In this document: in pieces, positions 1 to 64,000 of the stretch
Layout of the letters: each line of letters begins with the position of its first letter
Numbering within the stretch: position 1 is the first letter of the stretch
Sequence record: OL780484.1
Origin: Escherichia phage vB_EcoM-E33
DNA: 64,000 nucleotides
Direction: 5' to 3' (one strand)
Notes under the pieces: generated by a model
Database searches by the model: none
Told to the model about the DNA's origin: nothing
What the model saw: the letters and a program-made list of their open reading frames with translations, nothing else
Position numbers and translations under genes: made by a program

Positions 1-115
1 CGGTTGGCGCTGGTTTGGTCGTGTGTCTCGTAATACAGACCGTGTTAAAAAGATTACAAATGAAATCCGCGTTAATGCTCAAGTATATCTGGAATTCCCT
101 ATGGAGGGCTGGTAA
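1..115 (+). CDS. 3' end of an upstream gene (partial, hypothetical)
   Basis: Open frame from window edge to TAA at 113-115, overlapping the next ATG (TAATG). Confidence 0.3.
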   Translation, partial: GWRWFGRVSRNTDRVKKITNEIRVNAQVYLEFPMEGW

Positions 116-708
116 TGGCCCTTTATGAACCTGGTTGTATGGGTATTGATACAAACTTCATCCGTCGGTCGGAAAATGCTGGAATTATTATCCCAAGTGG
201 TGAGAATATGATTATTAAAAAGTCCTGGCGAAATATCGATGACTGTGATGAAGGAATTTCAGCCAGTACAATAGATTGGTCAGGTTGTACTGCCGAAATG
301 AAACAGCTTTTAATTGAGGAATATAAAATGGGCTATATTGTAAACGGCTGGCAACCAGTAAAGAAAATCACTCGCACTGACGATAAGTATATTTGTCTCC
401 AAGATGGAAAGGCCAGGCTCATTGATACTGAATGGCTTACGTTCGGACGATATGTTGTAGCGTATTTTATTACTTTACTTCCAATGTTAGTGCTGAGTTC
501 ATTTTTAATCGATGCCAACTGGAATGATGCGCTAGAACGAACTATTATTGGCGCTGGATTAATGAACCTTGCCGCCGCTGGCGCTGCTTTAAGTATTTGG
601 TGCTTGGCTATTGAAATGCCATGGCGTTTACGTCGTCAACAACGTCTTTACGACGAAGGTAAAATCAAACAGAATTTAAATGAGTTTATTGAGGAATGCC
701 GTAAATGA
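115..708 (+). CDS. hypothetical protein with C-terminal hydrophobic segments
   Basis: 197-aa ORF; stop overlaps next start (ATGA); T4 e.x-region position. Confidence 0.5.
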   Translation: MALYEPGCMGIDTNFIRRSENAGIIIPSGENMIIKKSWRNIDDCDEGISASTIDWSGCTAEMKQLLIEEYKMGYIVNGWQPVKKITRTDDKYICLQDGKARLIDTEWLTFGRYVVAYFITLLPMLVLSSFLIDANWNDALERTIIGAGLMNLAAAGAALSIWCLAIEMPWRLRRQQRLYDEGKIKQNLNEFIEECRK

Positions 709-941
709 GTATTGCAATTTATATTAAATCTGAGTCATGTGATTCTTACCTGTATTCCTATGATACCGGAACATCAGAAGAGAAAATTAAAGAAGACTTA
801 GAAAGCGATATGGATATGTTCTGTCCTATTGGTGACTATATGCTTCAAGTGTCTGATAGTGAAAGTCCATCATCAGAAAATAGACTTCAAATTATTATGC
901 AAGATATTTTTAAACAATCATGGGAACGAGACGATGAGTAA
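705..941 (+). CDS. hypothetical acidic protein
   Basis: 78-aa ORF, start and stop both overlap neighbours. Confidence 0.45.
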   Translation: MSIAIYIKSESCDSYLYSYDTGTSEEKIKEDLESDMDMFCPIGDYMLQVSDSESPSSENRLQIIMQDIFKQSWERDDE

Positions 942-1383
942 GAAAGCTAAGGAATTATCGGCAGGTATTTTGTTCATGACCGTTGATAAAGAACTAGTTA
1001 TGGGTCGTGTAACAGGCTCTCGTAATCCAGAGAATATGCGTCATAAATGGGACATTCCTAAGGGTCATGTCGAACCAGGCGAAGAGCCTATTCAAGCGGC
1101 AATGCGCGAAACCGAAGAAGAGATTGGATTCACAGCATACGATCCTGCGTTCCTGAAAGACCTAGGTGAGTTCAAATATTCAAGCAATAAGAATCTACAT
1201 CTGTTCTTATATACAGTGCCTGTGGAACACGAGCAGTTCAAGGATTGCAAATGTACGGCTTACCATACGTTCCCTGATGGTCGTACTATTCCTGAATTCG
1301 ATGCTTTTGCCTTGATTAAACGGCCACAATGGGAATATGTCATGGGCCCGTCGATGTTTAAGGTTTTGGATTCACTCTTTTGA
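934..1383 (+). CDS. nudE: Nudix hydrolase
   Basis: Nudix box GHVEPGEEPIQAAMRETEEEIGF; start taken at internal ATG 934 (MSKKAKEL) overlapping upstream stop; immediately upstream of lysozyme as in T4. Confidence 0.8.
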   Translation: MSKKAKELSAGILFMTVDKELVMGRVTGSRNPENMRHKWDIPKGHVEPGEEPIQAAMRETEEEIGFTAYDPAFLKDLGEFKYSSNKNLHLFLYTVPVEHEQFKDCKCTAYHTFPDGRTIPEFDAFALIKRPQWEYVMGPSMFKVLDSLF

Positions 1384-1411
1384 TATAAATACCTCCTATA
1401 CTCAGGAGGTA
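1384..1411 (+). promoter_or_regulatory. T4-type late promoter TATAAATA (1384-1391) followed by hairpin TACCTCCT/AGGAGGTA that contains the lysozyme SD
   Basis: TATAAATA 23 nt upstream of e ATG; 8-bp inverted repeat 1390-1397/1404-1411 around SD GGAGG. Confidence 0.55.
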
Positions 1412-1413
1412 TT

Positions 1414-1908
1414 ATGGATATTTTTGATATGTTACGTCAAGACGAAGGTCTTGATTTAAATCTTTATAAAGACACTGAAGGTTATTGGACTATTGGCATT
1501 GGCCAATTGATTACTAAGAACCCTTCTAAAGATGTTGCTCGTGCTGAACTTGATAAGCTTATGGGTCGAGTTTGTAATGGTCGTATTACTATGGCTGAAG
1601 CTGAACAACTCTTTAACCGATCGGTTGAAAATGCTCGTAGAGCTATTCTGCGTAATCCTAAATTGAAACCTGTTTATGATGTACTGGACGAAGTTCGTCG
1701 TTGTGCTTTAATTAACATGGTCTTCCAAATGGGTGAAGCAGGCGTAGCAGGGTTCACTAACTCTTTACGTATGCTCCAACAGAAACGTTGGAACGATGCG
1801 GCAGTTAACCTGGCTCAATCCCGTTGGTATAAACAAACTCCTAATCGTGCTAAGCGCGTGATTTCAACATTTAAAACAGGTACTTGGAAAGCATATGAAA
1901 ACTTATAA
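1414..1908 (+). CDS. e: endolysin (T4 lysozyme)
   Basis: 164 aa; near-identical to remembered T4 lysozyme over its length (MxIFxMLRxDEGL...YKDTEGYxTIGIG...RTGTWxAYxNL). Confidence 0.95.
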
Positions 1909-2293
1909 TGAATTTATCGCAGAGAATGTAATTCCTGCATCTAAAGAACTTTTGGCGATGTTTGAATCTGAAGAGTTCACTGAAGAACTGAATGAGAACC
2001 TGACCCAGGCCACTCCTCAGGTTATTCGCGTTCGTAATGCCCTTCAGACAGGCATGCAGGCTCGTGTATCTAAGACTATGAAGCTGGCATTCACCACTTC
2101 TAAAAATGAAGACTATGGTGATGGTATTGCAATGAACACTGGGCAGTATTATGTTGAGTGGAATGGTGAAACCGGTACTGCTAAGATTCGCCAAACGAGA
2201 GCAGCGGGTGGCAAAATGTTGGACCTTAAACTGAACGTTAAAGAGAAAGACGTCGCGGCTTTGTTCAAGAATTGGATGAAGACTTACAAATAA
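1895..2293 (+). CDS. internal head protein (Ip) with capsid targeting sequence
   Basis: N-terminus [10 protein letters not shown] matches the T4 internal-protein capsid targeting sequence; 132 aa. Confidence 0.65.
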
Positions 2294-2343
2294 GTTTACA
2301 TCTCCTGTAGTCATGATACTATAGACCTATCAACTACAGGAGA
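2294..2343 (+). promoter_or_regulatory. early promoter (GTTTAC 2294-2299, TACTAT 2317-2322) with 10-bp inverted repeat TCTCCTGTAG/CTACAGGAGA covering the denV SD
   Basis: -35/-10 spacing 17 with TG extended -10; arms at 2301-2310 and 2334-2343. Confidence 0.6.
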
Positions 2344-2349
2344 TTAAAA

Positions 2350-2766
2350 ATGACTCGTATCAACCTTACCTTAGTATCTGAATTGGCTGACCAACACTTA
2401 ATGGCTGAATATCGTGAATTACCACGTGTTTTCGGTGCAGTTCGTAAGCATGTTGCTAATGGTAAACGTGTCCGTGATTTCAAAATCAGTCCTACTTTTA
2501 TCCTTGGCACAGGCCATGTTACATTCTTTTACGATAAGCTTGAATTTTTACGTAAGCGACAAATTGAGCTTATAGCCGAATGTTTAAAACGTGGTTTTAA
2601 TATCAAGGATACTACTGTCCAGGACATTAGTGACATTCCTCAGGAATTCCGTGGTGACTATACTCCACACGAAGCTTCTATTGCTATATCTCAGGCCCGT
2701 TTGGACGAAAAAATTGCACAACGCTCTACCTGGTACAAACATTACGGCAAGGCTATTTACGCTTAA
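2350..2766 (+). CDS. denV: endonuclease V (pyrimidine dimer DNA glycosylase)
   Basis: 138 aa; near-identical to remembered T4 endonuclease V ([28 protein letters not shown]...). Confidence 0.95.
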
Positions 2767-2808
2767 TTAAATCCGTGATAGAATACTTCTATCAACTTAA
2801 GGAATAAT

Positions 2809-3168
2809 ATGAAAACTTACCAACAATTTATTACTGAATCTACTCAGCGCATTAACGAAGCTATGTCTCCTGAACAATTGGCTAAGGCCAAAGAAGGGCT
2901 GAACCCATCTGAAGTTTTTAAAGTTACAGGTAAAGACTTTGCTTCCATGGCCACTAACCAGAGCTTGGCTAAAGAACTTAAATCTAAATCTAACTTCATT
3001 CATGCTACATGGAATGGTGATTCTCTTACTTCAATAAGTGTGTACAATAAAAAAGGTCTCCTTAAGAGTTCTTATGGCGCGGATGCCATCCGTGTTTCTA
3101 AATCAGATTGGCATAAAAACACTACTAAAGCAGAAAAACCTCATAACCCGGCACTAGACCATCTTTAA
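2809..3168 (+). CDS. internal head protein (Ip) with capsid targeting sequence
   Basis: N-terminus MKTYQQFITEST; 119 aa; first ~36 nt shared with the next gene. Confidence 0.65.
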   Translation: MKTYQQFITESTQRINEAMSPEQLAKAKEGLNPSEVFKVTGKDFASMATNQSLAKELKSKSNFIHATWNGDSLTSISVYNKKGLLKSSYGADAIRVSKSDWHKNTTKAEKPHNPALDHL

Positions 3169-3176
3169 GGCTTAAT

Positions 3177-3434
3177 ATGAAAACTTACCAAGAATTTATT
3201 ACAGAATCCACTTTAGTTTCTAAACGTTGGAATATGATTGTAAACGTTAAACCTTCCGGCACTGAAGTTTCTATGGCCGACCCTAATGATGACGAACTTG
3301 AGCACGCTTTTAGCTCTAAAGAAACTGACGAGAAAGTGGTTAAGCAACTGGTTGCTGATGCAGATCAACTTCGTAAAGTAGCAGATGTTGTTAAGCTGTT
3401 TACTAAGAAAGGTTTTAAACACGAAGAACGTTAA
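3177..3434 (+). CDS. internal head protein (Ip) with capsid targeting sequence
   Basis: N-terminus MKTYQEFITEST; 85 aa. Confidence 0.65.
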   Translation: MKTYQEFITESTLVSKRWNMIVNVKPSGTEVSMADPNDDELEHAFSSKETDEKVVKQLVADADQLRKVADVVKLFTKKGFKHEER

Positions 3435-3584
3435 TTAGCATTTTTAAATGGGAGCAACCTGGACCTCACAATTCTGTGAGGGACTCCCGCCAACCTGTAA
3501 TAAGGTCGAGCCCAAGTGCGGTAATGGGTAAATGCAGAAAGGGACGAATTAATGTGCCAAGGAACGGCCCTCAAAGGAAATACT
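3435..3584 (+). other. structured non-coding spacer (nested hairpins GGGAG..CCTCAC..GTGAGG..CTCCC)
   Basis: About 150 nt without a convincing ORF; nested inverted repeats; no cloverleaf recognised. Confidence 0.3.
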
Positions 3585-4112
3585 ATGAAATTTTTAACTC
3601 CCATTTATCTAACCTTAATGCACGCCTTCGCTGAACGCGCCATTGAACGTTTAGACTCAGACCAATATACCTGGTATGAACCTGCTTCAAGAATGCAAGA
3701 GTTTGGTACTCTTCGACTTGATGGCGGACGCCAAACAGGTAAAACAAGTGCCCTTGCTCAGTTCGCCGCTGATTGGGTTTCCAAGGGTAATGATGTGATT
3801 GTTATGTCGAGTTCTTCGCATCGCTCGCGAGAAATTTGTAATGTAATAAAACAGGTTTCTAAGGCACACCCACATCTCCAAGTCGAAGGTCCTGGTTTTG
3901 TTGTCTATGATACTGTGCGCAGTTTCCTTGATGAAGACAATTTCCATAAGTATCGTGGACTATCTGTTACTCGATTATTGATTATTATCGAAGAGCCAAT
4001 GCGCCTTCCAGCGATGGATAAGTTCTATGAAGCTTACCAGGTAATGATTAATAAATTTATGTGCCAAGGCGACAAGCCTTTGCCTCTGTTCTTTGTGATA
4101 GGAATGCAATGA
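3585..4112 (+). CDS. hypothetical protein with P-loop-like motif (GGRQTGKTSA)
   Basis: ORF 3552-4112; start placed at ATG 3585 after AAGGAAA SD. Confidence 0.45.
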   Translation: MKFLTPIYLTLMHAFAERAIERLDSDQYTWYEPASRMQEFGTLRLDGGRQTGKTSALAQFAADWVSKGNDVIVMSSSSHRSREICNVIKQVSKAHPHLQVEGPGFVVYDTVRSFLDEDNFHKYRGLSVTRLLIIIEEPMRLPAMDKFYEAYQVMINKFMCQGDKPLPLFFVIGMQ

Positions 4113-4405
4113 TGACTGATGAAGAACTTTTTGAGTTCTGTTATTTCTCACGTAAGGTTCGAAGAGAGGACCTTACTGCAAATTTCGAATATGCTTATTT
4201 CTACCCATTGGAATATGTATTCATGTCAGGGCCCTTTAAGGGCTCTCGTTTTAGATGTCATGCTCCTAGTATCCGATTAATGAAACAGGTTCCTTACTTC
4301 ACTCTCGAGTTCATCTCAGGGCCTTGTAAGGGTATTATTACTCGTAGTCTCTTGACTTATGACCAAGAGATTCATATGATTTCTGACTGGAAAAAATATG
4401 TCTAA
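4109..4405 (+). CDS. hypothetical protein with internal duplicated SGP(F/C)KG motif
   Basis: ATG overlaps upstream stop (ATGA); 98 aa. Confidence 0.4.
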   Translation: MMTDEELFEFCYFSRKVRREDLTANFEYAYFYPLEYVFMSGPFKGSRFRCHAPSIRLMKQVPYFTLEFISGPCKGIITRSLLTYDQEIHMISDWKKYV

Positions 4406-4616
4406 ATTGACAATTGAAGGTTCTGAAGAAGCTCTGAAAAGATTTGTTGAATGGCTTAATGGACCAGGTGAACAAGACTTTCTGGAAGTCTGGGATGGCG
4501 GTCGGTGGAATGGTAAAGAAATGATTTACCCGACTACCTATATCTCCGTGCAAGGTTGGACTGAAGGCCTTCGTTTGGTAGAATATGATATCGCAACTGG
4601 CGAGGAAGTGAAATGA
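4398..4616 (+). CDS. hypothetical protein
   Basis: 72-aa ORF in coupled gene chain. Confidence 0.4.
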   Translation: MSKLTIEGSEEALKRFVEWLNGPGEQDFLEVWDGGRWNGKEMIYPTTYISVQGWTEGLRLVEYDIATGEEVK

Positions 4617-4891
4617 TTGAAGATATCAAGGGTTATAAGCCGCATACCGACGATAAAATCGGTAAAGTAAACGCTATCAAAGATGCTGAAGTTCGTCTTG
4701 GGTTAATGTTTAAAGCTCTGGAAGAAGAACATGTTACTCATTATATGAACTTAGATACCGAAGAGGTTTCTGAACAAGAACTAGACCAGGCTCATGAACG
4801 CATCACCCAGATTCGTAATGCAATTGACCGTCTGAAAGAAGCAAGCATGTGGGCGTGTCGTTCCGTTTTCCAACCCGAGGAAAAATACTGA
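4613..4891 (+). CDS. hypothetical protein
   Basis: 92-aa ORF, start overlaps upstream stop. Confidence 0.45.
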   Translation: MIEDIKGYKPHTDDKIGKVNAIKDAEVRLGLMFKALEEEHVTHYMNLDTEEVSEQELDQAHERITQIRNAIDRLKEASMWACRSVFQPEEKY

Positions 4892-5100
4892 TGAAAATTG
4901 AAAGTTTACAAGATTTCCAGCGTATCATCGGTGAAGCCTGTACTGGCTACCACAAATACTTGCTTGACGACCAAATGGCTTGTCTCGAAGAAGGTGAAGT
5001 ACAGTATGCAGCCCAACGCCTTGAACAAGTGAAAGAGTTTTACCCTGTACTGGTAGAAATTTGTTCAGCTGCTGGAAAACTTACCCCATTCCAAGAATAA
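4891..5100 (+). CDS. hypothetical protein
   Basis: 69 aa from ATG overlapping upstream TGA. Confidence 0.4.
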   Translation: MKIESLQDFQRIIGEACTGYHKYLLDDQMACLEEGEVQYAAQRLEQVKEFYPVLVEICSAAGKLTPFQE

Positions 5101-5104
5101 AGCA

Positions 5105-5154
5105 GTTTACATCTCCTGTAGACGTGGTACTATAGACCTATCAACTACAGGAGA
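5105..5154 (+). promoter_or_regulatory. early promoter (GTTTAC 5105-5110, TG-n-TACTAT 5128-5133) with inverted repeat TCTCCTGTAG/CTACAGGAGA covering the regB SD
   Basis: Same architecture and arms as 2294-2343. Confidence 0.6.
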
Positions 5155-5161
5155 TTACAAA

Positions 5162-5620
5162 ATGTCAGAAATTAATTCAGAAGTATTCATCCGCCGCAAT
5201 AAATTACGTCGTCAGTTCGAAACCGAATTCCGTGAACTGAATACGTCCATCAAAAAAGCCGCCATCAAGAGCGGAGTCCCAGCCTTCTTTATTAAGTACT
5301 CTAATCACTTGTTGGACCGTGCTATCCAACGTGAAATCGACGAAAAATACGTTTTTGCTTTATTCAAGCAACTCCATAACCATGTTAAAGAAATTCATGA
5401 ATTTTTAATCCAGGAACCTCTACCTGATGTAGAATCCGAAATTGTCCCTGGTAAAGTGTATCGTCCATTGCGTCTCGAAATTACCGATAAAACCTTATGG
5501 CTAGGTATGACAGTAGACCGTAAACATCCTGATAAAGGATATTCCCTTAAATGTCGTATGGCATTTGTTAACTCTAAACGTTTAGAAGGTAAAACCAGCA
5601 CGAAAGTAATCTATCTTTAA
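5162..5620 (+). CDS. regB: RegB site-specific endoribonuclease
   Basis: 152 aa; EVFIRRNKLRR...HLLDRAIQREIDE...RLEITD matches remembered T4 RegB; T4-like position. Confidence 0.75.
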   Translation: MSEINSEVFIRRNKLRRQFETEFRELNTSIKKAAIKSGVPAFFIKYSNHLLDRAIQREIDEKYVFALFKQLHNHVKEIHEFLIQEPLPDVESEIVPGKVYRPLRLEITDKTLWLGMTVDRKHPDKGYSLKCRMAFVNSKRLEGKTSTKVIYL

Positions 5621-5632
5621 TAATGAGGTCTC

Positions 5633-6172
5633 ATGAAAAAAGTATTAGCCACTTTACTATTGACAGTTAGTATGTCTGCCCATAGCGTAGAGCCTACTTT
5701 CAGTAATGAACAACTCGATAATTTACATTATGCGTATGCTTTCGGTGAACAATACCAAAAGTCGGGAAAGTTCAAAGAAAACCCTAATCAAAAAGGATTA
5801 GGATATATTATGGCCGGATTACTATGGCAGGAATCATCTGCCGGAATTAATCAGGGTTTAAATAAAGATAAGCACCATGCTTATGGCATGTTCCAAAATT
5901 ACTTGCCTACGTTAAGAAGTCGTGTTCAACAGGTAGGTTGGAAGATGTCTGACAAAGAAATAATTCGTATGGTCCAAAAACGACAGAACAGTGCCTCTTG
6001 GGCCTACATTGAACTGTCTTATTGGATTGATGTTCACAAAGGTGACCTGAGAAAAGCGATTGCTTCTTATAATGCGGGCTGGAACGCCAAAGCAGGCAGT
6101 AAATATGCTTCTGAAGTTCTAGAAAAGGCCAATTACCTAAAATCTAAAAAGATGTTTGAGGCGGTGTATTAA
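5633..6172 (+). CDS. secreted lytic-transglycosylase-like protein (SLT domain)
   Basis: Signal peptide; SLT-like motifs WQESSAG, AYGMFQ, ASYNAGW. Confidence 0.5.
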   Translation: MKKVLATLLLTVSMSAHSVEPTFSNEQLDNLHYAYAFGEQYQKSGKFKENPNQKGLGYIMAGLLWQESSAGINQGLNKDKHHAYGMFQNYLPTLRSRVQQVGWKMSDKEIIRMVQKRQNSASWAYIELSYWIDVHKGDLRKAIASYNAGWNAKAGSKYASEVLEKANYLKSKKMFEAVY

Positions 6173-6529
6173 ATGATTAAGCAGATGACTATAGCGCTTA
6201 TGTTGATTGCTCCGGGAGTATTAGCGTCACAAGTTGGTGATAGTAATAATTCAATTGTCGAGTATGCTACCCGTACAGCAAAAGATTATTGTCATCCGAG
6301 TAATACTGAATGCATTATCGAATTCAGTTCAAAAATCACAGCTGCTTTTAAAGATGGGCAGAACGACGTAGAGCATCGTCGAATGAAAGAGAAAACTCTT
6401 TCTAAAAGATACGAGCAACGTCTAAACGTTACTGAATGTATTCCATCTGATAAAAAGTACAAAGAAATGTGCGCGTCTATGGTAGACAGACTCGTTGACT
6501 CTTACAACCGAGGATTAAACTCTAAATGA
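6173..6529 (+). CDS. secreted hypothetical protein
   Basis: N-terminal signal peptide MIKQMTIALMLIAPGVLASQ; 118 aa. Confidence 0.45.
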   Translation: MIKQMTIALMLIAPGVLASQVGDSNNSIVEYATRTAKDYCHPSNTECIIEFSSKITAAFKDGQNDVEHRRMKEKTLSKRYEQRLNVTECIPSDKKYKEMCASMVDRLVDSYNRGLNSK

Positions 6530-6993
6530 TTATTGATTATATTAAGGGCGATATTGTCGCCCTATTTCTTCAAGGTAATAATGTTGCACACGGGTGCAAC
6601 TGTTTCCACACAATGGGTTCAGGTGTAGCTGGACAATTAGCTAAGGCTTATCCGCCTATTCTCGCTATCGATAAAACTACTTATTTAGGTAATTTGGCAA
6701 AACTTGGCACGTTTACTCAAGCCACAGGTAATAATGGCCAAATTTGCTATAATTTATATACCCAATACGAACCAGGCCCTAATCTTGATTATGGTGCTTT
6801 AGTAAACTGTATGATAGAATTAAATCAACAAGCAAAAGGTCTTTTGTTTAAACCAAGAATTTATATCCCTCGCATTGGTTGTGGTATTGCTGGTGGTGAT
6901 TGGGACAAGGTTTATCAATTGATTAATTTGTTTACTCCTGATATTAATTTAGTGGTGGTAGATTATGAAAGCCCATTACCCGCATCCGTTTGA
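6526..6993 (+). CDS. macro-domain protein (putative ADP-ribose binding/processing)
   Basis: GDIV...NVAHGCNC...MGSGVAGQL and PRIGCGIAGG resemble macro-domain signature motifs. Confidence 0.5.
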   Translation: MIIDYIKGDIVALFLQGNNVAHGCNCFHTMGSGVAGQLAKAYPPILAIDKTTYLGNLAKLGTFTQATGNNGQICYNLYTQYEPGPNLDYGALVNCMIELNQQAKGLLFKPRIYIPRIGCGIAGGDWDKVYQLINLFTPDINLVVVDYESPLPASV

Positions 6994-7177
6994 CCCTAAA
7001 AACAAAGCGGAAATTATTCGACGCTGGACCGAAACACGAGTAACTAAATGCCCTATAAAAAGTCAACACAACACCGATAAATGGTATATTGGTGAATATG
7101 TTGAGTATACTTTTATAGATAAAAATAAACGTAAACAGCATGTAGAAGAATATTGCTTAAAGGTGCAATGGTTATGA
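6965..7177 (+). CDS. hypothetical protein
   Basis: 70-aa ORF overlapping upstream gene end. Confidence 0.35.
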   Translation: MKAHYPHPFDPKNKAEIIRRWTETRVTKCPIKSQHNTDKWYIGEYVEYTFIDKNKRKQHVEEYCLKVQWL

Positions 7178-7347
7178 GTCTGAGTAAAGAACAGAAAGAT
7201 AAATTGTTTGAGCTTATCCATGAGCTTATGGAACTCAACATAGAATGTGAATTTGATAACTCTCTGGATTGGGATTGGAGAGGTGGTGAAGAGGATGAGT
7301 TTTCTAAAAAGGAAAATGAATTAATTGCTTATGTAAATAGTCTTTAA
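7174..7347 (+). CDS. hypothetical acidic protein
   Basis: ATG overlapping upstream TGA; 57 aa. Confidence 0.4.
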   Translation: MSLSKEQKDKLFELIHELMELNIECEFDNSLDWDWRGGEEDEFSKKENELIAYVNSL

Positions 7348-7356
7348 GAAGGTAAT

Positions 7357-7929
7357 ATGGCTCAACTTTATTTTCATTATGCGGCGATGAATTCCGGGAA
7401 AACCGCTTCATTGCTAACGGCAGCTCATAACTACAAAGAACGTGGTATGGGCGTACTCCTTTTAAAGCCTGCGATAGACAATAGAGAATCAAGCCATAGC
7501 ATTTCGTCTCGTATAGGGATTAGTCAAGAGGCTAATGCCGTGACTCCGGATATGGACCTATACGAGTTCTATCGTTGGGCTGAATCTCAAAAAGATATCC
7601 ACTGCGTATTTGTGGATGAAGCACAGTTCTTAGAACCTGCACAGATAAAACAACTGGCAAAGATAGTAGACAATTATAATGTTCCGGTTATGTGCTATGG
7701 GCTAAGAACTGATTTTCAGGGTAAACTGTTTCCTGGCTCTGCTGAATTACTCGCTACGGCAGATAAACTCGTTGAGTACAAAGGTGTGTGCCATTGTGGC
7801 CGTAAAGCTACTATGACTGCTAGGGTCCAGGATGGTATCGCAATTAAGGACGGCGCCCAAGTTTCTATAGGTGGCAACGATTCTTACGTGTCATTGTGCA
7901 GGAAGCACTGGATAGAAATAACGAGTTGA
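7357..7929 (+). CDS. tk: thymidine kinase
   Basis: 190 aa; P-loop AAMNSGKTASLL, VPVMCYGLRTDF, CHCGRKATMTAR zinc motif; close to remembered T4 Tk. Confidence 0.9.
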   Translation: MAQLYFHYAAMNSGKTASLLTAAHNYKERGMGVLLLKPAIDNRESSHSISSRIGISQEANAVTPDMDLYEFYRWAESQKDIHCVFVDEAQFLEPAQIKQLAKIVDNYNVPVMCYGLRTDFQGKLFPGSAELLATADKLVEYKGVCHCGRKATMTARVQDGIAIKDGAQVSIGGNDSYVSLCRKHWIEITS

Positions 7930-7936
7930 GGGTATT

Positions 7937-8215
7937 ATGGACCTAAATTCAAAGATTTTAATTCTAGCGTTCGCTGTGGCTATTTCTTATATTGTTCTTT
8001 CGCCTATCATGGATGATGTGGCTTACAAAAGAGAGATAGAGGTTGTAGCAGCGACGTATAATGCTAATAATAAAGAGTGTCCTAATAAAAACGGGATGGA
8101 TTTAATTAAAGCGCATTATATGCTTTCCATTACCTCGCCTATACAGAGGAATTGGGTTGAATATAATTTTAACGACGTGTTCTATTCTTATTGTCGTAAG
8201 CTTAAAAAGCTATAA
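7937..8215 (+). CDS. hypothetical membrane-anchored protein
   Basis: N-terminal TM segment; 92 aa. Confidence 0.45.
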   Translation: MDLNSKILILAFAVAISYIVLSPIMDDVAYKREIEVVAATYNANNKECPNKNGMDLIKAHYMLSITSPIQRNWVEYNFNDVFYSYCRKLKKL

Positions 8216-8307
8216 ATAATAATACTAACCGTAGAGCTTTAGCTTTTGGTAATCGCTATCGGTTAAGGCCGAAAGGCAAATAGTATAAAACAACAAAGGA
8301 CTTTTGT

Positions 8308-8601
8308 ATGGATATTTTCCGTACAGCGGCTTGTATCCTTATGGCGGGATGTTTAAGCCCTACAGTTTCACTAGCAAATGGTGCCAATGATAAATTGATG
8401 GATGCATTTGCTAGTAGTGCGATGCCTGTTTATGCGCAAATGAGTAGACCCAGCGTAAAGGCCTCCGAAGACTATTGGGCCTATGTTACGGCTTCCTGGA
8501 AGATTTCAAGTTGTCGGACTATAGAAGCGTGCTCAATTGAAGGTCGGGCCATCGGAGAGCGTTATGTAAAACTAATGAAGGTGGAAGATGAAGTTCAATG
8601 A
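8308..8601 (+). CDS. secreted/lipoprotein-like 97-aa protein, possibly rI-like by position and size
   Basis: Signal peptide with LMAGC lipobox; T4 rI lies beside tk and is 97 aa; sequence itself not recognised. Confidence 0.35.
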   Translation: MDIFRTAACILMAGCLSPTVSLANGANDKLMDAFASSAMPVYAQMSRPSVKASEDYWAYVTASWKISSCRTIEACSIEGRAIGERYVKLMKVEDEVQ

Positions 8602-8971
8602 TTTCGTACCCAGTCGAGGGTCTGAAGTGGATTCTTATATTGGTTGGCTACTGGTTTCTTTAGCCTATTTTAAGTCAGCCCATTTAGAAACCAAAAGCTA
8701 TGCAAGACACAAAGCGTATGACTTCTATTATGTAGAAGTTCAAGGACCACTGGACCAATTTAGTGAGCAATATCTTGGATTCAGTGGCAAAGAATATAAA
8801 GCATCATTACCGTCTGCTTCAGACTTGCCTAAGGACCCTGTAGATTTCCTTGACGAGCTTCTTAAAGCATCTGATAAAATCTATGATACCCTTCCCAAGG
8901 CCATCCAGTCGACTTTGGACGATATCACTGGCGTCTTTTACCAGACTAAGTATTTGCTGACGTTAGAATAA
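8588..8971 (+). CDS. hypothetical protein
   Basis: 127-aa ORF followed by terminator. Confidence 0.45.
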   Translation: MKFNDFVPSRGSEVDSYIGWLLVSLAYFKSAHLETKSYARHKAYDFYYVEVQGPLDQFSEQYLGFSGKEYKASLPSASDLPKDPVDFLDELLKASDKIYDTLPKAIQSTLDDITGVFYQTKYLLTLE

Positions 8972-8976
8972 TCAAA

Positions 8977-9002
8977 GGTCTCACTTCGGTGGGACCTTTT
9001 TT
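8977..9002 (+). terminator. rho-independent terminator
   Basis: GGTCTCAC-ttcg-GTGGGACC hairpin followed by T6. Confidence 0.7.
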
Positions 9003-9011
9003 CGTTTAGGT

Positions 9012-9040
9012 GTTTACATCCTCTAGGAACATGATACTAT
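9012..9040 (+). promoter_or_regulatory. early promoter (GTTTAC ... TGATACTAT)
   Basis: -35 GTTTAC 9012-9017, extended -10 9035-9040; conserved block ATGATACTATAGACCTATCAA. Confidence 0.55.
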
Positions 9041-9068
9041 AGACCTATCAACTAATGAGGAGAACAGT

Positions 9069-9305
9069 ATGAAACTTACAAGTACTACGGTTTCATTAGA
9101 ATATGAAATCAACGGTCGTATCCTTGAGATTAAGATATTCGACGACCGAAGTATCTTCGCTGATTATCGAGGATACAGAATTCGTCTAGAAAAGGACGAG
9201 CTCAAGGAACCGTGGCTCCTTAAAGACACATTAAAGGGATGTGGATGTAAACTGAATACAGCCCAGGCCCAGGAATTGATTTCTAACATTAACAAATATT
9301 GGTGA
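9069..9305 (+). CDS. hypothetical protein
   Basis: 78-aa ORF downstream of promoter. Confidence 0.45.
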   Translation: MKLTSTTVSLEYEINGRILEIKIFDDRSIFADYRGYRIRLEKDELKEPWLLKDTLKGCGCKLNTAQAQELISNINKYW

Positions 9306-9309
9306 TATT

Positions 9310-9492
9310 ATGTTAACTACTGAACAGATTGAACAAATCCTTAAACTCGCTACTGCTATTGAACGGGATTCTTATGATATTGCAGTAGAACATTGCGAAG
9401 GCTATTCATATTCCGGAATAGAGCAGTGTAAACGAGATTTGGCTAACTCTAAAGCAGCATTGGTTGAGTATCTTAATGAGTTGAAAGCATAA
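9310..9492 (+). CDS. hypothetical protein
   Basis: 60-aa ORF. Confidence 0.4.
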   Translation: MLTTEQIEQILKLATAIERDSYDIAVEHCEGYSYSGIEQCKRDLANSKAALVEYLNELKA

Positions 9493-9749
9493 TGGCTGTC
9501 GGTTTTGCGAAGGATGGAGCCGAACAGCTCGAAATGGAAGCTGTTGTACAAGCCGCTATCACCCATGCGAGAGCACAAGTGGCTGTTGAACGTGAATCCT
9601 CTGAATTCTGTTTTGACTGCGACGAAAAAATTCCTGAAGCGCGGAGACAAGCGATTAAAGGTGTGATATATTGTGTTGGTTGTCAATCAATGCATGATAA
9701 AATTTTTAAACGTGAGCCACGAAATTGTTGGCACAGGAGCATGAGATGA
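9492..9749 (+). CDS. TraR/DksA-family C4 zinc-finger protein
   Basis: CFDCDEKIPEARRQAIKGVIYCVGCQ matches TraR/DksA zinc-finger signature. Confidence 0.5.
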   Translation: MAVGFAKDGAEQLEMEAVVQAAITHARAQVAVERESSEFCFDCDEKIPEARRQAIKGVIYCVGCQSMHDKIFKREPRNCWHRSMR

Positions 9750-9841
9750 TTTACTATCTTGAACCTTGGGCTTGGTTAACAATGACCGTAGGGCCTGTTT
9801 TAATTGGTTTATTCTTTTCGTGGTTGGCGAGGAAACTGTAA
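9746..9841 (+). CDS. small hydrophobic peptide (31 aa)
   Basis: ATG overlaps upstream TGA and its TAA overlaps next ATG; not in ORF track (too short). Confidence 0.3.
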   Translation: MIYYLEPWAWLTMTVGPVLIGLFFSWLARKL

Positions 9842-10038
9842 TGTTATATGACCCGAGTGGTAATTCTGAAGATGGTATTATTGTCCTCTTGGCAGATGTT
9901 GAAGAATCCGACGATGACATCTTTGTTAAAGATTGGGAAGAAAAAGGTGGAATCACGCTCCAACAAGAAAATGATATGATTTGTCTGAATGCAAGCCAAG
10001 TTGAAGAGCTTTATAGTATTTTAAAACATAACCGTTGA
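9841..10038 (+). CDS. hypothetical acidic protein
   Basis: 65 aa from internal ATG of ORF 9766-10038. Confidence 0.4.
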   Translation: MLYDPSGNSEDGIIVLLADVEESDDDIFVKDWEEKGGITLQQENDMICLNASQVEELYSILKHNR

Positions 10039-10048
10039 GGAATAGAAA

Positions 10049-10609
10049 ATGATTATTGAAACAACTGAATTGTTTGGCGAACTGTCCGCTGAAGTAGTTA
10101 ATAACGCAATTGAGCTTTCACAAGAAGACGATAAAATCGTACTGACTATCGCTGATATTAAACCGCTTTATGATTTAATGGTTTTGGATAGACACGATTA
10201 TCTTAATGGTCGTGCTAGTGCTCCTATTGATATCAATGATGATATGTATGCCTATATCTATAAAAACGAAAACGGGTTTAATCTGGAAAATGGTATTGAA
10301 TGTCTGAGCATCAGCGATTCTGATAAATTCTTTGATTGTATTTTCAAACTGTTCCAGGAAGAATGTAAGCCGGAAGTTGAATGGAAAGTCCCAGGCCAAG
10401 ATGCTGTGATTCGTTCTAGTGAAACGTTTGAAGGCACTGAAGAGGAATTAGATTATAATACTGAACTGACTGTGCTTCAACATAACGGCCGTGATTTGCT
10501 ATCCTTGACCCAAAGACACGACGGTGAAAATGAAGTGGTATTTACTAAGGACGAGCTCAAAGCTTTAGTCTCTTATCTGAACTCTGTTATCCCAACTATG
10601 AACTCTTAA
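10049..10609 (+). CDS. hypothetical acidic protein
   Basis: 186-aa ORF. Confidence 0.5.
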   Translation: MIIETTELFGELSAEVVNNAIELSQEDDKIVLTIADIKPLYDLMVLDRHDYLNGRASAPIDINDDMYAYIYKNENGFNLENGIECLSISDSDKFFDCIFKLFQEECKPEVEWKVPGQDAVIRSSETFEGTEEELDYNTELTVLQHNGRDLLSLTQRHDGENEVVFTKDELKALVSYLNSVIPTMNS

Positions 10610-10619
10610 GGAAAATATT

Positions 10620-11078
10620 ATGATTATCAATGCAAACTCTTGGCATGTTAAACTACATGACCGTTTTTATGCCAGTTATTCACGTCCGCGCTCATTATGC
10701 GCATACTTCTGGAAAATGGTTTGGGCGTGCTTTATATGTTCTGTGCTTGCAGGTAGTACTATTTTCGGCTTAACTGTTGCAGGTGCCGGTATATTGGAGC
10801 AGTTCTTTGTATTGAGTACTCCTGTTGGTTTAAGTTTAGGTTTTATTTTAGGACTGGTTACACTAGCTCTTATTCTAGCGGTAGCCGTTGGTATTGTGTA
10901 TTGTATAATGAATTTATGGTCCTGGTATGATTTACGTAAAGAAGAAAAGGAATGGCTACTAATTAAAGCTAAACGTGAAGGAAAGGAAATTAAAGAAAAT
11001 ATCGTTATTCAATATATCAAAGCTCGTAAATCTAAGGTCTGCCCTGTAATCCACTTCGAGAACAAAACAAACCCATAA
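10620..11078 (+). CDS. hypothetical multi-pass membrane protein
   Basis: 152 aa with several hydrophobic helices. Confidence 0.5.
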   Translation: MIINANSWHVKLHDRFYASYSRPRSLCAYFWKMVWACFICSVLAGSTIFGLTVAGAGILEQFFVLSTPVGLSLGFILGLVTLALILAVAVGIVYCIMNLWSWYDLRKEEKEWLLIKAKREGKEIKENIVIQYIKARKSKVCPVIHFENKTNP

Positions 11079-11842
11079 TGAATTATACCAAGCTTTATGA
11101 TAGTCTAATCCAAAGAGGTAAACTTAGAGGATTAGACAAATCCAAATTAAATTTTTATACAGAGTCCCATCATATACTCCCATCATGTATTGGTGGGAGT
11201 GATGAACCTAATAATTTAGTTCTGTTGACAGCCAGAGAACATTTTATAGCACACTGGCTTCTAGCTAGAATTCATTCTGATTCTTCTGGACTAATTTATG
11301 CTTGGTGGTCGTTTTATAGCTTCGGTGAGGATTCTCTAGGAAGAAATCTTAAACTAACTTCTAGAGGATACCAATTAGTTAGAGAAAAATTTTCAGAAAT
11401 TCATTCAAATGCGATGAAAGAAATATGGAAGACTGAAGAGTATAGAAATAAACGTTCTATAACTATGAGTCTACCGGAAATAAAAGATAAAATGTCTGCC
11501 GCTCAAATAGAAGCTCAAAACCGTCCTGAAGTTAAAGAGAAAATTTCTAAAGCTATTAAAGAAGCATTTAAACGCCCTGATGTTAGAGAAAGGCATTCTA
11601 ATGCTGTTAAGAAATCTCTAAATAATCCGGAAACTAAAAAGAGGCAATCTGATGCTTCTAAAGCAAAGCAAAGAATAGGAAAACATTGGCAAGATTATGA
11701 TTTGCTTTATTCTTTATGGGTTAAATTAAATAGGCCTAAGCGTGGGGCTTTTGGTACTTATATTAGTAAATTAGGATATCCCAAATCTAACTACCAACGT
11801 TTAATTATGCAATTTATTGAAGACTATGAAAGAGGTGAATAA
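11078..11842 (+). CDS. Mob-type HNH homing endonuclease
   Basis: HNH motif ESHHILPSCIGGSDEPNNLVLLTAREH; repeated basic NUMOD-like C-terminal motifs; paralog of 46719-47375; T4 mobD-like position. Confidence 0.7.
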   Translation: MNYTKLYDSLIQRGKLRGLDKSKLNFYTESHHILPSCIGGSDEPNNLVLLTAREHFIAHWLLARIHSDSSGLIYAWWSFYSFGEDSLGRNLKLTSRGYQLVREKFSEIHSNAMKEIWKTEEYRNKRSITMSLPEIKDKMSAAQIEAQNRPEVKEKISKAIKEAFKRPDVRERHSNAVKKSLNNPETKKRQSDASKAKQRIGKHWQDYDLLYSLWVKLNRPKRGAFGTYISKLGYPKSNYQRLIMQFIEDYERGE

Positions 11843-12852
11843 TGAGAACAGTTATGAAGGGATATTTTGGCTCCCACCTTTATGGAACAAGTACTCCGGA
11901 ATCTGATGTCGATTTTAAAGAAATCTTTGTTCCACATCCGCGTGATATTCTGTTAGGTACGGCTATGAACCATACCAACCTGAATACGAATAACACTGCT
12001 TCCAAAAACACTAAAGATGATGTTGACCACGAGCTTTACAGTCTGAAATATTTCTTTAAACTAGCGGCTGATGGCGAAACAGTTGCTTTGGATATGCTCC
12101 ACACTCCACCTGAACTGGTGGTTAAATCTGATTTACCTGATGTATGGAAATTTATCCAGGATAACCGTTCTCGGTTCTATACAACCAACATGAAAGCCTA
12201 TTTAGGGTACGTCCGTAAGCAAGCTTCTAAATATGGTGTTAAGGGTTCTCGTCTGGCTGCTCTGCGTGGTGTACTGGCAATCGTTAACCAGATTCCTGAA
12301 CAGTGGGTTGACTATCAAGAAGGAATCCCTGATAGACTTCGTCGTACTAAGGTAGAAGATATCAAACACAGACTCCCTGAAAATGAGTTCTGTGAATGGG
12401 TATTCCATAACCATGAGAAAACAGGCCCTCAAACGTTCTATACTGTTCTAGGACGTAAGTACCAAACTACTTTGTCTTTAATCGAGCTCAAGCAATCTCT
12501 GAATAAGCTCGATGCTGAATATGGTGAACGTGCCCGTAAAGCTGAAGCTAACGAAGGTATTGACTGGAAAGCTCTGAGCCATGCTTATCGGGCTGGGTAT
12601 CAATTGTTGGAAATCTACCAAACAGGCGACCTGGTATTCCCATTGCGCGAAGCCTCTATCATTAAGCTGATTAAGGCCGGTGAACTTCCATTTAAAGAGG
12701 TCCAAGAACTTCTTGAAGACACTGTTGATTTAGTCGAAGTACTGGCTATCCAGGCTCATAAGAACGGTATGCCTGCTAAGGTAGATATGAAGTTCTGGGA
12801 CAAGTTTGTTGAAGAGGTATACCTTGACAACCACAACTCTTATTATCGATAA
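11842..12852 (+). CDS. Pol-beta-superfamily nucleotidyltransferase-like protein
   Basis: N-terminal GSHLYGTSTPESDVD (GS..YG...SD.D nucleotidyltransferase signature); 336 aa. Confidence 0.45.
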   Translation: MRTVMKGYFGSHLYGTSTPESDVDFKEIFVPHPRDILLGTAMNHTNLNTNNTASKNTKDDVDHELYSLKYFFKLAADGETVALDMLHTPPELVVKSDLPDVWKFIQDNRSRFYTTNMKAYLGYVRKQASKYGVKGSRLAALRGVLAIVNQIPEQWVDYQEGIPDRLRRTKVEDIKHRLPENEFCEWVFHNHEKTGPQTFYTVLGRKYQTTLSLIELKQSLNKLDAEYGERARKAEANEGIDWKALSHAYRAGYQLLEIYQTGDLVFPLREASIIKLIKAGELPFKEVQELLEDTVDLVEVLAIQAHKNGMPAKVDMKFWDKFVEEVYLDNHNSYYR

Positions 12853-12859
12853 CGAAGAA

Positions 12860-13048
12860 ATGAAGGTCTTTTTATCATATGGAAGACCCCATAAAACCCG
12901 ACGTTGGTATCTTGAAGCTGTCTGTAAAGAAACCGGACGTCGAGTCAATATCAAGTACGCATGCAAACCTACGCCTAAACAGACAAGACGATTTGTTAAC
13001 TGGGCTGTAAATGATATCCGCTTCTATAATTTTTGGAGCGCAATTTAG
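12860..13048 (+). CDS. small basic hypothetical protein
   Basis: 62 aa from ATG 12860, just after the nucleotidyltransferase stop. Confidence 0.35.
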   Translation: MKVFLSYGRPHKTRRWYLEAVCKETGRRVNIKYACKPTPKQTRRFVNWAVNDIRFYNFWSAI

Positions 13049-13069
13049 GAACCTTCGGGTTCCTTTTTT
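13048..13069 (+). terminator. rho-independent terminator
   Basis: GGAACC-ttcg-GGTTCC followed by T6. Confidence 0.7.
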
Positions 13070-13088
13070 GGGTTTAGTGCAAAAAGGT

Positions 13089-13117
13089 GTTTACAACCTC
13101 GTAGAGCATGATACTAT
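13089..13117 (+). promoter_or_regulatory. early promoter (GTTTAC ... TGATACTAT)
   Basis: -35 13089-13094, -10 13112-13117, conserved ATGATACTATAGACCTATCAA block. Confidence 0.55.
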
Positions 13118-13165
13118 AGACCTATCAAATAAATGAACTGAAACAACTTAAAACGGAGATACAAA

Positions 13166-13420
13166 ATGAATATTAAAGCACCTTTCGCCGGTAATGTTAT
13201 TCGTGAAGATTCAATCGAAATCAACGGTGTGGTAGTTAAAGCGGTTTTAACTGATATCAAAACCTTGGTTAAAGTTGATTACTTAACCTTTAATTTCGAA
13301 AACATTGAAGGTTATATTAATTTCCCACCAAGCATTAAAATGCATGTACGCCATGAAACTTGGTCTAAAGCAGATCAGCAAAAAGCAGTAGATTTTATTA
13401 TTGAGTTCTTCTCAAAATAA
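13166..13420 (+). CDS. hypothetical protein
   Basis: 84-aa ORF. Confidence 0.45.
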   Translation: MNIKAPFAGNVIREDSIEINGVVVKAVLTDIKTLVKVDYLTFNFENIEGYINFPPSIKMHVRHETWSKADQQKAVDFIIEFFSK

Positions 13421-13488
13421 GTGTGTACATATGCTTTAAACGTGTTATTATAGACCTATCAAATCTACTGAGTGAAATGGAGAATATA

Positions 13489-14469
13489 ATGTTAACTATC
13501 AAAATCAACAAAGGTATCTATCGCGGTAATGAAATCTCTGGTACGTTCATGAGTTCAGGTAAAACCTGGTTCCCTAATAAAATTCATGAATCCGAAGCTC
13601 ACCTCGGTGATGGCAAGGTATTCGTACAGATTGATGGTGTTGAACGTGGTGTATGGGTGTTCAAATGTGACGTTGAAATGGAAGGTGCTGAAGCTCCTGC
13701 AGTTGTTACTGAATCCGCTGAAGAAATGAAACATCGCATTAACAAACGTTTTAAAGTAATGAACATGATGACTAATGGAATCATCGATGGTAAAATTCGT
13801 TCCCTTATCATCTCTGGTGCCGCAGGTATTGGTAAAACGTATTCTTTGGATAAAGCATTACAGAATGCCCACGAAAATGAAACTATCGAATATAAATCAA
13901 TCAACGGAAAGATTAGTGGAATCGGTCTTTACGAGCAGCTTTGGAATAACCGCGGCCCTAATAGTGTTCTTCTTATTGATGATGTTGATGTATTCTCTGA
14001 TATGGATATCCTGAACCTGTTAAAAGCAGCATTGGATACTGGTGAAAAACGTAAGGTGTGCTGGAGCACTTCAAGTTCTTATCTTGATGATAAAAATATC
14101 GATAAAGAATTTGAGTATGAAGGCACCATCGTGTTCATCACCAACGTTGATATTGACCGTGAATTAGAGCGTGGAACTAAACTTGCTCCACACCTCCAGG
14201 CTTTAGTATCGCGTTCAGTTTACTTAGACCTCGGAGTTCACTCGAACGAAGAGATTATGGTTCGTGTTGAAGACGTTATCCTGTCCACTGATATGATGCA
14301 AAACCGTGGTCTGACTGATGCCGAGACTTACCAAGCTTTAGCATGGATGAAGGCTAATGTATCTCGTCTTCGTAACGTATCATTACGTACAGCTCTTTAT
14401 CTGGCGGACTTCATTGCCACCGATAAAAATGACTGGAGCGAAATCGCTGAAGTTACACTTCTGAAATAA
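13489..14469 (+). CDS. AAA-type P-loop ATPase
   Basis: Walker A GAAGIGKT, Walker B VLLIDDVD; start at ATG 13489 after GGAG SD. Confidence 0.55.
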   Translation: MLTIKINKGIYRGNEISGTFMSSGKTWFPNKIHESEAHLGDGKVFVQIDGVERGVWVFKCDVEMEGAEAPAVVTESAEEMKHRINKRFKVMNMMTNGIIDGKIRSLIISGAAGIGKTYSLDKALQNAHENETIEYKSINGKISGIGLYEQLWNNRGPNSVLLIDDVDVFSDMDILNLLKAALDTGEKRKVCWSTSSSYLDDKNIDKEFEYEGTIVFITNVDIDRELERGTKLAPHLQALVSRSVYLDLGVHSNEEIMVRVEDVILSTDMMQNRGLTDAETYQALAWMKANVSRLRNVSLRTALYLADFIATDKNDWSEIAEVTLLK

Positions 14470-14478
14470 GGGTGAATT

Positions 14479-14820
14479 ATGTTTGAACAATTTATTTACA
14501 ATCTTTATAACGCAGGTCAGACTTTTTCCAAAGCTATGAAACAGTCCGTCGAGGACTATGATAAAGAACTTATCGATGGATATACTAATAGAGTTTATAA
14601 AACTGATTGTGAAGAAGGAGACTACAAGAGACTGCTCTTGGCCGCGAAGACCCAGGCCTTAATAAATCTAGACCATAAGCAGGTAAAGTTGGCAGGCGAC
14701 TTCCGAGATGAACTCTGCGCCATCAGGAATGAATATCGCATTCGTATTGAACACCAACGGAAAGAGAACACCCAATCCGCCTGGTTTAGTGGTCAAGCCG
14801 GTGAAAAAAGTTTCTATTAG
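14479..14820 (+). CDS. hypothetical protein
   Basis: 113-aa ORF. Confidence 0.45.
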   Translation: MFEQFIYNLYNAGQTFSKAMKQSVEDYDKELIDGYTNRVYKTDCEEGDYKRLLLAAKTQALINLDHKQVKLAGDFRDELCAIRNEYRIRIEHQRKENTQSAWFSGQAGEKSFY

Positions 14821-14822
14821 TT

Positions 14823-14872
14823 GTTTACATCTCCAGTAGAAATGATACTATAGACCTATCAACTACTGGAGG
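14823..14872 (+). promoter_or_regulatory. early promoter (GTTTAC, TACTAT) with inverted repeat TCTCCAGTAG/CTACTGGAGG covering the SD
   Basis: Arms carry compensatory changes relative to 2301-2343 (CTGTAG/CTACAG -> CAGTAG/CTACTG). Confidence 0.6.
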
Positions 14873-14877
14873 TTAAC

Positions 14878-15402
14878 ATGAACGCTAAAGATATTTTTTC
14901 ACTCATCAATTATAACAATGGTAATTTCAAATCCGAAAAACAAAGCAAGTTCTTTAACGACGTTGCTTGTGGTAATGAGATTACTGTATCTGGAGGAGAG
15001 ATTTACAAAAGCCGTTGGAACTGGATTGTTGTCATCGATTCAGTTGGTATTGTAGAGCTCTATAAAAACACTAACAAAAAACGTACTCTTCACTGGAGTC
15101 GTGAAACCAATCAAGCTTATCAAGCTGAACGTAACAAACGTTTAATGCCTACCGAATCTGACCTGGCAAACGTTAAATCTGATATCGCTTATTTCGATAA
15201 TCTGATTGCTGAACAACAAGCTGTTATTGATAAGTTTGACGAAATCAAAGCTTGTAAAGAGATTCCTGAATTCATGCGGGAATCAGTAAACGAACAGTAC
15301 GCCCTCACTTCAGGTCGTATCGAGCAGTACAAATCACAACGAGCTGAACGCCAAGCTCTGCTTCAGAAATTTGAAGAGCGTTTAAAGACGGTTCTCGCAT
15401 AA
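14878..15402 (+). CDS. hypothetical protein with helical C-terminal tail
   Basis: 174-aa ORF behind early promoter. Confidence 0.5.
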   Translation: MNAKDIFSLINYNNGNFKSEKQSKFFNDVACGNEITVSGGEIYKSRWNWIVVIDSVGIVELYKNTNKKRTLHWSRETNQAYQAERNKRLMPTESDLANVKSDIAYFDNLIAEQQAVIDKFDEIKACKEIPEFMRESVNEQYALTSGRIEQYKSQRAERQALLQKFEERLKTVLA

Positions 15403-15465
15403 ACGCTTTATACCAAGGATGGTATAATGGTTCTAGGTTCTTAATTACTTACTGAGGAAATTATT

Positions 15466-16308
15466 ATGTCACAGGCAATTAATCAAATTCGTTCTGAAGT
15501 TAAAAAAGTTGTTAAATTTGGTCGTATTCCGAGTTCTAAAGAAGTGGTTGAAAAGGTTCTATATATGATGTGGGACAAGTTCAATGTTTGTACTGTTAAA
15601 GATGACTTCACTAAAATCTTTGATAAGACCAGGTCGTTTACCTTAGAAGACCGGGTCATGAAAACTCTTCGTAAAACAGGTATGTTGTCTCGTGCTAATG
15701 CCAAAATTATTCTTAAAAATTATAACAAAGGCTACGACCTCTATGGTCGTTTAATCCCGGCGATGTCATTTGACGAAGTGGTTCAAGACCTTCATGCCAA
15801 CCAACGACGTCTACTAGCACTAGGTGCTCGCCTTGCAAAAGGTCAAGATAAACAAATGACCTTTAAGACTAATGGTTCAGGTGATTGGATTATCTTTAGT
15901 ATTGTTAACCACCCCAGAAATGAAAATGAGTATACCATTTCAACTTTTAGTGGTTGTCAATATGACAACTGGAAGTTCCATCTCCGATTAGCCTTGTCCG
16001 AATTAGAACAGCACGGTGTTCTTAGTTTTGGTGATGCCGAAACTGGGGTGGGTCAGCGTATTAAACTTTATAAAATTAAAGACCTGGCTGAAGAGCATTC
16101 AGAACAAGCTCCTAAACCGGAACCTGTGCCAGTGCGCAGCAATGAGAAGCACCAAGCTCAAATCGAGTATTTTAGCAATTTGCTTACTTGTCTTAATGTT
16201 ACAATTCAACAACAAGATGATGAGATTTTCCGACTCTCTGGTCTGAATGCTAAAGCCAAGGCTGAACGTCAAAAATATATCGATATCCTAAATCTTCTTA
16301 AGGATTAA
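15466..16308 (+). CDS. hypothetical protein with helical C-terminal tail
   Basis: 280-aa ORF; TIR ACTGAGGAAATTATTATGTCACA shared with 23290 gene. Confidence 0.5.
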   Translation: MSQAINQIRSEVKKVVKFGRIPSSKEVVEKVLYMMWDKFNVCTVKDDFTKIFDKTRSFTLEDRVMKTLRKTGMLSRANAKIILKNYNKGYDLYGRLIPAMSFDEVVQDLHANQRRLLALGARLAKGQDKQMTFKTNGSGDWIIFSIVNHPRNENEYTISTFSGCQYDNWKFHLRLALSELEQHGVLSFGDAETGVGQRIKLYKIKDLAEEHSEQAPKPEPVPVRSNEKHQAQIEYFSNLLTCLNVTIQQQDDEIFRLSGLNAKAKAERQKYIDILNLLKD

Positions 16309-16310
16309 TT

Positions 16311-16526
16311 ATGGAAATTATTGGTTTTATTCTTGCTTATCTTGTGATAGGATTTATTACTGCTTTGATTGCGCATAAAACAGGCGCGTGGAACCCGGTT
16401 AAAATTGAATCAAGCTATGATGCGGTATTCATTACATTTGTATGGCCAGTATTTTGCTTTGCCTGGTTATGTATGCTAATTCTGTGGCCTATCGCTAAAC
16501 TCTATGAAAAATTATTTGGACTCTGA
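16311..16526 (+). CDS. small membrane protein
   Basis: 71 aa, two hydrophobic helices. Confidence 0.45.
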   Translation: MEIIGFILAYLVIGFITALIAHKTGAWNPVKIESSYDAVFITFVWPVFCFAWLCMLILWPIAKLYEKLFGL

Positions 16527-16527
16527 T

Positions 16528-17397
16528 ATGAACATTAAAACACGTAAAGAATATTCCATCTATGACCATGACACGACTCGTCGTATCGCTATCGATCGGC
16601 TGGCAGACTTTGGCCATATTTGTAATGGTAATTATACTTATGGTGTAGGTCGTAAAGGGACTTATATTAGTTCTTTGAACGATTATTGCCGTTGCCCTGC
16701 TCATTTATTTGGTGCAACACTGCGAGCTAATATCAAAGACCTCTTGGCTACCGCAGGACGTATTTCTACGGTTCCTGTCAATATCAAGAATATTAATTTT
16801 ACGGCTCGTAACCTAGTCATTAATATTCTGCCTGACGGTATTCAAGTTCGTTTCCGTCCTACCTCAAAAGGTAATAAGGCCCTTCGTGAAGCATTCGAAA
16901 CCTTATTCAGAGAGGCAATGACCCGTATTAAGGCAGTAGAATCATATAAAGTTACAACCGATGAATATGCTGATTGTTTTGAGCGGGCTGATGCAGTGTA
17001 TTTTAATGTTAAACTAACTCGTGAATATCTTTTGTCTTATGCCCCTTATCAATCCCAACAAAAGGACCCACAAATGGAACGTCGTATCTCTGCAGTATCA
17101 TGTGACAGTGTAGGCCAGTATGCGGCCTATGACAAATTCAAAACCACTGCTGTACCAAGCCCATTCAATTCCGAACCGTATCATTGGAAAATTAAACCCG
17201 AGAATTCTTTGGTGGTTACTAACCCTACGATGAAACCTATCGAGAAGTATCATGAGGACCACCTCCAGGAATCAATCCACCGTTTAAACGGCCAGATCGA
17301 AGATGAGAAAAAGAGTATCCAAGACGTATTGATTCGCATCAAGAACATGGAACTCCAGCGTGACAAGCTCCGCGCGGCAGTATTAGCTCTAAAATAA
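16528..17397 (+). CDS. hypothetical protein with helical C-terminal tail
   Basis: Start at ATG 16528 just after upstream TGA (alternative 16504). Confidence 0.45.
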   Translation: MNIKTRKEYSIYDHDTTRRIAIDRLADFGHICNGNYTYGVGRKGTYISSLNDYCRCPAHLFGATLRANIKDLLATAGRISTVPVNIKNINFTARNLVINILPDGIQVRFRPTSKGNKALREAFETLFREAMTRIKAVESYKVTTDEYADCFERADAVYFNVKLTREYLLSYAPYQSQQKDPQMERRISAVSCDSVGQYAAYDKFKTTAVPSPFNSEPYHWKIKPENSLVVTNPTMKPIEKYHEDHLQESIHRLNGQIEDEKKSIQDVLIRIKNMELQRDKLRAAVLALK

Positions 17398-17454
17398 TGT
17401 TTACATCCAAGGATGGATGGAGTATAATCTTTTAAATCTACTGAGGAGAATATC

Positions 17455-18465
17455 ATGACTCGTACTGAATACATCAATGCCTTTACTACGTATATCACTA
17501 CCAACACCCCTCCGTTAACCCCATACGAGGTAATAGTTTCTAATATCAATAAATGGGTCGACCAAATTGATGATGCATTATCGCGCTGTTTCAAAGCTGA
17601 AATCGAAAAGATTGCAGGCCGTTTGTGCATTCATGATATCATTAAAACATTTAAAGGTTCTCGACTGCTTTCGCGCCTGGTCAATAAGGACATCCTTTCT
17701 GAGTTCGGTAAAGAGAAATATCCAGGTTCCAACCGTGTTGTTAGCTACAAATGGTTTGGTGATACCATAAAAGGTTATATCAAAATTAAAGGTATGGACC
17801 CTAATAGTTTATTTCCGCAACGTTGGGTTAGCGAATTCAAGGCTAACTCTGCATTAATTCTCAAAGCGGCCTCTAAAACTATAGTTTCCGGTGATTGTCG
17901 TACTATTCACCCGATGGCTAATTGCATGATTAAAACAAATAGTTATAAAGGAAAAGCTATTATTTCTGTTATTTGGTCACCTAATAGGAAACCTAAAGAT
18001 GATGCGGAAGTTGTAAAGTATCAAGATATTGCTTACGATACCTTGAATACTATCGAACAAGCTTTAGCTCTGATGGATACCGTAGAGAAATATGAGACCC
18101 AAGAAGTTAAACACCACTTAGGCTGGAAAGGATATGAGGTCTTAGTAACAGTCCGTGAAATCAAATGTACCGTTCCAAAAACTGATGCTGAAATTTACAA
18201 AGAAAAATGTGAGGAAATTGTGAACACTGATAAAGAGCCTGCTACATTAGAAGATTTGATTAACGACTTGAACAGCCCTATCATGGCCCCTACACCAATT
18301 ACTAAATCCAAGTTACCGGAAGTCGTTGCCTTGGAAAAAGCGTATAAAGACGCCCTTGCTATCAACAAAAAACTGACTGGCCAATATACTGCTGCCAAGA
18401 AACTTTGGGAAGAGTCTACCAATCGTTTAGACCGTCTTGAACAGGCTCTGGAGCTGCTGAAATGA
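17455..18465 (+). CDS. hypothetical protein with helical C-terminal tail
   Basis: 336-aa ORF. Confidence 0.5.
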   Translation: MTRTEYINAFTTYITTNTPPLTPYEVIVSNINKWVDQIDDALSRCFKAEIEKIAGRLCIHDIIKTFKGSRLLSRLVNKDILSEFGKEKYPGSNRVVSYKWFGDTIKGYIKIKGMDPNSLFPQRWVSEFKANSALILKAASKTIVSGDCRTIHPMANCMIKTNSYKGKAIISVIWSPNRKPKDDAEVVKYQDIAYDTLNTIEQALALMDTVEKYETQEVKHHLGWKGYEVLVTVREIKCTVPKTDAEIYKEKCEEIVNTDKEPATLEDLINDLNSPIMAPTPITKSKLPEVVALEKAYKDALAINKKLTGQYTAAKKLWEESTNRLDRLEQALELLK

Positions 18466-18773
18466 AACAACGTTTAGCTGAAGATATTGCTTCAGCATCT
18501 AATACTGGTTTATTGAAATTTATTAAAGCCGCGGATGTTGAAGTTGAATTGGTTGGTAAAATTCATGGTTGTGATGATTATGATGATGCCGTTAATTGGG
18601 ATGCTGTAATGGCTATGGTCGCACGACGAGAACAAGCTTCTAAGAATGTTCCTAACTGTCCTAAGTGCGGCACAGAACAGGTTCAATTGGTCCATTGGCA
18701 GACTAGTAATCTTCGTTACAAATGCCGCCATTGTAAACATAAATTTGAGCGAGAAGAAAATGGCAAAGCGTAA
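18462..18773 (+). CDS. zinc-ribbon protein
   Basis: CPKCG...17 aa...CRHCKHKF C4 zinc ribbon. Confidence 0.5.
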
Positions 18774-18996
18774 AGAATATGTAGAGGCTGCCGATAAGGC
18801 AGTCCGCGAACTTACTTTAGCTTATTATAAAGAGCATGGTAAATTTCCGGACAGTTATTCAGTATTGAAATCTGCTTTAACTCGCTCGTATAATAATATA
18901 CTATCTGATGTGTATAATTTAAAATATGAGCACATGGAAAAATATGGAACAGAACTTGACCGTTCTGAAGCATTCAAACAAATATTAGGAATTTAA
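18760..18996 (+). CDS. hypothetical protein
   Basis: 78 aa from ATG 18760 ([13 protein letters not shown]). Confidence 0.4.
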
Positions 18997-18997
18997 A

Positions 18998-19261
18998 ATG
19001 TTTAAAGTTTATGGTTATGATTCAAATATTCACCGTTGTGTTTTCTGTGATAATGCCAAACGTCTGCTTGATGTTAAGAAACAACCTTACGAATTCATTA
19101 ACGTGATGCCGGAAAAAGGCGTATTTGATGATGAGAAGATTGCTCAACTCCTGGCTGCGCTTGGTCGCGAATCTCAAATCGGTTTGACCATGCCGCAAGT
19201 ATTTGCCCCTGATGGAAGTCATATTGGTGGCTTTGACCAACTGCGAGCGTATTTCAAATGA
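18998..19261 (+). CDS. nrdC: glutaredoxin-like thioredoxin
   Basis: 87 aa; MFKVYGYDSNIHxCVxCDNAKRLL...GSHIGGFDQLRxYFK matches remembered T4 NrdC. Confidence 0.9.
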   Translation: MFKVYGYDSNIHRCVFCDNAKRLLDVKKQPYEFINVMPEKGVFDDEKIAQLLAALGRESQIGLTMPQVFAPDGSHIGGFDQLRAYFK

Positions 19262-19270
19262 TTGAATTAA
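19253..19270 (+). repeat. 18-bp direct repeat TTCAAATGATTGAATTAA (copy 1)
   Basis: Exact second copy at 19411-19428; each spans a stop/start junction. Confidence 0.7.
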
Positions 19271-19419
19271 TGTTGGTTGTTTTGTATCTTATCATCGGTA
19301 TTGGTTATGCTAAGACCCTAGCTAAATTAGATGATTCAGGTGACTTTTGTTGGTGGTTGACGTCTATGATTTGTTGGCCTTTATTTCTGGTTGGTGCTTC
19401 ATTCTGGAACTTCAAATGA
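19258..19419 (+). CDS. small membrane protein (53 aa)
   Basis: ATG overlaps nrdC stop, own stop overlaps next ATG; hydrophobic; bounded by the 18-bp direct repeats. Confidence 0.4.
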   Translation: MIELMLVVLYLIIGIGYAKTLAKLDDSGDFCWWLTSMICWPLFLVGASFWNFK

Positions 19420-19428
19420 TTGAATTAA
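19411..19428 (+). repeat. 18-bp direct repeat TTCAAATGATTGAATTAA (copy 2)
   Basis: Exact copy of 19253-19270. Confidence 0.7.
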
Positions 19429-19724
19429 ACGAACAAACCATTTTTCTAGGTGATGGTACCGAAGATGACCTGGAATATAAACTATACGAATATATGGTTT
19501 GGTTGGCTAAAGCAGAAGGTATAGACTTTGCTGTAGCCCATCCATATGGCGAGAACACTGTTGTAATCGGCGGCACCGCTTACGAAGTCCAATGGCAATA
19601 CGTTGGCCTTGAATCTGAAGAATTTGAAGAAGATGAACACGGTGATTGGCATCCAGTCGGTCCTTGGTACTGGGAACACGGTGAACCTGATTTTGAAGTA
19701 AGTAGTTGGTGGTGTGACCGTTAA
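19416..19724 (+). CDS. hypothetical acidic protein
   Basis: 102 aa from ATG 19416 (MIELNEQ...). Confidence 0.4.
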   Translation: MIELNEQTIFLGDGTEDDLEYKLYEYMVWLAKAEGIDFAVAHPYGENTVVIGGTAYEVQWQYVGLESEEFEEDEHGDWHPVGPWYWEHGEPDFEVSSWWCDR

Positions 19725-19779
19725 GCCATGGTATGTCGCTCGGTGGGATACGATAGAACCTACCGAGCCAGAGGAACCC

Positions 19780-19809
19780 GTTTACAACGATTCCGAAATA
19801 GAGTATAAT
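19780..19809 (+). promoter_or_regulatory. early promoter GTTTAC-18-TATAAT
   Basis: Consensus -35 and -10 hexamers. Confidence 0.5.
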
Positions 19810-19831
19810 GAACCTTCAAACAATGATTTAA

Positions 19832-20032
19832 TTGATATGGAATATGGGTTTTACTATGAAAACTGAACTGATTTATACTGAAAAGTTAAATGGCGGTAAA
19901 GTCTGGAAACTTCTTATTAAAGGAAGTCCTACTGATCAGTTTATGGCCACTTGTGTAGGGTTATACACCCGTCCTACCAAAAAGATGATTCGTCAATTTA
20001 AACGGTTGCATCGCTCATTTTATAATGTTTAA
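19832..20032 (+). CDS. hypothetical basic protein
   Basis: 66-aa ORF; start uncertain (19832 or 19856). Confidence 0.3.
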   Translation: MIWNMGFTMKTELIYTEKLNGGKVWKLLIKGSPTDQFMATCVGLYTRPTKKMIRQFKRLHRSFYNV

Positions 20033-20070
20033 TAAATACCTATATCTAATTATTATTAAAGGTATAGGTC

Positions 20071-21144
20071 ATGCAAGATTTCGGACATTGGGCGGTATTT
20101 GAAGAAACCGATATTAAAAACCATATTGGATTTGTATACGTAATCACTTTTGAAGATGGCAAAAAATATGTGGGTGCTAAAAAGATTTGGAAACGAATTA
20201 AAGCTGCACCTTGCACATTTAAACGCGGCCCTAAAAAAGGATTTGAAGAATCTGATTGGAAAACCTATACCTCATCATCTAATGAACTAAACGCAATGAT
20301 AGAAAAGGGTATAAGTCCTAAAGAGTACCTTATTGTAGGATGGTATCCTACTTGGGGTAAAACTCTTATGGCAGAAATGGAAATGCAATTAGCCAATGAT
20401 GTTTTACGAGACCCTATGTGGCTTAACAAGCAAATTGGCGGACATTTCAACCCTAACTGCTTTGACGATTTAACCGAAGATGATATTGCAAGATGGATGG
20501 AATTTGATAAAGGGAACGAACATGTTTCCTGGCCTATGATGTACAAAATCGGTCAGAAAACCAAATATGTTAAACCTGACGAAGTTGGCAAGTATATTAA
20601 ATCTGGGTGGCAATTTGGTCGTTCTAAAACAGAAAAACATTCTGTTACCTATAATTGCTCTAAATTTACTATATGGGACTATCAAGAAAATAAAGCAGTG
20701 GAAGTTCTAAATCAAAATGAGTTTGCTCGTAATAATGATTTAAGTAGCAACCATCTAACTAGACTACTTCAAGGAACTCTCGACCTTATTAAAGATCGCT
20801 GGGGACTTCCACCAGATATTGCTCGTCAGCGTTATAAATTTCAGGACGTTTCTTCAGGAACAAAATTTTTATCTAATTCTGAGTTAGAAGAATTTTACGG
20901 TATGACTCGCGGTCAGGCTAACAAAGCCGTTAAAGATGGAAGAGCCGTTAAATTGGTAGTCGAAAGCAAAGAAGACCACATTAAAAAACTTGGCTCTATC
21001 GAATTGGTAAAAACCGAAAAGACAAAAGTTACGTCTCAAGTAATGCTTAACAGTTTTAAAGATATAGTTAATCCTATGACCACTGCCGAAAAATCAGAAA
21101 TGATTGAATGGTTGGAAAGTTATATAACTTATTTGAAATCTTAA
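20071..21144 (+). CDS. GIY-YIG-like (Seg-type) putative homing endonuclease
   Basis: GFVYVITFEDGKKYVGAKK...WKR has GIY-x10-YIG spacing followed by basic residues; 357 aa. Confidence 0.4.
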   Translation: MQDFGHWAVFEETDIKNHIGFVYVITFEDGKKYVGAKKIWKRIKAAPCTFKRGPKKGFEESDWKTYTSSSNELNAMIEKGISPKEYLIVGWYPTWGKTLMAEMEMQLANDVLRDPMWLNKQIGGHFNPNCFDDLTEDDIARWMEFDKGNEHVSWPMMYKIGQKTKYVKPDEVGKYIKSGWQFGRSKTEKHSVTYNCSKFTIWDYQENKAVEVLNQNEFARNNDLSSNHLTRLLQGTLDLIKDRWGLPPDIARQRYKFQDVSSGTKFLSNSELEEFYGMTRGQANKAVKDGRAVKLVVESKEDHIKKLGSIELVKTEKTKVTSQVMLNSFKDIVNPMTTAEKSEMIEWLESYITYLKS

Positions 21145-21160
21145 TGAGGAAATCGCTTAA

Positions 21161-21286
21161 ATGATTAATTTTTATGGCTACACATTTTATGCTTTAGCCG
21201 AATCTCTGAATGATGCGGTGCGTATTATGGGTGTTGAGTATCCTGCTCAATGGTTATTTGTTGTAACTAACATGTGGGTTCTTTAA
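21161..21286 (+). CDS. small hypothetical protein (41 aa)
   Basis: ATG after GAGGAAA SD; stop overlaps next ATG; not in ORF track. Confidence 0.3.
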   Translation: MINFYGYTFYALAESLNDAVRIMGVEYPAQWLFVVTNMWVL

Positions 21287-21501
21287 TGAATAAATTTCGT
21301 AATGCTGTTTCTGATATCCTGGCTAATATAACATTGGTTCTGTTTATCGTATGCCTTTTAATCCTGGCTATTCCGTTTGGATTGCTGTTCATGATTATTG
21401 GTGCTCTGAGTACTGAAAAAGGTCTTGAAGGGTCCGAGTTCGACAAACGAATCCAGGCTGTTCATAGTGTTATTGCAAAAATGATGAAGGTGAAAGAATG
21501 A
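21286..21501 (+). CDS. small membrane protein
   Basis: 71 aa, hydrophobic. Confidence 0.4.
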   Translation: MNKFRNAVSDILANITLVLFIVCLLILAIPFGLLFMIIGALSTEKGLEGSEFDKRIQAVHSVIAKMMKVKE

Positions 21502-21794
21502 AACGTTTTGAAGAATATGTAGCTTTGAATTGGACCGCTTGGGACAAGTTTGGTGATGATTGGTACTTCCATGACTGTGACCTGAACCCTGAATTCTTTA
21601 AAGGTAAGGAAGACGACCTCAAGGACATCTATGCTCTGTCAGAGATTCATGGTATTAAACCTACTGTCTATTTCTCTTTTGATGATACCGGGTTCCTTAT
21701 CCAGATTTACGTCCCATACGGAACTAATGAAGACGAAGTTCTAAAAACTTGGGACTACCAAGGAGTTATTTCCTGTGGACCAAAAGTTAACTAA
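21498..21794 (+). CDS. hypothetical protein
   Basis: 98-aa ORF. Confidence 0.45.
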   Translation: MKRFEEYVALNWTAWDKFGDDWYFHDCDLNPEFFKGKEDDLKDIYALSEIHGIKPTVYFSFDDTGFLIQIYVPYGTNEDEVLKTWDYQGVISCGPKVN

Positions 21795-22092
21795 AATTGA
21801 GATTTACGGTATCCCTGAGACAGTCATGCGCTGTCCAGGGTGCATTGCTGTTCTATCGCTCCTAAATTCCCTTTCTATCCCACATACTTTCTATCCTGTG
21901 ATTAACCAGACGCCGTCAGGCGCAGTATACGACAAGCCTCTTATAGTATCATTGGCCAAACGTGCAGGCTTCAAGAGCTTAGCGATACGCTATCCTGTCA
22001 TATTTGTCGATAATAAGAAAATAGAAAATATTCCTGCCTTCAAATCGCTTTTGATTGAACTTGGTTATGACCAAGATTTAATTGAAGATTAG
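21775..22092 (+). CDS. glutaredoxin/NrdH-like redoxin
   Basis: IYGIP...CPGC CxxC motif and VIFVDNKKIENIP; T4 nrdH-like position upstream of 55. Confidence 0.4.
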   Translation: MDQKLTKIEIYGIPETVMRCPGCIAVLSLLNSLSIPHTFYPVINQTPSGAVYDKPLIVSLAKRAGFKSLAIRYPVIFVDNKKIENIPAFKSLLIELGYDQDLIED

Positions 22093-22093
22093 T

Positions 22094-22145
22094 ATTTACT
22101 TCCTCTCCTCACGTGTTATAGTCTATCCTATCAACACATGAGGAG
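22094..22145 (+). promoter_or_regulatory. early promoter (ATTTAC, TATAGT) with inverted repeat CTCCTCACGTGTT/AACACATGAGGAG covering the SD
   Basis: 13-bp arms with one mismatch flank the -10. Confidence 0.5.
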
Positions 22146-22151
22146 AACATT

Positions 22152-22334
22152 ATGACTATCCAAGATAAAGAAATTAAAGCCGACCAGTATTATTTGGTAA
22201 ATGGCTACCCTGTTCAAGTAACAAAGGTAACAAATCTCGATGTATGGTATCAACCTTTGACTCACCCTGATGCTCCATTGATGGTGTGCGACCGTTCTTT
22301 ATTTTGTTCAGTAGCTAAGGAAATTAAATCATGA
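22152..22334 (+). CDS. hypothetical protein
   Basis: 60-aa ORF. Confidence 0.4.
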   Translation: MTIQDKEIKADQYYLVNGYPVQVTKVTNLDVWYQPLTHPDAPLMVCDRSLFCSVAKEIKS

Positions 22335-22585
22335 GTCTGAAATTACATTCAATGAAAAATATCATTACCCTTAATCTGGATGATGAGCGCCTGATTTTTC
22401 TCACCGTCACTGATAAGAATATTGAAATTGCAAATGGTCCTAAGACTTATTGTTGCCCAGTGAAGAATTGGAAACATGTAACCTTTTTGACCCTGTGCGA
22501 CCGTCTGAAAGATATTAAGTTAGATTTGGATGTCAAAGATGTCCAATACATTAAAAATCTTATTGGATACAAACTGCTGAGGTAA
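22331..22585 (+). CDS. hypothetical protein
   Basis: 84-aa ORF. Confidence 0.4.
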   Translation: MSLKLHSMKNIITLNLDDERLIFLTVTDKNIEIANGPKTYCCPVKNWKHVTFLTLCDRLKDIKLDLDVKDVQYIKNLIGYKLLR

Positions 22586-22587
22586 CT

Positions 22588-22881
22588 ATGGGTAAAACTA
22601 TTCGTCGTAAAGAATTGTCTGTAAAAGATTTTTATTATTCCGGACGTCGTAAAGCACCTGACGGCGTAAGTCAGGAACTGGTTGAAGAAAATATATTCCG
22701 TTCCGACAAGTGGAAACGTATGCGCGGTGTTGATTCTGAAGTTAAGAATGAAATGAATCGCCAACTTCGTAAAGAAGTGAGAAAGCTGAAAAAAGATGTT
22801 TACAACGACGATGAACCTGATTACAATACTTCTCATCGAGTTGCAAAACGTAAATCAAACGAATGTTATCGTTATAGCTGA
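22588..22881 (+). CDS. hypothetical basic protein
   Basis: 97-aa ORF. Confidence 0.4.
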   Translation: MGKTIRRKELSVKDFYYSGRRKAPDGVSQELVEENIFRSDKWKRMRGVDSEVKNEMNRQLRKEVRKLKKDVYNDDEPDYNTSHRVAKRKSNECYRYS

Positions 22882-22888
22882 GGAAAAT

Positions 22889-23020
22889 ATGAATATCAAA
22901 CGAATGCTTTTTAAGCAAGGACTATACACTTTAAATGTTAGTCCAAAGGGCGATACAACCACGTGGTCAGTAAATGACTGGATTAAATTCATTGATAAAC
23001 ACGGAAACTGGAAAATTTAA
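22889..23020 (+). CDS. small hypothetical protein
   Basis: 43 aa from ATG 22889 after GAGGAAA SD. Confidence 0.3.
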   Translation: MNIKRMLFKQGLYTLNVSPKGDTTTWSVNDWIKFIDKHGNWKI

Positions 23021-23221
23021 ATGAATCCTGAATCTAAATTATCACAGCGAATTGCTGAAGCTCGTCGTCAGTTCTTTGAAAATATGATAGCCCAAGGTAT
23101 TGATGACGAAGTTTTTCTGAACTGGTTTTGGAACCACAAATATTCAAGTTGTTCAGGCGCTTTATTAATTTCAGCTGCATCTATGTACGAAGGCTGGAAA
23201 GGTGCAATGAGTCAAAAATAG
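23021..23221 (+). CDS. hypothetical protein
   Basis: 66-aa ORF. Confidence 0.4.
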   Translation: MNPESKLSQRIAEARRQFFENMIAQGIDDEVFLNWFWNHKYSSCSGALLISAASMYEGWKGAMSQK

Positions 23222-23289
23222 TTTACAAACTCTTGGGACCAGAGTATAATGGTCCTACGGATTATAACTTTAAAACTGAGGAAATTATT

Positions 23290-23619
23290 ATGTCACAAGC
23301 TATTAAAAACGTACTGAACTCTTTCGCTTTCGATAAAGTAAACGAACTGATGAAAACAGGTTTTGTAACTCCTCAGGTTCTTGACCAATGGGTTGCTGAA
23401 CTGTTACCAATCATGCACTCTAAAGACCAGAAAATTGGTAAGAACGGTATTCGTGAAATCCTGGTTCAATATATCCTTGATGAATTCGATGTCGCTGCCT
23501 TTGGTGTTGAATCCAAAGCTTGGTGCCCTGGCGAAATCACGGATAAAACTATCCGTCGTATGAAAAACCAACGTAAGAAAAAATTCGTTGACCTGAAAAT
23601 TGTTAAGGCAGCGAAATGA
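23290..23619 (+). CDS. hypothetical protein
   Basis: 109 aa from ATG 23290 (MSQAIKN) after TGAGGAAA SD. Confidence 0.45.
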   Translation: MSQAIKNVLNSFAFDKVNELMKTGFVTPQVLDQWVAELLPIMHSKDQKIGKNGIREILVQYILDEFDVAAFGVESKAWCPGEITDKTIRRMKNQRKKKFVDLKIVKAAK

Positions 23620-23882
23620 TTAAAATAAAACTCTCTAATTACGATAAAAACTTGGAAATGATTGCTATGAAAGAAGAACTCTTGAATGATGTCCGCTTTA
23701 CCGGTTATGCAGTTCAATTTAATGGTGATGGGGCTCTCCAGATTGAGGGTGACCACTTCATCATCGAATACGAATTTAAACAGTACTGGCTTTATGCGAA
23801 GGACGAAGTTGGTGGTGTTGATTACGTCGACGAGTTCGATAACCTGGATGATGCCTTAGAAGGAGCTCGATTCCTACAATGA
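23616..23882 (+). CDS. hypothetical protein
   Basis: 88-aa ORF. Confidence 0.45.
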   Translation: MIKIKLSNYDKNLEMIAMKEELLNDVRFTGYAVQFNGDGALQIEGDHFIIEYEFKQYWLYAKDEVGGVDYVDEFDNLDDALEGARFLQ

Positions 23883-24142
23883 AACCCATATCCACCACCC
23901 TCGCCTACGAAGGTCTCGGATTTTTCTTAATAGATAACTGTATGGATGTTGAGTTTGTTTGTGGTGAGACTTCTTTAGTATGGAAGTCTCATATTTCCAA
24001 ATACAACCATCGCGAATATCCAAGTCTTTTTAAAGAATTTTGTGGATATATGTCTGAACACGGGTGTACTGATACAATTTCTTATTCCGAGTTCACACAA
24101 ATCCTTGAAACAGTATTTCAGGCTTATTGCTTACTCCGTTGA
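23879..24142 (+). CDS. hypothetical protein
   Basis: 87-aa ORF. Confidence 0.45.
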   Translation: MKPISTTLAYEGLGFFLIDNCMDVEFVCGETSLVWKSHISKYNHREYPSLFKEFCGYMSEHGCTDTISYSEFTQILETVFQAYCLLR

Positions 24143-24177
24143 TGCTTTAAAAGGGTCTTCAAATACTATGATATAAT
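24143..24177 (+). promoter_or_regulatory. possible promoter upstream of gene 55 (TGCTTTA box, TACTAT/TATAAT)
   Basis: MotA-like box 24143-24149; -10 candidates at 24164-24169 and 24172-24177; spacing non-ideal. Confidence 0.3.
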
Positions 24178-24208
24178 AGACCTATGATTTGAGTTATCTG
24201 AGGTAACA

Positions 24209-24766
24209 ATGACCGAAATTAAACTGACTAAAAATAACTATGTAAATAATAAGGAGCTTCTGAAAGCTATCACCCAATGGAAAACAGAACTCAGAGAAAA
24301 TACCGATCCTAATAAAATAGTTCGCCAGAACGACGTTATCGGCTTGGCTATTATGCTCATTGCTGAAGGACTAAGTAAACGTTTCAACTTCTCAGGATAT
24401 ACCCAATCTTGGAAGCAAGAAATGATTGCTGATGGAATCGAAGCTTCGATTAAAGGTCTTCACAACTTCGACGAAACAAAATACGACAACCCACATGCAT
24501 ATATCACTATGGCTTGTTTTAATGCCTTCGTTCAGCGTATCAAAAAAGAACGTAAAGAAATGGCAAAGAAATATAGCTACTTCGTCCATAATGTCTATGA
24601 CAGTAATGATGACGACATGGTAGGTATTGCAGATGAAACCTTTATCCAAGATATCTACGACAAAATGACTCAGTATGAAACCTCTTTAACTAAAGCACCA
24701 GGGTCTGATAAGAGTGCCGAACCTAAAGTTGGTGAACTGGATTTTTTATATGGAACATCAGATTAA
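24209..24766 (+). CDS. 55: late-transcription sigma factor gp55
   Basis: 185 aa; YVNNKELL...[55 protein letters not shown] matches remembered T4 gp55. Confidence 0.9.
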
Positions 24767-24980
24767 TATCACTCCACTTTTAGATGGAATGGAAGACTTC
24801 GAAGCACTCCCTTATTTTATTAAATTGATATTACGGGATGTTAAAGGTCTTCCTATTGATATTGACCCACTTAACGTCAGGAATATTGAATTCACTTCTC
24901 CTGACAATAACGTAGATTACCGTTATCATGTTGAGAACGCTAATTTCTACTTCACTATTGAATTGACTCCAAAGGATTAA
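24750..24980 (+). CDS. hypothetical protein
   Basis: 76 aa; start uncertain. Confidence 0.35.
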
Positions 24981-24981
24981 T

Positions 24982-25293
24982 ATGCAAAGCCATGACATTT
25001 CTCAATTGACTGATGAGCAAATTGAAGAAGCCCAGCAACGTTTAGAAGAGCACAATATTAAAGAAGCTAATTCTCAAGCGGCTAAGATTCTTAAGAAGAA
25101 TGCTCGTGAAATCCGTCGTTTAAATCTCCATGCCCAAGGCGCTGTACTTGAAAACAACTTTGAAGCATATAAGTACGCTTTAATTAAATTACGTGGTATT
25201 TACCGTCAACCTGTTACTGATGAACTTGTTCAATTGATGTGGGAATCTACCCGCAAACAAATTTGGGAAATCGTCAATGGCCCTAGTAAATAA
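24982..25293 (+). CDS. hypothetical protein
   Basis: 103-aa ORF. Confidence 0.45.
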   Translation: MQSHDISQLTDEQIEEAQQRLEEHNIKEANSQAAKILKKNAREIRRLNLHAQGAVLENNFEAYKYALIKLRGIYRQPVTDELVQLMWESTRKQIWEIVNGPSK

Positions 25294-25477
25294 ACCCTTT
25301 AAACGGCTTCTTATTGGAGCCGCCTTTAGACTTCGCTCATACGGTAATATCTGTATTAAGCAGTCCGAAACCGAATATAAAATGGTCGGCCAGTATTCCG
25401 ATGGAATTTTTCGGATTGAGCCTGTAGCCAAGGTTTGGGTAGATTCTCATCAACTTAAGAAATGGTGGCAACGATGA
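25277..25477 (+). CDS. hypothetical protein
   Basis: 66-aa ORF. Confidence 0.35.
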   Translation: MALVNKPFKRLLIGAAFRLRSYGNICIKQSETEYKMVGQYSDGIFRIEPVAKVWVDSHQLKKWWQR

Positions 25478-25535
25478 TAACGTGGACAGGCGGCTAATGA
25501 AAGACGAATACGAAAAAGTTTAAGAGGTTGTATGA

Positions 25536-25709
25536 ATGACGAATTCGATGGATTTTGATAAGATTAAATCTGACAAAAATGAGATGATACTTCAATTTGA
25601 AGCCGCTCGTATTAAAGCAGAAAATGAAGGTACTATTACCTATAAGCCTATCAAGTTCAGGTCTAATCACGAACCTCTGTACGGTGTATTAGTTGGTAAA
25701 GGAGCTTAG
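25536..25709 (+). CDS. small hypothetical protein (57 aa)
   Basis: AAGAGG SD then ATG 25536; stop lies inside the terminator hairpin; not in ORF track. Confidence 0.3.
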   Translation: MTNSMDFDKIKSDKNEMILQFEAARIKAENEGTITYKPIKFRSNHEPLYGVLVGKGA

Positions 25710-25720
25710 GCTCCTTTTTT
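25701..25720 (+). terminator. rho-independent terminator
   Basis: GGAGC-ttag-GCTCC followed by T6. Confidence 0.65.
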
Positions 25721-25743
25721 GCTTTCTGAATGGATGATAAAAT
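25720..25743 (+). promoter_or_regulatory. possible MotA-dependent middle promoter for gene 47
   Basis: TGCTTTC box, 11-nt spacer, TAAAAT; T4 46/47 are middle genes. Confidence 0.35.
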
Positions 25744-25774
25744 AAATCTATGAAATACATTATAAAGGTAGATT

Positions 25775-26797
25775 ATGAAAATTTTGAATATAGGTGATTT
25801 GCATATCGGAGTAAAAGCCGATGACCCTTGGATTCAGGAAATCCAGCTTAACGGTATTAAACAGGCTGTAGAATATTCTAAAGCAAACAATATTGATACA
25901 TGGATTCAATATGGTGATTGGTTCGATGTACGCAAGGCTATCACCCATAAATGTATGGAATTTAATCGTGGTCTGGTGGAAATTATCAGCGATGCAGGTA
26001 TTAAAGTCCATGTTATAATTGGTAACCATGATGCAACGTTTAAAAATAGCATAACTCCTAATGCGGTTTCTGAACTTCTTACTCAGTATGAAAATTTTAC
26101 TGTTTACGAGAAACCTACTACGGTTAATTTTGATGGCACCGAAATTGATTTGATTCCATGGATGTGTGAAGAAAACACGACCGATATCATGGACCATATC
26201 AAAAATACTACAGCAGATTTCTGCATTGGCCACTGGGAATTAAATGGTTTCTATTTCTATAAAGGAATGAAATCACATGGTTTAGAACCTGATTTCCTTA
26301 AGAAGTATAAGCAAGTATGGTCTGGTCACTTCCACACCATTTCTGATGCAGCAAACGTCAAGTATATTGGTACGCCATGGACCCTGACTGCAGGTGATGA
26401 GAACGACCCTCGTGGCTTCTGGATTTTCGATACAGAAACCCATAAAATGGATTTCATCATCAATGAAACTTGTTGGCACCGTAAGATTCATTATCCAAAC
26501 GCGACTATCGATTACAAAGATTTTACAAATATCGCAGTTCGTGTTATAGTCGATAAAATTGATGACGGTCTTACTAAGTTCGAATCAGAGCTTGAAAAGG
26601 TTGTCCACTCTTTACGTATCGTGTCTAAGGTAGATAACAGTGTTGATATCGATGATTCTGAAGAGGAAGATGAAGTTAAGTCCCTCTTGGATATAATGTA
26701 TGATTATATCGATGCCCTTCCTGATGGCCACACTGAAGACGATGTTAAAGCCCTTAAGACTATGGCCGCACAACTTTATAATGAGGTTACACGATGA
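25775..26797 (+). CDS. 47: recombination endonuclease subunit gp47 (Mre11-like)
   Basis: 340 aa; calcineurin-like phosphoesterase motifs GDLH, GNHD; followed by gp46 as in T4. Confidence 0.85.
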   Translation: MKILNIGDLHIGVKADDPWIQEIQLNGIKQAVEYSKANNIDTWIQYGDWFDVRKAITHKCMEFNRGLVEIISDAGIKVHVIIGNHDATFKNSITPNAVSELLTQYENFTVYEKPTTVNFDGTEIDLIPWMCEENTTDIMDHIKNTTADFCIGHWELNGFYFYKGMKSHGLEPDFLKKYKQVWSGHFHTISDAANVKYIGTPWTLTAGDENDPRGFWIFDTETHKMDFIINETCWHRKIHYPNATIDYKDFTNIAVRVIVDKIDDGLTKFESELEKVVHSLRIVSKVDNSVDIDDSEEEDEVKSLLDIMYDYIDALPDGHTEDDVKALKTMAAQLYNEVTR

Positions 26798-27057
26798 CTT
26801 TAGATGAATTCAAAAAATCAGGCCTTGAACTAGAACACGACTGCATCGTTATTGATGACGATAACCAAACGAATATCATTAAGTTCTGGTTTGAAGCCGT
26901 GAGCACTCGCGATACCAACGAGCTTATTAAAGTTTATGTTGCTACTGATTGGGCTGTAGAATTTAGCTTTAATGTAATGGTAGATGATACTCCAGAAACA
27001 TTAATTCATATGGCTGAATCATGCATCAAGGATGCTTATAATGACGAAAATGTATAA
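26794..27057 (+). CDS. hypothetical acidic protein
   Basis: 87-aa ORF. Confidence 0.45.
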   Translation: MTLDEFKKSGLELEHDCIVIDDDNQTNIIKFWFEAVSTRDTNELIKVYVATDWAVEFSFNVMVDDTPETLIHMAESCIKDAYNDENV

Positions 27058-27256
27058 ACATGATTTTCATATTGGCGATGGCTGGTTCGGTAATGTAGAA
27101 TGGGACGTGGATGGTTCTTGGTATACCGGAACTATGTATGTCACTTCTGGATATTCTGAAGGTGTTTCATGGGCCATGGAACTTGACGACGTGTTTGCTT
27201 CTTCCGAAGAAATGCTAGAATATGCCGAACAAACAATTCGTGAGAACAATACATGA
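27041..27256 (+). CDS. hypothetical acidic protein
   Basis: 71 aa; start at ATG 27041 after AAGGA. Confidence 0.4.
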   Translation: MTKMYKHDFHIGDGWFGNVEWDVDGSWYTGTMYVTSGYSEGVSWAMELDDVFASSEEMLEYAEQTIRENNT

Positions 27257-28935
27257 AGACTTTTAAGTTAAAGAAAGTAACGTATAAAAATATCATGTCA
27301 GTAGGCCAGCAACCTATTACAATCCAACTTGATAAGGTCCAAAAGACCTTAGTCACCGGTAAAAACGGCGCTGGTAAATCTACGTTCCTTGAAGCCGTTA
27401 CATTTGCTCTGTTCGGTAAGCCTTTTCGTGATGTTAAGAAAGGGCAGTTGATTAACTCAAGTAATAAGAAAGACCTTTTGGTCGAACTGTGGATGGAATA
27501 TGATGGCAAAGAATACTATATCAAGCGCGGGCAAAAACCCAATATTTTTGAAATCTCTTGTGGCGGTGAACGTCTTGATGAATCTGCCAGCAGTAAAGAC
27601 TTCCAAGCAGAATTTGAACAGCTTATCGGAATGTCATATACCAGTTTCAAACAGATTGTCGTACTTGGTACAGCAGGGTATACCCCTTTCATGGGTTTGT
27701 CGACCCCTGCGCGCCGAAAGCTTGTGGAAGACCTCTTAGAGGTTTCTGTATTAGCGGATATGGATAAGTTGAACAAATCTTTGATTCGTGAGACTAATAG
27801 CCAAATCCAAGTAATCGACGTTAAGCAGGATTCTATTACCCAACAGATTAAAATTTATAATGACAACGAAGAACGTCAGCGTAAATTATCCGGCGAGAAC
27901 GCAGCACGTCTACAAGTAATGTATGACGAGCTAGTTAAAGAAGCCAGGACTGCGAAGGGCAATATAGAAAAACTAACTGATGAATTACTCAATGTCATCG
28001 TCGATGATGACCCTAGCAACTCTATGAGTGACCTGAGCAATAAAGGATTTGCAATCAAGAATGATATGGCAACCTTTACTAAGGTCGTGAAATTATACGA
28101 AACTGGCGGTAGCTGTCCTACGTGTATGCAAGGGTTAGAAGAGCATGGGAACATCCTTACTAAAATTAAGGACAAGAACTTTGAACTTCAAAAATCTTTG
28201 GATAAGATTAATGAGCAGTACCAAGAACTCAAGCTCATTAAGGACCAAGTAACCGAACAACGTAATAAAGCGCTGGCTATTAAATCTCAGATAGCTACTC
28301 ATAAGCAACAAGCCATTACTGCCGTAGAGAAAGCTAAAAAAGTTAAAGTATTAATAGACCAAGCCGCTGCTGAGTTCGTAAGTAATGCCGAAGAGATTGC
28401 CACGCTTCAAGCAGAGCTTGATAAAATCGTCTCTACCAAATCGTCCTTAGTAATGGAAAAATATCATCGTGGAATTCTGACAGAAATGTTGAAGGATACC
28501 GGTATTAAAGGTTCCATTATTAAGAAATACATTCCTATCTTTAATAAGCAGATAAATTCTTATTTGAAGATTATGGAAGCCGACTACGTCTTTACCCTAG
28601 ACGAAGAATTCAATGAGACGATTAAATCACGTGGACGTGAAGACTTTAGTTATGCTTCATTTTCACAGGGTGAGAAAGCACGTATTGATATCGCACTACT
28701 TTTTACCTGGCGTGATATTGCTTCAAAGGTATCCGGTGTTAATATCAGCACATTAATTCTTGATGAAGTTTTTGACAGTGCTACTGACGCCGAGGGTGTT
28801 AAGAGCATTGCAACCATCTTGAATAGCCTTGAAGATACGAACGTGTTCATTATCTCTCACCGAGACCATGACCCACAAGCTTATGGCCAACATCTTCAAA
28901 TGAAGAAAGTTGGACGATTCACGGTGATGGAATGA
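27253..28935 (+). CDS. 46: recombination endonuclease subunit gp46 (Rad50/SbcC-like ATPase)
   Basis: 560 aa; Walker A GKNGAGKST, central coiled coil and zinc hook CPTC, C-terminal LILDEVFD. Confidence 0.9.
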   Translation: MKTFKLKKVTYKNIMSVGQQPITIQLDKVQKTLVTGKNGAGKSTFLEAVTFALFGKPFRDVKKGQLINSSNKKDLLVELWMEYDGKEYYIKRGQKPNIFEISCGGERLDESASSKDFQAEFEQLIGMSYTSFKQIVVLGTAGYTPFMGLSTPARRKLVEDLLEVSVLADMDKLNKSLIRETNSQIQVIDVKQDSITQQIKIYNDNEERQRKLSGENAARLQVMYDELVKEARTAKGNIEKLTDELLNVIVDDDPSNSMSDLSNKGFAIKNDMATFTKVVKLYETGGSCPTCMQGLEEHGNILTKIKDKNFELQKSLDKINEQYQELKLIKDQVTEQRNKALAIKSQIATHKQQAITAVEKAKKVKVLIDQAAAEFVSNAEEIATLQAELDKIVSTKSSLVMEKYHRGILTEMLKDTGIKGSIIKKYIPIFNKQINSYLKIMEADYVFTLDEEFNETIKSRGREDFSYASFSQGEKARIDIALLFTWRDIASKVSGVNISTLILDEVFDSATDAEGVKSIATILNSLEDTNVFIISHRDHDPQAYGQHLQMKKVGRFTVME

Positions 28936-29123
28936 GTGATTTTATAACAGGCCAGCATTTGTTGGCCGTTCCTGAACTAAAGCGGTATGTTTTAGTTAAC
29001 AACTTCTCTGGAGACGAACATCTTGTTACTGAAGATTATCTCCGAAATGCTTTTAAGTCAGAGTATGATAGAATCATGTCGAACAGGAACCCTGCCTGGT
29101 TCGTTTATGAATACTTTGATTAA
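28932..29123 (+). CDS. hypothetical protein
   Basis: 63-aa ORF. Confidence 0.45.
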   Translation: MSDFITGQHLLAVPELKRYVLVNNFSGDEHLVTEDYLRNAFKSEYDRIMSNRNPAWFVYEYFD

Positions 29124-29131
29124 ACGTTAAG

Positions 29132-29155
29132 TGCTTTAAAATATTGATTTATAAT
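29132..29155 (+). promoter_or_regulatory. MotA-type middle promoter (TGCTTTA-11-TATAAT)
   Basis: Mot box 29132-29138, -10 29150-29155. Confidence 0.5.
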
Positions 29156-29185
29156 ACATCTACCAACCAAATGAGAGAAAATATT

Positions 29186-29599
29186 ATGTTTGCTAACGCT
29201 ATTACTGTTAAAGATATCCAAGTTAAAACCATTCGTACTGACTCCAACCCACACAATCAAAACCGTATCCGTAAATCATGGGTACTGAATATTGATACCG
29301 ACTCTGCACGTCGTCTGCAGTCTCTTCCACAAGAAACTAAGTTCATGCTCTACGGTATCATTGATAACGACGTATCTGATAAGTGGGTAGAAATTATGCG
29401 TCGCCATTATAATGATTCATTGGCCGCAGGTGCTAAACTGGTTATCGACCGTGATGGTTCTGAACGTCTCGAAGATGATTATTGCGTAGATTTTGACGAA
29501 CAACTGCTTGAAGCCGGTGCTATTGTTGCTTCCCAGATTCCAGAGTATATTGAATCTCTGCCTGAATCCATTCGTAAACAAATGATCGTTATTGCTTAA
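29186..29599 (+). CDS. RpbA-like protein (RNA polymerase binding), by position
   Basis: 137 aa between 46 and 45 as T4 rpbA; start at ATG 29186 downstream of the middle promoter. Confidence 0.4.
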   Translation: MFANAITVKDIQVKTIRTDSNPHNQNRIRKSWVLNIDTDSARRLQSLPQETKFMLYGIIDNDVSDKWVEIMRRHYNDSLAAGAKLVIDRDGSERLEDDYCVDFDEQLLEAGAIVASQIPEYIESLPESIRKQMIVIA

Positions 29600-29623
29600 T
29601 TTTTGACTTGATAAGGAAACATT

Positions 29624-30322
29624 ATGAAATTCTCTAAAGAAACTCTGAACATTCTGAAAAACTTCTCCAGTATTAACCCAGGTATCATGCTTAAGCCTGG
29701 TAACACTATTCTAACTCGTTCAGTAACGGGTGCAAGTTATGGTGAAGCTACTGTAAGTGATACCTTTGATATCGAAGCCGCAATCTATGATTTGAACGGC
29801 TTCTTAAGTATTCTGTCATTGGTATCTGATAGTGCTGAAGTTTCGGTAAGTGAAGACCAAACCACTCTAATTATTAAAGACCAACGTTCAACTATTAAGT
29901 GGCCTATTGCCGACCCAAGTACAATTGCATTCCCAAGCAAAGCTATTCCGTTCCCGGTGGCTGAAGTTATTTTTGACCTTAAAGCCGAAGATTACCAACA
30001 GTTGATGCGTGTGTCCTCTGGACTGAGTATTGACACATTTGCTATTACTGTAGACAATGGTAAAATTGTAATCAATGGCTACAAACAAGTTGATGATAAG
30101 GACCTGGCACGTCCATTGTATTCCTTAGTGGTTGCAGACCATGATGGCCCTGAATTCAAATTCATTATCAACAAAACTAATATGAAAATGATGCCTGCCG
30201 ATTACCATGTACTGTTATGGGCTCGTGGTGAAGGTCAGGACGCTCGTTTCGCAGCCAAGTTTGAAGGTTCACAAGCTTCTTATGTATTGGCTATGGAAGC
30301 AGGCTCAAGCCACTCGTTCTAA
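29624..30322 (+). CDS. 45: sliding clamp gp45
   Basis: 232 aa; colinear match to remembered T4 gp45 (KNFxxINxGIMLKxG..., FNFIINxxNMKMxP). Confidence 0.95.
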   Translation: MKFSKETLNILKNFSSINPGIMLKPGNTILTRSVTGASYGEATVSDTFDIEAAIYDLNGFLSILSLVSDSAEVSVSEDQTTLIIKDQRSTIKWPIADPSTIAFPSKAIPFPVAEVIFDLKAEDYQQLMRVSSGLSIDTFAITVDNGKIVINGYKQVDDKDLARPLYSLVVADHDGPEFKFIINKTNMKMMPADYHVLLWARGEGQDARFAAKFEGSQASYVLAMEAGSSHSF

Positions 30323-30328
30323 AGCATA

Positions 30329-30346
30329 GGGAGGAATATTCCTCCC
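30329..30346 (+). terminator. palindromic hairpin GGGAGGAAT/ATTCCTCCC (terminator-like, weak T-tract) followed by GGAGTATAATG
   Basis: 18-bp perfect palindrome after gp45 stop; TATAAT at 30353-30358. Confidence 0.4.
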
Positions 30347-30384
30347 TTGGAGTATAATGTAAAAACAAACCTGAGGAAATTAAT

Positions 30385-31344
30385 ATGCTTACAGTAAACA
30401 ATAATGAATTCATGTTCGAACAGAAATATCGTCCAGGTACTTTATCTGAGTGTATTCTGCCTGCGCATGATAAAGAAACCCTCCAAGCCATTGTTAATAA
30501 GGGCCTAATCCCTAACATTATCCTAGTCTCTGCTTCACCAGGCACAGGTAAAACTACCGTAGCTAAAGCATTGTGTGCTGATACAAATTCAGACATGTTG
30601 TTTGTTAACGGTTCTGACTGCCGTATTGATTTCGTTCGTAATGAACTTACTCGTTTTGCATCTTCCAAATCTATCGAAGGTAAACGTAAGGTAATTGTTA
30701 TCGACGAATTCGACCGCGCCGGTGTTGCTGAAGCTCAACGTCACCTTCGTTCGTTCTTAGAAGCCTATTCCTCAAACTGTTCTGTAATTATTACAGCAAA
30801 CAATATTGATGGTATTATCGGTCCACTTCAATCCCGTTGTCGTGTTATTAAATTTGGTGAAGCCACTCCGGCCGACCAAACATCCATGATGAAAGAAATG
30901 ATTCATCGTGCTGTAGCAATCTGTAAAAACGAAAATATCGAAGTCGAAGACCTTAAAGTTATTGCTGCCTTAGTTAAACAAAACTTTCCTGACTTCCGTA
31001 AAACAGTTAACCAACTAGACCGTTACTCATCCAGTGGTAAAATCGATACAGGCATTTTGAGTATTGTAATGAATACCAATTCGCCTATTGATGAAGTAGT
31101 GGCTGCACTTAAAGATAAAAACTTTAAAGAACTCCGTGCATTAGCTCCACGCCATGTCAATGACTATTCCAACTTTATTATGTCACTGGCTAACGAACTC
31201 TATGGTAAATTGCCTGGGCCAAGCATTGTTAGAATGTATGAAATTGTCGGTGAAAATAACCAATACCACGGTATTGCGGCTAACCCAGAAATTCACATGA
31301 CTTATCTGTTCATCCAACTTGCTCTGGAGCTCCAATGGCTATAA
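30385..31344 (+). CDS. 44: clamp loader large subunit gp44
   Basis: 319 aa; AAA+ motifs SPGTGKTT, VIVIDEFD. Confidence 0.95.
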   Translation: MLTVNNNEFMFEQKYRPGTLSECILPAHDKETLQAIVNKGLIPNIILVSASPGTGKTTVAKALCADTNSDMLFVNGSDCRIDFVRNELTRFASSKSIEGKRKVIVIDEFDRAGVAEAQRHLRSFLEAYSSNCSVIITANNIDGIIGPLQSRCRVIKFGEATPADQTSMMKEMIHRAVAICKNENIEVEDLKVIAALVKQNFPDFRKTVNQLDRYSSSGKIDTGILSIVMNTNSPIDEVVAALKDKNFKELRALAPRHVNDYSNFIMSLANELYGKLPGPSIVRMYEIVGENNQYHGIAANPEIHMTYLFIQLALELQWL

Positions 31345-31907
31345 GTCTTTTTGATGATGACGTTGAACTGAACGAACATGAAGTTGCTTGGAAATCACGT
31401 AACGACGCTGCAATTCAAGCCTTGGCCGATTCATTTAAAGAAAAGGCTGAAAACGAACTGTTCGCCATTATGAATGATATCACATATGGTAAGAACCAAC
31501 GTAACTTGGCTCAGTCGGAAAACTACAATCAATTTTGGCTCGATAATAGTTTGAGCCAACATGTGGATTGTATTATGCAGGCTGCAATGGTTAACTGTCT
31601 GAAACTTGATGACCAAAGTCATTTCAACTATCTTTTACACGCTGTTCCTAAGGGTAAGAGGTTTGGTAAATGGGCTAAGGCCCATGATGATGAAGTTAGT
31701 GTAGTTTTTATTACTCGTTTATTGATGAAATACCATTCAATTAATAATGATGACGCTTATCGTTATCTCGAGACTTATAAAATTAAAGGCCATCTTCCTG
31801 CAGTGCTTAAGAAGATGAAAGGGTTGGTTACGGACGAATTCCTGAAATCCGTAACTAAAAATGTTAAAGAACAAAAAGACTTGAAAAAGAAAGCATTGGA
31901 ATGGTAA
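31335..31907 (+). CDS. 62: clamp loader small subunit gp62
   Basis: 190 aa; position between 44 and regA. Confidence 0.85.
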   Translation: MAISLFDDDVELNEHEVAWKSRNDAAIQALADSFKEKAENELFAIMNDITYGKNQRNLAQSENYNQFWLDNSLSQHVDCIMQAAMVNCLKLDDQSHFNYLLHAVPKGKRFGKWAKAHDDEVSVVFITRLLMKYHSINNDDAYRYLETYKIKGHLPAVLKKMKGLVTDEFLKSVTKNVKEQKDLKKKALEW

Positions 31908-31913
31908 ATTAAA

Positions 31914-32276
31914 ATGATTGAAATTACTCTGAAACAACCTGAAGACTTCTTGAAAGTGAAAGAGACCCTAACTCGTATGGGTATCGCTAATAATAAAGAA
32001 AAGAAACTATATCAATCCTGCCACATTCTGCAAAAGCAAGGGCTATACTATATCGTCCACTTTAAAGAGATGTTGCGTATGGATGGCCGCCAAGTTGATA
32101 TCGATGGTGAAGACTACCAACGTCGTGATTCAATTGCCCAGCTTCTTAAGGAGTGGGGACTGATTGATATAGTAGACGACTCTGAGCTGTTCGAAATCAC
32201 TAATAATTTCCGTGTCATTTCCTTTAAGCAGAAAAATGACTGGGAACTACTGTCTAAGTATACCATTGGTAATTAA
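31914..32276 (+). CDS. regA: translational repressor RegA
   Basis: 120 aa; MIEITLKxPEDFLKVKETLTRMGIANNK...YYIVHFKEMLRMDGRQV matches remembered T4 RegA. Confidence 0.9.
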   Translation: MIEITLKQPEDFLKVKETLTRMGIANNKEKKLYQSCHILQKQGLYYIVHFKEMLRMDGRQVDIDGEDYQRRDSIAQLLKEWGLIDIVDDSELFEITNNFRVISFKQKNDWELLSKYTIGN

Positions 32277-32277
32277 T

Positions 32278-32493
32278 ATGATTCTTGAAATTGAAACGTG
32301 TGAACGTCTTAAAGAGGTATACGGACTTTCTCCAACTCAAACGATTTTTGACCTTTCCGAAGAGCTCCAAATAGAATTTCAAAAGGACCTCCAAAAGTTA
32401 CTACATCCTGGCCAGCAAGTCTTCCAGGCTATGATTAAAACTAAAGACGAAGATGGTAATTCAACTATTAAACGTCAGACAATAGAAATTTAA
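32278..32493 (+). CDS. hypothetical protein
   Basis: 71 aa from ATG 32278, one nt after regA stop. Confidence 0.35.
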   Translation: MILEIETCERLKEVYGLSPTQTIFDLSEELQIEFQKDLQKLLHPGQQVFQAMIKTKDEDGNSTIKRQTIEI

Positions 32494-32498
32494 GCAAA

Positions 32499-32516
32499 GG
32501 GACTTCGGTCCCTTTT
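32499..32516 (+). terminator. hairpin GGGAC-ttcg-GTCCC + T4 followed by GGAGTATAATG
   Basis: Stem-loop and T-run; same downstream motif as 30347-30359. Confidence 0.5.
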
Positions 32517-32574
32517 GGAGTATAATGATTCATCAACAAACAAAAGACAATCACTCGTCTATAAAGGAAATGAA

Positions 32575-35286
32575 ATGCAAGAATTCTATTTGACAGTCGA
32601 ACAAATCGGTGATAATATTCTCGAACGTTACATCGATAAAAATGGTAACGAACGTAGTCGTGAAGTTCCTTACAAGCCTACAATGTTTATGCATGCTAAT
32701 CCAGAGCAAGCCGTAAAATACATTGATATCTATGGTAAGGGTTGTGTTAAGAAAGAATTCGACTCTATGCGTGATGCATCCCAATGGATGAAACGTATGG
32801 ACGATATGGGTCTCGAAGCCCTGGGTATGGACGACTATAAATTAGCCTATTTGTCTGATACCTATCGTAAAGAAATCAGATATGATTCTTCTAAGATTCG
32901 TATTGCTAACTTCGACATCGAGGTAACATCTCCTGATGGATTCCCTGAACCAGCTCAGGCTAAACATCCTATCGATGCCATTACCCACTACGACTCGATT
33001 GACGATAAATTCTATGTATTCGACCTTTTAGTTTCGCCTTATGGTACTGTCGAAGAGTGGTCGATTAAAATCGCTGAGAAACTCCAAGACGAAGGCGGTG
33101 ACGAAGTTCCACAAGAAATCATTGACAAAATCGTTTATCTTCCGTTTAATTCTGAAGAAGAAATGATGCTTGAGTACTTGAATTTCTGGCAACAGAAAAC
33201 TCCTGTGATTTTGACTGGATGGAACGTTGAGTCGTTTGACGTACCGTACGTTTATAACCGTCTGAAAAATCTGTTCGGTGAGAACACTGCTAAGCGATTA
33301 AGCCCACATCGTAAAACTCGTGTTAAAGTTATTGAGAACATGTACGGGGCTCGTGAAATCATTACATTGTTCGGTATCTCTGTTCTGGATTATATCGACC
33401 TCTATAAAAAATTCAGCTTCACCAACCAGCCTTCTTATTCTCTGGATTATGTTTCTGAATATGAATTGAAAGTAGGTAAGTTGAAATATGATGGCCCAAT
33501 CTCCAAGTTACGTGAGACGAACCACCAACGATATATTTCCTATAACATTATCGACGTATATCGTGTAGTGCAGATTGATATGAAGCGTCAGTTCATTCTT
33601 CTGAGTTTGGACATGGGTTATTATGCCAAGATGCAGATTCAGTCGGTGTTCAGCCCAATTAAGACTTGGGACGCTATTATCTTTAATAGCCTTAAAGAAC
33701 AAGGCAAGGTAATTCCACAAGCTCGCTCACACGTGGTCCAACCTTATCCTGGTGCTTTCGTTAAGGAACCGATTCCTAACGCTTACAAATATGTAATGAG
33801 TTTCGACCTTACATCTCTGTATCCGAGTATCATTCGACAAGTGAATATAAGCCCAGAGACCATCGCAGGGACATTCGCTAACGCACCGATACATGAATAT
33901 ATTGCCGGAACTGCTCAGCGTCCTAGCGACACCTACAGTTGCTCTCCTAACGGCATGATGTACTATAAAGACCGTGAAGGTGTGATTCCGACAGAAATCA
34001 CCAAGGTATTCTTGCAGCGTAAAGAACATAAAGGTTACATGCTTGCAGCTCAACGTAATGGTGAGTTAATTAAAGAAGCATTGGAAAATCCTAATCTCTC
34101 AGTTGATAGTCCACTGGATATCGATTATCGTTTTGACTTCTCTGACGAAATCAAAGCCAAGATTAAAGCACTGTCAGCGCCTTCTTTAAGAGAAATGTTG
34201 AAGAAAGCCGAGCTCACTGAAGTTGCAGGTAACACTGCTCAGATTAACCGTAAGTTGCTTATCAACTCCCTTTATGGTGCACTTGGTAACGTATGGTTCC
34301 GTTACTATGACCTCAGGAACGCAACTGCAATCACATTGTTTGGTCAAATGGCCCTCCAATGGATTGAACGTAAGGTTAACGAATATCTGAATAGCGTGTG
34401 TAAGACTGAAAACCAGAAGTTCGTGCTCTACGGTGATACTGACTCCATTTATGTTAAGGCAGATGCAATCATCAATAAAGTAGGCGAAGATAAATTCCGT
34501 GATACTAACCACTGGGTCGACTTCTTAGATAAATTTGCACGTGAACGTATGGAACCAGCTATTGATGCAGGCTTCCGTGAGATGTGCGAATACATGAACA
34601 ACAAACAACACTTGATGTTCATGGACCGAGAAGCTATCGCAGGTCCTCCACTTGGTTCTAAAGGCCTTGGTGGATTCTGGACAGGCAAGAAACGTTATGC
34701 ACTTAACGTTTGGGACATGGAAGGTACTCGTTATGCTGAACCACACTTGAAAATCATGGGTCTCGAAACTCAGAAATCAAGTACACCTAAAGCAGTTCAG
34801 AAAGCTCTGAAGGAATGTATCCGTCGTATGCTTCAGGAAGGCGAGGCATCTTTGCAAGAATATTTCAAACAGTTTAATAAGGAATTTAACGAACTCGATT
34901 ATGTAAGCATTGCAGCAGTATCCAGTGCTAACAACATCGAGAAATATAATGAAGGTGGATTCCCGGGTTCTAAATGTCCATACCACATCAAAGGTTGCTT
35001 AGCTTACATGCGTGCTTCTGCAGGTGATTTGACTATGCCTCGTATCGTTGATGGTGAAAAGGTATATGTACTGCCACTTAAAGAAGGCAACCCGTTCGGT
35101 GAAGCTTGTATGGCATGGCCGTCAGGTATTGAACTTCCGGTTCAGATTCGTGACCAAGTCCTCCGTTGGATGGACTACAACGTACTGTTCCAAAAGACCT
35201 TTATCAAACCTCTGACCGGTTTTACTGAGTCTGCTAAAATCGACTACGAGAAAAAAGCAACATTATTTGATATGTTCGACTTTTAA
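32575..35286 (+). CDS. 43: DNA polymerase gp43 (family B)
   Basis: Start at MQEFYLTVEQIG; exo motifs FDIE, polymerase motifs DxxSLYPSI and YGDTDS; long colinear match to remembered T4/RB69 gp43. Confidence 0.95.
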   Translation: MQEFYLTVEQIGDNILERYIDKNGNERSREVPYKPTMFMHANPEQAVKYIDIYGKGCVKKEFDSMRDASQWMKRMDDMGLEALGMDDYKLAYLSDTYRKEIRYDSSKIRIANFDIEVTSPDGFPEPAQAKHPIDAITHYDSIDDKFYVFDLLVSPYGTVEEWSIKIAEKLQDEGGDEVPQEIIDKIVYLPFNSEEEMMLEYLNFWQQKTPVILTGWNVESFDVPYVYNRLKNLFGENTAKRLSPHRKTRVKVIENMYGAREIITLFGISVLDYIDLYKKFSFTNQPSYSLDYVSEYELKVGKLKYDGPISKLRETNHQRYISYNIIDVYRVVQIDMKRQFILLSLDMGYYAKMQIQSVFSPIKTWDAIIFNSLKEQGKVIPQARSHVVQPYPGAFVKEPIPNAYKYVMSFDLTSLYPSIIRQVNISPETIAGTFANAPIHEYIAGTAQRPSDTYSCSPNGMMYYKDREGVIPTEITKVFLQRKEHKGYMLAAQRNGELIKEALENPNLSVDSPLDIDYRFDFSDEIKAKIKALSAPSLREMLKKAELTEVAGNTAQINRKLLINSLYGALGNVWFRYYDLRNATAITLFGQMALQWIERKVNEYLNSVCKTENQKFVLYGDTDSIYVKADAIINKVGEDKFRDTNHWVDFLDKFARERMEPAIDAGFREMCEYMNNKQHLMFMDREAIAGPPLGSKGLGGFWTGKKRYALNVWDMEGTRYAEPHLKIMGLETQKSSTPKAVQKALKECIRRMLQEGEASLQEYFKQFNKEFNELDYVSIAAVSSANNIEKYNEGGFPGSKCPYHIKGCLAYMRASAGDLTMPRIVDGEKVYVLPLKEGNPFGEACMAWPSGIELPVQIRDQVLRWMDYNVLFQKTFIKPLTGFTESAKIDYEKKATLFDMFDF

Positions 35287-35288
35287 GT

Positions 35289-35318
35289 GTTTACATACCA
35301 CAAGGAACGTGGTAGTAT
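35289..35318 (+). promoter_or_regulatory. early promoter (GTTTAC ... TG-n-TAGTAT)
   Basis: -35 35289-35294, -10 35313-35318. Confidence 0.5.
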
Positions 35319-35348
35319 CCTTCCTATCAACTACATGAGGAAATTACA

Positions 35349-35585
35349 ATGGAAGCTTTAATCGTTAGTGCTGGTGTTTTAGGATTCGGTTCTCTGGTTA
35401 TTATGTTCATCGGTTACTTTTTACCATGGATTCTGGCTCTTCTGCGAGGCACTCGTAGTAATGTAGGAATTTTCTTCCTTAATCTCCTGTTAGGCTGGAC
35501 GATGATTGGTTGGGTAGTGGCTTTAATCTGGGCTATCGTCGCTGAACGTAAATCAAACGCACAAATCATTATTGTTAAACAATGA
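35349..35585 (+). CDS. small two-helix membrane protein (Imm-like by position)
   Basis: 78 aa, two hydrophobic helices; T4 imm/imm.1 follow gene 43. Confidence 0.4.
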   Translation: MEALIVSAGVLGFGSLVIMFIGYFLPWILALLRGTRSNVGIFFLNLLLGWTMIGWVVALIWAIVAERKSNAQIIIVKQ

Positions 35586-35719
35586 AAATAATTGTTTTAT
35601 TTCTTATAATGGCTGCCTTTACCGTTTATTGGGCAGTGGCAATTCCGCCAATGATTCCGACACTCATCATTGGATGGATTATTCTTATAGCACAAATTAA
35701 GTATAACTGTTTTAATTGA
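35582..35719 (+). CDS. small membrane peptide (45 aa)
   Basis: ATG overlapping upstream TGA; hydrophobic; not in ORF track. Confidence 0.3.
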   Translation: MKIIVLFLIMAAFTVYWAVAIPPMIPTLIIGWIILIAQIKYNCFN

Positions 35720-35726
35720 GGATATT

Positions 35727-36227
35727 ATGAAAAAGTTAATTATCGCAATGAGTATGCTCCTATCAGGTTGCGCGGTCCAATATGGTGATACAGTTTCGGC
35801 CGATGAAGTTGGTAAAGCTCGTATCGCAGCTGAACAGAAACAATTCGATGGCGAAATGAAATTCCGTGCAGGTTCTGGACTTGTGTACACCCGAGCTAAT
35901 AATCAATGCGGTAATAACTGTGCAAAATATGCTCAACAAGAAATCGAATTCCAACGTGAACAAGAGTCCAAGCGTGAAGCGGTACTAGCCAAACACCAGG
36001 CAGAAATGAAGCGTCAAGATGATTTGTACAAAAAGCAGAAACTGTATGCGATGTGCGTAAACCATATCAATCTACAGATTTCCATCCACGAGGCTCGTTA
36101 TTACGAAATGCTCGAAACCGAGAGCTTCGGTAAAGCTCGTGATTATAAGAAACAAATCGATAAGCTCAAGACCAAAGTACCGGCGGCAATAGAACAGTGT
36201 ATTGAAATCGGTAAAGATAAGATTTAA
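35727..36227 (+). CDS. putative lipoprotein
   Basis: Signal peptide with lipobox LLSGC; 166 aa. Confidence 0.5.
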   Translation: MKKLIIAMSMLLSGCAVQYGDTVSADEVGKARIAAEQKQFDGEMKFRAGSGLVYTRANNQCGNNCAKYAQQEIEFQREQESKREAVLAKHQAEMKRQDDLYKKQKLYAMCVNHINLQISIHEARYYEMLETESFGKARDYKKQIDKLKTKVPAAIEQCIEIGKDKI

Positions 36228-36287
36228 GCAATACCAATTTATTAAAAATAGTGTATAATGTACCTACATTCACTTGAGGAACAGATA

Positions 36288-37961
36288 ATGAAAAAGGTTG
36301 TTATTTTAGGCGCGGGTCTTGGCTCACGGTTGTATCCAATTACCAACGAAATCCCGAAGGTACTGGTTAACTACAAACAACATACTGTATTAAAACATTT
36401 GTATGATTTGTATAGTAATCAATCAGATGAAATTATTCTGGTTATTCACAGCAAATTTAACGACCTCGTTAAAGGCTATATTAAATCCATTAACATGATT
36501 AATAGTGATAAGCCTAAATTCACTATTCGTAACGTTGATGTTGCCAATGGTTCGGCTCATGCTATCGATTGCATTGCCGAAGATATCATTGGGCACAATG
36601 TCTTGTTTAACTGGTGTGATATTATTCCTGAAGGTCATAAAGTTGAGTGGGATAACGACTACTGTTATACCTATGGGACTGACTGTCGTTTTACATTTGA
36701 AGAACCGTACTTGCGTGAAATTGGTACCGGTGGTGGCGTAGTTGGCTTGTATCAGGTGGCTAATTGGACAGGTTTCGACCGTTCTAATTATGGTGAAGAC
36801 CTTGCTGACAACCTGGATTCAATGGTCCATTTGACTGAACGTAAGTTAGACTTTGTAGTTGATGTTGGTGACAAACTGAAACTGGCTAAGGCGCATGAAG
36901 ATTCTGAAATTAACCGTGAATTTAATAAATTAGAGTTCACCGAGAATCTAGCTATTAAAGTACCAACTAACGAATTGGGTAAAGAAATCCAATCTAAAGA
37001 AATCAATTGGTATAATTCTATTGATTCCGAATTCGTTCCTAGCATTGTAGACTTTGCTCCAGGCGAATTCATTAAAATGGAACGTATCTTTGGTCGAACC
37101 ATGGCAGATGCCTACCGGTTTATGTCTAAAGAAACTAAAGTCCTAATGGTTTATAAGGTTATTAGTGCATTACGTTCGTTCGGTGGAACTATCGATAATC
37201 CGTCCGATGAGCAATGGTATTCTGATGTTAAGAAAGAAGTATTGGACAAGGTCCTTATTCGTAATGCTTCTATTGCCGGATTGATTGAAGGCTTTGCTCC
37301 ACAGGGTATTACCCATGTTAACGACTTCAAGGTAGGCGACCCAGAAAAACTTCTTCGTCACGCCTTAGAAATTCTGTCTGAACATAAAGAACCGTACCAA
37401 CTTATTCATGGCGACCCGCACTACAGTAATATTATGTTGTCGGACGAAGGTAATATTAAAATCATCGACCCACGTGGTTATTTTGGTAATAGTTCTAAAG
37501 GCCCTGCGATTTATGATGAAGCTAAGGTGCTTTATTCTATCGATGGTTATGACAAATTTAACTCTGACCCTCTATGGGGTGGCTTAACTCGTAACGGAAC
37601 TCGTGTATTCGTTGATATTGAAAAGGTTATGCCTTTAGATGATATTCCGATGTGTACATTTAAGCACAAGCTCTGGATTGCTGTTATCTGGATGGCATTG
37701 GCAGGTTACTTTAAAAATAACCCTCTGAAAGCTCTGGGCGCTTATTACAATGGGCTATATCAACTGAGTGTGCTGCTGAAGCGGCATCCTCGTAAGCGTA
37801 AGCTTATCACAGGTGAATTCGTTGATGAAGTTCGCGACCCTATCACGGCTCAAATTATCACTCGTTGTCCTGATAAGTGGGTTTTGCTTGACCAGGAAAC
37901 TGGTGTAAAATATAAACCTACAGGTTCTACCGAACTCCACAAACAATGGAAGAAAATTTAA
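36288..37961 (+). CDS. bifunctional sugar-phosphate nucleotidyltransferase / kinase-like protein
   Basis: N-term ILGAGLGSRL (G-x-G-x-R nucleotidyltransferase motif); C-term HGDPHYSNIML...IIDPRG (APH/choline-kinase-like catalytic loop); start at ATG 36288 after GAGGA. Confidence 0.55.
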   Translation: MKKVVILGAGLGSRLYPITNEIPKVLVNYKQHTVLKHLYDLYSNQSDEIILVIHSKFNDLVKGYIKSINMINSDKPKFTIRNVDVANGSAHAIDCIAEDIIGHNVLFNWCDIIPEGHKVEWDNDYCYTYGTDCRFTFEEPYLREIGTGGGVVGLYQVANWTGFDRSNYGEDLADNLDSMVHLTERKLDFVVDVGDKLKLAKAHEDSEINREFNKLEFTENLAIKVPTNELGKEIQSKEINWYNSIDSEFVPSIVDFAPGEFIKMERIFGRTMADAYRFMSKETKVLMVYKVISALRSFGGTIDNPSDEQWYSDVKKEVLDKVLIRNASIAGLIEGFAPQGITHVNDFKVGDPEKLLRHALEILSEHKEPYQLIHGDPHYSNIMLSDEGNIKIIDPRGYFGNSSKGPAIYDEAKVLYSIDGYDKFNSDPLWGGLTRNGTRVFVDIEKVMPLDDIPMCTFKHKLWIAVIWMALAGYFKNNPLKALGAYYNGLYQLSVLLKRHPRKRKLITGEFVDEVRDPITAQIITRCPDKWVLLDQETGVKYKPTGSTELHKQWKKI

Positions 37962-38320
37962 TGCATCTGTGTTTTGATATCGATAATACCATTACTCACT
38001 GGCAAGATGACCGTGATTACGAAAACTTTAAACCGGACACCGAAATGGTGTCCATGATTAATAAGCTTTATGATGAAGGGTACGAGATTACCTTGTTCAC
38101 TGCCCGTGGTATGACTTCATGCGGCCCGGGTCGAATCTTGGTTGAAGTAGTTCCTGCATTAGTTAAGAACCTTGAAAAGATTGGATTGAAATATCACAAT
38201 CTGCTTACACATAAGCCGAGTTATACTTTTATCATCGATGACCGAGCAATCCGTCCTGACCACTTTAAAGAAATGGTTCGTGAAGGAACTCTTGAAACCT
38301 ATAAGGCATATCATCCGTGA
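37961..38320 (+). CDS. HAD-superfamily phosphatase-like protein
   Basis: Motif I FDIDNTIT (DxDxT), LFTARG, IIDDR; TAATG overlap with upstream gene. Confidence 0.5.
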   Translation: MHLCFDIDNTITHWQDDRDYENFKPDTEMVSMINKLYDEGYEITLFTARGMTSCGPGRILVEVVPALVKNLEKIGLKYHNLLTHKPSYTFIIDDRAIRPDHFKEMVREGTLETYKAYHP

Positions 38321-38853
38321 AACCAAAAATCATTGTTATCGACGGCCCGGATAATTCCGGGAAGTCTACTTTAATTGAATCACTTTTATCTGATAAGAAA
38401 TATCGTCTTATTGATTTCCCTAAAAAGATTAATGGCAAATGCATTTCATTAGGGACCGATAATGACAAGGCTTTAGTCGAGACGTTGTATAAGTTTTTAG
38501 ACCCTAATTTCGTTTACATCCTTGACCGTGGTTATCCAAGTAATATTGTTTACTCGGGATTCCTTCGCGGTGAAATGGACCCTTATGTAGAACTGGAAGA
38601 TTGGAAAAGGTTTAAATCTGAATTCAATATTATTGAGGTTATTTTAACCCGTAATCCACTGGATAAAGACTTTGAAGATGACCTTATTAAATTAACCAAA
38701 GATGAGTTCAACCTAACTATCCGCCAATACGAAACATGTTTTGAAAACGTGTTTAAAATCTTAAATCACGACGGCCATAATAACTTGCTTAACGTCGATA
38801 TGGTAGAATTAAAACGTCTGAATGAATATATTGAAAATAAGGTGAATAAATGA
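38317..38853 (+). CDS. thymidylate-kinase-like P-loop nucleotide kinase
   Basis: IVIDGPDNSGKSTL Walker A, RLIDFP and LDRGYPSNIVYSGF resemble TMPK motifs. Confidence 0.5.
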   Translation: MKPKIIVIDGPDNSGKSTLIESLLSDKKYRLIDFPKKINGKCISLGTDNDKALVETLYKFLDPNFVYILDRGYPSNIVYSGFLRGEMDPYVELEDWKRFKSEFNIIEVILTRNPLDKDFEDDLIKLTKDEFNLTIRQYETCFENVFKILNHDGHNNLLNVDMVELKRLNEYIENKVNK

Positions 38854-39548
38854 AACACATTACCGCTGTTAGTTTTGAAAACGCGTTTAAGCAAATGAAC
38901 GAAGAAATCCTGGAAGCTCCACAGTTTGCAGTTGATTCTCGTATCGGCCGTTGTTATGAAATTGGTTCTGCTTCGGTAGAAGTACTGGATGCAAGCACCT
39001 ATAAATTCACCGACCCTCGTATTAATCGTATCAACTATGATTATGCCGAATCTTTCTGGAAGTTTATGATTTCTGGTGGTACTGACGCCGCCGAAGCATT
39101 TAAGGAATACCCTAATGTTGCTAAGTTCATTGATAAGCCGAAAAGTGACGTATTGCCTGCAAACTTCAACACTTTCTATGGACCTAGAATTGTGGCCCAA
39201 CTCCCAGCCTTACTTAAAGAGCTTAAAGAGAAGCCTAACTCAAGACGAGTTGTGTTCCAAATTCTCCAAGAACAAGACCAAGCCCTCCTTGATTCTGACG
39301 AATCCTTAGAATATCCATGTACTGATTCAGTGACATATTATATTCGTGATGGACGTCTTTATGCACATACCCATATGCGTTCACAGAACTGTGCTATTGT
39401 TATGCAGCTGGATTTCTATCTGCAGGGTAAACTGATGGCCTTTATTGCTGAACAGTGTGGTGTTGGTCTGGGTACGTATTCCCATACTATGGTTAGTGCA
39501 CACGTATTTGAACGTGATTTTGACTACGTTCGAGGATTCCTGAAATGA
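38850..39548 (+). CDS. thymidylate-synthase-family pyrimidine hydroxymethylase (divergent gp42-like)
   Basis: KPNSRRVVF, catalytic-Cys motif YPCTDSVTYYIRD, MRSQN, SAHVF align to remembered T4 gp42 motifs; low overall identity. Confidence 0.5.
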   Translation: MKHITAVSFENAFKQMNEEILEAPQFAVDSRIGRCYEIGSASVEVLDASTYKFTDPRINRINYDYAESFWKFMISGGTDAAEAFKEYPNVAKFIDKPKSDVLPANFNTFYGPRIVAQLPALLKELKEKPNSRRVVFQILQEQDQALLDSDESLEYPCTDSVTYYIRDGRLYAHTHMRSQNCAIVMQLDFYLQGKLMAFIAEQCGVGLGTYSHTMVSAHVFERDFDYVRGFLK

Positions 39549-40438
39549 GTTTGTTTATCGTTCCTATTTTCAGTATGCGTAGTTACGAAACAGGTGAATA
39601 TGCCGTCCTTAAGGACGGTAATTTTCAACTCCATTTAAACCGTGCTTGCCAAGGTGATTATCTGGCTTATCCTAGAAATTCGAGCGATATCAAAGAATGC
39701 ATTGAATTATTTCCTGAACTGAATTTTGTACCTCTTTGGTATAAAGAAAATGCTTATGAAACTCGTAAACATTTTTGGTCTGAAAATGAGTTCGTTGTTG
39801 ATTCGTTAATCGAATACTATGACTGCTCAGGATTGGTAACCGATATCACAGGTTATGATGGCACTCAGACTGTACAATTCAACTTTAACATTACAATGGA
39901 CCCTGAAGTTCCTCGTTATTATATCGACGAGTTTATTGATACCGACGTGTCCTCAGTTGAACGTTCGATTTATACCACAGTCCTGAATCAATGCCAGAAA
40001 GACGTCCTGGTGTCACGAGGTGCGTCCTCTGATAAGATTTTTGTAGACCAAAAGGTAATTAATCCGGCAGTAATTGAGCGTTACTCTGAAGGCCTAGCGC
40101 CTATTAAAATTGATGGTATTTTCCATCCATTCCGTATCTCTGATAAATGTTATCAATTCGAAAGAGTTGTAGACCAAGCTGCGGCTGAAGGTTCTCGCCT
40201 TTATATCACCGATCCGAATGATTCATTTAAGCGTGAAGACTATCGTCCTGATGTAGAGATTATTAAATTCAAACCGAGTAAGGTTGAATATTATCAGATT
40301 CTGAAATCAAGACCTCATATCATTTATCATGAGAATCCCAGTTTAGTATTTCATCCTGGCCTGGCTGAATTCATTTATTTCGGTGCCCACATCCATTCTG
40401 AGCACGAAATGCCAAGTTATGAGGACGTGGTCCTTTAA
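39545..40438 (+). CDS. hypothetical protein (occupies T4 beta-glucosyltransferase slot)
   Basis: 297-aa ORF coupled to the upstream gene; no motif recognised. Confidence 0.45.
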   Translation: MSLFIVPIFSMRSYETGEYAVLKDGNFQLHLNRACQGDYLAYPRNSSDIKECIELFPELNFVPLWYKENAYETRKHFWSENEFVVDSLIEYYDCSGLVTDITGYDGTQTVQFNFNITMDPEVPRYYIDEFIDTDVSSVERSIYTTVLNQCQKDVLVSRGASSDKIFVDQKVINPAVIERYSEGLAPIKIDGIFHPFRISDKCYQFERVVDQAAAEGSRLYITDPNDSFKREDYRPDVEIIKFKPSKVEYYQILKSRPHIIYHENPSLVFHPGLAEFIYFGAHIHSEHEMPSYEDVVL

Positions 40439-40515
40439 CGCTGTAAATGTGAAGTGATATAATTACCCTATCTTAAAACGTGAGTAAAATATAATGATGC
40501 CTATGGAAAAATATA

Positions 40516-41688
40516 ATGTCTGATTTAAAATCCCGTTTGATTAAAGCTTCTACTTCTAAAATGACCGCCGACCTGACCAAATCTAAATTGTTTAATGGTC
40601 GTGACGAAGTTCCTACTCGTATCCCTATGCTGAATATTGCATTAGGCGGTGCGTTGAATGCAGGCTTACAATCAGGTTTGACAATCTTTGCTGCTCCATC
40701 TAAACACTTTAAAACGTTGTTTGGACTTACCATGGTTGCGGCATATATGAAGAAATATCCAGACGCAATTTGTTTGTTCTATGACTCTGAGTTTGGTGCT
40801 TCAGAATCTTATTTCCGTTCGATGGGTGTTGATTTGGAACGTGTGGTTCATACACCAATCCAGTCAGTCGAACAGCTTAAAGTTGATATGACCAACCAGT
40901 TAGAAGAAATTACTCGTGGCGAAAAGGTTATTATCTTTATCGACTCCATTGGTAACACTGCTTCTAAGAAAGAAACCGAAGATGCTTTGAACGAGAAAGT
41001 TGTAGGTGATATGACTCGTGCTAAATCACTGAAATCTCTGTTCCGTATCGTAACACCTTATCTGACCATCAAAGATATCCCTTGTGTAGCAATTAACCAC
41101 ACGGCTATGGAAATTGGTGGAATGTACCCTAAAGAGATTATGGGTGGTGGTACTGGTATTCTGTACTCTGCTTCTACCGTGTTCTTTATCTCTAAACGTC
41201 AGGTTAAAGATGGTACTGAGCTCACTGGTTATGACTTCACACTGAAGGCCGAGAAATCTCGTACGGTTAAAGAGAAATCAACGTTCCCGATTACAGTGAA
41301 CTTCGAAGGTGGTATCGACCCATTCAGTGGATTGCTTGAAATGGCTACTGATATTGGCTTTGTCGTGAAACCTAAAGCTGGCTGGTATAATCGTGCATTC
41401 CTTGACGAAACCACAGGCGAAATGGTTCAAGAAGAAAAAGCATGGCGTGCTAAAGCTACCGATTGTGTCGAGTTCTGGGGACCGCTGTTTAAACATGCCC
41501 CGTTCCGTGAAGCAATCGAGAATAAGTATAAGCTCGGTGCAATTAATTCTATTAAAGAAGTTGACGATGCAGTGAACGACCTTATTAACTCTCGTGTCTC
41601 TAAGAACGTTGCTGTTAAATTAGGTGGTAATGCCCAAAGCGCCGCTGATATCGAAAACGATTTGGAAGAGATGAATTTAGATGACTGA
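40516..41688 (+). CDS. uvsX: recombinase UvsX (RecA-like)
   Basis: 390 aa; MSDLKSRLIKASTSK..., Walker A GPSKxFKT, colinear with remembered T4 UvsX. Confidence 0.95.
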   Translation: MSDLKSRLIKASTSKMTADLTKSKLFNGRDEVPTRIPMLNIALGGALNAGLQSGLTIFAAPSKHFKTLFGLTMVAAYMKKYPDAICLFYDSEFGASESYFRSMGVDLERVVHTPIQSVEQLKVDMTNQLEEITRGEKVIIFIDSIGNTASKKETEDALNEKVVGDMTRAKSLKSLFRIVTPYLTIKDIPCVAINHTAMEIGGMYPKEIMGGGTGILYSASTVFFISKRQVKDGTELTGYDFTLKAEKSRTVKEKSTFPITVNFEGGIDPFSGLLEMATDIGFVVKPKAGWYNRAFLDETTGEMVQEEKAWRAKATDCVEFWGPLFKHAPFREAIENKYKLGAINSIKEVDDAVNDLINSRVSKNVAVKLGGNAQSAADIENDLEEMNLDD

Positions 41689-42010
41689 TTTATCTGATTT
41701 AGATAATTTCGTTAAAGATACCGAAGAGGGTCCTAGTGACCCTCGTTATTATGAGAAATCATTAGATATAATCCGTAAGTCAATGGGTTCTGTTAAGCAG
41801 GAAATTATGCTTACTTTACCCGATGGCACTGCTCACATCGTTTATGTGATGAATATTGTTATTGAGAAAGATGGAAAAGTGTCGGTTGATTTCGGAACAC
41901 CTTCCGAAGACCGAAAAGAAGAGCTAGCGCTTCATGTAGAAAAATGTGTTACAATGCAAATACAAGAAGAACTGGATAAAATTAAATCTAAGAGGTGGTG
42001 GAAGTGGTAG
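41681..42010 (+). CDS. gp40-like protein (by position between uvsX and 41)
   Basis: 109-aa ORF overlapping both neighbours. Confidence 0.4.
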   Translation: MTDLSDLDNFVKDTEEGPSDPRYYEKSLDIIRKSMGSVKQEIMLTLPDGTAHIVYVMNIVIEKDGKVSVDFGTPSEDRKEELALHVEKCVTMQIQEELDKIKSKRWWKW

Positions 42011-43434
42011 AAACTATTTTGGCTCAACTGCTAGGCAATAGTGATTATTTCACTAAGGTCTGGCCTTATATGAATGATTCTTATTTTGACCAGGGTCCTG
42101 CAAAGACCCTTTTCAAAGAAATTAAAAAACACGTCAATGAATATAATGCAGTGCCTTCTAAGAACGCATTGAGCATTGCATTAGATAACAGTACGCTTTC
42201 AGAAGTTGAACATCAAGGCGCTAAAGAGCTTTTAAGTTCGCTGAACGCCGGGCCTGAAGACCAAGAATGGTTGGTTAAAGAGACGGAGAAATACGTTCAG
42301 AAAGCAGCGATGTATAATGCAACTTCAAAAATCATTGAAATCCAAACTAATGCCGACCTTCCAGTTGAGCAACAAAATAGAAAACTTCCAGGTATTGGTG
42401 CTATTCCAGATATCATGCGTGATGCATTATCGATTTGTTTCGATTCTGAATTAGGTCATGACTGGATGGATGACTATGAAGAACGATTCAAAAGTTATTC
42501 CGATAAAGCACGTAAGGTTCCGTTCCGTCTTAATATTCTGAATAAGATTACCAAAGGTGGTGCTGAGTTTGGTACTGAAAACGTATTGTTGGCAGGAACA
42601 AACGTAGGTAAGTCTCTTGGTCTTTGTTCATTGGCTGCTGATTACCTTCAATCTGGTTACGATGTTCTTTATATCTCCATGGAGATGGCAGAGGAAGTAT
42701 GTGCTAAGCGTATCGATGCCAACCTTCTGGACGTGTCGCTGGATGATATCGATGATGGTCACGTCTCGTGGCCTGAATATAAAGCTAAGATGGATAAATG
42801 GCGTTCAACTGCTACTTTAGGTCGTTTAAAGATTAAACAGTATCCTACTGGCGGTGCTAATGCCGATACATTCCGTGCATTATTAAACGAATACAAGCTC
42901 AAACAAAACTTTGTCCCACAGGTCGTTATCGTTGACTACTTGGCTATCTGTGCATCGTCTCGTACGAAAGTTTTCTCTGAAAACAGTTACGGATTGATTA
43001 AGATGGTTGCTGAAGAACTACGTGGACTTGCAGTAGAGAAGAAATTACTGTTGTGGACTGCAGCCCAGACTACTCGTGGTGCGAACGTTGCAGCCGAAAT
43101 CGATATGGCCGATATTGCTGAATCCTTTGGTATTGCACATACTGCAGACTTCATGTTGGGTGTGGTCGAGACAGAAGAGTTCGCTCAGATGGGTATGCAG
43201 ATGGTTAAGCAGCTTAAATCTCGTTATGGCGATAAGAGCTACTACAACAAATTTAAGATTGGTGTTAAGAAAGGAAATCAACGTTGGTACGAAGTTGAAG
43301 ATGATTCCAACCCAGGCCCAGTGAACACTGTTCGTGAGGCTACAGGTGAGATGAATCGCCAGGCCGAGGTCAATCGACAGACGCGTGTTAATAGAAGTGA
43401 TTTGGACGATTTAGCAGCATCTATCAAATTTTAA
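41995..43434 (+). CDS. 41: replicative DNA helicase gp41
   Basis: 479 aa; Walker A GTNVGKS, YISMEMAEEVCAKRIDAN, colinear with remembered T4 gp41. Confidence 0.95.
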   Translation: MVEVVETILAQLLGNSDYFTKVWPYMNDSYFDQGPAKTLFKEIKKHVNEYNAVPSKNALSIALDNSTLSEVEHQGAKELLSSLNAGPEDQEWLVKETEKYVQKAAMYNATSKIIEIQTNADLPVEQQNRKLPGIGAIPDIMRDALSICFDSELGHDWMDDYEERFKSYSDKARKVPFRLNILNKITKGGAEFGTENVLLAGTNVGKSLGLCSLAADYLQSGYDVLYISMEMAEEVCAKRIDANLLDVSLDDIDDGHVSWPEYKAKMDKWRSTATLGRLKIKQYPTGGANADTFRALLNEYKLKQNFVPQVVIVDYLAICASSRTKVFSENSYGLIKMVAEELRGLAVEKKLLLWTAAQTTRGANVAAEIDMADIAESFGIAHTADFMLGVVETEEFAQMGMQMVKQLKSRYGDKSYYNKFKIGVKKGNQRWYEVEDDSNPGPVNTVREATGEMNRQAEVNRQTRVNRSDLDDLAASIKF

Positions 43435-43454
43435 GGAGCTTCGGCTCCTTTTTT
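43435..43454 (+). terminator. rho-independent terminator
   Basis: GGAGC-ttcg-GCTCC followed by T6. Confidence 0.7.
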
Positions 43455-43463
43455 GTTTTAAGG

Positions 43464-43492
43464 GTTTACATCTCCTGTAGGCGTGATACTAT
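43464..43492 (+). promoter_or_regulatory. early promoter (GTTTAC ... TGATACTAT)
   Basis: -35 43464-43469, -10 43487-43492, conserved block. Confidence 0.55.
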
Positions 43493-43516
43493 AGACCTAT
43501 CAACTTGGAGAACAAA

Positions 43517-43834
43517 ATGAAAACCATCGACTGTAAAGCAGAATATAAAGTGTATTATCATGGAAGTTGTAGTGTTGCTAATATCGGTAATATGCTTTGT
43601 CCTCCTGAGGAAACAGGAGTTCTGTCTGAAACCAGTCGTAAGAAAAACCTGAATCGTGTGTTCTTTACTGAAGATATCGGTTTGGCTAAGATTTATGCTG
43701 GACGTGCAGCCCGTTCAGTGGGAGGAGAACCTCGTCTTTATCGTGTAATTGCTCCGGTAGATGTGGTTTGTTTAAATGATACTAAAGGCGCTACGGTTTA
43801 TCATGCTGAATGGGCCTTCTGTGAGGAAATCTAA
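43517..43834 (+). CDS. hypothetical protein
   Basis: 106 aa from ATG 43517 after GGAGA SD; lies between 41 and dmd. Confidence 0.45.
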   Translation: MKTIDCKAEYKVYYHGSCSVANIGNMLCPPEETGVLSETSRKKNLNRVFFTEDIGLAKIYAGRAARSVGGEPRLYRVIAPVDVVCLNDTKGATVYHAEWAFCEEI

Positions 43835-44038
43835 ATGCCTAAATTAGAGAAAGTAGTGTTTATTGGTTGGTTTGAAAATGGTAATATGTTTACCAAAGAA
43901 ACCGTTCTGGATGTTAGTGACCAAAATATGATTGAATGGGTTACAGTGCAGTATGCAGAAGTGAATAATGCGCTGGTGAAAGCCTTTGTTGATGACAATA
44001 AAGTTTTTGAGTGTGATTACCGTTCTAACGAAAAATAA
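43835..44038 (+). CDS. dmd: Dmd antitoxin (anti-RnlA/LsoA)
   Basis: 67 aa; KVVFxGWFxNxxMFTKE...TQYAEVNxALVKAFxDDxKV matches remembered T4 Dmd; position between 41 and 61. Confidence 0.6.
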   Translation: MPKLEKVVFIGWFENGNMFTKETVLDVSDQNMIEWVTVQYAEVNNALVKAFVDDNKVFECDYRSNEK

Positions 44039-44040
44039 CA

Positions 44041-44070
44041 GTTTACATCAAAGGGATAATGCAGTATATT
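44041..44070 (+). promoter_or_regulatory. early promoter (GTTTAC ... TATATT) with inverted repeat GGGATAAT/ATTATCCC
   Basis: -35 44041-44046, -10 44065-44070. Confidence 0.5.
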
Positions 44071-44098
44071 ATCCCTATCAACTACCGAGGAGAACATT

Positions 44099-44392
44099 AT
44101 GAAAAAGTTATTAATCGCAGCAATTCTTGCCGTAGCATCATGTGGTACAGCCCCAGTTACTGCTGGACTTGATAAAGACCTTTGTGAATGGTCTATGACT
44201 GCAGACCAAGAATCAGTCGAACATCAGATTTATGCTGATATCATGAACATCACTAAACGTGACCGCCCTGATATGGTTAAAGAAGTGTCAGACCAATTGG
44301 CTTCAAGCGGCGTTATGCAGTATAACTATGTTCTGTATTGTGACGCTAATTTCGATAACAAAAACATCGTTAAAGAGGTGACAGGTGAATAA
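44099..44392 (+). CDS. Spackle-like periplasmic protein
   Basis: 97 aa with signal peptide/lipobox VASC; size and position match T4 sp (61.3). Confidence 0.4.
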   Translation: MKKLLIAAILAVASCGTAPVTAGLDKDLCEWSMTADQESVEHQIYADIMNITKRDRPDMVKEVSDQLASSGVMQYNYVLYCDANFDNKNIVKEVTGE

Positions 44393-44825
44393 GATTAACA
44401 GAAATTTAGTTATCAAAAAACTTCGTTGTAAAAATCCAAATGCACAGGCATACAGGATGTTTTGGAGCGACGACCACCAATACCTAGGTTATTTTCTTGT
44501 TGATAGTGATGATAGAATTACAATGGCTCATAAACTTCTTAACAGAGAATTAAACCATTGGCAAGAACTTATTGCGGTGAGGTCTAAATTATTTTCATGC
44601 AATACAATGCACCAATTGGTTTATTTTTTCGCCGATGGTATTCCTGACAAGGTTGAGTTTGATGGGTTTGAATTTAAAGACATCCTCCCGGACAACGAAT
44701 TGAACGACTGTGTTAATATGGATATCCCTAGCAAGTATATCAAAAACAGTCTGTTGAAAATTCTGGAAGCTCCGGTTTATTCAATTGACGACCAGATTTT
44801 TAATGCCTTTATGAATCGAGGTTAA
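44385..44825 (+). CDS. hypothetical protein
   Basis: 146-aa ORF. Confidence 0.45.
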   Translation: MNKINRNLVIKKLRCKNPNAQAYRMFWSDDHQYLGYFLVDSDDRITMAHKLLNRELNHWQELIAVRSKLFSCNTMHQLVYFFADGIPDKVEFDGFEFKDILPDNELNDCVNMDIPSKYIKNSLLKILEAPVYSIDDQIFNAFMNRG

Positions 44826-44826
44826 T

Positions 44827-45048
44827 ATGTTTGTTTTAACTCAATTCTCTAAAGCGGTATATGGTTACTCCTGCCAGTGGGAAGTCTTTATCGATTCTCC
44901 TTCACCTAAGTACGGTGTTTTTGGACGAGTAACTACTCAAGCTTATGTTGCACGGCCGACTAAGCGCCAGCTTCGTAAACTTAAAAAGGCCCATCGCCAA
45001 CTGATTGAAAGAAGGGAACAATATGAGTGCAATGTGTACGGGCTCTAA
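44827..45048 (+). CDS. hypothetical basic protein
   Basis: 73-aa ORF. Confidence 0.4.
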   Translation: MFVLTQFSKAVYGYSCQWEVFIDSPSPKYGVFGRVTTQAYVARPTKRQLRKLKKAHRQLIERREQYECNVYGL

Positions 45049-45214
45049 GATTTCTGTATTCGAGTTATTCGAAGAATATGAAATCATATCAAAAGACCAA
45101 GAAGCTATCCATATTATTGCTGATGATGGTGTGACTTGGATTATTCCACTTTACCACGAAGATACCTATGAAGTCACTGATGCAAATGGTGATAAAGCTA
45201 TTTTCGTAATATAA
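45023..45214 (+). CDS. hypothetical acidic protein
   Basis: 63 aa; start uncertain (45005 or 45023). Confidence 0.3.
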   Translation: MSAMCTGSKISVFELFEEYEIISKDQEAIHIIADDGVTWIIPLYHEDTYEVTDANGDKAIFVI

Positions 45215-45217
45215 ATA
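45210..45217 (+). promoter_or_regulatory. T4-type late promoter TATAAATA
   Basis: TATAAATA followed by GGAG SD and ATG 45231. Confidence 0.4.
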
Positions 45218-45230
45218 AGGCCAGGAGCCT

Positions 45231-45392
45231 ATGAAATCTTTTAAAGAAGTTATGAACGAAGATATGGTCGCAGGCGATGCAGGTGGTAACCCATCTAATA
45301 TTGCCTCCGGAACTACCTCAGGCGCGGTCGTCAACAAAGGGCCTGAACAAATCCCATCTAAAAAGCGTAAAGAAAAATCCGAAAACGAATGA
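45231..45392 (+). CDS. small hypothetical protein (53 aa)
   Basis: Strong SD AGGAG 4 nt upstream; late-promoter motif just upstream; not in ORF track. Confidence 0.35.
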   Translation: MKSFKEVMNEDMVAGDAGGNPSNIASGTTSGAVVNKGPEQIPSKKRKEKSENE

Positions 45393-45430
45393 TATAATGG
45401 CTCTATTAATTTAGAGCCCAAGGAAAAATA

Positions 45431-46459
45431 ATGTCATATGTCGATAGAGAATTTGCTGTACGTGCCTTGAATTACCAACCTAAATTCAGACAAGTAACCG
45501 GTAGTGATTTTAAATTAAACTGCCGTTGTCGTGTATGTGGCGACTCCCTAAAAGATGAGAACAAAGCTCGTTTTTGGGCCTATCCGGCCAATGACGGCTC
45601 CGTAATGCTGCACTGTTTTAACTGTGACTATTCAGCAGGAATTAAGAAGTATCTATACGAATATGAGCCTGATTTATATCGAGAATATATTCTTGAGAAA
45701 CATAAAGAGCAATCGTTCGGGAGACAAGCTGCACCTAAGGTGGAGATATCAGAAAAGATTAAAGCCAAGATGCCTGTCATCGAAAAGCTTAATTTCTGTG
45801 AACGTCTGGATAGAATGCCAAAGGACCATCCTATTATCAAATATGTAACACTACGTTGCATTCCTGAAAACAAATGGAATCGCTTATGGTTTACTAAAGA
45901 ATGGCCGGCATTGGTGAACTCTGTCAATCCAGGGACCTATTCTAAAGAAATGCCTGAGCCTCGTTTGGTTATTCCAATTTTCAATAAGAATAAACAAATT
46001 GAAAGTTTTCAGGGTCGAGCCTTACGTAAAGATGCTCCACAAAAATATATTACAATAAAAGCTCATGACCAAGCTACAAAAATATATGGAATGGATACAG
46101 TTGACGAACGTCAGTTGGTGTGGGTAATGGAAGGCCCTATTGACTCTTTGTTTGTTCCGAATGCAATAGCAATTACTGGCGGGTCGTTGGACTTGGCTAT
46201 GGTTCCATGTAAAGAAACTCGTGCCTGGGTAATGGACAATGAACCCCGCCATCCTGACACAATTAAGCGTATGCAACGATTAGTTGATGCTGGCGAAAGG
46301 GTTCTATTCTGGGACAAGGCTCCATGGCCTTCTAAAGATATAAATGATATGATTATGAAAGATAAAGCTGATATAAATGATGTACTGGCATATATGAAAG
46401 CTAATATAGCCCAAGGTCTAATGGCTAAAATGAGACTTTCAAAATATTCTAAAATTTAG
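45431..46459 (+). CDS. 61: DNA primase gp61
   Basis: 342 aa; zinc-ribbon CRCRVCGDS...CFNCDY and EPDLYREYI match remembered T4 primase. Confidence 0.9.
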   Translation: MSYVDREFAVRALNYQPKFRQVTGSDFKLNCRCRVCGDSLKDENKARFWAYPANDGSVMLHCFNCDYSAGIKKYLYEYEPDLYREYILEKHKEQSFGRQAAPKVEISEKIKAKMPVIEKLNFCERLDRMPKDHPIIKYVTLRCIPENKWNRLWFTKEWPALVNSVNPGTYSKEMPEPRLVIPIFNKNKQIESFQGRALRKDAPQKYITIKAHDQATKIYGMDTVDERQLVWVMEGPIDSLFVPNAIAITGGSLDLAMVPCKETRAWVMDNEPRHPDTIKRMQRLVDAGERVLFWDKAPWPSKDINDMIMKDKADINDVLAYMKANIAQGLMAKMRLSKYSKI

Positions 46460-46656
46460 GCAGGAACTCCGCTAAAGAATCCAATTATGCTTAATACGTG
46501 TTCCATTGTAACCGCTGGTAAAATTATCCCTTGGCTAGCGGCTACAGGGACTACTAGAAGATTCCAAAGGAATACGTCTAGCGCAAGAAAACCTAACATC
46601 ATTTTCTTGTCTTTCTTTTCGGCCAATTTCCAGATTTGGTAAAAAATACTGCCCAT
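46456..46656 (-). CDS. small membrane protein (minus strand)
   Basis: 66 aa; AGGAGG SD 5 nt upstream of ATG on minus strand; hydrophobic; lies in an otherwise intergenic gap. Confidence 0.5.
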   Translation of the reverse strand: MGSIFYQIWKLAEKKDKKMMLGFLALDVFLWNLLVVPVAASQGIILPAVTMEHVLSIIGFFSGVPA

Positions 46657-46677
46657 GTTATCCTCCTGTTAAATTAA

Positions 46678-46685
46678 TATTTATA
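46678..46685 (-). promoter_or_regulatory. T4-type late promoter TATAAATA (minus strand)
   Basis: Reverse complement of TATTTATA, ~10 nt upstream of the SD of the minus-strand gene. Confidence 0.4.
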
Positions 46686-46688
46686 ACT

Positions 46689-46712
46689 TGCTTTACAAAT
46701 TAATGATACAAT
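46689..46712 (+). promoter_or_regulatory. possible MotA-type middle promoter (TGCTTTA-11-TACAAT)
   Basis: Mot box 46689-46695, -10 46707-46712; very short leader before ATG 46719. Confidence 0.3.
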
Positions 46713-46718
46713 TATCCC

Positions 46719-47375
46719 ATGAATTACGAAAAAATATACCAGGAATTAATATCTAAAGGAAAATTAAGAGGTTCTAAGCGGTCTTTATCATATTATACGG
46801 AAGAACACCATGTTATACCTAGATGTATGAATGGTTCTGATGATAAAAACAATTTAGTTGCTTTATTGCCAAGAGAACACTTTGTAGCTCATAGGCTTTT
46901 AACAAAAATATATCCCGAAGTAAAAGGTCTACATTATGCTGTTAATTTAATGAGATATAATAAAGGAGTTAAATTAACTAGTAGAACTATAGCCACGTTA
47001 AGAGAAAATAACGCTAAAGCATTTTCAGGAAAAAATAACCCGATGTTTGGTAAACCTTCCTGGATTAGAGGGATGAAAACTCCTGAAGAAACTAAAGCCA
47101 AAATGCGCCTGGCTCATAAAGATAAAATTATATCTGATGAAGCCAAGGCCAATATGAGTAAAGCTAGAAAAGGAAGATTTAGTGGTAAAGATTCCCCTAG
47201 ATATGGTTTGCCGAATCCTAGGCGTGGAGAAATATGGAATAGTTACGATATGCTTTACGAATTATGGGTTTACAATAATAAACCTAAACGCACCAAATTT
47301 AATAAAATAGCTGTTGATAATGGATATCCTGATATTTGTTATCGACGAATGATAGAAAACTTTAATAGGAAATAA
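46719..47375 (+). CDS. Mob-type HNH homing endonuclease
   Basis: HNH motif EEHHVIPRCMNGSDDKNNLVALLPREH; NUMOD3-like GKNNPMFGK; AT-rich; paralog of 11078-11842. Confidence 0.7.
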   Translation: MNYEKIYQELISKGKLRGSKRSLSYYTEEHHVIPRCMNGSDDKNNLVALLPREHFVAHRLLTKIYPEVKGLHYAVNLMRYNKGVKLTSRTIATLRENNAKAFSGKNNPMFGKPSWIRGMKTPEETKAKMRLAHKDKIISDEAKANMSKARKGRFSGKDSPRYGLPNPRRGEIWNSYDMLYELWVYNNKPKRTKFNKIAVDNGYPDICYRRMIENFNRK

Positions 47376-47379
47376 TATA

Positions 47380-47901
47380 ATGGCATTTTTTAACGAATGT
47401 AGTGGTTTGATTTCTGGTGTTGATAAAGCTGAGGAAGCTTATTTTAATGCTCTGATTCATGAAGATAAAGACCCTCTGCAGGTTATGCTTGATATGCAGA
47501 AATCATTACAGGTCCGTTTGGCTACTGAAAAATCTGAATTTAACTCTAACCCCGATGAACTGGCTACTGCAGGTCAAGTTGTCGATTGGCTTCGCAACCA
47601 GAAAGATTATATTGATGACGAATTCCGTGAACTGTTGACTTCTCTTGGTGGCATGAGTAATGGTGAGAAAGCCGCATCTAGCGTCTGGAAGCCTTGGAAA
47701 GCTCAGCACGGTGAATTCCGTAACCGTCGTATTGACGAACTCTCTCCTGAAGACCAGCTTGAAATTAAATTCGAGATGATTGATATTCTGCACTTTGTTC
47801 TGAATATGTTCCAAGGTCTTGGTCTGTCAGCCGAAGAAATCTTTAAGTTGTATTACCTGAAAAACGCTGAGAACTTTGCTCGTCAAGACCGAGGTTATTA
47901 A
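47380..47901 (+). CDS. 56: dCTP pyrophosphatase gp56 (MazG-like all-alpha NTP-PPase)
   Basis: 173 aa; DDEFRELL and EMIDILHFVL resemble MazG-type motifs; T4-like position next to 61. Confidence 0.6.
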   Translation: MAFFNECSGLISGVDKAEEAYFNALIHEDKDPLQVMLDMQKSLQVRLATEKSEFNSNPDELATAGQVVDWLRNQKDYIDDEFRELLTSLGGMSNGEKAASSVWKPWKAQHGEFRNRRIDELSPEDQLEIKFEMIDILHFVLNMFQGLGLSAEEIFKLYYLKNAENFARQDRGY

Positions 47902-48041
47902 TGCCTCGTTTAAATAAACGTCAACTAAAAAAGTTGAATAAGAAAAGGGCGAAAGCCTTTACTGCCTTATTACGTAATGAAATAACTAAAGAAATAGACC
48001 AAGAGATTATTGAACAACTTTGGAAAGCCGCCAAATTGTAA
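47901..48041 (+). CDS. small basic hypothetical protein (46 aa)
   Basis: TAATG overlap with gp56 stop; not in ORF track. Confidence 0.3.
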   Translation: MPRLNKRQLKKLNKKRAKAFTALLRNEITKEIDQEIIEQLWKAAKL

Positions 48042-48043
48042 GT

Positions 48044-48051
48044 TATAAATA
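48044..48051 (+). promoter_or_regulatory. T4-type late promoter TATAAATA upstream of soc
   Basis: TATAAATA 31 nt upstream of soc ATG; soc is a late gene. Confidence 0.45.
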
Positions 48052-48082
48052 CACCTGTAATTAAACAACAAAGGAGTTAATT

Positions 48083-48316
48083 ATGGGTGGTTTCGTTAAT
48101 ATCAAAACCTTTACACATCCAGCTGGTGAAGGTAAAGAAGTTAAAGGTACTGAGGTTTCGGTTCCGTTTGAGATTTATTCAAACGAGCACCGTATTGCAG
48201 ACTCTCATTATCAGACTTTCCCTTCGGCCGTTGCAGCCTATACTACTGTAGTGACTGATGCAGCCGATTGGCGAACTAAGAACGCAGCAATGTTCACGCC
48301 GACCCCAGTAGTTTAA
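48083..48316 (+). CDS. soc: small outer capsid protein Soc
   Basis: 77 aa; VNIKTF...HYQTFPS...AAY matches remembered T4 Soc. Confidence 0.65.
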   Translation: MGGFVNIKTFTHPAGEGKEVKGTEVSVPFEIYSNEHRIADSHYQTFPSAVAAYTTVVTDAADWRTKNAAMFTPTPVV

Positions 48317-48322
48317 TTATAA

Positions 48323-48345
48323 GGAACCTTCGGGTTCCTTTTTTT
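48323..48345 (+). terminator. rho-independent terminator
   Basis: GGAACC-ttcg-GGTTCC followed by T7. Confidence 0.7.
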
Positions 48346-48411
48346 GGTTTTAAGGGTTTACTTTCTAGGAAGGCCGTGTTAAGATGGTCTTATCTTATAG
48401 AGGAGAACACT

Positions 48412-48621
48412 ATGTTAAATCGTTGGATTAAACCAAATAAAACTTTGGATGAAATTATCGCTAATCATGTATTGAAAAAGTACTTTTATACTCCTTGGTA
48501 TACCGAAGTTATTGTCCATTCATTTATGATGCATGAAGACGGTTCTATCGAATTTAATGCTGAAATCCGTCACGAGACTGATGATAACGATAAAGTTGAA
48601 TTTAAACGAGGTTTCCTATGA
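48412..48621 (+). CDS. hypothetical protein
   Basis: 69 aa from ATG 48412 after GAGGAG SD. Confidence 0.4.
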   Translation: MLNRWIKPNKTLDEIIANHVLKKYFYTPWYTEVIVHSFMMHEDGSIEFNAEIRHETDDNDKVEFKRGFL

Positions 48622-48953
48622 TTCGTTGGCTTAAGAATTTTTTCAAGATTACCCCTGGCGAAGGGCCGGTTCCTATTAGTCCATCAGACGTTAAGTTAAG
48701 GGAATATGTTTATGTGGGCGATGGTATGATGGAAGAAGTTATCCGTCAACCTGAAAAAGCCGGTAATGTAGGCCCGGGTGCCCTTCCTTTGAATTCTAAA
48801 AAGTTTAAAGAGCATCTAGAAGCTCGTCGCACAAGCCATATTGATACTACTCCTATTATGGTTGCGGCTGCTGTCAGTTCTTGGACTGGTGATTCTTCTT
48901 ATTCGTCTTATGACTCAGGAAGCTGTGACTCATCGTCCGGCTCGTGTGATTAA
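48618..48953 (+). CDS. hypothetical protein with Ser/Cys-rich C-terminal tail
   Basis: 111 aa; tail SSWTGDSSYSSYDSGSCDSSSGSCD. Confidence 0.45.
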   Translation: MIRWLKNFFKITPGEGPVPISPSDVKLREYVYVGDGMMEEVIRQPEKAGNVGPGALPLNSKKFKEHLEARRTSHIDTTPIMVAAAVSSWTGDSSYSSYDSGSCDSSSGSCD

Positions 48954-49153
48954 TGAAACCTTTATCATGGCTTAAAGATTGGCTGGACCGTCCTGGTGAT
49001 TATCTTGATGACGGGTGGTTGGACCAAGCTAATGCAGAAATGAAACGCGAGTCCGAAGAATGGATTCTTAAAGGTATCCGTGAAGAACGCGAAAAGAAAT
49101 TAGAACGCGAAGCTCTTAGAATTATGCGTGACATCTATGGGGATAAATCATGA
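48953..49153 (+). CDS. hypothetical protein
   Basis: 66-aa ORF. Confidence 0.4.
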
Positions 49154-49317
49154 CTACTGAAGAGGCCGAAAAACAAGCTAAAGAGGCACTGGATTTGCTT
49201 CTTAAAATTGGTAGTAAAATGATGAAAGAAAACGAGAAATACATCCAAGAAAATAAAATTCCGGATGGTCCTTTAGTAGGTAAACTAAGAAGAGGAAATC
49301 ATAATGAAAGTTTATGA
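49150..49317 (+). CDS. small hypothetical protein (55 aa)
   Basis: ATGA overlap with upstream stop; not in ORF track. Confidence 0.3.
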
Positions 49318-49792
49318 ACTAGAATTCCATGTACGTGATTCATCTGGACAGACACGTCCTTATGATGCTACAGTGTGTCTTATCTTTGTCGACAATGGTA
49401 CGAATTCTATAACCCAGTTAGAAACACGATTAAAAGATATTAAGCTTCCAGAAAATATTATGATGAAGGCTTACCATAACAAAAATGTTGATGTTGCTGA
49501 AGATTGTCCTTTTAGCCTGGCTGAAGCATTACATATCAAGGGTTATCGCCATCCGGACCCGTATGGCGAAGGAACAATGGACATTTTCTATAAAGATACC
49601 GATAGAATGTCCAACGAACGTCTTAAAGGTCGTACTTATCTTATTTCCGCTACCGAAGACCTTATTGAAGTTGAACGTCAGATTTGGAAGCACTTTGATA
49701 TTGGATTGCGCTTTACCATGACTGAAGACGCTATTCGTGATGCTAAGGTACGAGCTCGTATGTACGAGTACGGTCCTATCGGTGGTTACTAA
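49304..49792 (+). CDS. hypothetical protein
   Basis: 162-aa ORF. Confidence 0.45.
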
Positions 49793-49980
49793 TGGACTTA
49801 TTTGATATGTTTGTCATTCCGGACCCTGAGCCTGAAACAACTCAGGAGCCGCCTGTTGACCTTGTCAACGAACTTGATATGATTATACAGAAGCATGGTT
49901 TTAAGTTGCCTAAAGATGTTCTTAGTGACCTAGCTTCTTATTACTTAGACCCTCCACCCTGGGCTCCTTGGGTAAAATAA
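49792..49980 (+). CDS. hypothetical acidic protein
   Basis: 62-aa ORF. Confidence 0.4.
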   Translation: MDLFDMFVIPDPEPETTQEPPVDLVNELDMIIQKHGFKLPKDVLSDLASYYLDPPPWAPWVK

Positions 49981-49982
49981 AG

Positions 49983-50034
49983 TTTTACACCTCCTCCCTT
50001 CATGTTATAATGACCTCTAAATCACTGGAGGTCA
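49983..50034 (+). promoter_or_regulatory. early promoter (TTTTAC ... TATAAT 50006-50011) followed by inverted repeat TGACCTC/GAGGTCA containing the SD
   Basis: 7-bp arms at 50011-50017 and 50028-50034; SD GGAGGT lies in the 3' arm. Confidence 0.5.
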
Positions 50035-50035
50035 T

Positions 50036-50605
50036 ATGAACATCGAACAAAAATGTCTTTATCAAGACCGAATCAATTCCAAATTCTCAAAACACGAACA
50101 GAATCTTTTAGAAAAATGTCTGGATGCTAAAAAAGACCCTAACTTCCATTACGACCTTGACAAACTGGTTCGCAAGCATGTTACTTCAGCGGTTCCAGTA
50201 GAGTTGTATCGTGGGATTACCACCAGAGAACTTGAGCAATTAGAGCTCCTTTCAGTAGGGTGTCAATGGTCTCCTGGTCGAGTTACTTCTTTTAGTACAC
50301 AATACTCTCAGGCTCGTCAGTTCGCAGGGGCGTGGGAATATGGAACCAAAACCATTTTAAGTCTCAGGAATGCACCGTTCATTTTCGACTACTACAACCA
50401 TGCTATAGACCTTGTTCTTGCAGGGAATGTAGACGCCCTTGAAATTGATGAAACTCGTATTGACCTCTATGATATGGTCGAAACTGAATGTGAGTTCATG
50501 GTCTCTAGCCAATCGCGATTTGAGATTGTTGCAATCGAAACCGTCAAAAGAGACCCGTATGATATCGAGTACAAAACAATTCATTTAAAAATGTTGGATT
50601 TTTAG
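50036..50605 (+). CDS. Mod-type ADP-ribosyltransferase (ModA/ModB family)
   Basis: R-S-E motifs: LYRGI, SFS, ECEF; tandem paralog of the next gene; T4 mod-like position. Confidence 0.55.
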   Translation: MNIEQKCLYQDRINSKFSKHEQNLLEKCLDAKKDPNFHYDLDKLVRKHVTSAVPVELYRGITTRELEQLELLSVGCQWSPGRVTSFSTQYSQARQFAGAWEYGTKTILSLRNAPFIFDYYNHAIDLVLAGNVDALEIDETRIDLYDMVETECEFMVSSQSRFEIVAIETVKRDPYDIEYKTIHLKMLDF

Positions 50606-50659
50606 TTTACAGGCAAGGAAGCTTGTGGTACTATCTTTCTACCAACTGAGGAGAATAAT

Positions 50660-51274
50660 ATGTTATACCCTAACCACAGATTATCAGAGTTCTATGACAA
50701 TGTTAAGTGCGATGATTTCCGTGAAAACATTCAGTGTGAAATCGACCAGCAGTATTCTGATTTAGAACAGAGTACCCTCTGGCTGTGTATGGAAAATAAA
50801 CCGGATTGCATCCAAGAAACTCTGAATAAAATTATCCGTAAGAATCTGACTTCTGTAGTGCCTGACAAGCTGTACCGTGGAATTTCTAAGAAAACTTTGA
50901 AATACCTTGAATCGGTAGGATGTGTCGGCGCTACTATTGAATTTGACAGGGTAATGAGCTTCTCTAAAGATTTTAAGATTGCCCGTAATTTTGCTTCATA
51001 TAATTTTTACGGAACTAAAAATATTTTCTGTATTAACGATGCCCCCTTTGCATTTGATTATCAGGAAGCAATCTTTAAAATGATTTGTGGCGCTCCTCCC
51101 GAAGAGTTCAACGGGCCGTATCCTGAAATAACTCGAACTTCAAACTTACAACTAGTGAATGATGAGGATGAGATGATGTTCCCTGCGGGAACTACGCTGC
51201 GCGTAGACTCTATTGAGAAGGTTTATGGATGGCAAGATTATACATTATGGAATCTTTCCGTTCTTTCTTACTGA
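50660..51274 (+). CDS. Mod-type ADP-ribosyltransferase (ModA/ModB family)
   Basis: LYRGIS, SFS, DEDEMMF; paralog of 50036-50605. Confidence 0.55.
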   Translation: MLYPNHRLSEFYDNVKCDDFRENIQCEIDQQYSDLEQSTLWLCMENKPDCIQETLNKIIRKNLTSVVPDKLYRGISKKTLKYLESVGCVGATIEFDRVMSFSKDFKIARNFASYNFYGTKNIFCINDAPFAFDYQEAIFKMICGAPPEEFNGPYPEITRTSNLQLVNDEDEMMFPAGTTLRVDSIEKVYGWQDYTLWNLSVLSY

Positions 51275-51343
51275 ACCACCCGGTTTAATTGAAAGGCAAA
51301 GTCCTTGATTCATTATACCGTCGAAAATTTAAAGCAAAAAAGT

Positions 51344-51372
51344 GTTTACTTTATCAAGCAACATGATACTAT
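51344..51372 (+). promoter_or_regulatory. early promoter (GTTTAC ... TGATACTAT)
   Basis: -35 51344-51349, -10 51367-51372. Confidence 0.55.
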
Positions 51373-51414
51373 AGACACCTATCAACTAATCGTCCGTAAG
51401 ATGAGAAAAATACC

Positions 51415-52149
51415 ATGACCCCTGAATTTGAATTAAAGGTTTACAAACGTCGCGAACACACTAAAGCCTCTGCCAAAAAACGTGGTAAGGACTTCAATCT
51501 GTCTAGTAATTATGTTCGTAGACTTCTCGAACAAAAAGTGTGTGCTTATTCAGGCGAACGTTTTGATGAGAATTCAGTTAGTGATAAGATTTCATTTGAA
51601 CGTTTTAATAATGATATTGGTTATATCGAAGGTAATGTAATCCCAGTTAAAGTCAAGTACAATAGCTTACGTGCTGATTTGTCTTTAGATGAATTGAAAC
51701 GTGCACAGACTCGTTTAGCGTCCCGTATTTCAGGTGGTTCTAAAATGCCTAATAGTTTTAAAGTTACCCCAGATAATTATTATAAAATTCGTAAAATAGT
51801 TAAAAATATTAAAGATACCCAAAGAGGTCTTAAAAAGCGTGAAAAACGTCTTAAGGACCTTATTAAATCAGGAGCTACTGATAAGACCCCTTCTGTCATC
51901 GCGGTTAAGGCCCGTATCCATGGTTCTAACGCTTCAATAGGTACTATGGAAAAGGGTCTTAAATCTTTAATTGGTGGGCCTGATTGGCGTGTCAAGTTTA
52001 AATTGTCTGAAGCAGAAACGCGTTACGATATGTATGATAAAATTATTCAAGGTCTGGAGCGTTTAGAACACCTTTCTTTTATTGACAAAATGAAGTTGAA
52101 AAAAGGTCTTCCGCTGAATGCTTCAATTTTTTCACTGATTAGAGGTTAA
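51415..52149 (+). CDS. hypothetical protein (Srd-position)
   Basis: 244 aa between mod genes and dda, where T4 has srd; sequence not recognised. Confidence 0.4.
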   Translation: MTPEFELKVYKRREHTKASAKKRGKDFNLSSNYVRRLLEQKVCAYSGERFDENSVSDKISFERFNNDIGYIEGNVIPVKVKYNSLRADLSLDELKRAQTRLASRISGGSKMPNSFKVTPDNYYKIRKIVKNIKDTQRGLKKREKRLKDLIKSGATDKTPSVIAVKARIHGSNASIGTMEKGLKSLIGGPDWRVKFKLSEAETRYDMYDKIIQGLERLEHLSFIDKMKLKKGLPLNASIFSLIRG

Positions 52150-52150
52150 C

Positions 52151-52450
52151 GTGATGTACTATGCATACGTATTAGTTCACAAGGACAAAGACGGGTACGA
52201 AATTCCATTAGAAGAGGCCGGTGAGGTGACTTTGTATTCGACAAAGATTGGAGCCGATACCGCTCTATCCGTTTATGAAATGTCAACAAAAAGATATCTT
52301 CGGCTTGGACGCCTTGAAACGGTGTGCACACCTAGAAAATGGTGGTTTGATAAGTGGGAAACTAAAACAGTATATCCTACCGAAGAACGAGCCCGAGAAC
52401 TTAAATTAGTTTTAGACACTTTATATGTTAAGCGAGTAAAATTGGCATGA
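52151..52450 (+). CDS. hypothetical protein
   Basis: 99-aa ORF upstream of dda. Confidence 0.4.
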   Translation: MMYYAYVLVHKDKDGYEIPLEEAGEVTLYSTKIGADTALSVYEMSTKRYLRLGRLETVCTPRKWWFDKWETKTVYPTEERARELKLVLDTLYVKRVKLA

Positions 52451-53778
52451 TTACATTTGAAGACTTGAACATCGGCCAGAGGACGGCCTTTAAAGAAATC
52501 ATTGAAGCTATTAAACGACGTAAGGGCGAATGGATTACATTGAACGGCCCTGCTGGTACGGGTAAAACAACCCTTACCAAATTTATTCTTGACCATCTAG
52601 TCAAGAATGGTGAACTCGGAGTTATTTTGACTGCACCTACCCATGCGGCCAAAAAGGTGTTGTCGAAACTCGCAGGTCAAGAAGCATCAACAATCCATAG
52701 AATCTTAAAGATTAACCCTACTACGTACGAAGACCAGGACATCTTTGAACAACGCGAAGCTCCTGACTTGAGCAAATGTAACGTTCTGGTTGTTGATGAA
52801 GGCTCGATGATTGACGGTAAGCTGTTTAAGATTATCGAATCTTCAGTGCCACCATGGTGTACTGTATTAGGGATTGGCGACAGAGCTCAGCTACAGCCAG
52901 TGGAACCTGGAAGTGATGGTAGTCCACAGTTGTCTCCGTTCTTTACCCATCCAAAAATCAAGCAATTGCATTTGACCGAAGTAATGCGTAGCAATGCTCC
53001 AATCATTGAGGTTGCTACTGAAATCCGTAATGGTGGGTGGTTTAGAGATTGTGTATTCGAAGGACATGGTGTCCATGGTTTTAAATCCCAAACAGCATTA
53101 AAAGATTTTATGATGAATTATTTTTCCATTGTAAAAGATGCTGATGCCCTGTTTGAGAATAGGATGTTTGCTTATACCAATAAATCGGTTGAAAAGCTGA
53201 ATAGCATTATTCGTAAAAAGCTTTATGAAACCGATGCACCTTATATCAAGGGCGAAATCCTAGTGATGCAAGAGCCTTTTATGAAGGAACTTGAATACGA
53301 TGGTAAGAAATTCTCTGAAACCATTTTTAATAATGGACAAATGGTTCGTATTCTGGATGTGAACCATACCTCGTTGTTTTTGTCTGCTAAGGATGTAGGC
53401 ACTCGTCAAATGATTAATTACTGGGACCTGCAAGTAGAATCTGTTGATGAAGACGACGAGTACTATGTAGAGCATTTAAAGGTTATCGATGAGGCTTCAG
53501 TTGAGAAGTTCCATTATTTCTTGGCTAAGGTTGCTACAGAGTACAAAGCCATGCGTGGTAGTGGTAAGAAACCTAAGTGGGCTGATTTCTGGAAAGCCAA
53601 GCGAATGTTCAGTAAGGTTCGAGCTCTTCCTGTGAGCACTGTTCATAAATCCCAAGGACTTACAGTCCAAAACAGTTTCATCTATACTCCATGCATGCAT
53701 ATGGCTGATGCGAATTTAGCTTCACAGCTGGCTTATGTTAGTATTACTCGTGCTCGTACTGACGCCTACTACGTTTGA
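52447..53778 (+). CDS. dda: Dda DNA helicase (SF1B)
   Basis: 443 aa; Walker A GPAGTGKTT, AAPTHAAKK, colinear with remembered T4 Dda. Confidence 0.9.
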   Translation: MITFEDLNIGQRTAFKEIIEAIKRRKGEWITLNGPAGTGKTTLTKFILDHLVKNGELGVILTAPTHAAKKVLSKLAGQEASTIHRILKINPTTYEDQDIFEQREAPDLSKCNVLVVDEGSMIDGKLFKIIESSVPPWCTVLGIGDRAQLQPVEPGSDGSPQLSPFFTHPKIKQLHLTEVMRSNAPIIEVATEIRNGGWFRDCVFEGHGVHGFKSQTALKDFMMNYFSIVKDADALFENRMFAYTNKSVEKLNSIIRKKLYETDAPYIKGEILVMQEPFMKELEYDGKKFSETIFNNGQMVRILDVNHTSLFLSAKDVGTRQMINYWDLQVESVDEDDEYYVEHLKVIDEASVEKFHYFLAKVATEYKAMRGSGKKPKWADFWKAKRMFSKVRALPVSTVHKSQGLTVQNSFIYTPCMHMADANLASQLAYVSITRARTDAYYV

Positions 53779-53785
53779 GGAAAAT

Positions 53786-54025
53786 ATGATTAAAGTAACT
53801 AAAGACCAATTTTATAAGTTGAAATTCGAAACCGAACATATTATTAAAGTCAACCAAAATAATATCAGCATTAGGCAAAAGGCCCATACTGTCCTGAACT
53901 CTCTTAAAGAGATTGAAAGTGATTTTATTGCAGTACAAAATCTGATGGACGACAATATCTCTTCGGTTTATATTGAAGACTACACTGTTGGCCAAATCCG
54001 AGACCTTATGAGGTACGTTAAATGA
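53786..54025 (+). CDS. hypothetical protein
   Basis: 79 aa from ATG 53786 after GAGGAAA SD. Confidence 0.4.
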   Translation: MIKVTKDQFYKLKFETEHIIKVNQNNISIRQKAHTVLNSLKEIESDFIAVQNLMDDNISSVYIEDYTVGQIRDLMRYVK

Positions 54026-54696
54026 AAGATATAATTATTGACTTTGAAACCTTTGCCACTACTCAAAATGCAGCGGTTATCGACCTAGCCGTAATTGCTT
54101 ACGACCCTAATCCAGAGGTTGTAGAAACGTTTGAAGAGCTTACTCAACGAGGCCTTCGTATTAAATTTGACCTCGCTTCTCAACGTGATAAACGACTGTT
54201 TTCTAAAAGCACGTTGCAGTGGTGGAAAGAGCAAGGGCCTGAAGCGCGTAAAAACCTGGCTCCATCTGAAATTGATGTGTCCACTTCTATTGGTCTCGGT
54301 AATTTCCTGGAATACTGCCGTAAAAACGAAGTGGACCAATGGAAATCTCAGATGTGGTGCCGTGGAATGTCCTTTGACTTTCCTATCTTAGTAGACCTAA
54401 TCCGTGATGCTTATCGTTCTGAAGGTGTTCCTGAGAATGAAATTGATACCAGTAAATTAGAACCGGTTAAATTCTGGAACCAACGTGACATCCGTACAGC
54501 TATTGAAGCATATTCACTAACTCGTGGATTGAGCATGTGTCCTCTGCCTAACGGAACATTGAATGGCTTTGTTGCTCATGACTCCATCCATGACTGTGCT
54601 AAGGATATCTTGATGCTTAAATATGCCCAACGATACGCCTTGGGTCTGGAAGATGTCCCTGAGAATCCTGACCCATTAAGTATAAAAAATCGATAA
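54022..54696 (+). CDS. dexA: exonuclease A (DnaQ-like 3'-5' exonuclease)
   Basis: 224 aa; Exo I motif IIIDFET; position next to dda. Confidence 0.75.
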   Translation: MKDIIIDFETFATTQNAAVIDLAVIAYDPNPEVVETFEELTQRGLRIKFDLASQRDKRLFSKSTLQWWKEQGPEARKNLAPSEIDVSTSIGLGNFLEYCRKNEVDQWKSQMWCRGMSFDFPILVDLIRDAYRSEGVPENEIDTSKLEPVKFWNQRDIRTAIEAYSLTRGLSMCPLPNGTLNGFVAHDSIHDCAKDILMLKYAQRYALGLEDVPENPDPLSIKNR

Positions 54697-54700
54697 AAGT

Positions 54701-54751
54701 GTTTACTTCTCCTCATGACATGATATTATCTACCCTATCAACATGAGGAGA
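54701..54751 (+). promoter_or_regulatory. early promoter (GTTTAC, TG-n-TATTAT) with 10-bp inverted repeat TCTCCTCATG/CATGAGGAGA covering the SD
   Basis: Arms at 54708-54717 and 54742-54751; differ in sequence from 2301/2334 but keep complementarity. Confidence 0.6.
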
Positions 54752-54756
54752 ACAAA

Positions 54757-55266
54757 ATGAAAATTTATCGAGTGGAGTCATCGTTCAGTATCTTAGATAA
54801 CAGCGATGTTATAGCAATCACTCACCAACAGTGCCGCCAATTAACACCGTATAGAGGCTCGTTTGATGAATGGAGCGAAGGTTGGTTATTAGAAGTAGGT
54901 TTCGACAAACCTAATTTTAGACACCACCATACCAATAATAAAAATATTCCACTACCAGGTCAAGACAAGTTGTTGGTGGAAAATTCTAATAAAACCATTC
55001 GAACTAAGTGGAACCAGCCTGATTATGAAGGCTGTGATGATTATATTCCAGGTTGGTTTGTTAATCTCTACCATTTTGCTTTTGCCAGTGAGTATGATAT
55101 GATGCGCTGGTTCACTCGTGAAGAGCGTGAAGAATTATCTTCTAAAGGATTCTATCTTGCCGTTTACGAAATCCCTGAAGATGAGGTTGTCATTGGTGGC
55201 CACCAAGTAATGTTCCGCAAATCCCATGCTGAACTCGTAGATTTTATTGAATTGAGAACAATATGA
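54757..55266 (+). CDS. hypothetical protein
   Basis: 169-aa ORF. Confidence 0.45.
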   Translation: MKIYRVESSFSILDNSDVIAITHQQCRQLTPYRGSFDEWSEGWLLEVGFDKPNFRHHHTNNKNIPLPGQDKLLVENSNKTIRTKWNQPDYEGCDDYIPGWFVNLYHFAFASEYDMMRWFTREEREELSSKGFYLAVYEIPEDEVVIGGHQVMFRKSHAELVDFIELRTI

Positions 55267-55811
55267 AATTTAATTACAACCCTAAATACACCCCGAATCC
55301 GGCAGCTAAACTGATTGATTTTGATGTTTTAAGCACTTATGTATGCCCTGTTAAACCACTGGAAATTAAGGAACCTGCTATGAATACTCAGACTATCGAA
55401 ATCGGCAAAACCTACAAACTGGTTGAACCTGAAATTAAAACTAAGGCCTTGATTTCTGGCCATAAAACTCTGACTGAGGTTTTTGGCGAAGGCGAATTTA
55501 TTGTTGAAGAATTTACCAAAAGTGACTGGTTTACTAAATCTTACGTCATCCACGGCCGTCGATTAGATAATAACAAAATAGAGAAAATCTTGGTTTATGA
55601 AGATGAGTTCATCCTGTTCCAAGAAGTTGAAGAACAAGAACCTACCGACCTTCTGTGTGCTGCTGTGTCTATCCGTCGTCCTTTTGATAATCCTATCTGT
55701 GGTTGGGTAACAGACCAGTGGGTTGAAGACGGTGTTGAGCTGCTGAACGTTGTACATGCTGGTGATTTTAGCGTAGTACCTCGTAGTGCAGTGGTTAATG
55801 TATTGAATTAG
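55263..55811 (+). CDS. hypothetical protein (paralog A)
   Basis: C-terminal TDQWVEDGVELLNVVHAGDFSVVP shared with the next gene. Confidence 0.45.
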   Translation: MKFNYNPKYTPNPAAKLIDFDVLSTYVCPVKPLEIKEPAMNTQTIEIGKTYKLVEPEIKTKALISGHKTLTEVFGEGEFIVEEFTKSDWFTKSYVIHGRRLDNNKIEKILVYEDEFILFQEVEEQEPTDLLCAAVSIRRPFDNPICGWVTDQWVEDGVELLNVVHAGDFSVVPRSAVVNVLN

Positions 55812-55813
55812 TA

Positions 55814-55849
55814 GTTTACTTTATCGAGAGCCATGTTATAATGGCTCTC
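55814..55849 (+). promoter_or_regulatory. early promoter (GTTTAC ... TATAAT) inside inverted repeat GAGAGCCAT/ATGGCTCTC
   Basis: -35 55814-55819, -10 55837-55842. Confidence 0.5.
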
Positions 55850-55884
55850 ATGGAGAATAAACTTATTAACCAAGAGAGAAAATT

Positions 55885-56436
55885 ATGATTACTATCGGTG
55901 AAATTGTTCGTGTATCCAAAGAATCTCGCTCAAAAGCCGCGGGTCGTTTTGTTGAAGTTGCTGGTATTCGTACTAATTTAGTAGGTGGAATTAAAGAAGT
56001 TAAAGTGCGTATTATTCCTAAAAATGGCCAGACTGAAACTCAATTCGCTTATGTGCATCCTAAATTCCTGGAATCAACTGAATTCACTGGACACATCGCT
56101 CCTGTAGTTGAAGAAGTTGAATCCCATGATGGGTATGTATGTGAAAGCAATGATATCCGTGGCGTAGTAGCTCAAGACGTTGAAACTATTGACCAATCTC
56201 ATGTTGGTGTTGATTTCAAATGGAAATTAGGTAAAGGTGTCTTTTTCGTTTCACCTAAACCGTTTGAATACAATTGCAAGTATGGTCCGACTTATGAAAC
56301 CACTAGTATGTCCGGTTACATCACAGACCAATGGGTTGAAGAAGGTGTTAAGCTGTATAACATCGTGTTCCTTGGCACCTTTAAAGTAGTTCCTGAAAGT
56401 TTTATTGTTGAGTACGCTGATATTCATTTTGCATAA
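55885..56436 (+). CDS. hypothetical protein (paralog B)
   Basis: C-terminal TDQWVEEGVKLYNIVFLGTFKVVP shared with the previous gene. Confidence 0.45.
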   Translation: MITIGEIVRVSKESRSKAAGRFVEVAGIRTNLVGGIKEVKVRIIPKNGQTETQFAYVHPKFLESTEFTGHIAPVVEEVESHDGYVCESNDIRGVVAQDVETIDQSHVGVDFKWKLGKGVFFVSPKPFEYNCKYGPTYETTSMSGYITDQWVEEGVKLYNIVFLGTFKVVPESFIVEYADIHFA

Positions 56437-56448
56437 AGTTTAAAAACA

Positions 56449-56478
56449 GTATACAACAGGGTAGTAGTGTGATACTAT
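56449..56478 (+). promoter_or_regulatory. early promoter (GTATAC ... TGATACTAT)
   Basis: -10 56473-56478. Confidence 0.45.
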
Positions 56479-56508
56479 TACCCTATCAACAAATGAGAGG
56501 AAAATAAA

Positions 56509-56727
56509 ATGGCTAAAGTTACTGTGAACTCGACTCGTGAAGAATTTGAAGATGTTCTGTTCAACCCTGATTTAATCGTGGTTCAAAAGGAACATTCTGA
56601 TACGTTTTCTCATTTATCGTCGGTTTATGTATACGAAAACCAAGGTGATGAAAACCCTATCTATGCGGTGTTCCGTGAAATCACTGCTGAAGGCACCGAC
56701 TTCTGGAAGGAAACTTATAATGCTTAA
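56509..56727 (+). CDS. hypothetical protein
   Basis: 72-aa ORF. Confidence 0.4.
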   Translation: MAKVTVNSTREEFEDVLFNPDLIVVQKEHSDTFSHLSSVYVYENQGDENPIYAVFREITAEGTDFWKETYNA

Positions 56728-57157
56728 TCAAGAACTTGAATTTGAAAAAGGTAAATGGTACTATTTTAAAGATGATGCGGCAGAAGCTGAATTCCGTAAG
56801 CTGAATTCCCATAATATTAGGAATCCTAATAATTCTTCTATAGCAGATATCATTGTCAATTCTGAAGGTTTTTGCCCTGTTAGATTAGCGGCAGGTTATG
56901 TGATGAACGTGGACTTGGCTTATGGTGATAACACTGATATGGTTTTATATCCAAGCGAGCGTAAATTCTTTACGGAAATGGTTGTAGTTGACAGTGAAGA
57001 CGAATGGGCCGAAGATGGTTTCTCTGAAGACGAAGACACGTCTGAAGATGCAGCTCCATTCGAACCGAGTGATTTTCCTTTAACTAAAATCACTATCTCT
57101 AATAATTCTGAAGCCTGGTCAGTTTTCCAGATGTTGAAAGCTCACTTTAAGGAATAA
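56720..57157 (+). CDS. hypothetical acidic protein
   Basis: 145 aa from ATG 56720. Confidence 0.4.
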   Translation: MLNQELEFEKGKWYYFKDDAAEAEFRKLNSHNIRNPNNSSIADIIVNSEGFCPVRLAAGYVMNVDLAYGDNTDMVLYPSERKFFTEMVVVDSEDEWAEDGFSEDEDTSEDAAPFEPSDFPLTKITISNNSEAWSVFQMLKAHFKE

Positions 57158-57158
57158 T

Positions 57159-57335
57159 ATGCCACTTTATGATTACAAATGCCAATCTGAAGACTGTGCA
57201 AAAGAATACGAAAAAATCAAGAAAATCTCTGAAAGAGATAATGATGTTTGTCCTGATTGCCATCGGCTGGCTGTTCGGTTAGTCTCGGCTCCTAAACATG
57301 TTAATGGCGGTTTTTACGACCTGCTGACTAAGTGA
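57159..57335 (+). CDS. small zinc-ribbon protein (58 aa)
   Basis: YKCQSEDC...CPDCH zinc ribbon; not in ORF track. Confidence 0.4.
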   Translation: MPLYDYKCQSEDCAKEYEKIKKISERDNDVCPDCHRLAVRLVSAPKHVNGGFYDLLTK

Positions 57336-57341
57336 GAAATT

Positions 57342-57602
57342 ATGAAATATATTAATCGTTCTATTGCAGCTCTCGTATTAGCAGTTTCTTTGGTTGGATG
57401 TACTGATGCCGATAATGCTACCCGTGTATTGGATGCAAATGGCTACGAACAAATCCAAATCACAGGATACAACCTATTTGGCTGCTCTGAAGATGATTTC
57501 CAACGTACAGGCTTTATTGCTGTGGGTCCGACAGGTAAAAGGGTTGAAGGAACTGTTTGTTCTGGATTATTCTTTAAAAAGTCGACCATTCGATTTGATT
57601 AA
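57342..57602 (+). CDS. putative lipoprotein
   Basis: Signal peptide with lipobox LVGC; 86 aa. Confidence 0.45.
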   Translation: MKYINRSIAALVLAVSLVGCTDADNATRVLDANGYEQIQITGYNLFGCSEDDFQRTGFIAVGPTGKRVEGTVCSGLFFKKSTIRFD

Positions 57603-57618
57603 GGGCTTCGGCCCTTTT
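57603..57618 (+). terminator. rho-independent terminator
   Basis: GGGC-ttcg-GCCC followed by T4. Confidence 0.55.
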
Positions 57619-57619
57619 A

Positions 57620-57644
57620 TGCTTTAAGTGAAATGGGATAATAT
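57620..57644 (+). promoter_or_regulatory. MotA-type middle promoter (TGCTTTA-12-TAATAT) upstream of gene 39
   Basis: Mot box 57620-57626, -10 57639-57644. Confidence 0.45.
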
Positions 57645-57668
57645 TCTCCTACTACATGAGGAAATAAC

Positions 57669-59486
57669 ATGATTAAGAATGAAATTAAAGTACTGTCCGA
57701 CATTGAACATATCAAAAAACGTAGTGGGATGTATATTGGCTCAAGTGCTAATGAAGCTCACGGTCGATTCCTGTTTGGTAATTTTACACAGGTAAACTAT
57801 GTTCCTGGACTGGTTAAATTAATTGATGAAATCATTGATAACTCTGTCGATGAAGCTATTCGTACCAATTTTAAATTCGCAAATAAAATTGATGTTCAAA
57901 TTAAGAATAACCAGGTTTCAGTTTCTGATAATGGTCGTGGTATTCCACAAGCAATGGTCACCGACCAAAATGGTGAACAGATTCCAGGTCCTGTAGCTGC
58001 ATGGACTATTCCAAAGGCAGGTGGTAACTTTGGAGATGACGCTGAGCGTAAGACAGGCGGCATGAATGGTGTCGGTAGTAGTTTAACTAATATCTTCTCT
58101 GTTTTGTTCACAGGCATCACCTCTGATGGTGAGAATGAGATTACTGTTAACTGTTCAAACGGAATGGAAAACAAAGGTTGGTCTACTAAGAAATCTAAAG
58201 GTAAGGGTACTTCGGTTATATTCACCCCAGACTTTAATCATTTCGAAGAAAATAGCCTGTCACAAATTTATCTGGATATTACATTAGACCGATTGCAAAC
58301 TCTGGCCGTAGTTTATCCTGATATTCAATTTACTTTTAATGGTAAAAAAGTAGATGGCAACTTTAAAAAGTATGCTAAGCAATTTGGTGAAGACTTTGTA
58401 ATCCAAGAAACCGATAATGTTTCGATGGCGTTCACTCCTTCTCCGGATGGATTCCGTCAACTGACTTATGTAAACAATATCCACACCAAGAATGGTGGCC
58501 ACCACGTTGAATGTGTATTCGATGATATTTGTGAACACCTTCTGCCAGGCATTAAAAAGAAATACCGTGGAATTGAAGTAACTAAAGCTCGTGTTAAAGA
58601 ATGCCTTACGATGGTGATGTTCATTCGTGATATGAGCAACATGCGTTTTGATTCACAGACTAAAGAACGTTTGACCTCTCCTTTTGGTGAGATTCGCAAT
58701 CATATCCAAATTGATGCTAAAAAAATTGCTCAAGCCATTCTTAAAGTTGATGGGTTGATTATGCCTATCGTTGAAGCTGCTTTAGCACGTAAATTAGCAG
58801 CTGAAAAGGCTGCCGAAACTAAAGCCGCTAAGAAAGCTTCTAAAGCCAAGGTCCATAAGCATATTAAAGCTAACCTATACGGCAAAGATGCTGATACAAC
58901 CCTGTTCCTAACCGAAGGTGATTCCGCTATGGGTCCTTTCATTGAAGTCCGTAATAAAGACCTTCAAGGTGGCTATCCATTACGTGGTAAGGTTATGAAT
59001 ACCTGGGGAATGACAGCAACAGATATCATGAAGAACAAGGAACTATTTGATATCTGTGCAATCACTGGATTGGTTATTGGTGAACCCGCAGAGAAAACCA
59101 ACTATCGTAATATTGCTATTATGACCGATGCCGATGTGGATGGTACTGGTTCGATTTATCCATCATTGCTAGCCTTCTTTAGTCAATGGCCTGAATTGTT
59201 CGAACAAGGCCGAGTACGTTTCTGTAAAACTCCGGTAATTATTGCCCAGGTTGGTAAAGAACAGGAATGGTTCTATGATGTGCCTAGTTATACCAAAGCT
59301 AAGGATTCTCTACCAAAACATTCTATTCGTTATATCAAAGGACTAGGTTCTCTTGAGAAAGCTGAATACCGTCGAATGATTCAAGACCCTAAATTTGATG
59401 TGGTTCAATTACCTGAAGATTGGAAAGAACAGTTCGAAATGCTCCTTGGTAATGACCCTCAACTCCGTAAGGCCTGGATGTCGTAA
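57669..59486 (+). CDS. 39: DNA topoisomerase II large (ATPase) subunit gp39, fused 39/60 size
   Basis: 605 aa; GHKL ATPase N-terminus MIKNEIKVLSDIEHIKKRSGMYIGS matches remembered T4 gp39; TOPRIM-like C-terminus. Confidence 0.9.
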   Translation: MIKNEIKVLSDIEHIKKRSGMYIGSSANEAHGRFLFGNFTQVNYVPGLVKLIDEIIDNSVDEAIRTNFKFANKIDVQIKNNQVSVSDNGRGIPQAMVTDQNGEQIPGPVAAWTIPKAGGNFGDDAERKTGGMNGVGSSLTNIFSVLFTGITSDGENEITVNCSNGMENKGWSTKKSKGKGTSVIFTPDFNHFEENSLSQIYLDITLDRLQTLAVVYPDIQFTFNGKKVDGNFKKYAKQFGEDFVIQETDNVSMAFTPSPDGFRQLTYVNNIHTKNGGHHVECVFDDICEHLLPGIKKKYRGIEVTKARVKECLTMVMFIRDMSNMRFDSQTKERLTSPFGEIRNHIQIDAKKIAQAILKVDGLIMPIVEAALARKLAAEKAAETKAAKKASKAKVHKHIKANLYGKDADTTLFLTEGDSAMGPFIEVRNKDLQGGYPLRGKVMNTWGMTATDIMKNKELFDICAITGLVIGEPAEKTNYRNIAIMTDADVDGTGSIYPSLLAFFSQWPELFEQGRVRFCKTPVIIAQVGKEQEWFYDVPSYTKAKDSLPKHSIRYIKGLGSLEKAEYRRMIQDPKFDVVQLPEDWKEQFEMLLGNDPQLRKAWMS

Positions 59487-59530
59487 TAAATATGTATGGT
59501 ACTAATTGGTGCCATACAAAAGGAGACTTT

Positions 59531-59692
59531 ATGAGAAAGTACTGGGTTACGCTCGTCACCGGTGAATACGGTTATATCTGGACTGATACTAGACCTCAGT
59601 TTGCAGAATACGTGACTATTACAGTCGAGACATGGGACGGCGAAGTTTACCAAACCCGCGGACAAGTCTATAAGGTCGATTCAAGTAACTAA
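59531..59692 (+). CDS. small hypothetical protein
   Basis: 53 aa from ATG 59531 after AAGGAG SD. Confidence 0.35.
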   Translation: MRKYWVTLVTGEYGYIWTDTRPQFAEYVTITVETWDGEVYQTRGQVYKVDSSN

Positions 59693-59700
59693 ACTAATAA

Positions 59701-59718
59701 GGGCCTTCGGGCCCTTTT
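59701..59718 (+). terminator. rho-independent terminator
   Basis: GGGCC-ttcg-GGCCC followed by T4. Confidence 0.6.
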
Positions 59719-59722
59719 CGGG

Positions 59723-59747
59723 GTTTACAAAGACCTGTGGTTATGAT
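59723..59747 (+). promoter_or_regulatory. early promoter (GTTTAC ... TATGAT)
   Basis: -35 59723-59728, -10 59742-59747. Confidence 0.45.
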
Positions 59748-59769
59748 AGGATTATCTAGAGGTGAGAAT

Positions 59770-60093
59770 ATGATTATGCAAGATAACAGTATAGTGAACA
59801 CTGACAATCTAGCTTTATCCTTTATGGAAACGGCCATTCGTAACTGTAAAGATGAAGGAGTAGTGACTACAAGCGGTAAGGGACTTGAATACCTTAAGGC
59901 TGTAAAATCTATTGCCTTAAAGATTAAAGATAACCAGGCGCTCTCTCCTGTGGTCCAGGAAAAGGTTTTAGAGATAATGTATCGCCACAGAGAGCACAAA
60001 AGTACAATGGGTTCTATGAGAAGAATTCTGGCTGAACTAGGTTCTACCAGAGAATATGTTCAACATGAGGTAGTTAAAAATGACAAACTTTAA
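59770..60093 (+). CDS. hypothetical protein (rIIA.1 position)
   Basis: 107 aa from ATG 59770. Confidence 0.4.
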   Translation: MIMQDNSIVNTDNLALSFMETAIRNCKDEGVVTTSGKGLEYLKAVKSIALKIKDNQALSPVVQEKVLEIMYRHREHKSTMGSMRRILAELGSTREYVQHEVVKNDKL

Positions 60094-60283
60094 AGTGAAT
60101 ATTGATTTGTTCGATAAAGCCGTCCATAAAGAATTCCGGTTAATCCAACGATTTTTTGATATCAATGCGGCTGAGGATTTTAAAGAACGCTTTAAAGAAA
60201 TCAGATATAAAATACTCAACGACATCGCTACTAAGGACGAGCTCCTTGAAGTGGCAGACATTTTTAAACGTAACCTGAATTGA
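60080..60283 (+). CDS. hypothetical protein
   Basis: 67-aa ORF. Confidence 0.35.
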   Translation: MTNFKVNIDLFDKAVHKEFRLIQRFFDINAAEDFKERFKEIRYKILNDIATKDELLEVADIFKRNLN

Positions 60284-60290
60284 GAAAAAT

Positions 60291-62501
60291 ATGATTATTG
60301 AAACCGAAAAAGAACAAATCATTGGTAATGGTGCTAAGTCCACAGGCTTTACTATTCAGGCATCGCCTAAGGTCTTTAAAATTTTGTCATCAGACCTTTA
60401 TAGTAATAAAGTACGTGCCGTAGTTCGTGAACTAATTACCAACATGATTGATGCCCATATTCTAAATGGTAATAAAGAACGTTGGAAAGTACAGGTTCCT
60501 GGTAAACTAGACCCTCGCTTTGTATGTCGTGATTTCGGTCCGGGTATGAGTGATTTCCAAATTCGTGGTGATGAAAACGAAACAGGTTTGTATAACTCTT
60601 ATTTCGCGTCGTCCAAAACCGCTTCTAACGATTTCATCGGCGGCTTTGGCCTTGGTTCAAAATCTCCGTTCAGTTATACCGAAACGTTTAATATTACCTC
60701 ATGGCACAATGGCGAAGTTCGCGGTTATGTAGCATATATGGATGGTGATGGCCCGCAGATTAAACCTACTTTCGTAGAACCTATGCAGCCAGGTGATAAA
60801 ACAGGTATCGAAATCACGGTTCCTGTTGATGAAGAAGATTTCCGTAAGTTTGAAACTGAAGTTCGTTATATCATGCGGCCTTTCATTGGTCTTGGTGATG
60901 TAGACGGTGTTGAAGTTGATTATTTCCCTGAATTTGACGATTACCATCCTGTAACCACTACAAATTATGGCAGCTTCGAACGTTCAGGACTTTATGCAGT
61001 TTATGGTGGTATTGTTTATCCATTGGATTCTGCCTATAATAAAGGCACATGGATGCGTACTCGCCATGATGTAGTTTATATTAAGTTCCCTATGGGTTCA
61101 CTGGATATTGCTCCGTCTCGTGAAGTGTTGTCTCTTGATAAACGTACGATGGAAAATATTGCAACCCGTATCGAAGCACTGGATGCAGTGGTCTTTAAAA
61201 ACGATACACAGGAATGGGTTGAATCTGATAATCCACGCCATGTTTATCGTGACCTTTCTAACCTTGGTTACAGTGCTCGTGACTATCTTACCAAAAAAGG
61301 TGGAACTAGCCTGTTTACTACAGAAAAATTGACATATGAGAAATTATACCAGCGTTATACCCTTCAAAACGACCTTATTAATTTAGGTGTGGTTTACGAA
61401 GTCGTTTCAGACCCACGTTTGAAACGAATTAAGTCAAGTGGTAATACTTCTTCGGTAGCAGGACTTAGTAATTTATTAGGCATTAATAAGAAAGAAATCC
61501 ATGTTGTTTATGATGATGAAAAAGGTCGTGTGCCATTAGTTCGAGGTCTTTGGGCTCTGGCAATGGACAACAGTGCTTCGGCTAAGAAAATTGTTAAAGA
61601 GAACAATATTCCTAAATACGGAACTGACCTTATTTTTGTCGACCCAAATTCAATGTTGCAAATGCAACAACTTGAAAAGGTTAAAGAACTTTTTAAAGGT
61701 GACACAATTCATTTTTATAAAGTCTCTGAACTGAATAAAATTGTTAAGCCATGGATTCCGGTTACTGTCCGTTCATCAGAACCGCGTCCTAAAACACCGA
61801 GTGCTTATCGTTGGTTCATTAAAGACGGGCGCTGGCAACAAGAGACCATGTATTTGACTGCTGCCGAAGCAGAAGAAATTACAGGTTATGTTCTGTTTGG
61901 CAGTCGTTCTGATATTATGGGAATGGATGAAGCTTATGGTATCTTTGACATCAATACCACTACCATGTGTCGTATGGCTAATTTGATTGGTGCTACCGAA
62001 TTCCATATCATTCGCCCTCAGATTGCCAAAAAGATTAAAAAGTTAGGCCAATGCGAATGCTTGATGGAAGCTACATTAGAAGCTTATGCTGAAGCCTTAG
62101 ACGCGGTAGATGTTGATGACTACCTTGGTAGCAATACTCGAGCTCGGTATTACCTTGAAATCATTGCTAAGTTCCCTCAGCTTAATTTCATGACCAAGTA
62201 TTTCAGTGATAAGCCGGTGACTGAAGCATATACTCGTCTGAGTAATTTCTATGATATATTCCGTTATATGAATTTCGGCGGATATATCACTGATGATAAG
62301 CTTTCCGTTATCAAGAAAATTTGTAACAATACTTTTTTTAAGTTGACTGATAATGCTTCAAGCAACAATGATAAAATGACTGTACAGTTTGAATCTGATT
62401 ACCATTTAGTTTCAGACTACATGTATCGTCGTGGAACATCCATTACCGAGGCTTCTGTAGCTCAAATTGTTAAATTCATGAAAGCCGTGGAAGCGGCTTA
62501 A
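60291..62501 (+). CDS. rIIA: rIIA protein
   Basis: 736 aa; HATPase-like N-terminus (RELITNMIDA, GGFGLGSKSPF); size and position before rIIB. Confidence 0.8.
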   Translation: MIIETEKEQIIGNGAKSTGFTIQASPKVFKILSSDLYSNKVRAVVRELITNMIDAHILNGNKERWKVQVPGKLDPRFVCRDFGPGMSDFQIRGDENETGLYNSYFASSKTASNDFIGGFGLGSKSPFSYTETFNITSWHNGEVRGYVAYMDGDGPQIKPTFVEPMQPGDKTGIEITVPVDEEDFRKFETEVRYIMRPFIGLGDVDGVEVDYFPEFDDYHPVTTTNYGSFERSGLYAVYGGIVYPLDSAYNKGTWMRTRHDVVYIKFPMGSLDIAPSREVLSLDKRTMENIATRIEALDAVVFKNDTQEWVESDNPRHVYRDLSNLGYSARDYLTKKGGTSLFTTEKLTYEKLYQRYTLQNDLINLGVVYEVVSDPRLKRIKSSGNTSSVAGLSNLLGINKKEIHVVYDDEKGRVPLVRGLWALAMDNSASAKKIVKENNIPKYGTDLIFVDPNSMLQMQQLEKVKELFKGDTIHFYKVSELNKIVKPWIPVTVRSSEPRPKTPSAYRWFIKDGRWQQETMYLTAAEAEEITGYVLFGSRSDIMGMDEAYGIFDINTTTMCRMANLIGATEFHIIRPQIAKKIKKLGQCECLMEATLEAYAEALDAVDVDDYLGSNTRARYYLEIIAKFPQLNFMTKYFSDKPVTEAYTRLSNFYDIFRYMNFGGYITDDKLSVIKKICNNTFFKLTDNASSNNDKMTVQFESDYHLVSDYMYRRGTSITEASVAQIVKFMKAVEAA

Positions 62502-62515
62502 TCTAAGGAAATATT

Positions 62516-63484
62516 ATGTACAATATTAAGTGTTTGACCTCCGCTGAGCAAGTTGAAATCGCTAAGTTATATATTTCTGGTAATTATACTCAGAATGAGT
62601 TGGCTGACTGGTACAGTGTATCAGTTGATACAATCCGTAAAGTCCTGAAAAATGCTAAAGGAGCTGGACAGGCCCAGGTAGTTATTACCGGAAATATCAA
62701 AGTAACAGTTCCTAACGAGCCTCGTGAAGTTCCCGTTGAAGTTACTATTGGCGGCTCTCGCCCTGAAATTATCTGGAACGCGAGTTCTAAATTCGTATCC
62801 ATCACTGAAGGTCGTACAGTATGGAACACCACTAATAAGAACAAACATTTTGATGCCATCGTACAGGCTCTTAAAGAATCTCGTTTCGATGACGCGATTA
62901 AACTGATTTCCATTAAAGAAGCCGTTAAGGCCTTTGTTAAAGGCAACGTTCGTATTGAAGGTGGACGTCTGGTTTACCAAGGCATTGAATTGCGTTCAGG
63001 GTTGATTGACCGTATTATCACTTCAATGGAAAACGGTGAAGACTTCGAATTCTACCTGCCGTTCCTTGAGAACCTGTTAGAAAACCCAAGCGAAAAAGCT
63101 GTACAACGTTTGTTCGACTTCTTGGTGGCAAACGACATCAAAATTACTGAAGATGGTCACTTTATTACGTGGAAGGTGGTTAACTCCGATTACACCGACT
63201 GCCGTACCGGTACGTTTGATAACTCACCAGGCAAACCGGTTAAAATGCCTCGTTCTCGTGTAAATGACGATGATGAAGTAACCTGTTCAAGTGGTCTGCA
63301 CGTTTGCTCTCGTAGTTATATCAGTCATTTTGGTAACTCAAGCTGTAAAGTGGTTTCATGTAAAGTTAACCCACGTGATGTTGTTAGTATTCCGGTCGAT
63401 TACGGTGATGCTAAAATGCGTGTATGTTATTATGAAGTTCTAGAAGACGTCACCGAACAGTTCGCAAACGAATACAAATACTAA
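62516..63484 (+). CDS. rIIB: rIIB protein
   Basis: 322 aa directly downstream of rIIA. Confidence 0.75.
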   Translation: MYNIKCLTSAEQVEIAKLYISGNYTQNELADWYSVSVDTIRKVLKNAKGAGQAQVVITGNIKVTVPNEPREVPVEVTIGGSRPEIIWNASSKFVSITEGRTVWNTTNKNKHFDAIVQALKESRFDDAIKLISIKEAVKAFVKGNVRIEGGRLVYQGIELRSGLIDRIITSMENGEDFEFYLPFLENLLENPSEKAVQRLFDFLVANDIKITEDGHFITWKVVNSDYTDCRTGTFDNSPGKPVKMPRSRVNDDDEVTCSSGLHVCSRSYISHFGNSSCKVVSCKVNPRDVVSIPVDYGDAKMRVCYYEVLEDVTEQFANEYKY

Positions 63485-63493
63485 ATCAATAAC

Positions 63494-63509
63494 GGAGGCT
63501 TCGGCCTCC
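63494..63509 (+). terminator. stem-loop GGAGGC-ttcg-GCCTCC (terminator-like, no T-tract)
   Basis: 6-bp GC-rich stem immediately after rIIB stop. Confidence 0.35.
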
Positions 63510-63521
63510 TAATGAGGAATT

Positions 63522-63719
63522 ATGTTAGGTTACCAAGCACGTGTAGTTGAAGAATACGACCAGTTGGTTCTTAAAATTAACGCACTAGAAACCTTTATTG
63601 AAGGTGGTGTTTTTGAAACTCTTGATATCCGTCAACAAGGGTTACTGATTGCACAACTGGATGCGATGGGCGCTTATGCTCATTGTTTAGAGGTTCGTAT
63701 TTCTTATTTCGGTGAGTAA
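63522..63719 (+). CDS. hypothetical protein
   Basis: 65-aa ORF. Confidence 0.4.
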   Translation: MLGYQARVVEEYDQLVLKINALETFIEGGVFETLDIRQQGLLIAQLDAMGAYAHCLEVRISYFGE

Positions 63720-63720
63720 A

Positions 63721-64000
63721 ATGATTAATTACCTGAATGTCGGTGAACGTGGTATCAAGATTTCTAATTTGCGTGGATTCCATAAAGCAGGTACTGTTTA
63801 TTGTGCTAAGCTCGTTAAACACCCGGGTGATGTTCATTACGCTTTTCTAGAATGCGATGAGGTGGTCGAAGGCGAATTTCCTTTAGCAGATTCTGATACT
63901 TTAGAACCCGACGACCGAATTTATTACGGTGAACTTCATATTCGAGGCATTTATGGTGAAGACGAACCCGGGACTACTCCGATTGGCAGCGATGCCGACA
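63721..64000 (+). CDS. hypothetical protein (5' part, runs off window end)
   Basis: ATG one nt after upstream stop; frame open to end of window. Confidence 0.35.
   Translation, partial: MINYLNVGERGIKISNLRGFHKAGTVYCAKLVKHPGDVHYAFLECDEVVEGEFPLADSDTLEPDDRIYYGELHIRGIYGEDEPGTTPIGSDAD

Follow-up and report, generated by a model that had tools for sequence, protein, structure and literature searches.

The gene of 53 codons that follows nrdC in Escherichia phage vB_EcoM-E33 (OL780484.1) is bracketed by two perfect copies of an 18-bp sequence, TTCAAATGATTGAATTAA. According to our preferred reading, to which we assign a probability of roughly 65%, the small gene is a conserved resident of this place, the repeat became perfect through the loss of a neighbouring gene (orf81), and the similarities between the gene junctions may serve for the deletion and exchange of genes via short homologies. 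The 18-mer is likely to represent a substrate for further precise loss rather than the scar of a recent insertion. All positions given below refer to the window, i.e., the entire stretch of 64,000 nucleotides that was analysed.

The window belongs to a Dhakavirus (Straboviridae), a T4-like coliphage, with Escherichia phage WG01 as its nearest relative. Over positions 18998-19870, WG01 is 100% identical to the window, and QL01 and LHE83 are 99.8-99.9% identical. The larger segment 16000-24000 was fully matched by no record of the collection; WG01 showed 99% identity over 86% of it, and the remainder unlike WG01 resembles Bp7 and ABTNLS3. Based on these comparisons, we regard the source as a Dhakavirus of the WG01 kind, which shows a mosaic difference further downstream. 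In T4 nomenclature, the gene order on the + strand is nrdC.4, nrdC.2, nrdC.1, nrdC, the 53-aa ORF and 49.3. Judging from the ATGA overlaps, the stretch from nrdC to gene 49 is to be read as a series of small early genes forming one translationally coupled chain. The ATGA stop/start overlap at these boundaries is also present in the examined relatives from the Dhaka-, Gapriver-, Tequatro- and Marfaviruses, and longer overlaps or a gap take its place in EcS1, X20 and CHI14.

The gene upstream of the small ORF, nrdC (18998..19261, + strand), codes for a T4-type glutaredoxin/thioredoxin of 87 aa ending in AYFK, as indicated by its matches to the Pfam family Glutaredoxin (E 1.4e-07) and to phrog_22 and by the annotation of WG01. 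The product shares 87% amino acid identity with NrdC of T4, and the YFK in front of the stop codon is the conserved NrdC end in T4, Mosigvirus, Gaprivervirus and Dhakavirus. The gene downstream (19416..19724, + strand) codes for a homologue of gp49.3 with 102 aa and the start MIELNEQ, which matches phrog_4203 (E 1.5e-47) and shows 79% amino acid identity to gp49.3 of T4 over the full length. Its MIEL start is conserved in T4 and Dhakavirus and is represented by MLIEL in EcS1. The third neighbour, orf81 of the relatives treated below, is a gene for 58-62 aa (MTEFD...FEFMVEL) which matches phrog_9444, is noted in JS98 as similar to RB69 orf092c and has homologues at the same position in Marfavirus. 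In the records of JS98 and IME08, the small ORF is not annotated, and the start of orf81 is set too far upstream and in another frame, which should serve as a warning for annotators.

A preliminary description of the locus had reported a perfect direct repeat, both copies of which span a stop/start overlap so that the small ORF and the following gene each begin with MIEL, and direct reading of the sequence confirms these statements. Copy 1 (junction J1, 19253..19270, + strand) consists of the nrdC end TTC AAA TGA overlapping the small-ORF start ATG ATT GAA TTA A, with the ATGA overlap at 19258..19261 (+ strand). Copy 2 (19411..19428, + strand) is a composite junction with the Phe-Lys-stop TTCAAATGA of the small ORF on its left and the gp49.3 start ATGATTGAATTAA on its right; the ATGA overlap at 19416..19419 (+ strand) would at the same time be the joint left by the loss of orf81. 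The two copies are spaced by 158 bp from start to start, and since the bases next to them differ, their identity is limited to exactly 18 bp. The 140 bp between them consist entirely of coding sequence of the 53-aa protein.

When the window was searched for the 18-mer with up to 3 mismatches, one further site was found at the start of regA (31909), compared to 0.28 expected sites, and the TTCAAATGATTGAATTAA pair is the sole perfect short-range direct repeat of at least 15 nt in the 64 kb. We also compared the 33 ATGA junctions on the + strand of the window with each other (528 pairs): the repeat pair agrees at all 14 free positions and the runner-up at 9 of 14, and the position-specific match probability for the repeat pair is about 7e-8 per junction pair. 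A chance origin of the repeat is excluded. A generic consensus of ATGA junctions was likewise rejected as its source, as no other pair of junctions agrees at more than 9 of the 14 free positions. The alternative offered in the preliminary description, that the repeat reflects the coding of two homologous N-termini, did not hold, since the small protein and gp49.3 are unrelated and show no similarity (E = 13). For FK ends in two unrelated proteins together with MIEL starts in two proteins that are likewise unrelated, we estimated a joint probability of roughly 1e-3 or less. An ancient duplication of the junction or repeated junction-mediated exchange are possible origins of these shared ends and starts.

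The small ORF itself (19258..19419, + strand; MIEL...NFK) matches phrog_6756 of the PHROG category 'unknown function' over residues 1-53 (profile positions 1-55 of 56, E 7.7e-30); a Pfam search gave no family over the cut-off, with DUF5504 reaching 16.4 bits vs. a cut-off of 27. The label of a membrane ORF, under which the gene had been described before, is supported by hydrophobic stretches at about residues 1-18 and 30-50 (Kyte-Doolittle), as expected of a predicted two-helix membrane protein. Homologues were found by tblastn in 110 phage records, of which 72 show at least 80% identity and belong to Dhakavirus and Gaprivervirus. The remaining 38 records, all with less than 60% identity (about 43-53% at the amino acid level among the matches listed), belong to Escherichia phage EcS1 and to phages that infect Klebsiella, Serratia, Erwinia, Pectobacterium and Kosakonia. 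Carriers of the gene include Dhakavirus, Gaprivervirus, Kagamiyamavirus, Winklervirus and Marfavirus. The gene is located directly 3' of nrdC in every locus examined, or one ORF away (Winklervirus X20, CHI14), and no copy was seen at a non-nrdC locus among the loci examined from the 110 records. The alignment of the family shows Y10, GIGY, KTL, WP and the C-terminal FWNFK as invariant, and the latter persists in phages whose NrdC has a different end, YLK (EcS1, X20) or TYK (F48). Because FWNFK is invariant despite these differing nrdC ends, the TTCAAATGA in copy 2 represents the coding end of the small gene itself and not a duplicated nrdC tail. We conclude from the distribution and conservation of the family that the small ORF is to be regarded as an old resident gene and not as a recent insert.

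Among the relatives compared, at least five arrangements of the slot after nrdC can be told apart. In T4 and P922, nrdC is directly followed by 49.3, with one junction of the sequence TTtAAATGATaGAATTAA, and Mosigvirus ST0 is of the same type. The arrangement nrdC/small ORF/49.3 of the window is shared by WG01, QL01, Bp7, dhaeg, P479 and CJ20; the two junctions match each other at 18/18 positions in the window, WG01 and QL01 and at 15-17/18 in Bp7, dhaeg, P479 and CJ20, with 15/18 for P479 and 17/18 for CJ20. The three-gene state nrdC/small ORF/orf81/49.3 is present in IME341, IME281, JS98, IME08, VR5 and VR26, with a small protein of 53-55 aa. CLB_P2 and NC-G carry nrdC/orf81/49.3 without the small ORF and with the junction TTCAAATGACC(A/G)AATTT, and VR20 and VR25 retain a 9-codon remnant of orf81 (MIDEFMVEL) between the small ORF and 49.3. 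Colinearity with the window was seen in 18 of the best 40 megablast rows, and the other 22 contain about 175 extra bp. The identical 18-mer is found at J1 of WG01, QL01, IME341, IME281, P479 and VR5/20/25/26, with 16-17/18 matching positions in other relatives, and the perfect 18/18 pair is limited to the clade of WG01, QL01 and the window. The synonymous positions of the repeat vary among the relatives (TTC/TTT, TTA/CTA, and A/T at position 18). The PST-like contigs in the sample (L021-L025) have different genes after nrdC.

The origin of the perfect second copy can be proposed from the junctions of the three-gene state. There, J1 reads TTCAAATGATTGAATTA(A/T), J2 reads TT(C/T)AAATGAC(C/T)GAATTTG, i.e., TTCAAATGAC(C/T)GAATTTG, and J3 reads G(A/G)(A/G)TTATGATTGAATTAA. 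In the undeleted phages IME341 and JS98, J1 and J2 have TTCAAATGA..GAATT in common (16 nt at 88-94%), J1 and J3 have ATGATTGAATTA(A) in common (12-13 nt at 100%), and J2 and J3 share ATGAnnGAATT. The two halves of copy 2 are split by an orf81 of 173-185 bp in IME341, JS98 and IME08. The phage IME341 (L016) is very close to the window in the small ORF (100% amino acid and 97.5% nucleotide identity) and in 49.3 (99% and 96.4%), and the start-to-start distance across the small ORF is 158 bp in both. The window corresponds to IME341 minus 173 bp, with colinear flanks and with the ATGA motifs of J2 and J3 as the exact limits of the missing segment. Because the removal of these 173 bp joins the left half of J2 to the right half of J3, it would create a second perfect J1, TTCAAATGATTGAATTAA. 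We infer from this comparison that copy 2 of the window is the deletion joint of an orf81 loss, including the direction of the event. The perfect second copy had previously been ascribed to the gain of the small ORF, and it would instead have arisen through the loss of its neighbour.

Because homologues of orf81 are placed alike in Marfavirus, the three-gene state was probably ancestral to Dhakavirus and Gaprivervirus. Parsimony and the genus-level distribution also favour gene loss in T4, Mosigvirus and CLB_P2 over an insertion in the lineage of the window. Grouped by the pairs of junctions involved, the joints can be written as J2xJ3 for the window, WG01, QL01, Bp7, dhaeg and CJ20, as J1xJ2 for CLB_P2 and NC-G, and as J1xJ3 for T4 and P922. 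The joint of P479 differs (ATGAACGAATTAA), as would be expected if a separate crossover had taken place within the GAATT block. Together with the partial deletion in VR20/VR25 and the differing flanking haplotypes of the two-gene phages, it suggests that orf81 was lost independently more than once.

The preliminary description had interpreted the repeat as the footprint of an insertion. Spelled out, the small gene would have entered a T4-like nrdC/49.3 junction, and the junction would have been doubled, be it as a target-site duplication or because a donor genome recombined unequally with the recipient. One part of this interpretation stands: T4 and P922, which lack the ORF, indeed carry one junction copy at nrdC, matching the 18-mer at 16/18 positions. 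Moreover, a junction duplication of 22-23 bp brackets 49.3 in Mosigvirus, so such events do occur in the slot. The part that does not stand is a recent insertion with a duplicated target, as the ORF occupies this place in 110 records from several genera, with amino acid identities as low as 43-53%. The invariant FWNFK in phages with nrdC ends of YLK or TYK further argues against a left half of copy 2 copied from nrdC, and copy 2 appears to have been assembled by the loss of orf81. Finally, neither a mobility gene nor terminal inverted repeats were found in the 140 bp between the copies, and the gene was seen at no other locus among those examined. We therefore consider this explanation unlikely, with an ancient version of it, before the split of these genera, as a possible form.

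We propose that the locus evolves by precise loss and exchange of small genes at its junctions. The left half of the repeat is set by the conserved C-termini of NrdC (...YFK) and of the small protein (...FWNFK) and the right half by the MIEL N-terminus which the small protein has in common with gp49.3. On the way to the window, orf81 would have been removed exactly from ATGA to ATGA. The junction similarities may act as short homologies, either via replication slippage or via the recombination system of the phage itself, and would allow precise, in-register deletion of gene cassettes as well as their exchange with co-infecting relatives, leaving the neighbours intact and coupled. The deletion products may then spread through homologous recombination. 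The 18-bp repeat around the small ORF would provide the substrate for the next loss, leading to a nrdC/49.3 junction of the T4 type. Both the role of the repeats in mediating the events and the direction of these events are proposed from comparing the junctions. All natural joints fall inside the shared junction motif, are gene-precise and keep the ATGA overlap.

An independent parallel, which strengthens the short-homology reading, is found in Mosigvirus (ST0, L026), where the 3' end of nrdC, AACTGCGAGAATATTTTAAATG[A], recurs beyond 49.3 as a perfect direct repeat of 22-23 bp, so that 49.3 lies between the two copies. The two copies are 315 bp apart, and the second one is non-coding. In the contig L027, 49.3 is missing, and nrdC is joined straight to the next gene with one repeat copy. 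Two counterpoints concern the role of the repeats in general. Since nrdC and 49.3 are homologous between the phages, recombination in these flanks could move an existing indel without any junction repeats. Selection alone would also filter deletions to gene boundaries, because only deletions from ATGA to ATGA spare the neighbours.

A further explanation takes the repeat as a coincidence of conserved coding, in which FK ends and MIEL starts coincide by chance, the identity at the DNA level follows from AT-rich codon preference, and the indels arise by other routes. Each half of the repeat is indeed under protein-level constraint in its own family, the variable synonymous positions and the clade-specific 18/18 match are consistent with this explanation, and MIE- starts also occur elsewhere, e.g., in regA at 31909. 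However, the repeat pair is an extreme outlier among the 528 junction pairs, and every natural deletion joint lies inside the shared motif, with P479 and VR20/VR25 showing alternative crossover points in the same short homologies. The repeat around 49.3 in Mosigvirus even includes non-coding sequence. In view of these observations, we give little credence to coincidence as an explanation.

The 18-mer might also be a functional signal selected at both junctions, such as a termination-reinitiation element or a hairpin UUCAA-AUGA-UUGAA which displays the overlap in its loop. TTCAA and TTGAA are reverse complements around the ATGA and are paired at both copies in the predicted RNA fold, and there is no strong Shine-Dalgarno sequence at either junction. 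However, the other 31 ATGA junctions of the window are devoid of such a motif, the stem consists of merely 5 A/U-rich pairs, the folding of the region is no better than that of shuffled sequence (z = 0.84), and the T4 sequence TTTAAATGATAGAA breaks the stem. A selected signal thus appears very improbable.

The divergence pattern is consistent with exchange at the locus. Compared to VR20, the window shows nucleotide identities of 86.5% in nrdC, 94.9% in the small ORF and 80.6% in 49.3. In comparisons with 11 relatives, which share phylogeny, we found 0.02-0.14 synonymous differences per conserved codon in the small ORF, 0.12-0.30 in nrdC and 0.10-0.36 in 49.3. For most of the 11 relatives, the small ORF has values 2-5 times lower than both of its flanks, and for a few the margin over one flank is smaller; a mismatch map shows a conserved block from the last nrdC codons to the start of 49.3. 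A constraint at the nucleotide level, e.g., by an overlapping element, was rejected as the cause, as no excess conservation of the small ORF was found in independent clades (Marfavirus; EcS1 vs. X20). A mosaic history is, therefore, the more likely reading of the low synonymous divergence. Recombination breakpoints right at the junction were not found in P922 and P479, both of which have theirs inside 49.3.

If read in this way, the locus offers a clean natural series in which T4-like phages gain and lose small accessory genes and the translationally coupled operon stays undamaged. Sequenced isolates represent the three-gene state, each of the three deletion products and a remnant, so deletion and exchange via short homologies in the hyperplastic regions of phages could conveniently be measured at this locus. 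In the literature, we found nothing specific on the nrdC/49.3 locus of WG01 or Bp7, and deletions of T4 between short direct repeats did not turn up in a full-text search either.

The nearest system described so far is that of the PeSLs of T4-like phages, repeated early-promoter/stem-loop motifs on both sides of ORFans, which are cut out or brought in when the motifs recombine (Arbiol et al. 2010, PMC2839356). The present locus resembles PeSL cassettes (PMC2839356, PMC4122927) in that small genes of unknown function, located in hyperplastic regions of T4-like genomes, have short repeats on both sides, that the flanked gene is precisely present or absent in close relatives (with at least five architectures in the present slot), and that cassettes are proposed to be lost or gained by recombination between repeats with the neighbours unharmed. 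In contrast, PeSLs are intergenic, at least 50 bp long and present in many dispersed copies, whereas the repeat described here comprises 18 bp of coding sequence at a stop/start overlap and is restricted to neighbouring boundaries within a single slot, with two copies and one site with 3 mismatches in 64 kb. The present cassettes also appear to be promoterless and reliant on translational coupling. A sigma-70-type promoter search gave a weak 9/12 match over copy 1 (19233-19262) and none over copy 2, and the strong 11/12 sites at 18865 and 19781 lie outside the repeats. No terminator-like site was found on the + strand at or between the copies. An identity with PeSLs was rejected for want of a convincing promoter, stem-loop or dispersed family.

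A more far-reaching idea is that PeSL or integron cassettes have a counterpart without promoters in the nrdC-to-gene-49 slot of T-even-like phages, where small ORFs are bounded by the shared coding junction TTYAAATGAYYGAATT, kept for in-register excision, re-insertion and swapping among co-infecting phages. We regard this as a rather doubtful proposal. If true, each cassette would be expressed at once by translational coupling, and the low synonymous divergence of the small ORF in Dhakavirus and Gaprivervirus would record recent sweeps.

The target-site duplications of transposons are similar in that a short segment is enclosed by a direct repeat, of which 'empty' relatives carry one copy. They differ from the present case, in which both repeat halves belong to conserved coding sequences of their own and the second copy seems to have been made by a deletion, and in which there is no transposase, no terminal inverted repeat and no copy at other loci. 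This type of duplication was rejected, as it fails in three of four features. In lambdoid phages, short conserved boundary or linker sequences between genes are preferred crossover points for the swapping of modules. These linkers are usually discussed for the exchange of alternative modules between genomes and not as tandem repeats around one small gene.

The present repeats instead fit the class of deletions between short direct repeats. Comeau et al. (2014, PMC4122927) ascribed an exchange of g49.2/.3 in phage PST to recombination between small homologies other than PeSLs and invoked the short-homology deletion between direct repeats described by Albertini et al. (1982). As in such deletions, the end points would lie in short direct repeats of the undeleted genome with one hybrid copy remaining, and the joints of CLB_P2 and T4 fit this hybrid-copy pattern like that of the window. 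The present case differs in that the homologies are not random but consist of conserved terminal codons plus the ATGA overlap, and because of this composition, deletions between them would automatically be gene-precise and keep the coupling. It also differs in offering a full set of single and double deletion products in natural isolates. Rather than a new kind of element, we consider the locus a tidy new example of the known plasticity of phage genomes in a known variable region.

At synonymous sites, the small membrane-protein ORF between nrdC and 49.3 (window 19258-19419) is more conserved than both of its flanking genes in Dhakavirus and Gaprivervirus, the difference being 2-5 fold in most comparisons; the Gaprivervirus loci compared with the window ORF were L012, L018-L020, L040 and L041. 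This excess of conservation was not seen in Marfavirus, nor between EcS1 and X20. The pattern suggests that the segment carrying the small ORF has spread horizontally and recently, with a local constraint on this stretch as a less likely source of the same synonymous conservation.

The small ORF is complete yet unannotated in the RefSeq records of JS98 (1761-1922 of locus L002) and IME08 (1150-1317 of locus L004). In both records, the annotated start of the gene that follows it, orf81/orf77, falls within the small ORF in a different frame, and an ATGA-coupled start (ATGACCGAATTT / ATGACTGAATTT) agrees better with the other genomes than the annotated one does. In the window, the ATGA overlap within each copy of the 18-bp direct repeat is flanked by the reverse complements TTCAA and TTGAA (19253-19266 and 19411-19424), an arrangement that would place the stop/start overlap in the loop of a weak hairpin with a 5-bp stem. 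At the T4 junction this stem is not preserved.

A second direct repeat was found around gene 49.3 of the Mosigvirus phage ST0 and a related IMG/VR contig, where a perfect 22-23-bp repeat of the nrdC 3' end lies on both sides of 49.3 (882-903 and 1197-1218 in the ST0 locus, L011; 1742-1764 and 2057-2079 in the contig, L026) and the second copy, after 49.3, is non-coding. Another related contig (L027) lacks 49.3 and contains one repeat copy at about 1761. The Mosigvirus repeat is a cleaner insertion/deletion footprint than the 18-mer pair of the window. Another cassette-sized deletion lies downstream of the 18-mer pair, at a distance of a few hundred bases (window ~19841-19856): about 480 bp of Bp7 and JS98, coding for the short Pin-like protease inhibitor and, next to it, an ORF of 100 aa, are missing from the window and from WG01.

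The place of gene 49 (endonuclease VII) of WG01 is taken in the window by a 357-aa ORF on the plus strand (20071-21144, within the region 20025-21144) with a SegE-type GIY-YIG domain (PF19835, E 9.5e-34). No endonuclease VII homologue was detected across the 64-kb window, the sole exception being a stretch of 13 residues at the very C-terminal end of the 357-aa ORF. Bp7 has a counterpart of the 357-aa ORF with 85% amino acid identity, and a tblastn search of its complete genome (168,066 bp) with endonuclease VII gave no matches at E ≤ 1. Dhaka-type endonuclease VII (at least 95% identity) occurs in 42 records, which do not include Bp7, ABTNLS3, PSD9, FB or LQ5. Either a non-orthologous protein has taken the place of the T4 resolvase/packaging endonuclease, or the T4-like phages concerned do without gp49.

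In the window, a 41-nt repeat (TGTTTACA...N...TATAGACCTATCAA) is present in three copies (13088-13128, 13422-13462 and 14822-14862), which look like T4-type early promoters and may represent PeSL-like elements of the upstream hyperplastic region. The motif ATATGAAAACTTA(T/C)...AATTTAT is common to three gene starts (1893-1923, 2807-2837 and 3175-3205) encoding MKTY.(E/Q)FI. These genes are probably paralogous ip genes, their shared start resembling the N-terminal capsid-targeting sequence common to T4 internal proteins.

Follow-up and report, generated by a model that had tools for sequence, protein, structure and literature searches.

In the window (the whole 64,000-nucleotide stretch of DNA that was analysed, from Escherichia phage vB_EcoM-E33, OL780484.1), the ORF for a 357-aa GIY-YIG nuclease occupies the exact place in which close relatives carry gene 49, and we propose, with a probability of roughly 0.6, that this ORF stands in for endonuclease VII (gp49), the branched-DNA nuclease, in this phage. 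For the packaging of T4 DNA endonuclease VII, the textbook example of a phage Holliday-junction resolvase, is essential: gp49 frees DNA that has been replicated and recombined from Holliday junctions and other branches. The features of the locus are the following:

18998–19261, + strand: nrdC (thioredoxin), the upstream landmark (82.8% identity to S16 NrdC; relatives' annotations)
20030–20038, + strand: T4 late-promoter-like motif TAATAAATA, with 7/8 matches to TATAAATA
20054–21144, + strand: replacement cassette of 1091 bp, delimited by blastn against WG01
20071–21144, + strand: GIY-YIG nuclease ORF, 357 aa, in the gene-49 (endonuclease VII) slot (ORF list, Pfam PF19835, PHROG 7363)
20098–20436, + strand: GIY-YIG catalytic domain, aa 10–122 (PF19835 profile match)
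20476–20574, + strand: flexible linker, aa 136–168 (low model confidence; in-frame gap in the relative P0002)
20575–21081, + strand: family-specific middle region, aa ~169–337, with beta-hairpin/helix modules
21082–21141, + strand: C-terminal helix, aa 338–357 (the model shows a helix at 338–356)
21103–21141, + strand: tail IEWLESYITYLKS, the last 13 residues, homologous to endonuclease VII residues 85–97
21145–21164, + strand: relic of the gene-49 3' end, TGAGGAAATCGCTTAAATGA (junction comparison with WG01)
21775–22092, + strand: nrdH-like glutaredoxin, the downstream landmark (S16 NrdH tblastn match at 21790–22077; relatives' annotations)

Replacement of gene 49 in the nrdC–nrdH interval

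The Dhakavirus phages JS98, Bp7, and WG01 (T-even group) are 92–99.8% identical to the window region, and the 357-aa protein itself recurs as a 100% identical copy in phage 04086 and at 99.7% identity in ABTNLS3. Gene 49 is found between nrdC and nrdH in WG01, QL01, and JS98, which arrangement bears out the proposal, made earlier from the sequence alone, that the ORF lies where T4 relatives keep that gene. According to blastn, window 19000–20053 corresponds to positions 1601–2663 of the WG01 locus (L001) at 98.5% identity and window 21145–22300 to positions 3132–4287 at 99.8%, the 1091 bp in between (20054–21144) taking the place of the 468 bp that bear gene 49 in WG01. There are no mismatches to WG01 over 18550–19900 or over 21145–22150, while the cassette has no match in the complete WG01 genome and differs from ABTNLS3 by 0–2 mismatches per 150 nt; the window therefore combines a WG01-type backbone with an ABTNLS3-type cassette, the left crossover lying at the most ~150 nt from the GIY gene.

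Straight after the TAA of the ORF come the codons with which gene 49 ends (...L-R-K-S-L-K-stop), a 3' end that is retained because it carries the ribosome-binding site and, at 21161, the ATG of the downstream gene. The upstream flank common to both alleles contains the promoter-like motif, which is found ~30–40 nt 5' of the start codon in gp49 and GIY alleles alike, in Dhakavirus as well as in Pseudotevenvirus (window 20030–20038; L001 ~2640; L023 ~2469; L024 ~2751), and which is likely to be a conserved late promoter of the gene-49 slot. A second pair of alleles is formed by Cronuts (GIY) and SemperBestia (gp49), whose left flanks are 97.9% identical up to ~17 nt before the start codon, and there the GIY ORF of Cronuts ends in its lineage's own gene-49 codons AAG GCA ACG AAA TGA (K-A-T-K-stop); RB16 (GIY) and RB43 (gp49) constitute a further independent pair. 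We regard the cassette and gene 49 as interchangeable alleles, which recombination in the flanking DNA carries from one related phage to another. The GC content of the cassette is 0.32–0.38 versus 0.40–0.445 in the flanking genes (19400–19800 and 21400–22000), a small difference that is consistent with a foreign origin.

Gene 49 itself was found neither in the window nor in two complete related genomes. When WG01, JS98, and T4 gp49 were used as tblastn queries, only the 13-residue tail (gp49 residues 85–97) was matched in the window; the best match in the complete 171-kb genome of ABTNLS3, the closest relative with an intact ORF, was likewise that tail (WG01 control, E = 1e-105), and none was obtained in the complete S16 genome. 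Moreover, no resolvase is annotated in either ABTNLS3 or S16. The sequence-only reading had noted the lack of pin, 49, and the anaerobic ribonucleotide-reductase genes in the window, which observation we could confirm, in that neither pin nor nrdD nor nrdG is present there; and the whole-genome check that it proposed found gene 49, nrdD, and nrdG, along with pin, to be absent from complete ABTNLS3 as well. The Dhakavirus type represented by the window and ABTNLS3, in lacking nrdD and nrdG, has no anaerobic ribonucleotide reductase, and pin is present in the nrdC–nrdH interval of JS98 and Bp7.

Two other loci were considered and discarded. A weak gp49 match at window 2515–2652 proved to be denV and not gene 49: denV (T4 endonuclease V; 2350–2766, + strand) is weakly similar over residues ~56–101 to the C-terminal domain of endonuclease VII (tblastn E = 0.006 with T4 gp49 aa 105–153), which likeness may be a matter of chance or of a distant shared helical motif. 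In the whole-genome comparison only two segments were common to ABTNLS3 and the window and missing from WG01, namely the cassette and a Mob-type gene (46719–47375, + strand; 218 aa, with a weak HNH match plus NUMOD3) located directly 5' of gene 56 (dCTPase) and 100% identical in ABTNLS3. This Mob-type gene was rejected as the true gp49 substitute, since S16 has no ortholog at that locus. A second Mob-type HNH ORF, a paralog of the former (11078–11842, + strand; 254 aa), lies beside an nrdC.11-like gene in a segment missing from WG01 and ABTNLS3 alike; and seven shorter stretches of 137–330 nt are also without a WG01 match (355–684, 4890–5091, 9503–9725, 12847–13046, 13167–13412, 43856–44031, and 47902–48038).

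Domain architecture and the endonuclease VII-like tail

The N-terminal part of the protein (aa 10–122) gives a PF19835 match of 116.7 bits (E = 9.5e-34; curated cutoff 25), and the GIY-YIG alpha/beta fold is present, so that the earlier assignment to the Seg/I-Tev lineage of GIY-YIG nucleases, with a long extension at the C-terminus, is upheld. The GIY/YIG hairpin, with its spacing of ~10 residues, is represented by V-Y23-V and Y33-V-G35. In the 43 family sequences 33 residues are invariant, the catalytic Tyr, Glu, and Asn among them: Tyr23, Tyr33, Gly35, Lys37/38, Glu102, and Asn119 belong to that set. The position of the usual catalytic Arg, as assigned from the alignment, has no conserved Arg, Lys37 and Lys38 being invariant, Lys41 nearly so, and Arg42 variable. 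In the profile search suggested along with that assignment, neither PF02945 nor PF09124, the dimerisation domain, was matched in the 357-aa protein, nor did we find the HNH/beta-beta-alpha-metal fold, the Cys4 zinc site, or counterparts of D40/H41/H43/N62. The protein does not belong with SLX1 either: SLX1 proteins are not its nearest neighbours and it has no C-terminal RING domain.

The head is followed by a predicted flexible linker, whose model confidence is low (pLDDT 58–62, and below 50 at aa 148–151). The protein P0002 of phage vB_EcoM_005 differs from that of the window, in BLASTP, by a single in-frame gap of 33 aa at positions 136–168 and is otherwise identical, and this deletion, the sole length variant among the close relatives, is confined to the linker between the head and the middle region. 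The latter (aa ~169–337) is probably DNA-binding, and an I-HmuI-like module was found in the protein. Over aa 7–148 the head is 29% identical to the I-TevII-type endonuclease of the nrdD intron of phage F1, likewise a PF19835 protein, while the middle and C-terminal region was found solely in combination with the present GIY head. The family is small: an exhaustive profile search through 1.84 billion representatives gave 19 matches below 1e-30. Searches of the PDB by Foldseek with the full-length model and by sequence with the 357-aa protein, as well as of NCBIfam, returned nothing useful.

The likeness of the last 13 residues to endonuclease VII, which the sequence-only reading had left as either a coincidence or a fusion remnant, is by itself slight (tblastn E ~ 0.05–0.45). 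There exist, however, longer relatives, the chimeras P0023–P0025 (427–499 aa), that carry both PF19835 and PF09124, with E values between 1e-11 and 5e-16. The BLASTP alignments of P0023 and P0025 cover 99% of the window protein; residues 359–430 of P0024 are 47% identical to gp49 residues 86–157 over 72 aa (E = 1e-18), and the same protein aligns to residues 84–157 of PDB 1E7L/2QNC (E = 1.4e-14). In a multiple alignment the tail is colinear with the helix of the chimeras, which helix runs on into the endonuclease VII C-terminal domain, and with gp49 LEWLENLLVYLKA; and the motif W-x-x-x-Y-x-x-Y-L is kept throughout the 357-aa forms. In view of this colinearity and of the family-wide motif, the resemblance is real homology. 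P0024 and P0025 are also located in the gene-49 slot. The C-terminal region of P0025 (contig L012, 8001–9500; 499 aa) that resembles endonuclease VII contains an insertion of ~70 residues between two PF09124 stretches, and on the same contig an I-HmuI/NUMOD-like endonuclease gene splits nrdD.

While the homology is genuine, the notion of a fusion remnant generated locally did not hold for the tail. At the DNA level the tail is no closer to the gene 49 of its own lineage (25/39 and 21/39 identical positions for the lineage-matched comparisons) than to that of the other lineage (22/39 and 20/39). What gene 49 did leave behind locally is the stretch of 20 nt that follows the stop codon (21145–21164). 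We interpret the tail as an old, family-wide feature that would trace to the GIY-YIG/endonuclease VII chimeras. That the 357-aa form arose from a chimera which lost the DNA between ATTTAAAA repeats was considered and put aside, codons 94–97 of WG01 reading TAT CTG AAA, and the idea of such a repeat deletion is speculation. The two subunits of endonuclease VII are intertwined in an antiparallel dimer, with the N-terminus of one touching the C-terminus of the other (PMC10956419); therefore, the part retained belongs to the dimer architecture.

Mutual exclusivity, distribution, and conservation

Co-occurrence was assessed with concatenated queries composed of the GIY protein plus either gp49 or the gp49 catalytic core; because the GIY protein alone gives one place per record, a second place, or coverage of the gp49 part, would indicate co-occurrence. 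A single matched place, covering the GIY part only, was obtained in 45 of 45 records with a full-length member and in all 15 Vibrio-phage records with a short member of 41% identity. The endonuclease VII catalytic domain is accordingly missing from 60 of the 60 carrier records, and gp49 is carried by ~1,380 other records. An apparent instance of a GIY homing endonuclease beside an intact gene 49 in Tequatrovirus turned out to be I-TevII in the nrdD intron, which has only the nuclease head in common with the family.

The sole partial exception is PSD2001 (Gaprivervirus), in which nothing but a dead C-terminal fragment of gene 49 persists. There the order is the GIY gene, a 34-nt gene-49 3' end of Dhakavirus type, ~25 codons of the Dhakavirus downstream gene containing an in-frame stop, codons 118–157 of the resident gene 49, and nrdD; the fossil occupies L022 3540–3776, and the resident codons are annotated as a 46-aa 'endonuclease VII'. 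The mosaic is the footprint of a cassette that came with donor flanks and inserted itself within gene 49.

Members of the family, of ~357–360 aa in the corresponding position of several lineages, occupy the slot between nrdC and nrdD or nrdH in Dhakavirus, Gelderlandvirus (S16), Gaprivervirus, Pseudotevenvirus (RB16, leE, and Cronuts), Acinetobacter phage Ac42, and metagenomic T4-like phages. The S16 member is directly 5' of nrdD, its stop overlapping the nrdD start; that of Ac42 is two genes upstream of nrdH; and those of leE, RB16, and Cronuts follow nrdC upstream of nrdD, which gene they abut in RB16 and Cronuts. Among the short relatives of 269–290 aa on metagenomic T4-like contigs, P0044 comes after an NrdC-like gene and P0031 lies upstream of a 55.x-47-46 block. 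Among closely related genomes the gene is present in ABTNLS3, FB, Bp7, PSD9, LQ5, 04086, and 005, and absent from WG01, QL01, JS98, and most other records of Dhakavirus.

This sporadic presence in close genomes, as is typical of Seg-type genes, leads to the main alternative, namely that of an ordinary selfish, free-standing homing endonuclease of that type whose homing into the gene-49 region put an end to gene 49; debranching would then be either dispensable or else performed by host RuvC or RusA, by the terminase nuclease, or by an unrecognised phage protein. The seg and mob genes are promoter-less cassettes that depend on host signals (Edgell et al., PMC2988022). The head of the SegE/I-TevII subfamily, the I-HmuI-like module, the label 'homing endonuclease' that the databases attach to the protein, and the patchiness among close relatives, where at least 80% of a query consisting of the gene plus its flanks is covered in 7 of the 223 matching records, all fit such an origin, as does the insertion in gene 49 of PSD2001 with donor flanking DNA, as in co-conversion; the closeness of the left crossover of the window to the gene (~150 nt or less) would be indirectly in line with a spread by double-strand-break repair.

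Homing endonuclease genes, however, normally adjoin an intact, cleavage-immune target gene, and gp49 is retained in none of the 60 carriers, the functional target having been replaced. Furthermore, none of the listed records of Gelderlandvirus (S16-like) or Tegunavirus is without the GIY protein, whose conservation resembles that of a core gene: the window and S16 copies are 72.7% identical, whereas 39 syntenic orthologs have a median identity of 61%, and the protein thereby exceeds DNA polymerase gp43 (61%) along with gp46 (68%) and UvsX (70%), gp55 being at 74%. Not even the deletion in phage 005 disturbs the reading frame; a selfish element would have no evident need for the endonuclease VII dimerisation domain kept in the chimeras; and the GIY-type genomes have no other candidate substitute in common. 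We consequently regard the selfish origin and the attendant loss of gene 49 as unlikely. The sequence-only reading had by implication taken the ORF for an ordinary Seg/I-TevI-type homing endonuclease inserted in the region, and that part of it is not supported as stated, since co-occurrence was never seen and the conservation is core-like; most likely, the 357-aa protein is a replacement of gene 49 rather than a bystander.

An even less favoured possibility, which we consider very improbable, is that the gene is the decaying, non-functional remnant of an old invasion with no current role. The Bp7 copy (L002 3138–4210; DNA ~98% identical) is annotated as two ORFs, and one may also point to the 33-aa deletion of phage 005 and to the existence of shorter relatives of 260–320 aa. 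The split in Bp7 stems from three 1-nt deletions at ORF positions ~773, 912, and 938 that jointly restore the frame and are most likely homopolymer sequencing errors, for which reason we discarded it as a sign of dispensability, and the 005 deletion is in frame and does not extend beyond the disordered linker. All the other carriers have an intact ORF, and the invariance of 33 residues as well as the 57–73% identity maintained between genera are likewise at odds with decay. That the nuclease has some other dedicated role, such as the degradation of host DNA or the exclusion of competing phages, at a locus that would be coincidental, we also consider improbable, if less so than decay, for it would leave unexplained why the gene and gp49 strictly exclude each other, why the replacement is precise, and how the endonuclease VII-derived C-terminus and the chimeras came about.

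Proposed role, origin, and precedents

As a replacement of endonuclease VII, the protein would have the zinc-bound HNH catalytic half of gp49 exchanged for a GIY-YIG head of the SegE/I-TevII lineage, this head being joined to a family-specific DNA-binding region and to an end helix from endonuclease VII residues ~84–97. Expressed from gene 49's own upstream signals, and so presumably late, it would bind branched DNA, probably as a dimer, and nick the strands with a one-metal GIY-YIG active site (Tyr23, Tyr33, Lys37/38, Glu102, and Asn119), much as the dimeric plant resolvase At-HIGLE does, thereby clearing the junctions before packaging as a functional analog of endonuclease VII; such a protein would be expected to be essential. 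In comparison with T4 endonuclease VII (PF02945 plus PF09124; PDB 1EN7, 1E7L, and 2QNC), the slot, the upstream and downstream signals, and the presumed role in debranching before packaging are the same, and the helix that precedes the endonuclease VII C-terminal domain has its homolog in the C-terminal helix of the 357-aa protein; by contrast, the T4 enzyme is 157 aa long, with an HNH/zinc domain at residues ~10–73, and catalysis in the 357-aa protein, which possesses neither that domain nor PF09124, would use a fold unrelated to that of endonuclease VII.

The presence of the whole endonuclease VII dimerisation domain in the longer relatives suggests that the family began as a GIY-YIG/endonuclease VII chimera at the gene-49 locus. 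In T4-type genomes the nrdD intron of I-TevII lies immediately downstream of gene 49. The simplest history, in our view, would comprise three steps: the 3' half of gene 49 would have been joined to a Seg/I-TevII-type gene, giving the chimeras; the dimerisation domain would later have been trimmed to one helix; and the cassette and gene 49 would since then have been exchanged repeatedly by recombination in the conserved flanks. I-TevII and SegE (PF19835) share with the 357-aa protein the GIY-YIG subfamily and probably the build of a nuclease head with a DNA-binding tail, and I-TevII is encoded beside gene 49, though the middle and C-terminal regions are unrelated; unlike those enzymes, the 357-aa protein is neither intronic nor intergenic, replaces an essential gene with which it never co-occurs, and is highly conserved.

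A bolder version, to which we assign little likelihood, is that the cassette is a self-propagating replacement of an essential gene, substituting for endonuclease VII and at the same time cutting competitors at or near gene 49 in co-infection, whereupon repair would copy the cassette. Such a swap of an essential enzyme, akin to a natural gene drive, would account for the fact that gene 49 has been replaced repeatedly and precisely in several T4-like genera, for the gene-49 3' ends that are each lineage's own, and for the donor-flank footprint of PSD2001.

To our knowledge, GIY-YIG junction-resolving enzymes have so far been described in eukaryotes only (SLX1 and HIGLE). These enzymes indicate that junction resolution by a GIY-YIG active site is possible: SLX1 resolves Holliday junctions, and so does the plant At-HIGLE, whose C-terminal region holds the resolving homodimer together (PMC9071465), an arrangement that, by analogy, we propose for the 357-aa protein as well. 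In F-CphI of cyanophage S-PM2 an endonuclease VII catalytic motif is used as a homing endonuclease (PMC6083498); that enzyme would be the mirror image of the present case, where the catalytic domain of a homing endonuclease appears to do the work of endonuclease VII, and both bear witness to a traffic between endonuclease VII and homing endonucleases in T4-like phages.

The replacement of gp49 has been remarked upon before, in a one-line genomic inference, by Petrov et al., who mention a 'putative alternative nuclease' in RB16 (RB16ORF270c) and in Aeromonas phage 65 (PMC2993671). The family member RB16p243, 57% identical and situated between nrdC and nrdD of RB16, is the only nuclease in the slot, in which RB43 has gene 49, and is very probably the protein meant, although the old ORF number is not mappable with certainty to today's locus tags; RB16p270, a membrane protein with no nuclease signature and missing from the window, ABTNLS3, and S16, was rejected. 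According to the ZZ1 paper, gene 49 is one of those that the five Acinetobacter T4-likes do not all have in common, and Ac42 and 133 possess a lone 'I-TevI-like GIY-YIG' gene, which is not connected there to gene 49 (PMC4177764). Our literature search found no paper on the chimeras, the exclusivity, the allele pairs, or the biochemistry of the family, and nothing useful on a phage GIY-YIG resolvase or on PF19835.

The near-isogenic allele pairs (the window or ABTNLS3 versus WG01, and Cronuts versus SemperBestia) render the proposal directly testable. If it is true, a widespread annotation as 'homing endonuclease' or 'hypothetical protein' would be corrected, for example in the therapeutic-phage genome S16; phages would be found to have a GIY-YIG class of junction-resolving enzymes, in at least six T4-like lineages; and the family would clearly exemplify the domestication of a selfish nuclease through its fusion with the very gene that it invaded, with the intermediates, in the form of chimeras and fossils, still extant.

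Follow-up and report, generated by a model that had tools for sequence, protein, structure and literature searches.

A block of five genes in the replication region of this Dhakavirus very probably encodes the Dhakavirus form of a DNA hypermodification pathway that is known from phages RB69, HY126, DLP3 and Bas46/47 and yields arabinosyl-5-hydroxycytosine (ara-5hoC, 'Afh'). This pathway swaps cytosine in phage DNA for sugar-coated 5-hydroxycytosine, which allows the DNA to evade bacterial nucleases. Orthologs of all five genes are present in the RB69/HY126 clusters, with amino acid identities of 37-79%; the original prediction of a DNA hypermodification operon, related to the RB69-type arabinosylation pathway or a variant of it, is hence well founded. 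The novelty that it attached to the system is not, since the pathway was elucidated in publications of 2025-2026, one of which already names Dhakaviruses among the genera with a syntenic cluster (PMC13326640). Every step assigned here rests on homology and fold; the enzyme activities themselves were demonstrated by other groups, in RB69, HY126 and DLP3. The literature searched contained no report on the DNA chemistry of a Dhakavirus.

The window, i.e. the whole stretch of 64,000 nucleotides analyzed, belongs to the genus Dhakavirus and is 99% identical to QL01, WG01 and LHE83. The operon (36288-40438) consists of five genes on the + strand (g1-g5; Table 1), and neighbouring genes are joined by overlaps of start and stop codons. 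The g1/g2 junction is a 16 nt overlap, or TAATG if the alternative start of g2 is used; the following junctions are 4-nt overlaps with the sequence GTGA (g2/g3) and ATGA (g3/g4 and g4/g5). An alternative ATG for g1 occurs upstream at 36258, without a ribosome site. These overlapping junctions make translational coupling of g1-g5 plausible, as had been proposed together with the coordinates of the block, which we confirm. All motifs quoted in support of the original prediction are present (ILGAGLGSRL, HGDPHYSNIML...IIDPRG, FDIDNTIT, DGPDNSGKST and LDRGYPSNIVYSGF). With a GC content of 0.34-0.42 the genes do not stand out from the window (0.39) and thus show no compositional anomaly. A comparison with the T4 record, in which the order is 43-imm.1-imm-42-beta-gt-segA-uvsX, confirmed the synteny and with it the assumption that the block fills the 42/beta-gt slot.

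Table 1. Position of the operon genes, their flanks and the dCTPase gene in the window.
Feature	Position	Strand	Remarks
gp43 (DNA polymerase)	ends 35286		5' flank of operon
Imm	35349-35585		flank between gp43 and operon; PF14373, E 5e-18
g1	36288..37961	+	557 aa; ATG start preceded by GAGGA ribosome site
g2	37946..38320	+	124 aa, or 119 aa (the length originally predicted) from an alternative ATG at 37961
g3	38317..38853	+	178 aa; GTG start
g4	38850..39548	+	232 aa
g5	39545..40438	+	297 aa
uvsX	40516-41688		3' flank of operon
gp56-type dCTPase/dUTPase	47380..47901	+	outside operon; 88% identity to QL01 gp56 (annotated dCTPase); Pfam dUTPase_2, 2e-6

In the proposed pathway dCMP would be supplied and dCTP removed by the phage dCTPase (Table 1), resulting in full cytosine replacement. 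Protein g4, with a thymidylate-synthase fold switched from folate to flavin/O2, would hydroxylate dCMP at C5. The resulting 5-hydroxy-dCMP (5hodCMP) would be converted to the triphosphate by a T4 gp1-type dNMP kinase from another part of the genome, with probable help from the Tmk-like g3, and by the host NDK; the phage polymerase would then use 5-hydroxy-dCTP instead of C. For the sugar, the C-terminal kinase domain of g1 would phosphorylate D-arabinose-5-phosphate (Ara5P) at C1, g2 would take off the 5-phosphate, and the N-terminal domain of g1 would convert arabinofuranose-1-P and UTP to UDP-arabinofuranose. The GT-B transferase g5 would finally put arabinofuranose on the 5-hydroxyl. From the comparisons below we infer the role of g3, a host origin of Ara5P and a mono-arabinosyl product. 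The annotation of QL01 also lists a gp1 dNMP kinase, alc, denA and denB, genes which accompany full cytosine replacement.

Judged by homology, g3 is a thymidylate-kinase-like P-loop nucleotide kinase and the ortholog of RB69 gp45 and DLP3 gp78. It has a thymidylate-kinase fold, 37% identity to the RB69/HY126 ortholog and weak P-loop/Tmk matches in Pfam. The gp1-type kinase of RB69 already phosphorylates 5hodCMP, and the substrate of g3 is presumably 5hodCMP or a glycosylated derivative of it. For g5 the Pfam search found no match. The original prediction had left this fifth gene as an unknown; its 67% identity to the RB69/HY126 protein now identifies it as a GT-B (GT4-like) glycosyltransferase next to the synthase, orthologous to RB69 gp47:46, DLP3 gp79 and the single arabinosyltransferase of Thanatos. 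Like its RB69 ortholog, for which this role has been proposed, it is predicted to be the first (base-proximal, alpha) arabinosyltransferase with 5-hydroxycytosine as acceptor. The first arabinosyltransferase was inactive on 5hoC DNA in vitro and was not reconstituted (PMC13326640); g5 may therefore act either on DNA or on the nucleotide. Furthermore, kinase, synthase and first transferase occur together in every system, i.e. RB69, DLP3, RL38J1 and the window, whatever the sugar, and in the window they are linked by ATGA overlaps. This association, together with the inactivity of the transferase in vitro, would be compatible with a glycosylation at the nucleotide level. In this case g5 would glycosylate 5-hydroxy-dCMP, g3 would phosphorylate the product, arabinosyl-5hodCMP, which may be too bulky for the usual dNMP kinases, and the polymerase would incorporate a glycosylated dCTP, meaning that the first sugar is added before replication. 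We consider such a sequence of events unlikely.

Turning to the sugar branch, the sequence of g1 is that of a bifunctional enzyme with an N-terminal UDP-arabinofuranose pyrophosphorylase and a C-terminal D-arabinose-5-P 1-kinase, the ortholog of HY126 AfhE and RB69 gp53:52. The Pfam domains NTP_transferase (residues 3-100, 2e-8) and APH (residues 346-417, 9e-6) reveal the same fusion of a nucleotidyltransferase with an APH-like kinase as in AfhE, and the protein matches phrog_4098 over its full length. It is colinear with the HY126 enzyme across 557/562 aa with the motifs GAGLxxRL, HGDPxxSN and IDPRGYFG all kept. The activities assigned to g1 are those given for AfhE in the summary of PMC13326640. 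With 43% identity to the characterised enzyme, g1 is more diverged than any of the other genes except g3, and its sugar specificity is for this reason not guaranteed. Protein g2 is predicted to be a small HAD-family phosphatase, namely the arabinofuranose-1,5-bisphosphate 5-phosphatase orthologous to HY126 AfhF and RB69 gp51. It is 62% identical to RB69 gp51 and to the 128-aa protein of HY126, has PDB matches to 9iqw (E 3e-53) and 1xpj (3e-12), and contains the DxDxT motif as FDIDNT. HAD matches in Pfam are weak, and the match to NCBIfam TIGR01689 (capsule-biosynthesis phosphatase, 2e-14) is under the family cut-off. The orthology to AfhE and AfhF agrees with the earlier view that g1 and g2 lead to an NDP-sugar, in this case an NDP-pentose, by way of a kinase, a phosphatase and a nucleotidyltransferase. 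Public records label g2 wrongly as 'phosphoheptose isomerase'.

The clusters of RB69 and HY126 (Mosigvirus; gp45-gp55 plus gp3, 'Afh' in HY126) occupy the same slot between gp43 and uvsX, and they share with the window the five core enzymes, including a D169N synthase and a GT-B transferase of ~300 aa. The Tmk-like gene lies ahead of the synthase in the window and after the transferase in RB69/HY126; unlike these phages, the window has Imm and a 166-aa lipoprotein-like gene ahead of the cluster. Furthermore, RB69/HY126 have an isomerase (gp55), a U32-like gene (gp50), gp49 and a second arabinosyltransferase (gp3). In a tblastn search neither the window nor the QL01 genome, which was scanned from behind its first 1,757 bases (inside the annotated rIIA), had a match to the RB69 proteins gp55, gp50, gp49 and gp3. 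Judged by gene content, the cluster in the window, which is devoid of the isomerase, the U32-like gene and the second arabinosyltransferase, is the most reduced version seen.

The phage D-arabinose-5-phosphate isomerase, a SIS domain protein, is present in RB69, HY126 and DLP3 but is not universal; homologs of g5 are found in 350 phage records, those of the isomerase in 276. It is also absent from the locus of the Klebsiella phage F48 (Marfavirus), which has the same order of AfhE-like, HAD, Tmk-like, synthase and GT genes and, among clusters from outside the genus, the greatest similarity to the window (identities of 80% for g1, 84% for g2, 76% for g3, 86% for g4 and 68% for g5). In F48 the genes for the Tmk-like kinase and the synthase are still separated by a 386-aa U32-like gene (86% identity to that of HY126), which the window has lost or never had. 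The E. coli isomerases KdsD and GutQ make Ara5P constitutively for Kdo synthesis. Since there is no phage isomerase, Ara5P must in our assumption come from these host enzymes. A more modest proposal than glycosylation before replication is that the isomerase-less phage depends on KdsD/GutQ for its DNA modification. If this is true, an enzyme for a host LPS precursor would be a phage host factor.

A second or third arabinosyltransferase (RB69 gp3, DLP3 gp76/77) was likewise not found in the window or in QL01 as scanned. The slot between rIIA and gp39, home of gp3 in RB69, here contains only ORFs of 53 and 107 aa; an HMM of the g5 family found no paralog, and the larger unassigned Dhakavirus proteins tested contained no GT domain. 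Several of the larger Dhakavirus proteins could not be assigned to a family, which leaves a small chance that another part of the genome codes for a second transferase in unrecognisable form. According to the literature each arabinosyltransferase accounts for one arabinose, with one of each in Thanatos, two in RB69 and three in DLP3 (PMC13326640). Given the lack of a second arabinosyltransferase, the end product should be mono-arabinosyl-5hoC, in contrast to the mostly di-arabinosylated DNA of RB69. The Shewanella phage Thanatos, by its description, resembles the window in that it has a single syntenic arabinosyltransferase of ~300 aa along with a fusion enzyme of 561 aa and a homolog of thymidylate synthase; it differs in that its host and lineage are distant and its own authors assign some activities differently (PMC12838424).

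The missing isomerase and the divergence of g1 could also mean that g1 and g2 activate an abundant host pentose phosphate (ribose-5-P) or another sugar for transfer to 5-hydroxycytosine. The 5hoC of RL38J1 indeed carries galactose and glucose (PMC13326640), and the authors of the Thanatos study reported a UDP-xylose pyrophosphorylase activity (PMC12838424). We nonetheless regard a sugar other than arabinose as quite improbable, because the Marfavirus cluster, the closest relative, keeps the same enzymes though it is isomerase-less, and because g2 and g5 are 62-67% identical to their orthologs from the arabinose pathway. The constitutive presence of Ara5P in E. coli also speaks for arabinose. 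Moreover, the DNA of Thanatos is described as mono-arabinosylated (PMC13326640), which is the outcome predicted for the window. The reduced gene set, smaller than in RB69, Marfavirus and DLP3, could finally reflect a sugar branch crippled by loss of the isomerase and the second transferase, leaving bare 5-hydroxycytosine or a partial modification. This is very unlikely, given that neither the catalytic motifs nor any of the five ORFs are disrupted, that the genes are tightly coupled, and that about 49 independent Dhakavirus isolates conserve them with at least 95% identity.

The identity of the base depends on g4, which by its sequence is a dCMP 5-hydroxylase of the thymidylate-synthase family (a flavin- and O2-dependent 5hodCMP synthase) and takes the place that gene 42 has in T4. 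It matches Thymidylat_synt in Pfam (5e-14) and has 79% identity to both RB69 gp48 and the HY126 enzyme. These enzymes make 5hodCMP with incorporation of 18O2 and with bound flavin (PMC13326640). The best structural matches in the PDB, 9iqc/9iqu/9ir2, have an E value of 1e-125, compared with only 5e-6 for 1b49. Residues were numbered from an alignment with the verified E. coli ThyA sequence, T4 gp42 and RB69 gp48. Relative to ThyA, g4 keeps the catalytic C146 and carries L143E, D169N and N177D; N177D stands for dCMP specificity in this family, and D169N was validated experimentally as diagnostic of 5hodCMP synthases (PMC13326640). The hallmarks of a T4-type gp42 were not found in g4: residue 169 is N instead of D, the folate-site positions W80/W83 have no Trp, the C-terminal segment is missing, and the identity to T4 gp42 is only 25% (159 aa). 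With this 5-hydroxylase signature and the low similarity to T4 gp42, the modified base is almost certainly 5-hydroxycytosine and not hydroxymethylcytosine (hmC). The family of g4 and a modified-dNMP branch had thus been recognised correctly, while the assignment as a divergent hydroxymethylase was wrong. The same holds for the assumption that hmC is the arabinosylated base in RB69-type phages; their sugar is ether-linked to 5-hydroxycytosine (PMC13326640, PMC13390438). That g4 is nevertheless a dCMP hydroxymethylase of divergent sequence, with hmC bearing arabinose or another sugar in the DNA, as its family, its gene 42 position, the C146, N177D and acidic residue 143 that it shares with T4 gp42, and older descriptions of RB69 and JS98 (PMC6024577, PMC2993671) might suggest, is extremely unlikely in view of the residues and identities above and of the explicit retraction of the hmC assignment for RB69 (PMC13390438).

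The general logic of the ara-5hoC pathway is still that of T4. In both cases an enzyme with a thymidylate-synthase fold modifies dCMP before replication, a GT-B enzyme transfers the sugar from a UDP donor, and the supporting genes gp56, gp1, alc and denA/denB are the same. The tblastn search found no match to T4 beta-gt in QL01 or, even with E values up to 1 allowed, in the window, and g5 has only the general GT-B fold in common with it. T4 hydroxymethylates with folate and uses host UDP-glucose, whereas the ara-5hoC pathway hydroxylates with flavin/O2 and links the sugar, a pentofuranose synthesised by the phage, as an ether directly to C5.

Neighbouring genes overlap throughout the five-gene block at 36288-40438. 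The first, a bifunctional nucleotidyltransferase/kinase (g1), overlaps the gene of a HAD phosphatase (g2) by 16 nt (or 1 nt). The following overlaps, with the thymidylate-kinase-like gene (g3), the thymidylate-synthase-family gene (g4) and the GT-B glycosyltransferase gene (g5), are 4 nt each (GTGA, ATGA and ATGA). On the 5' side lie DNA polymerase gp43, Imm (PF14373, E 5e-18), a hydrophobic 45-aa ORF and a lipoprotein-like 166-aa ORF; uvsX, gp40 and gp41 follow on the 3' side. The equivalent interval of T4 contains imm.1, imm, gene 42, beta-gt and segA. The original prediction, which had placed these ORFs in the T4 gene 42/beta-gt interval, was right in coordinates, motifs and synteny.

The DNA of the block is 99.2-99.5% identical to that of Salmonella phage ABTNLS3 and of Escherichia phages LHE83, QL01 and WG01, and 97% identical to that of Bp7. 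All of these phages belong to the genus Dhakavirus in the JS98 group; the window is colinear with the part of QL01 that extends from about gene 122, across rIIA, to rIIB. Composition gives no evidence of recent transfer, since the GC content of the block is ordinary. Promoter and terminator scans of 35200-40700 did not produce more sites than shuffled sequence; TATAAT at 36254-36259, 5' of g1, and TGATATAAT at 40455-40463, 5' of uvsX, are candidates only.

Features of the block and of other regions of the window
Feature	Position	Strand	Description
45-aa ORF	35582-35719	+	strongly hydrophobic (MKIIVLFLIMAAFTVYWAVAIPPMIPTLIIGWIILIAQIKYNCFN), between imm and 166-aa ORF
166-aa ORF	35727-36227	+	lipoprotein-type signal (MKKLIIAMSMLLSGC...), charged coiled C-terminal half
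g1	within 36288-40438	+	ORF, 557 aa
g2	37946-38320	+	ORF, 124 aa (119 aa from second ATG)
g3	within 36288-40438	+	ORF, 178 aa
g4	within 36288-40438	+	ORF, 232 aa
g5	39545-40438	+	ORF, 297 aa
QL01 gp086 counterpart	16538-17431	+	297-aa DUF7235 protein, near nrdC
QL01 gp085 counterpart	17489-18499	+	336-aa phrog_1435 protein, near nrdC
SegE-like gene	20071-21144	+	GIY-YIG homing endonuclease, 357 aa, PF19835, E 1e-33
HNH/NUMOD3 ORF	46719-47375	+	homing-endonuclease-like, 218 aa, missing from QL01
gp56 dCTPase gene	47380-47901	+	directly 3' of the HNH/NUMOD3 ORF insertion

A review from 2010 listed RB69 and JS98 as phages with 'gene 42' homologs and without glucosyltransferases; it did not settle how they are modified (PMC2993671). 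Thomas et al. (2018) found that RB69 cytosines bear arabinose and assumed a hydroxymethylcytosine (hmC) base (PMC6024577). According to the revision of 2025-2026, D-arabinofuranose is joined by an ether bond straight to C5 via 5-hydroxycytosine (5hoC), and 5-hydroxy-dCMP (5hodCMP) is made by a flavin-binding, O2-using homolog of thymidylate synthase, namely RB69 gp48 or DLP3 gp80 (PMC13326640; PMC13390438). In phage HY126, AfhE is described as a bifunctional enzyme, which converts arabinose-5-P to the 1,5-bisphosphate and later generates UDP-arabinose, and AfhF as the HAD phosphatase that takes off the 5-phosphate (PMC13326640). The arabinoses are added by GT-B transferases, with one in Thanatos, two in RB69, Bas46/47 and NP, and three in DLP3; an exchange of Asp169 to Asn (E. 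coli ThyA numbering) is diagnostic for 5hodCMP synthases, and experiments verified nine further D169N homologs (PMC13326640). The syntenic cluster extends to several genera, Dhakaviruses among them (PMC13326640).

We compared the five genes directly with the fetched RB69 and HY126 clusters. The g4 protein shares 79% identity with RB69 gp48 and with the 238-aa enzyme of HY126; its identity to T4 dCMP hydroxymethylase (gp42) is 25%. In the PDB it matches 9iqc/9iqu/9ir2 at E 1e-125 and the T4 enzyme (1b49) at 5e-6. For numbering we aligned g4 with E. coli ThyA, in a sequence checked to be 100% identical to PDB 1aob. The alignment shows that Cys146 is retained, that Glu143, Asn169 and Asp177 are present, and that the folate-site elements Trp80/Trp83 and the C-terminal segment are missing; Asp169 is retained in T4 gp42. 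Because of the high identity to the RB69 and HY126 enzymes, Asn169 and the losses in the folate site, g4 is predicted to be a dCMP 5-hydroxylase rather than a hydroxymethylase. The original prediction is thus supported in part: its pathway logic and its connection to RB69 stand, while the hydroxymethylase/hmC chemistry that it proposed is wrong.

The g1 protein aligns end to end with the 562-aa HY126 enzyme (43% identity). The two proteins have in common GAGLxxRLYPIT of the nucleotidyltransferase domain, HGDPxxSN of the catalytic loop of the kinase and IDPRGYFG, which binds metal; Pfam detects both domains. The g2 protein shares 62% identity with RB69 gp51 and with its HY126 counterpart and matches PDB 9iqw at 3e-53. 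Sequence searches with g3 and g5 against the PDB gave nothing useful, and for this reason both were examined by fold searches. The fifth gene, which had been called an unknown, was misjudged: it is the predicted first arabinosyltransferase.

Several genes of the RB69 system have no counterpart here. A tblastn search of the window with RB69 gp55 (arabinose-5-P isomerase), the U32-like gp50, gp49 and gp3 (second arabinosyltransferase) found no match. These four are also unmatched in the QL01 genome, which was fetched as four pieces and scanned beyond its first 1,757 bases (part of the annotated rIIA gene). The interval between rIIA and gp39, the site of RB69 gp3, contains just ORFs of 53 and 107 aa in the window. 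An HMM of the g5 family found no paralog, the larger unassigned Dhakavirus proteins gave no GT or SIS domain, and T4-type gp42, alpha-gt and beta-gt are likewise absent. Among phage records there are 276 with the isomerase versus 350 with g5 homologs, and this gap corresponds approximately to the Dhakavirus records (49 at at least 95% identity) plus Klebsiella phages. The closest cluster outside the genus, that of Klebsiella phage F48 (Marfavirus), shares the gene order of the window and also has no isomerase. However, F48 still carries the U32-like gene, which the Dhakavirus block does not. Because of these absences and the gene retained in F48, the Dhakavirus block is the most reduced natural version among the clusters compared. 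It contains exactly the five genes common to every arabinosylating cluster compared and represents the minimal natural core of the pathway; this suggests an accessory role for the isomerase, the U32-like protein and the extra transferases.

Two sizeable, conserved proteins without assigned function, the DUF7235 and phrog_1435 proteins, both weakly match phrog_26858 and may be distant paralogs. As hidden transferases they were rejected, since neither Pfam nor PHROGs gives a GT signal for them and the g5-family profile does not match them; an isomerase signal was not found in them either.

Each step of the pathway in this phage is predicted by homology to enzymes characterised elsewhere. In the base branch gp56 would provide dCMP, g4 would hydroxylate it at C5, and kinases would convert 5hodCMP to the triphosphate for use by the polymerase. 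The gp1-type kinase of RB69 accepts 5hodCMP, and QL01 encodes gp1. In the sugar branch g1 and g2 would convert D-arabinose-5-phosphate (Ara5P) to UDP-arabinofuranose, and g5 would join the arabinofuranose to the 5-hydroxyl. The GT4-like relatives of g5 are retaining enzymes, which would fit RB69 and DLP3, where the base-proximal arabinose is alpha-linked. In E. coli, Ara5P is produced by the KdsD/GutQ isomerases of Kdo synthesis; since a phage isomerase is missing, these host enzymes probably supply it. With a single transferase the product should be mono-arabinosyl-5hoC, the same outcome as in the mono-arabinosylated Thanatos. The annotation of alc, denA and denB in QL01 is consistent with full replacement of C.

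It is also conceivable, albeit unlikely, that the first sugar is added to the nucleotide, with g3 then acting as kinase on the glycosylated product. Across systems whose sugars differ, the genes of kinase, synthase and first transferase remain linked (RB69 45/46:47/48, DLP3 78/79/80, RL38J1 214/215/216). Furthermore, the first transferase did not act on 5hoC DNA in vitro, and the authors were unable to tell nucleotide from DNA as the acceptor (PMC13326640); these points together make glycosylation at the nucleotide level possible. That the sugar is a pentose other than arabinose is likewise unlikely, and is considered because g1 shares just 43% identity with the characterised enzyme and an isomerase is lacking.

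The arabinosyl-5hoC system is important. It creates the DNA base 5-hydroxycytosine by a flavin chemistry that was not expected of a thymidylate-synthase scaffold, and it shields phage genomes against the Brig1 glycosylase, restriction enzymes and certain CRISPR systems. The pathway is already described for RB69, HY126, DLP3 and Bas46/47, and Dhakaviruses are already named in print as carriers. The contribution of the present locus is modest but practical: an annotation correction, the minimal five-gene core and two testable predictions, namely mono-arabinosylated DNA and dependence of the phage on Ara5P from the host. Collections of phage-therapy isolates from poultry and human E. coli commonly contain Dhakaviruses. 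None of the five genes is covered by a specific model in Pfam, PHROGs or NCBIfam, all matches being under the curated cut-off, and public labels across the block are uninformative or wrong. They include 'hypothetical' and 'thymidylate kinase'; g2 is a 'phosphoheptose isomerase' (a label that traces to phrog_1238), g4 a 'thymidylate synthase' or 'dCMP hydroxymethylase' and g5, in several records, an 'RNA polymerase binding protein'. The wrong labels for g2, g4 and g5 are propagating through public records.

Upstream of the block, the 45-aa ORF shares 56-60% identity with RB69 gp54 and with a 47-aa HY126 ORF, which head their arabinosylation clusters; its position in the window is after imm. It has no Pfam match, and the RefSeq record of QL01 leaves it unannotated; its product may be a small membrane protein that is conserved. 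The 166-aa ORF adjoins the operon on its 5' side, between imm and g1, and matches phrog_1754, a family without assigned function; T4 imm.1 lies on the opposite side of imm. The mechanical ORF list opens gene 43 at a TTG (32515-35286, plus strand, 923 aa), whereas the QL01 polymerase is annotated from an internal ATG (MQEFYL..., window 32575; 903 aa); the TTG start is an artefact of the ORF caller and no real feature.

Two homing endonuclease-type genes occur elsewhere in the window. The SegE-like gene occupies the site of QL01 gene 49 (endonuclease VII), and a tblastn search of the whole 64-kb window with QL01 endonuclease VII found no match. The two small genes that flank QL01 gene 49 are conserved, the same layout is found in ABTNLS3, and Bp7 appears about 460 bases longer at this site. 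At the HNH/NUMOD3 ORF, the adjacent gp56 is just 86-88% identical to that of QL01, while the surrounding DNA is about 98% identical; the insertion together with a diverged gp56 is the pattern expected of endonuclease-driven co-conversion.
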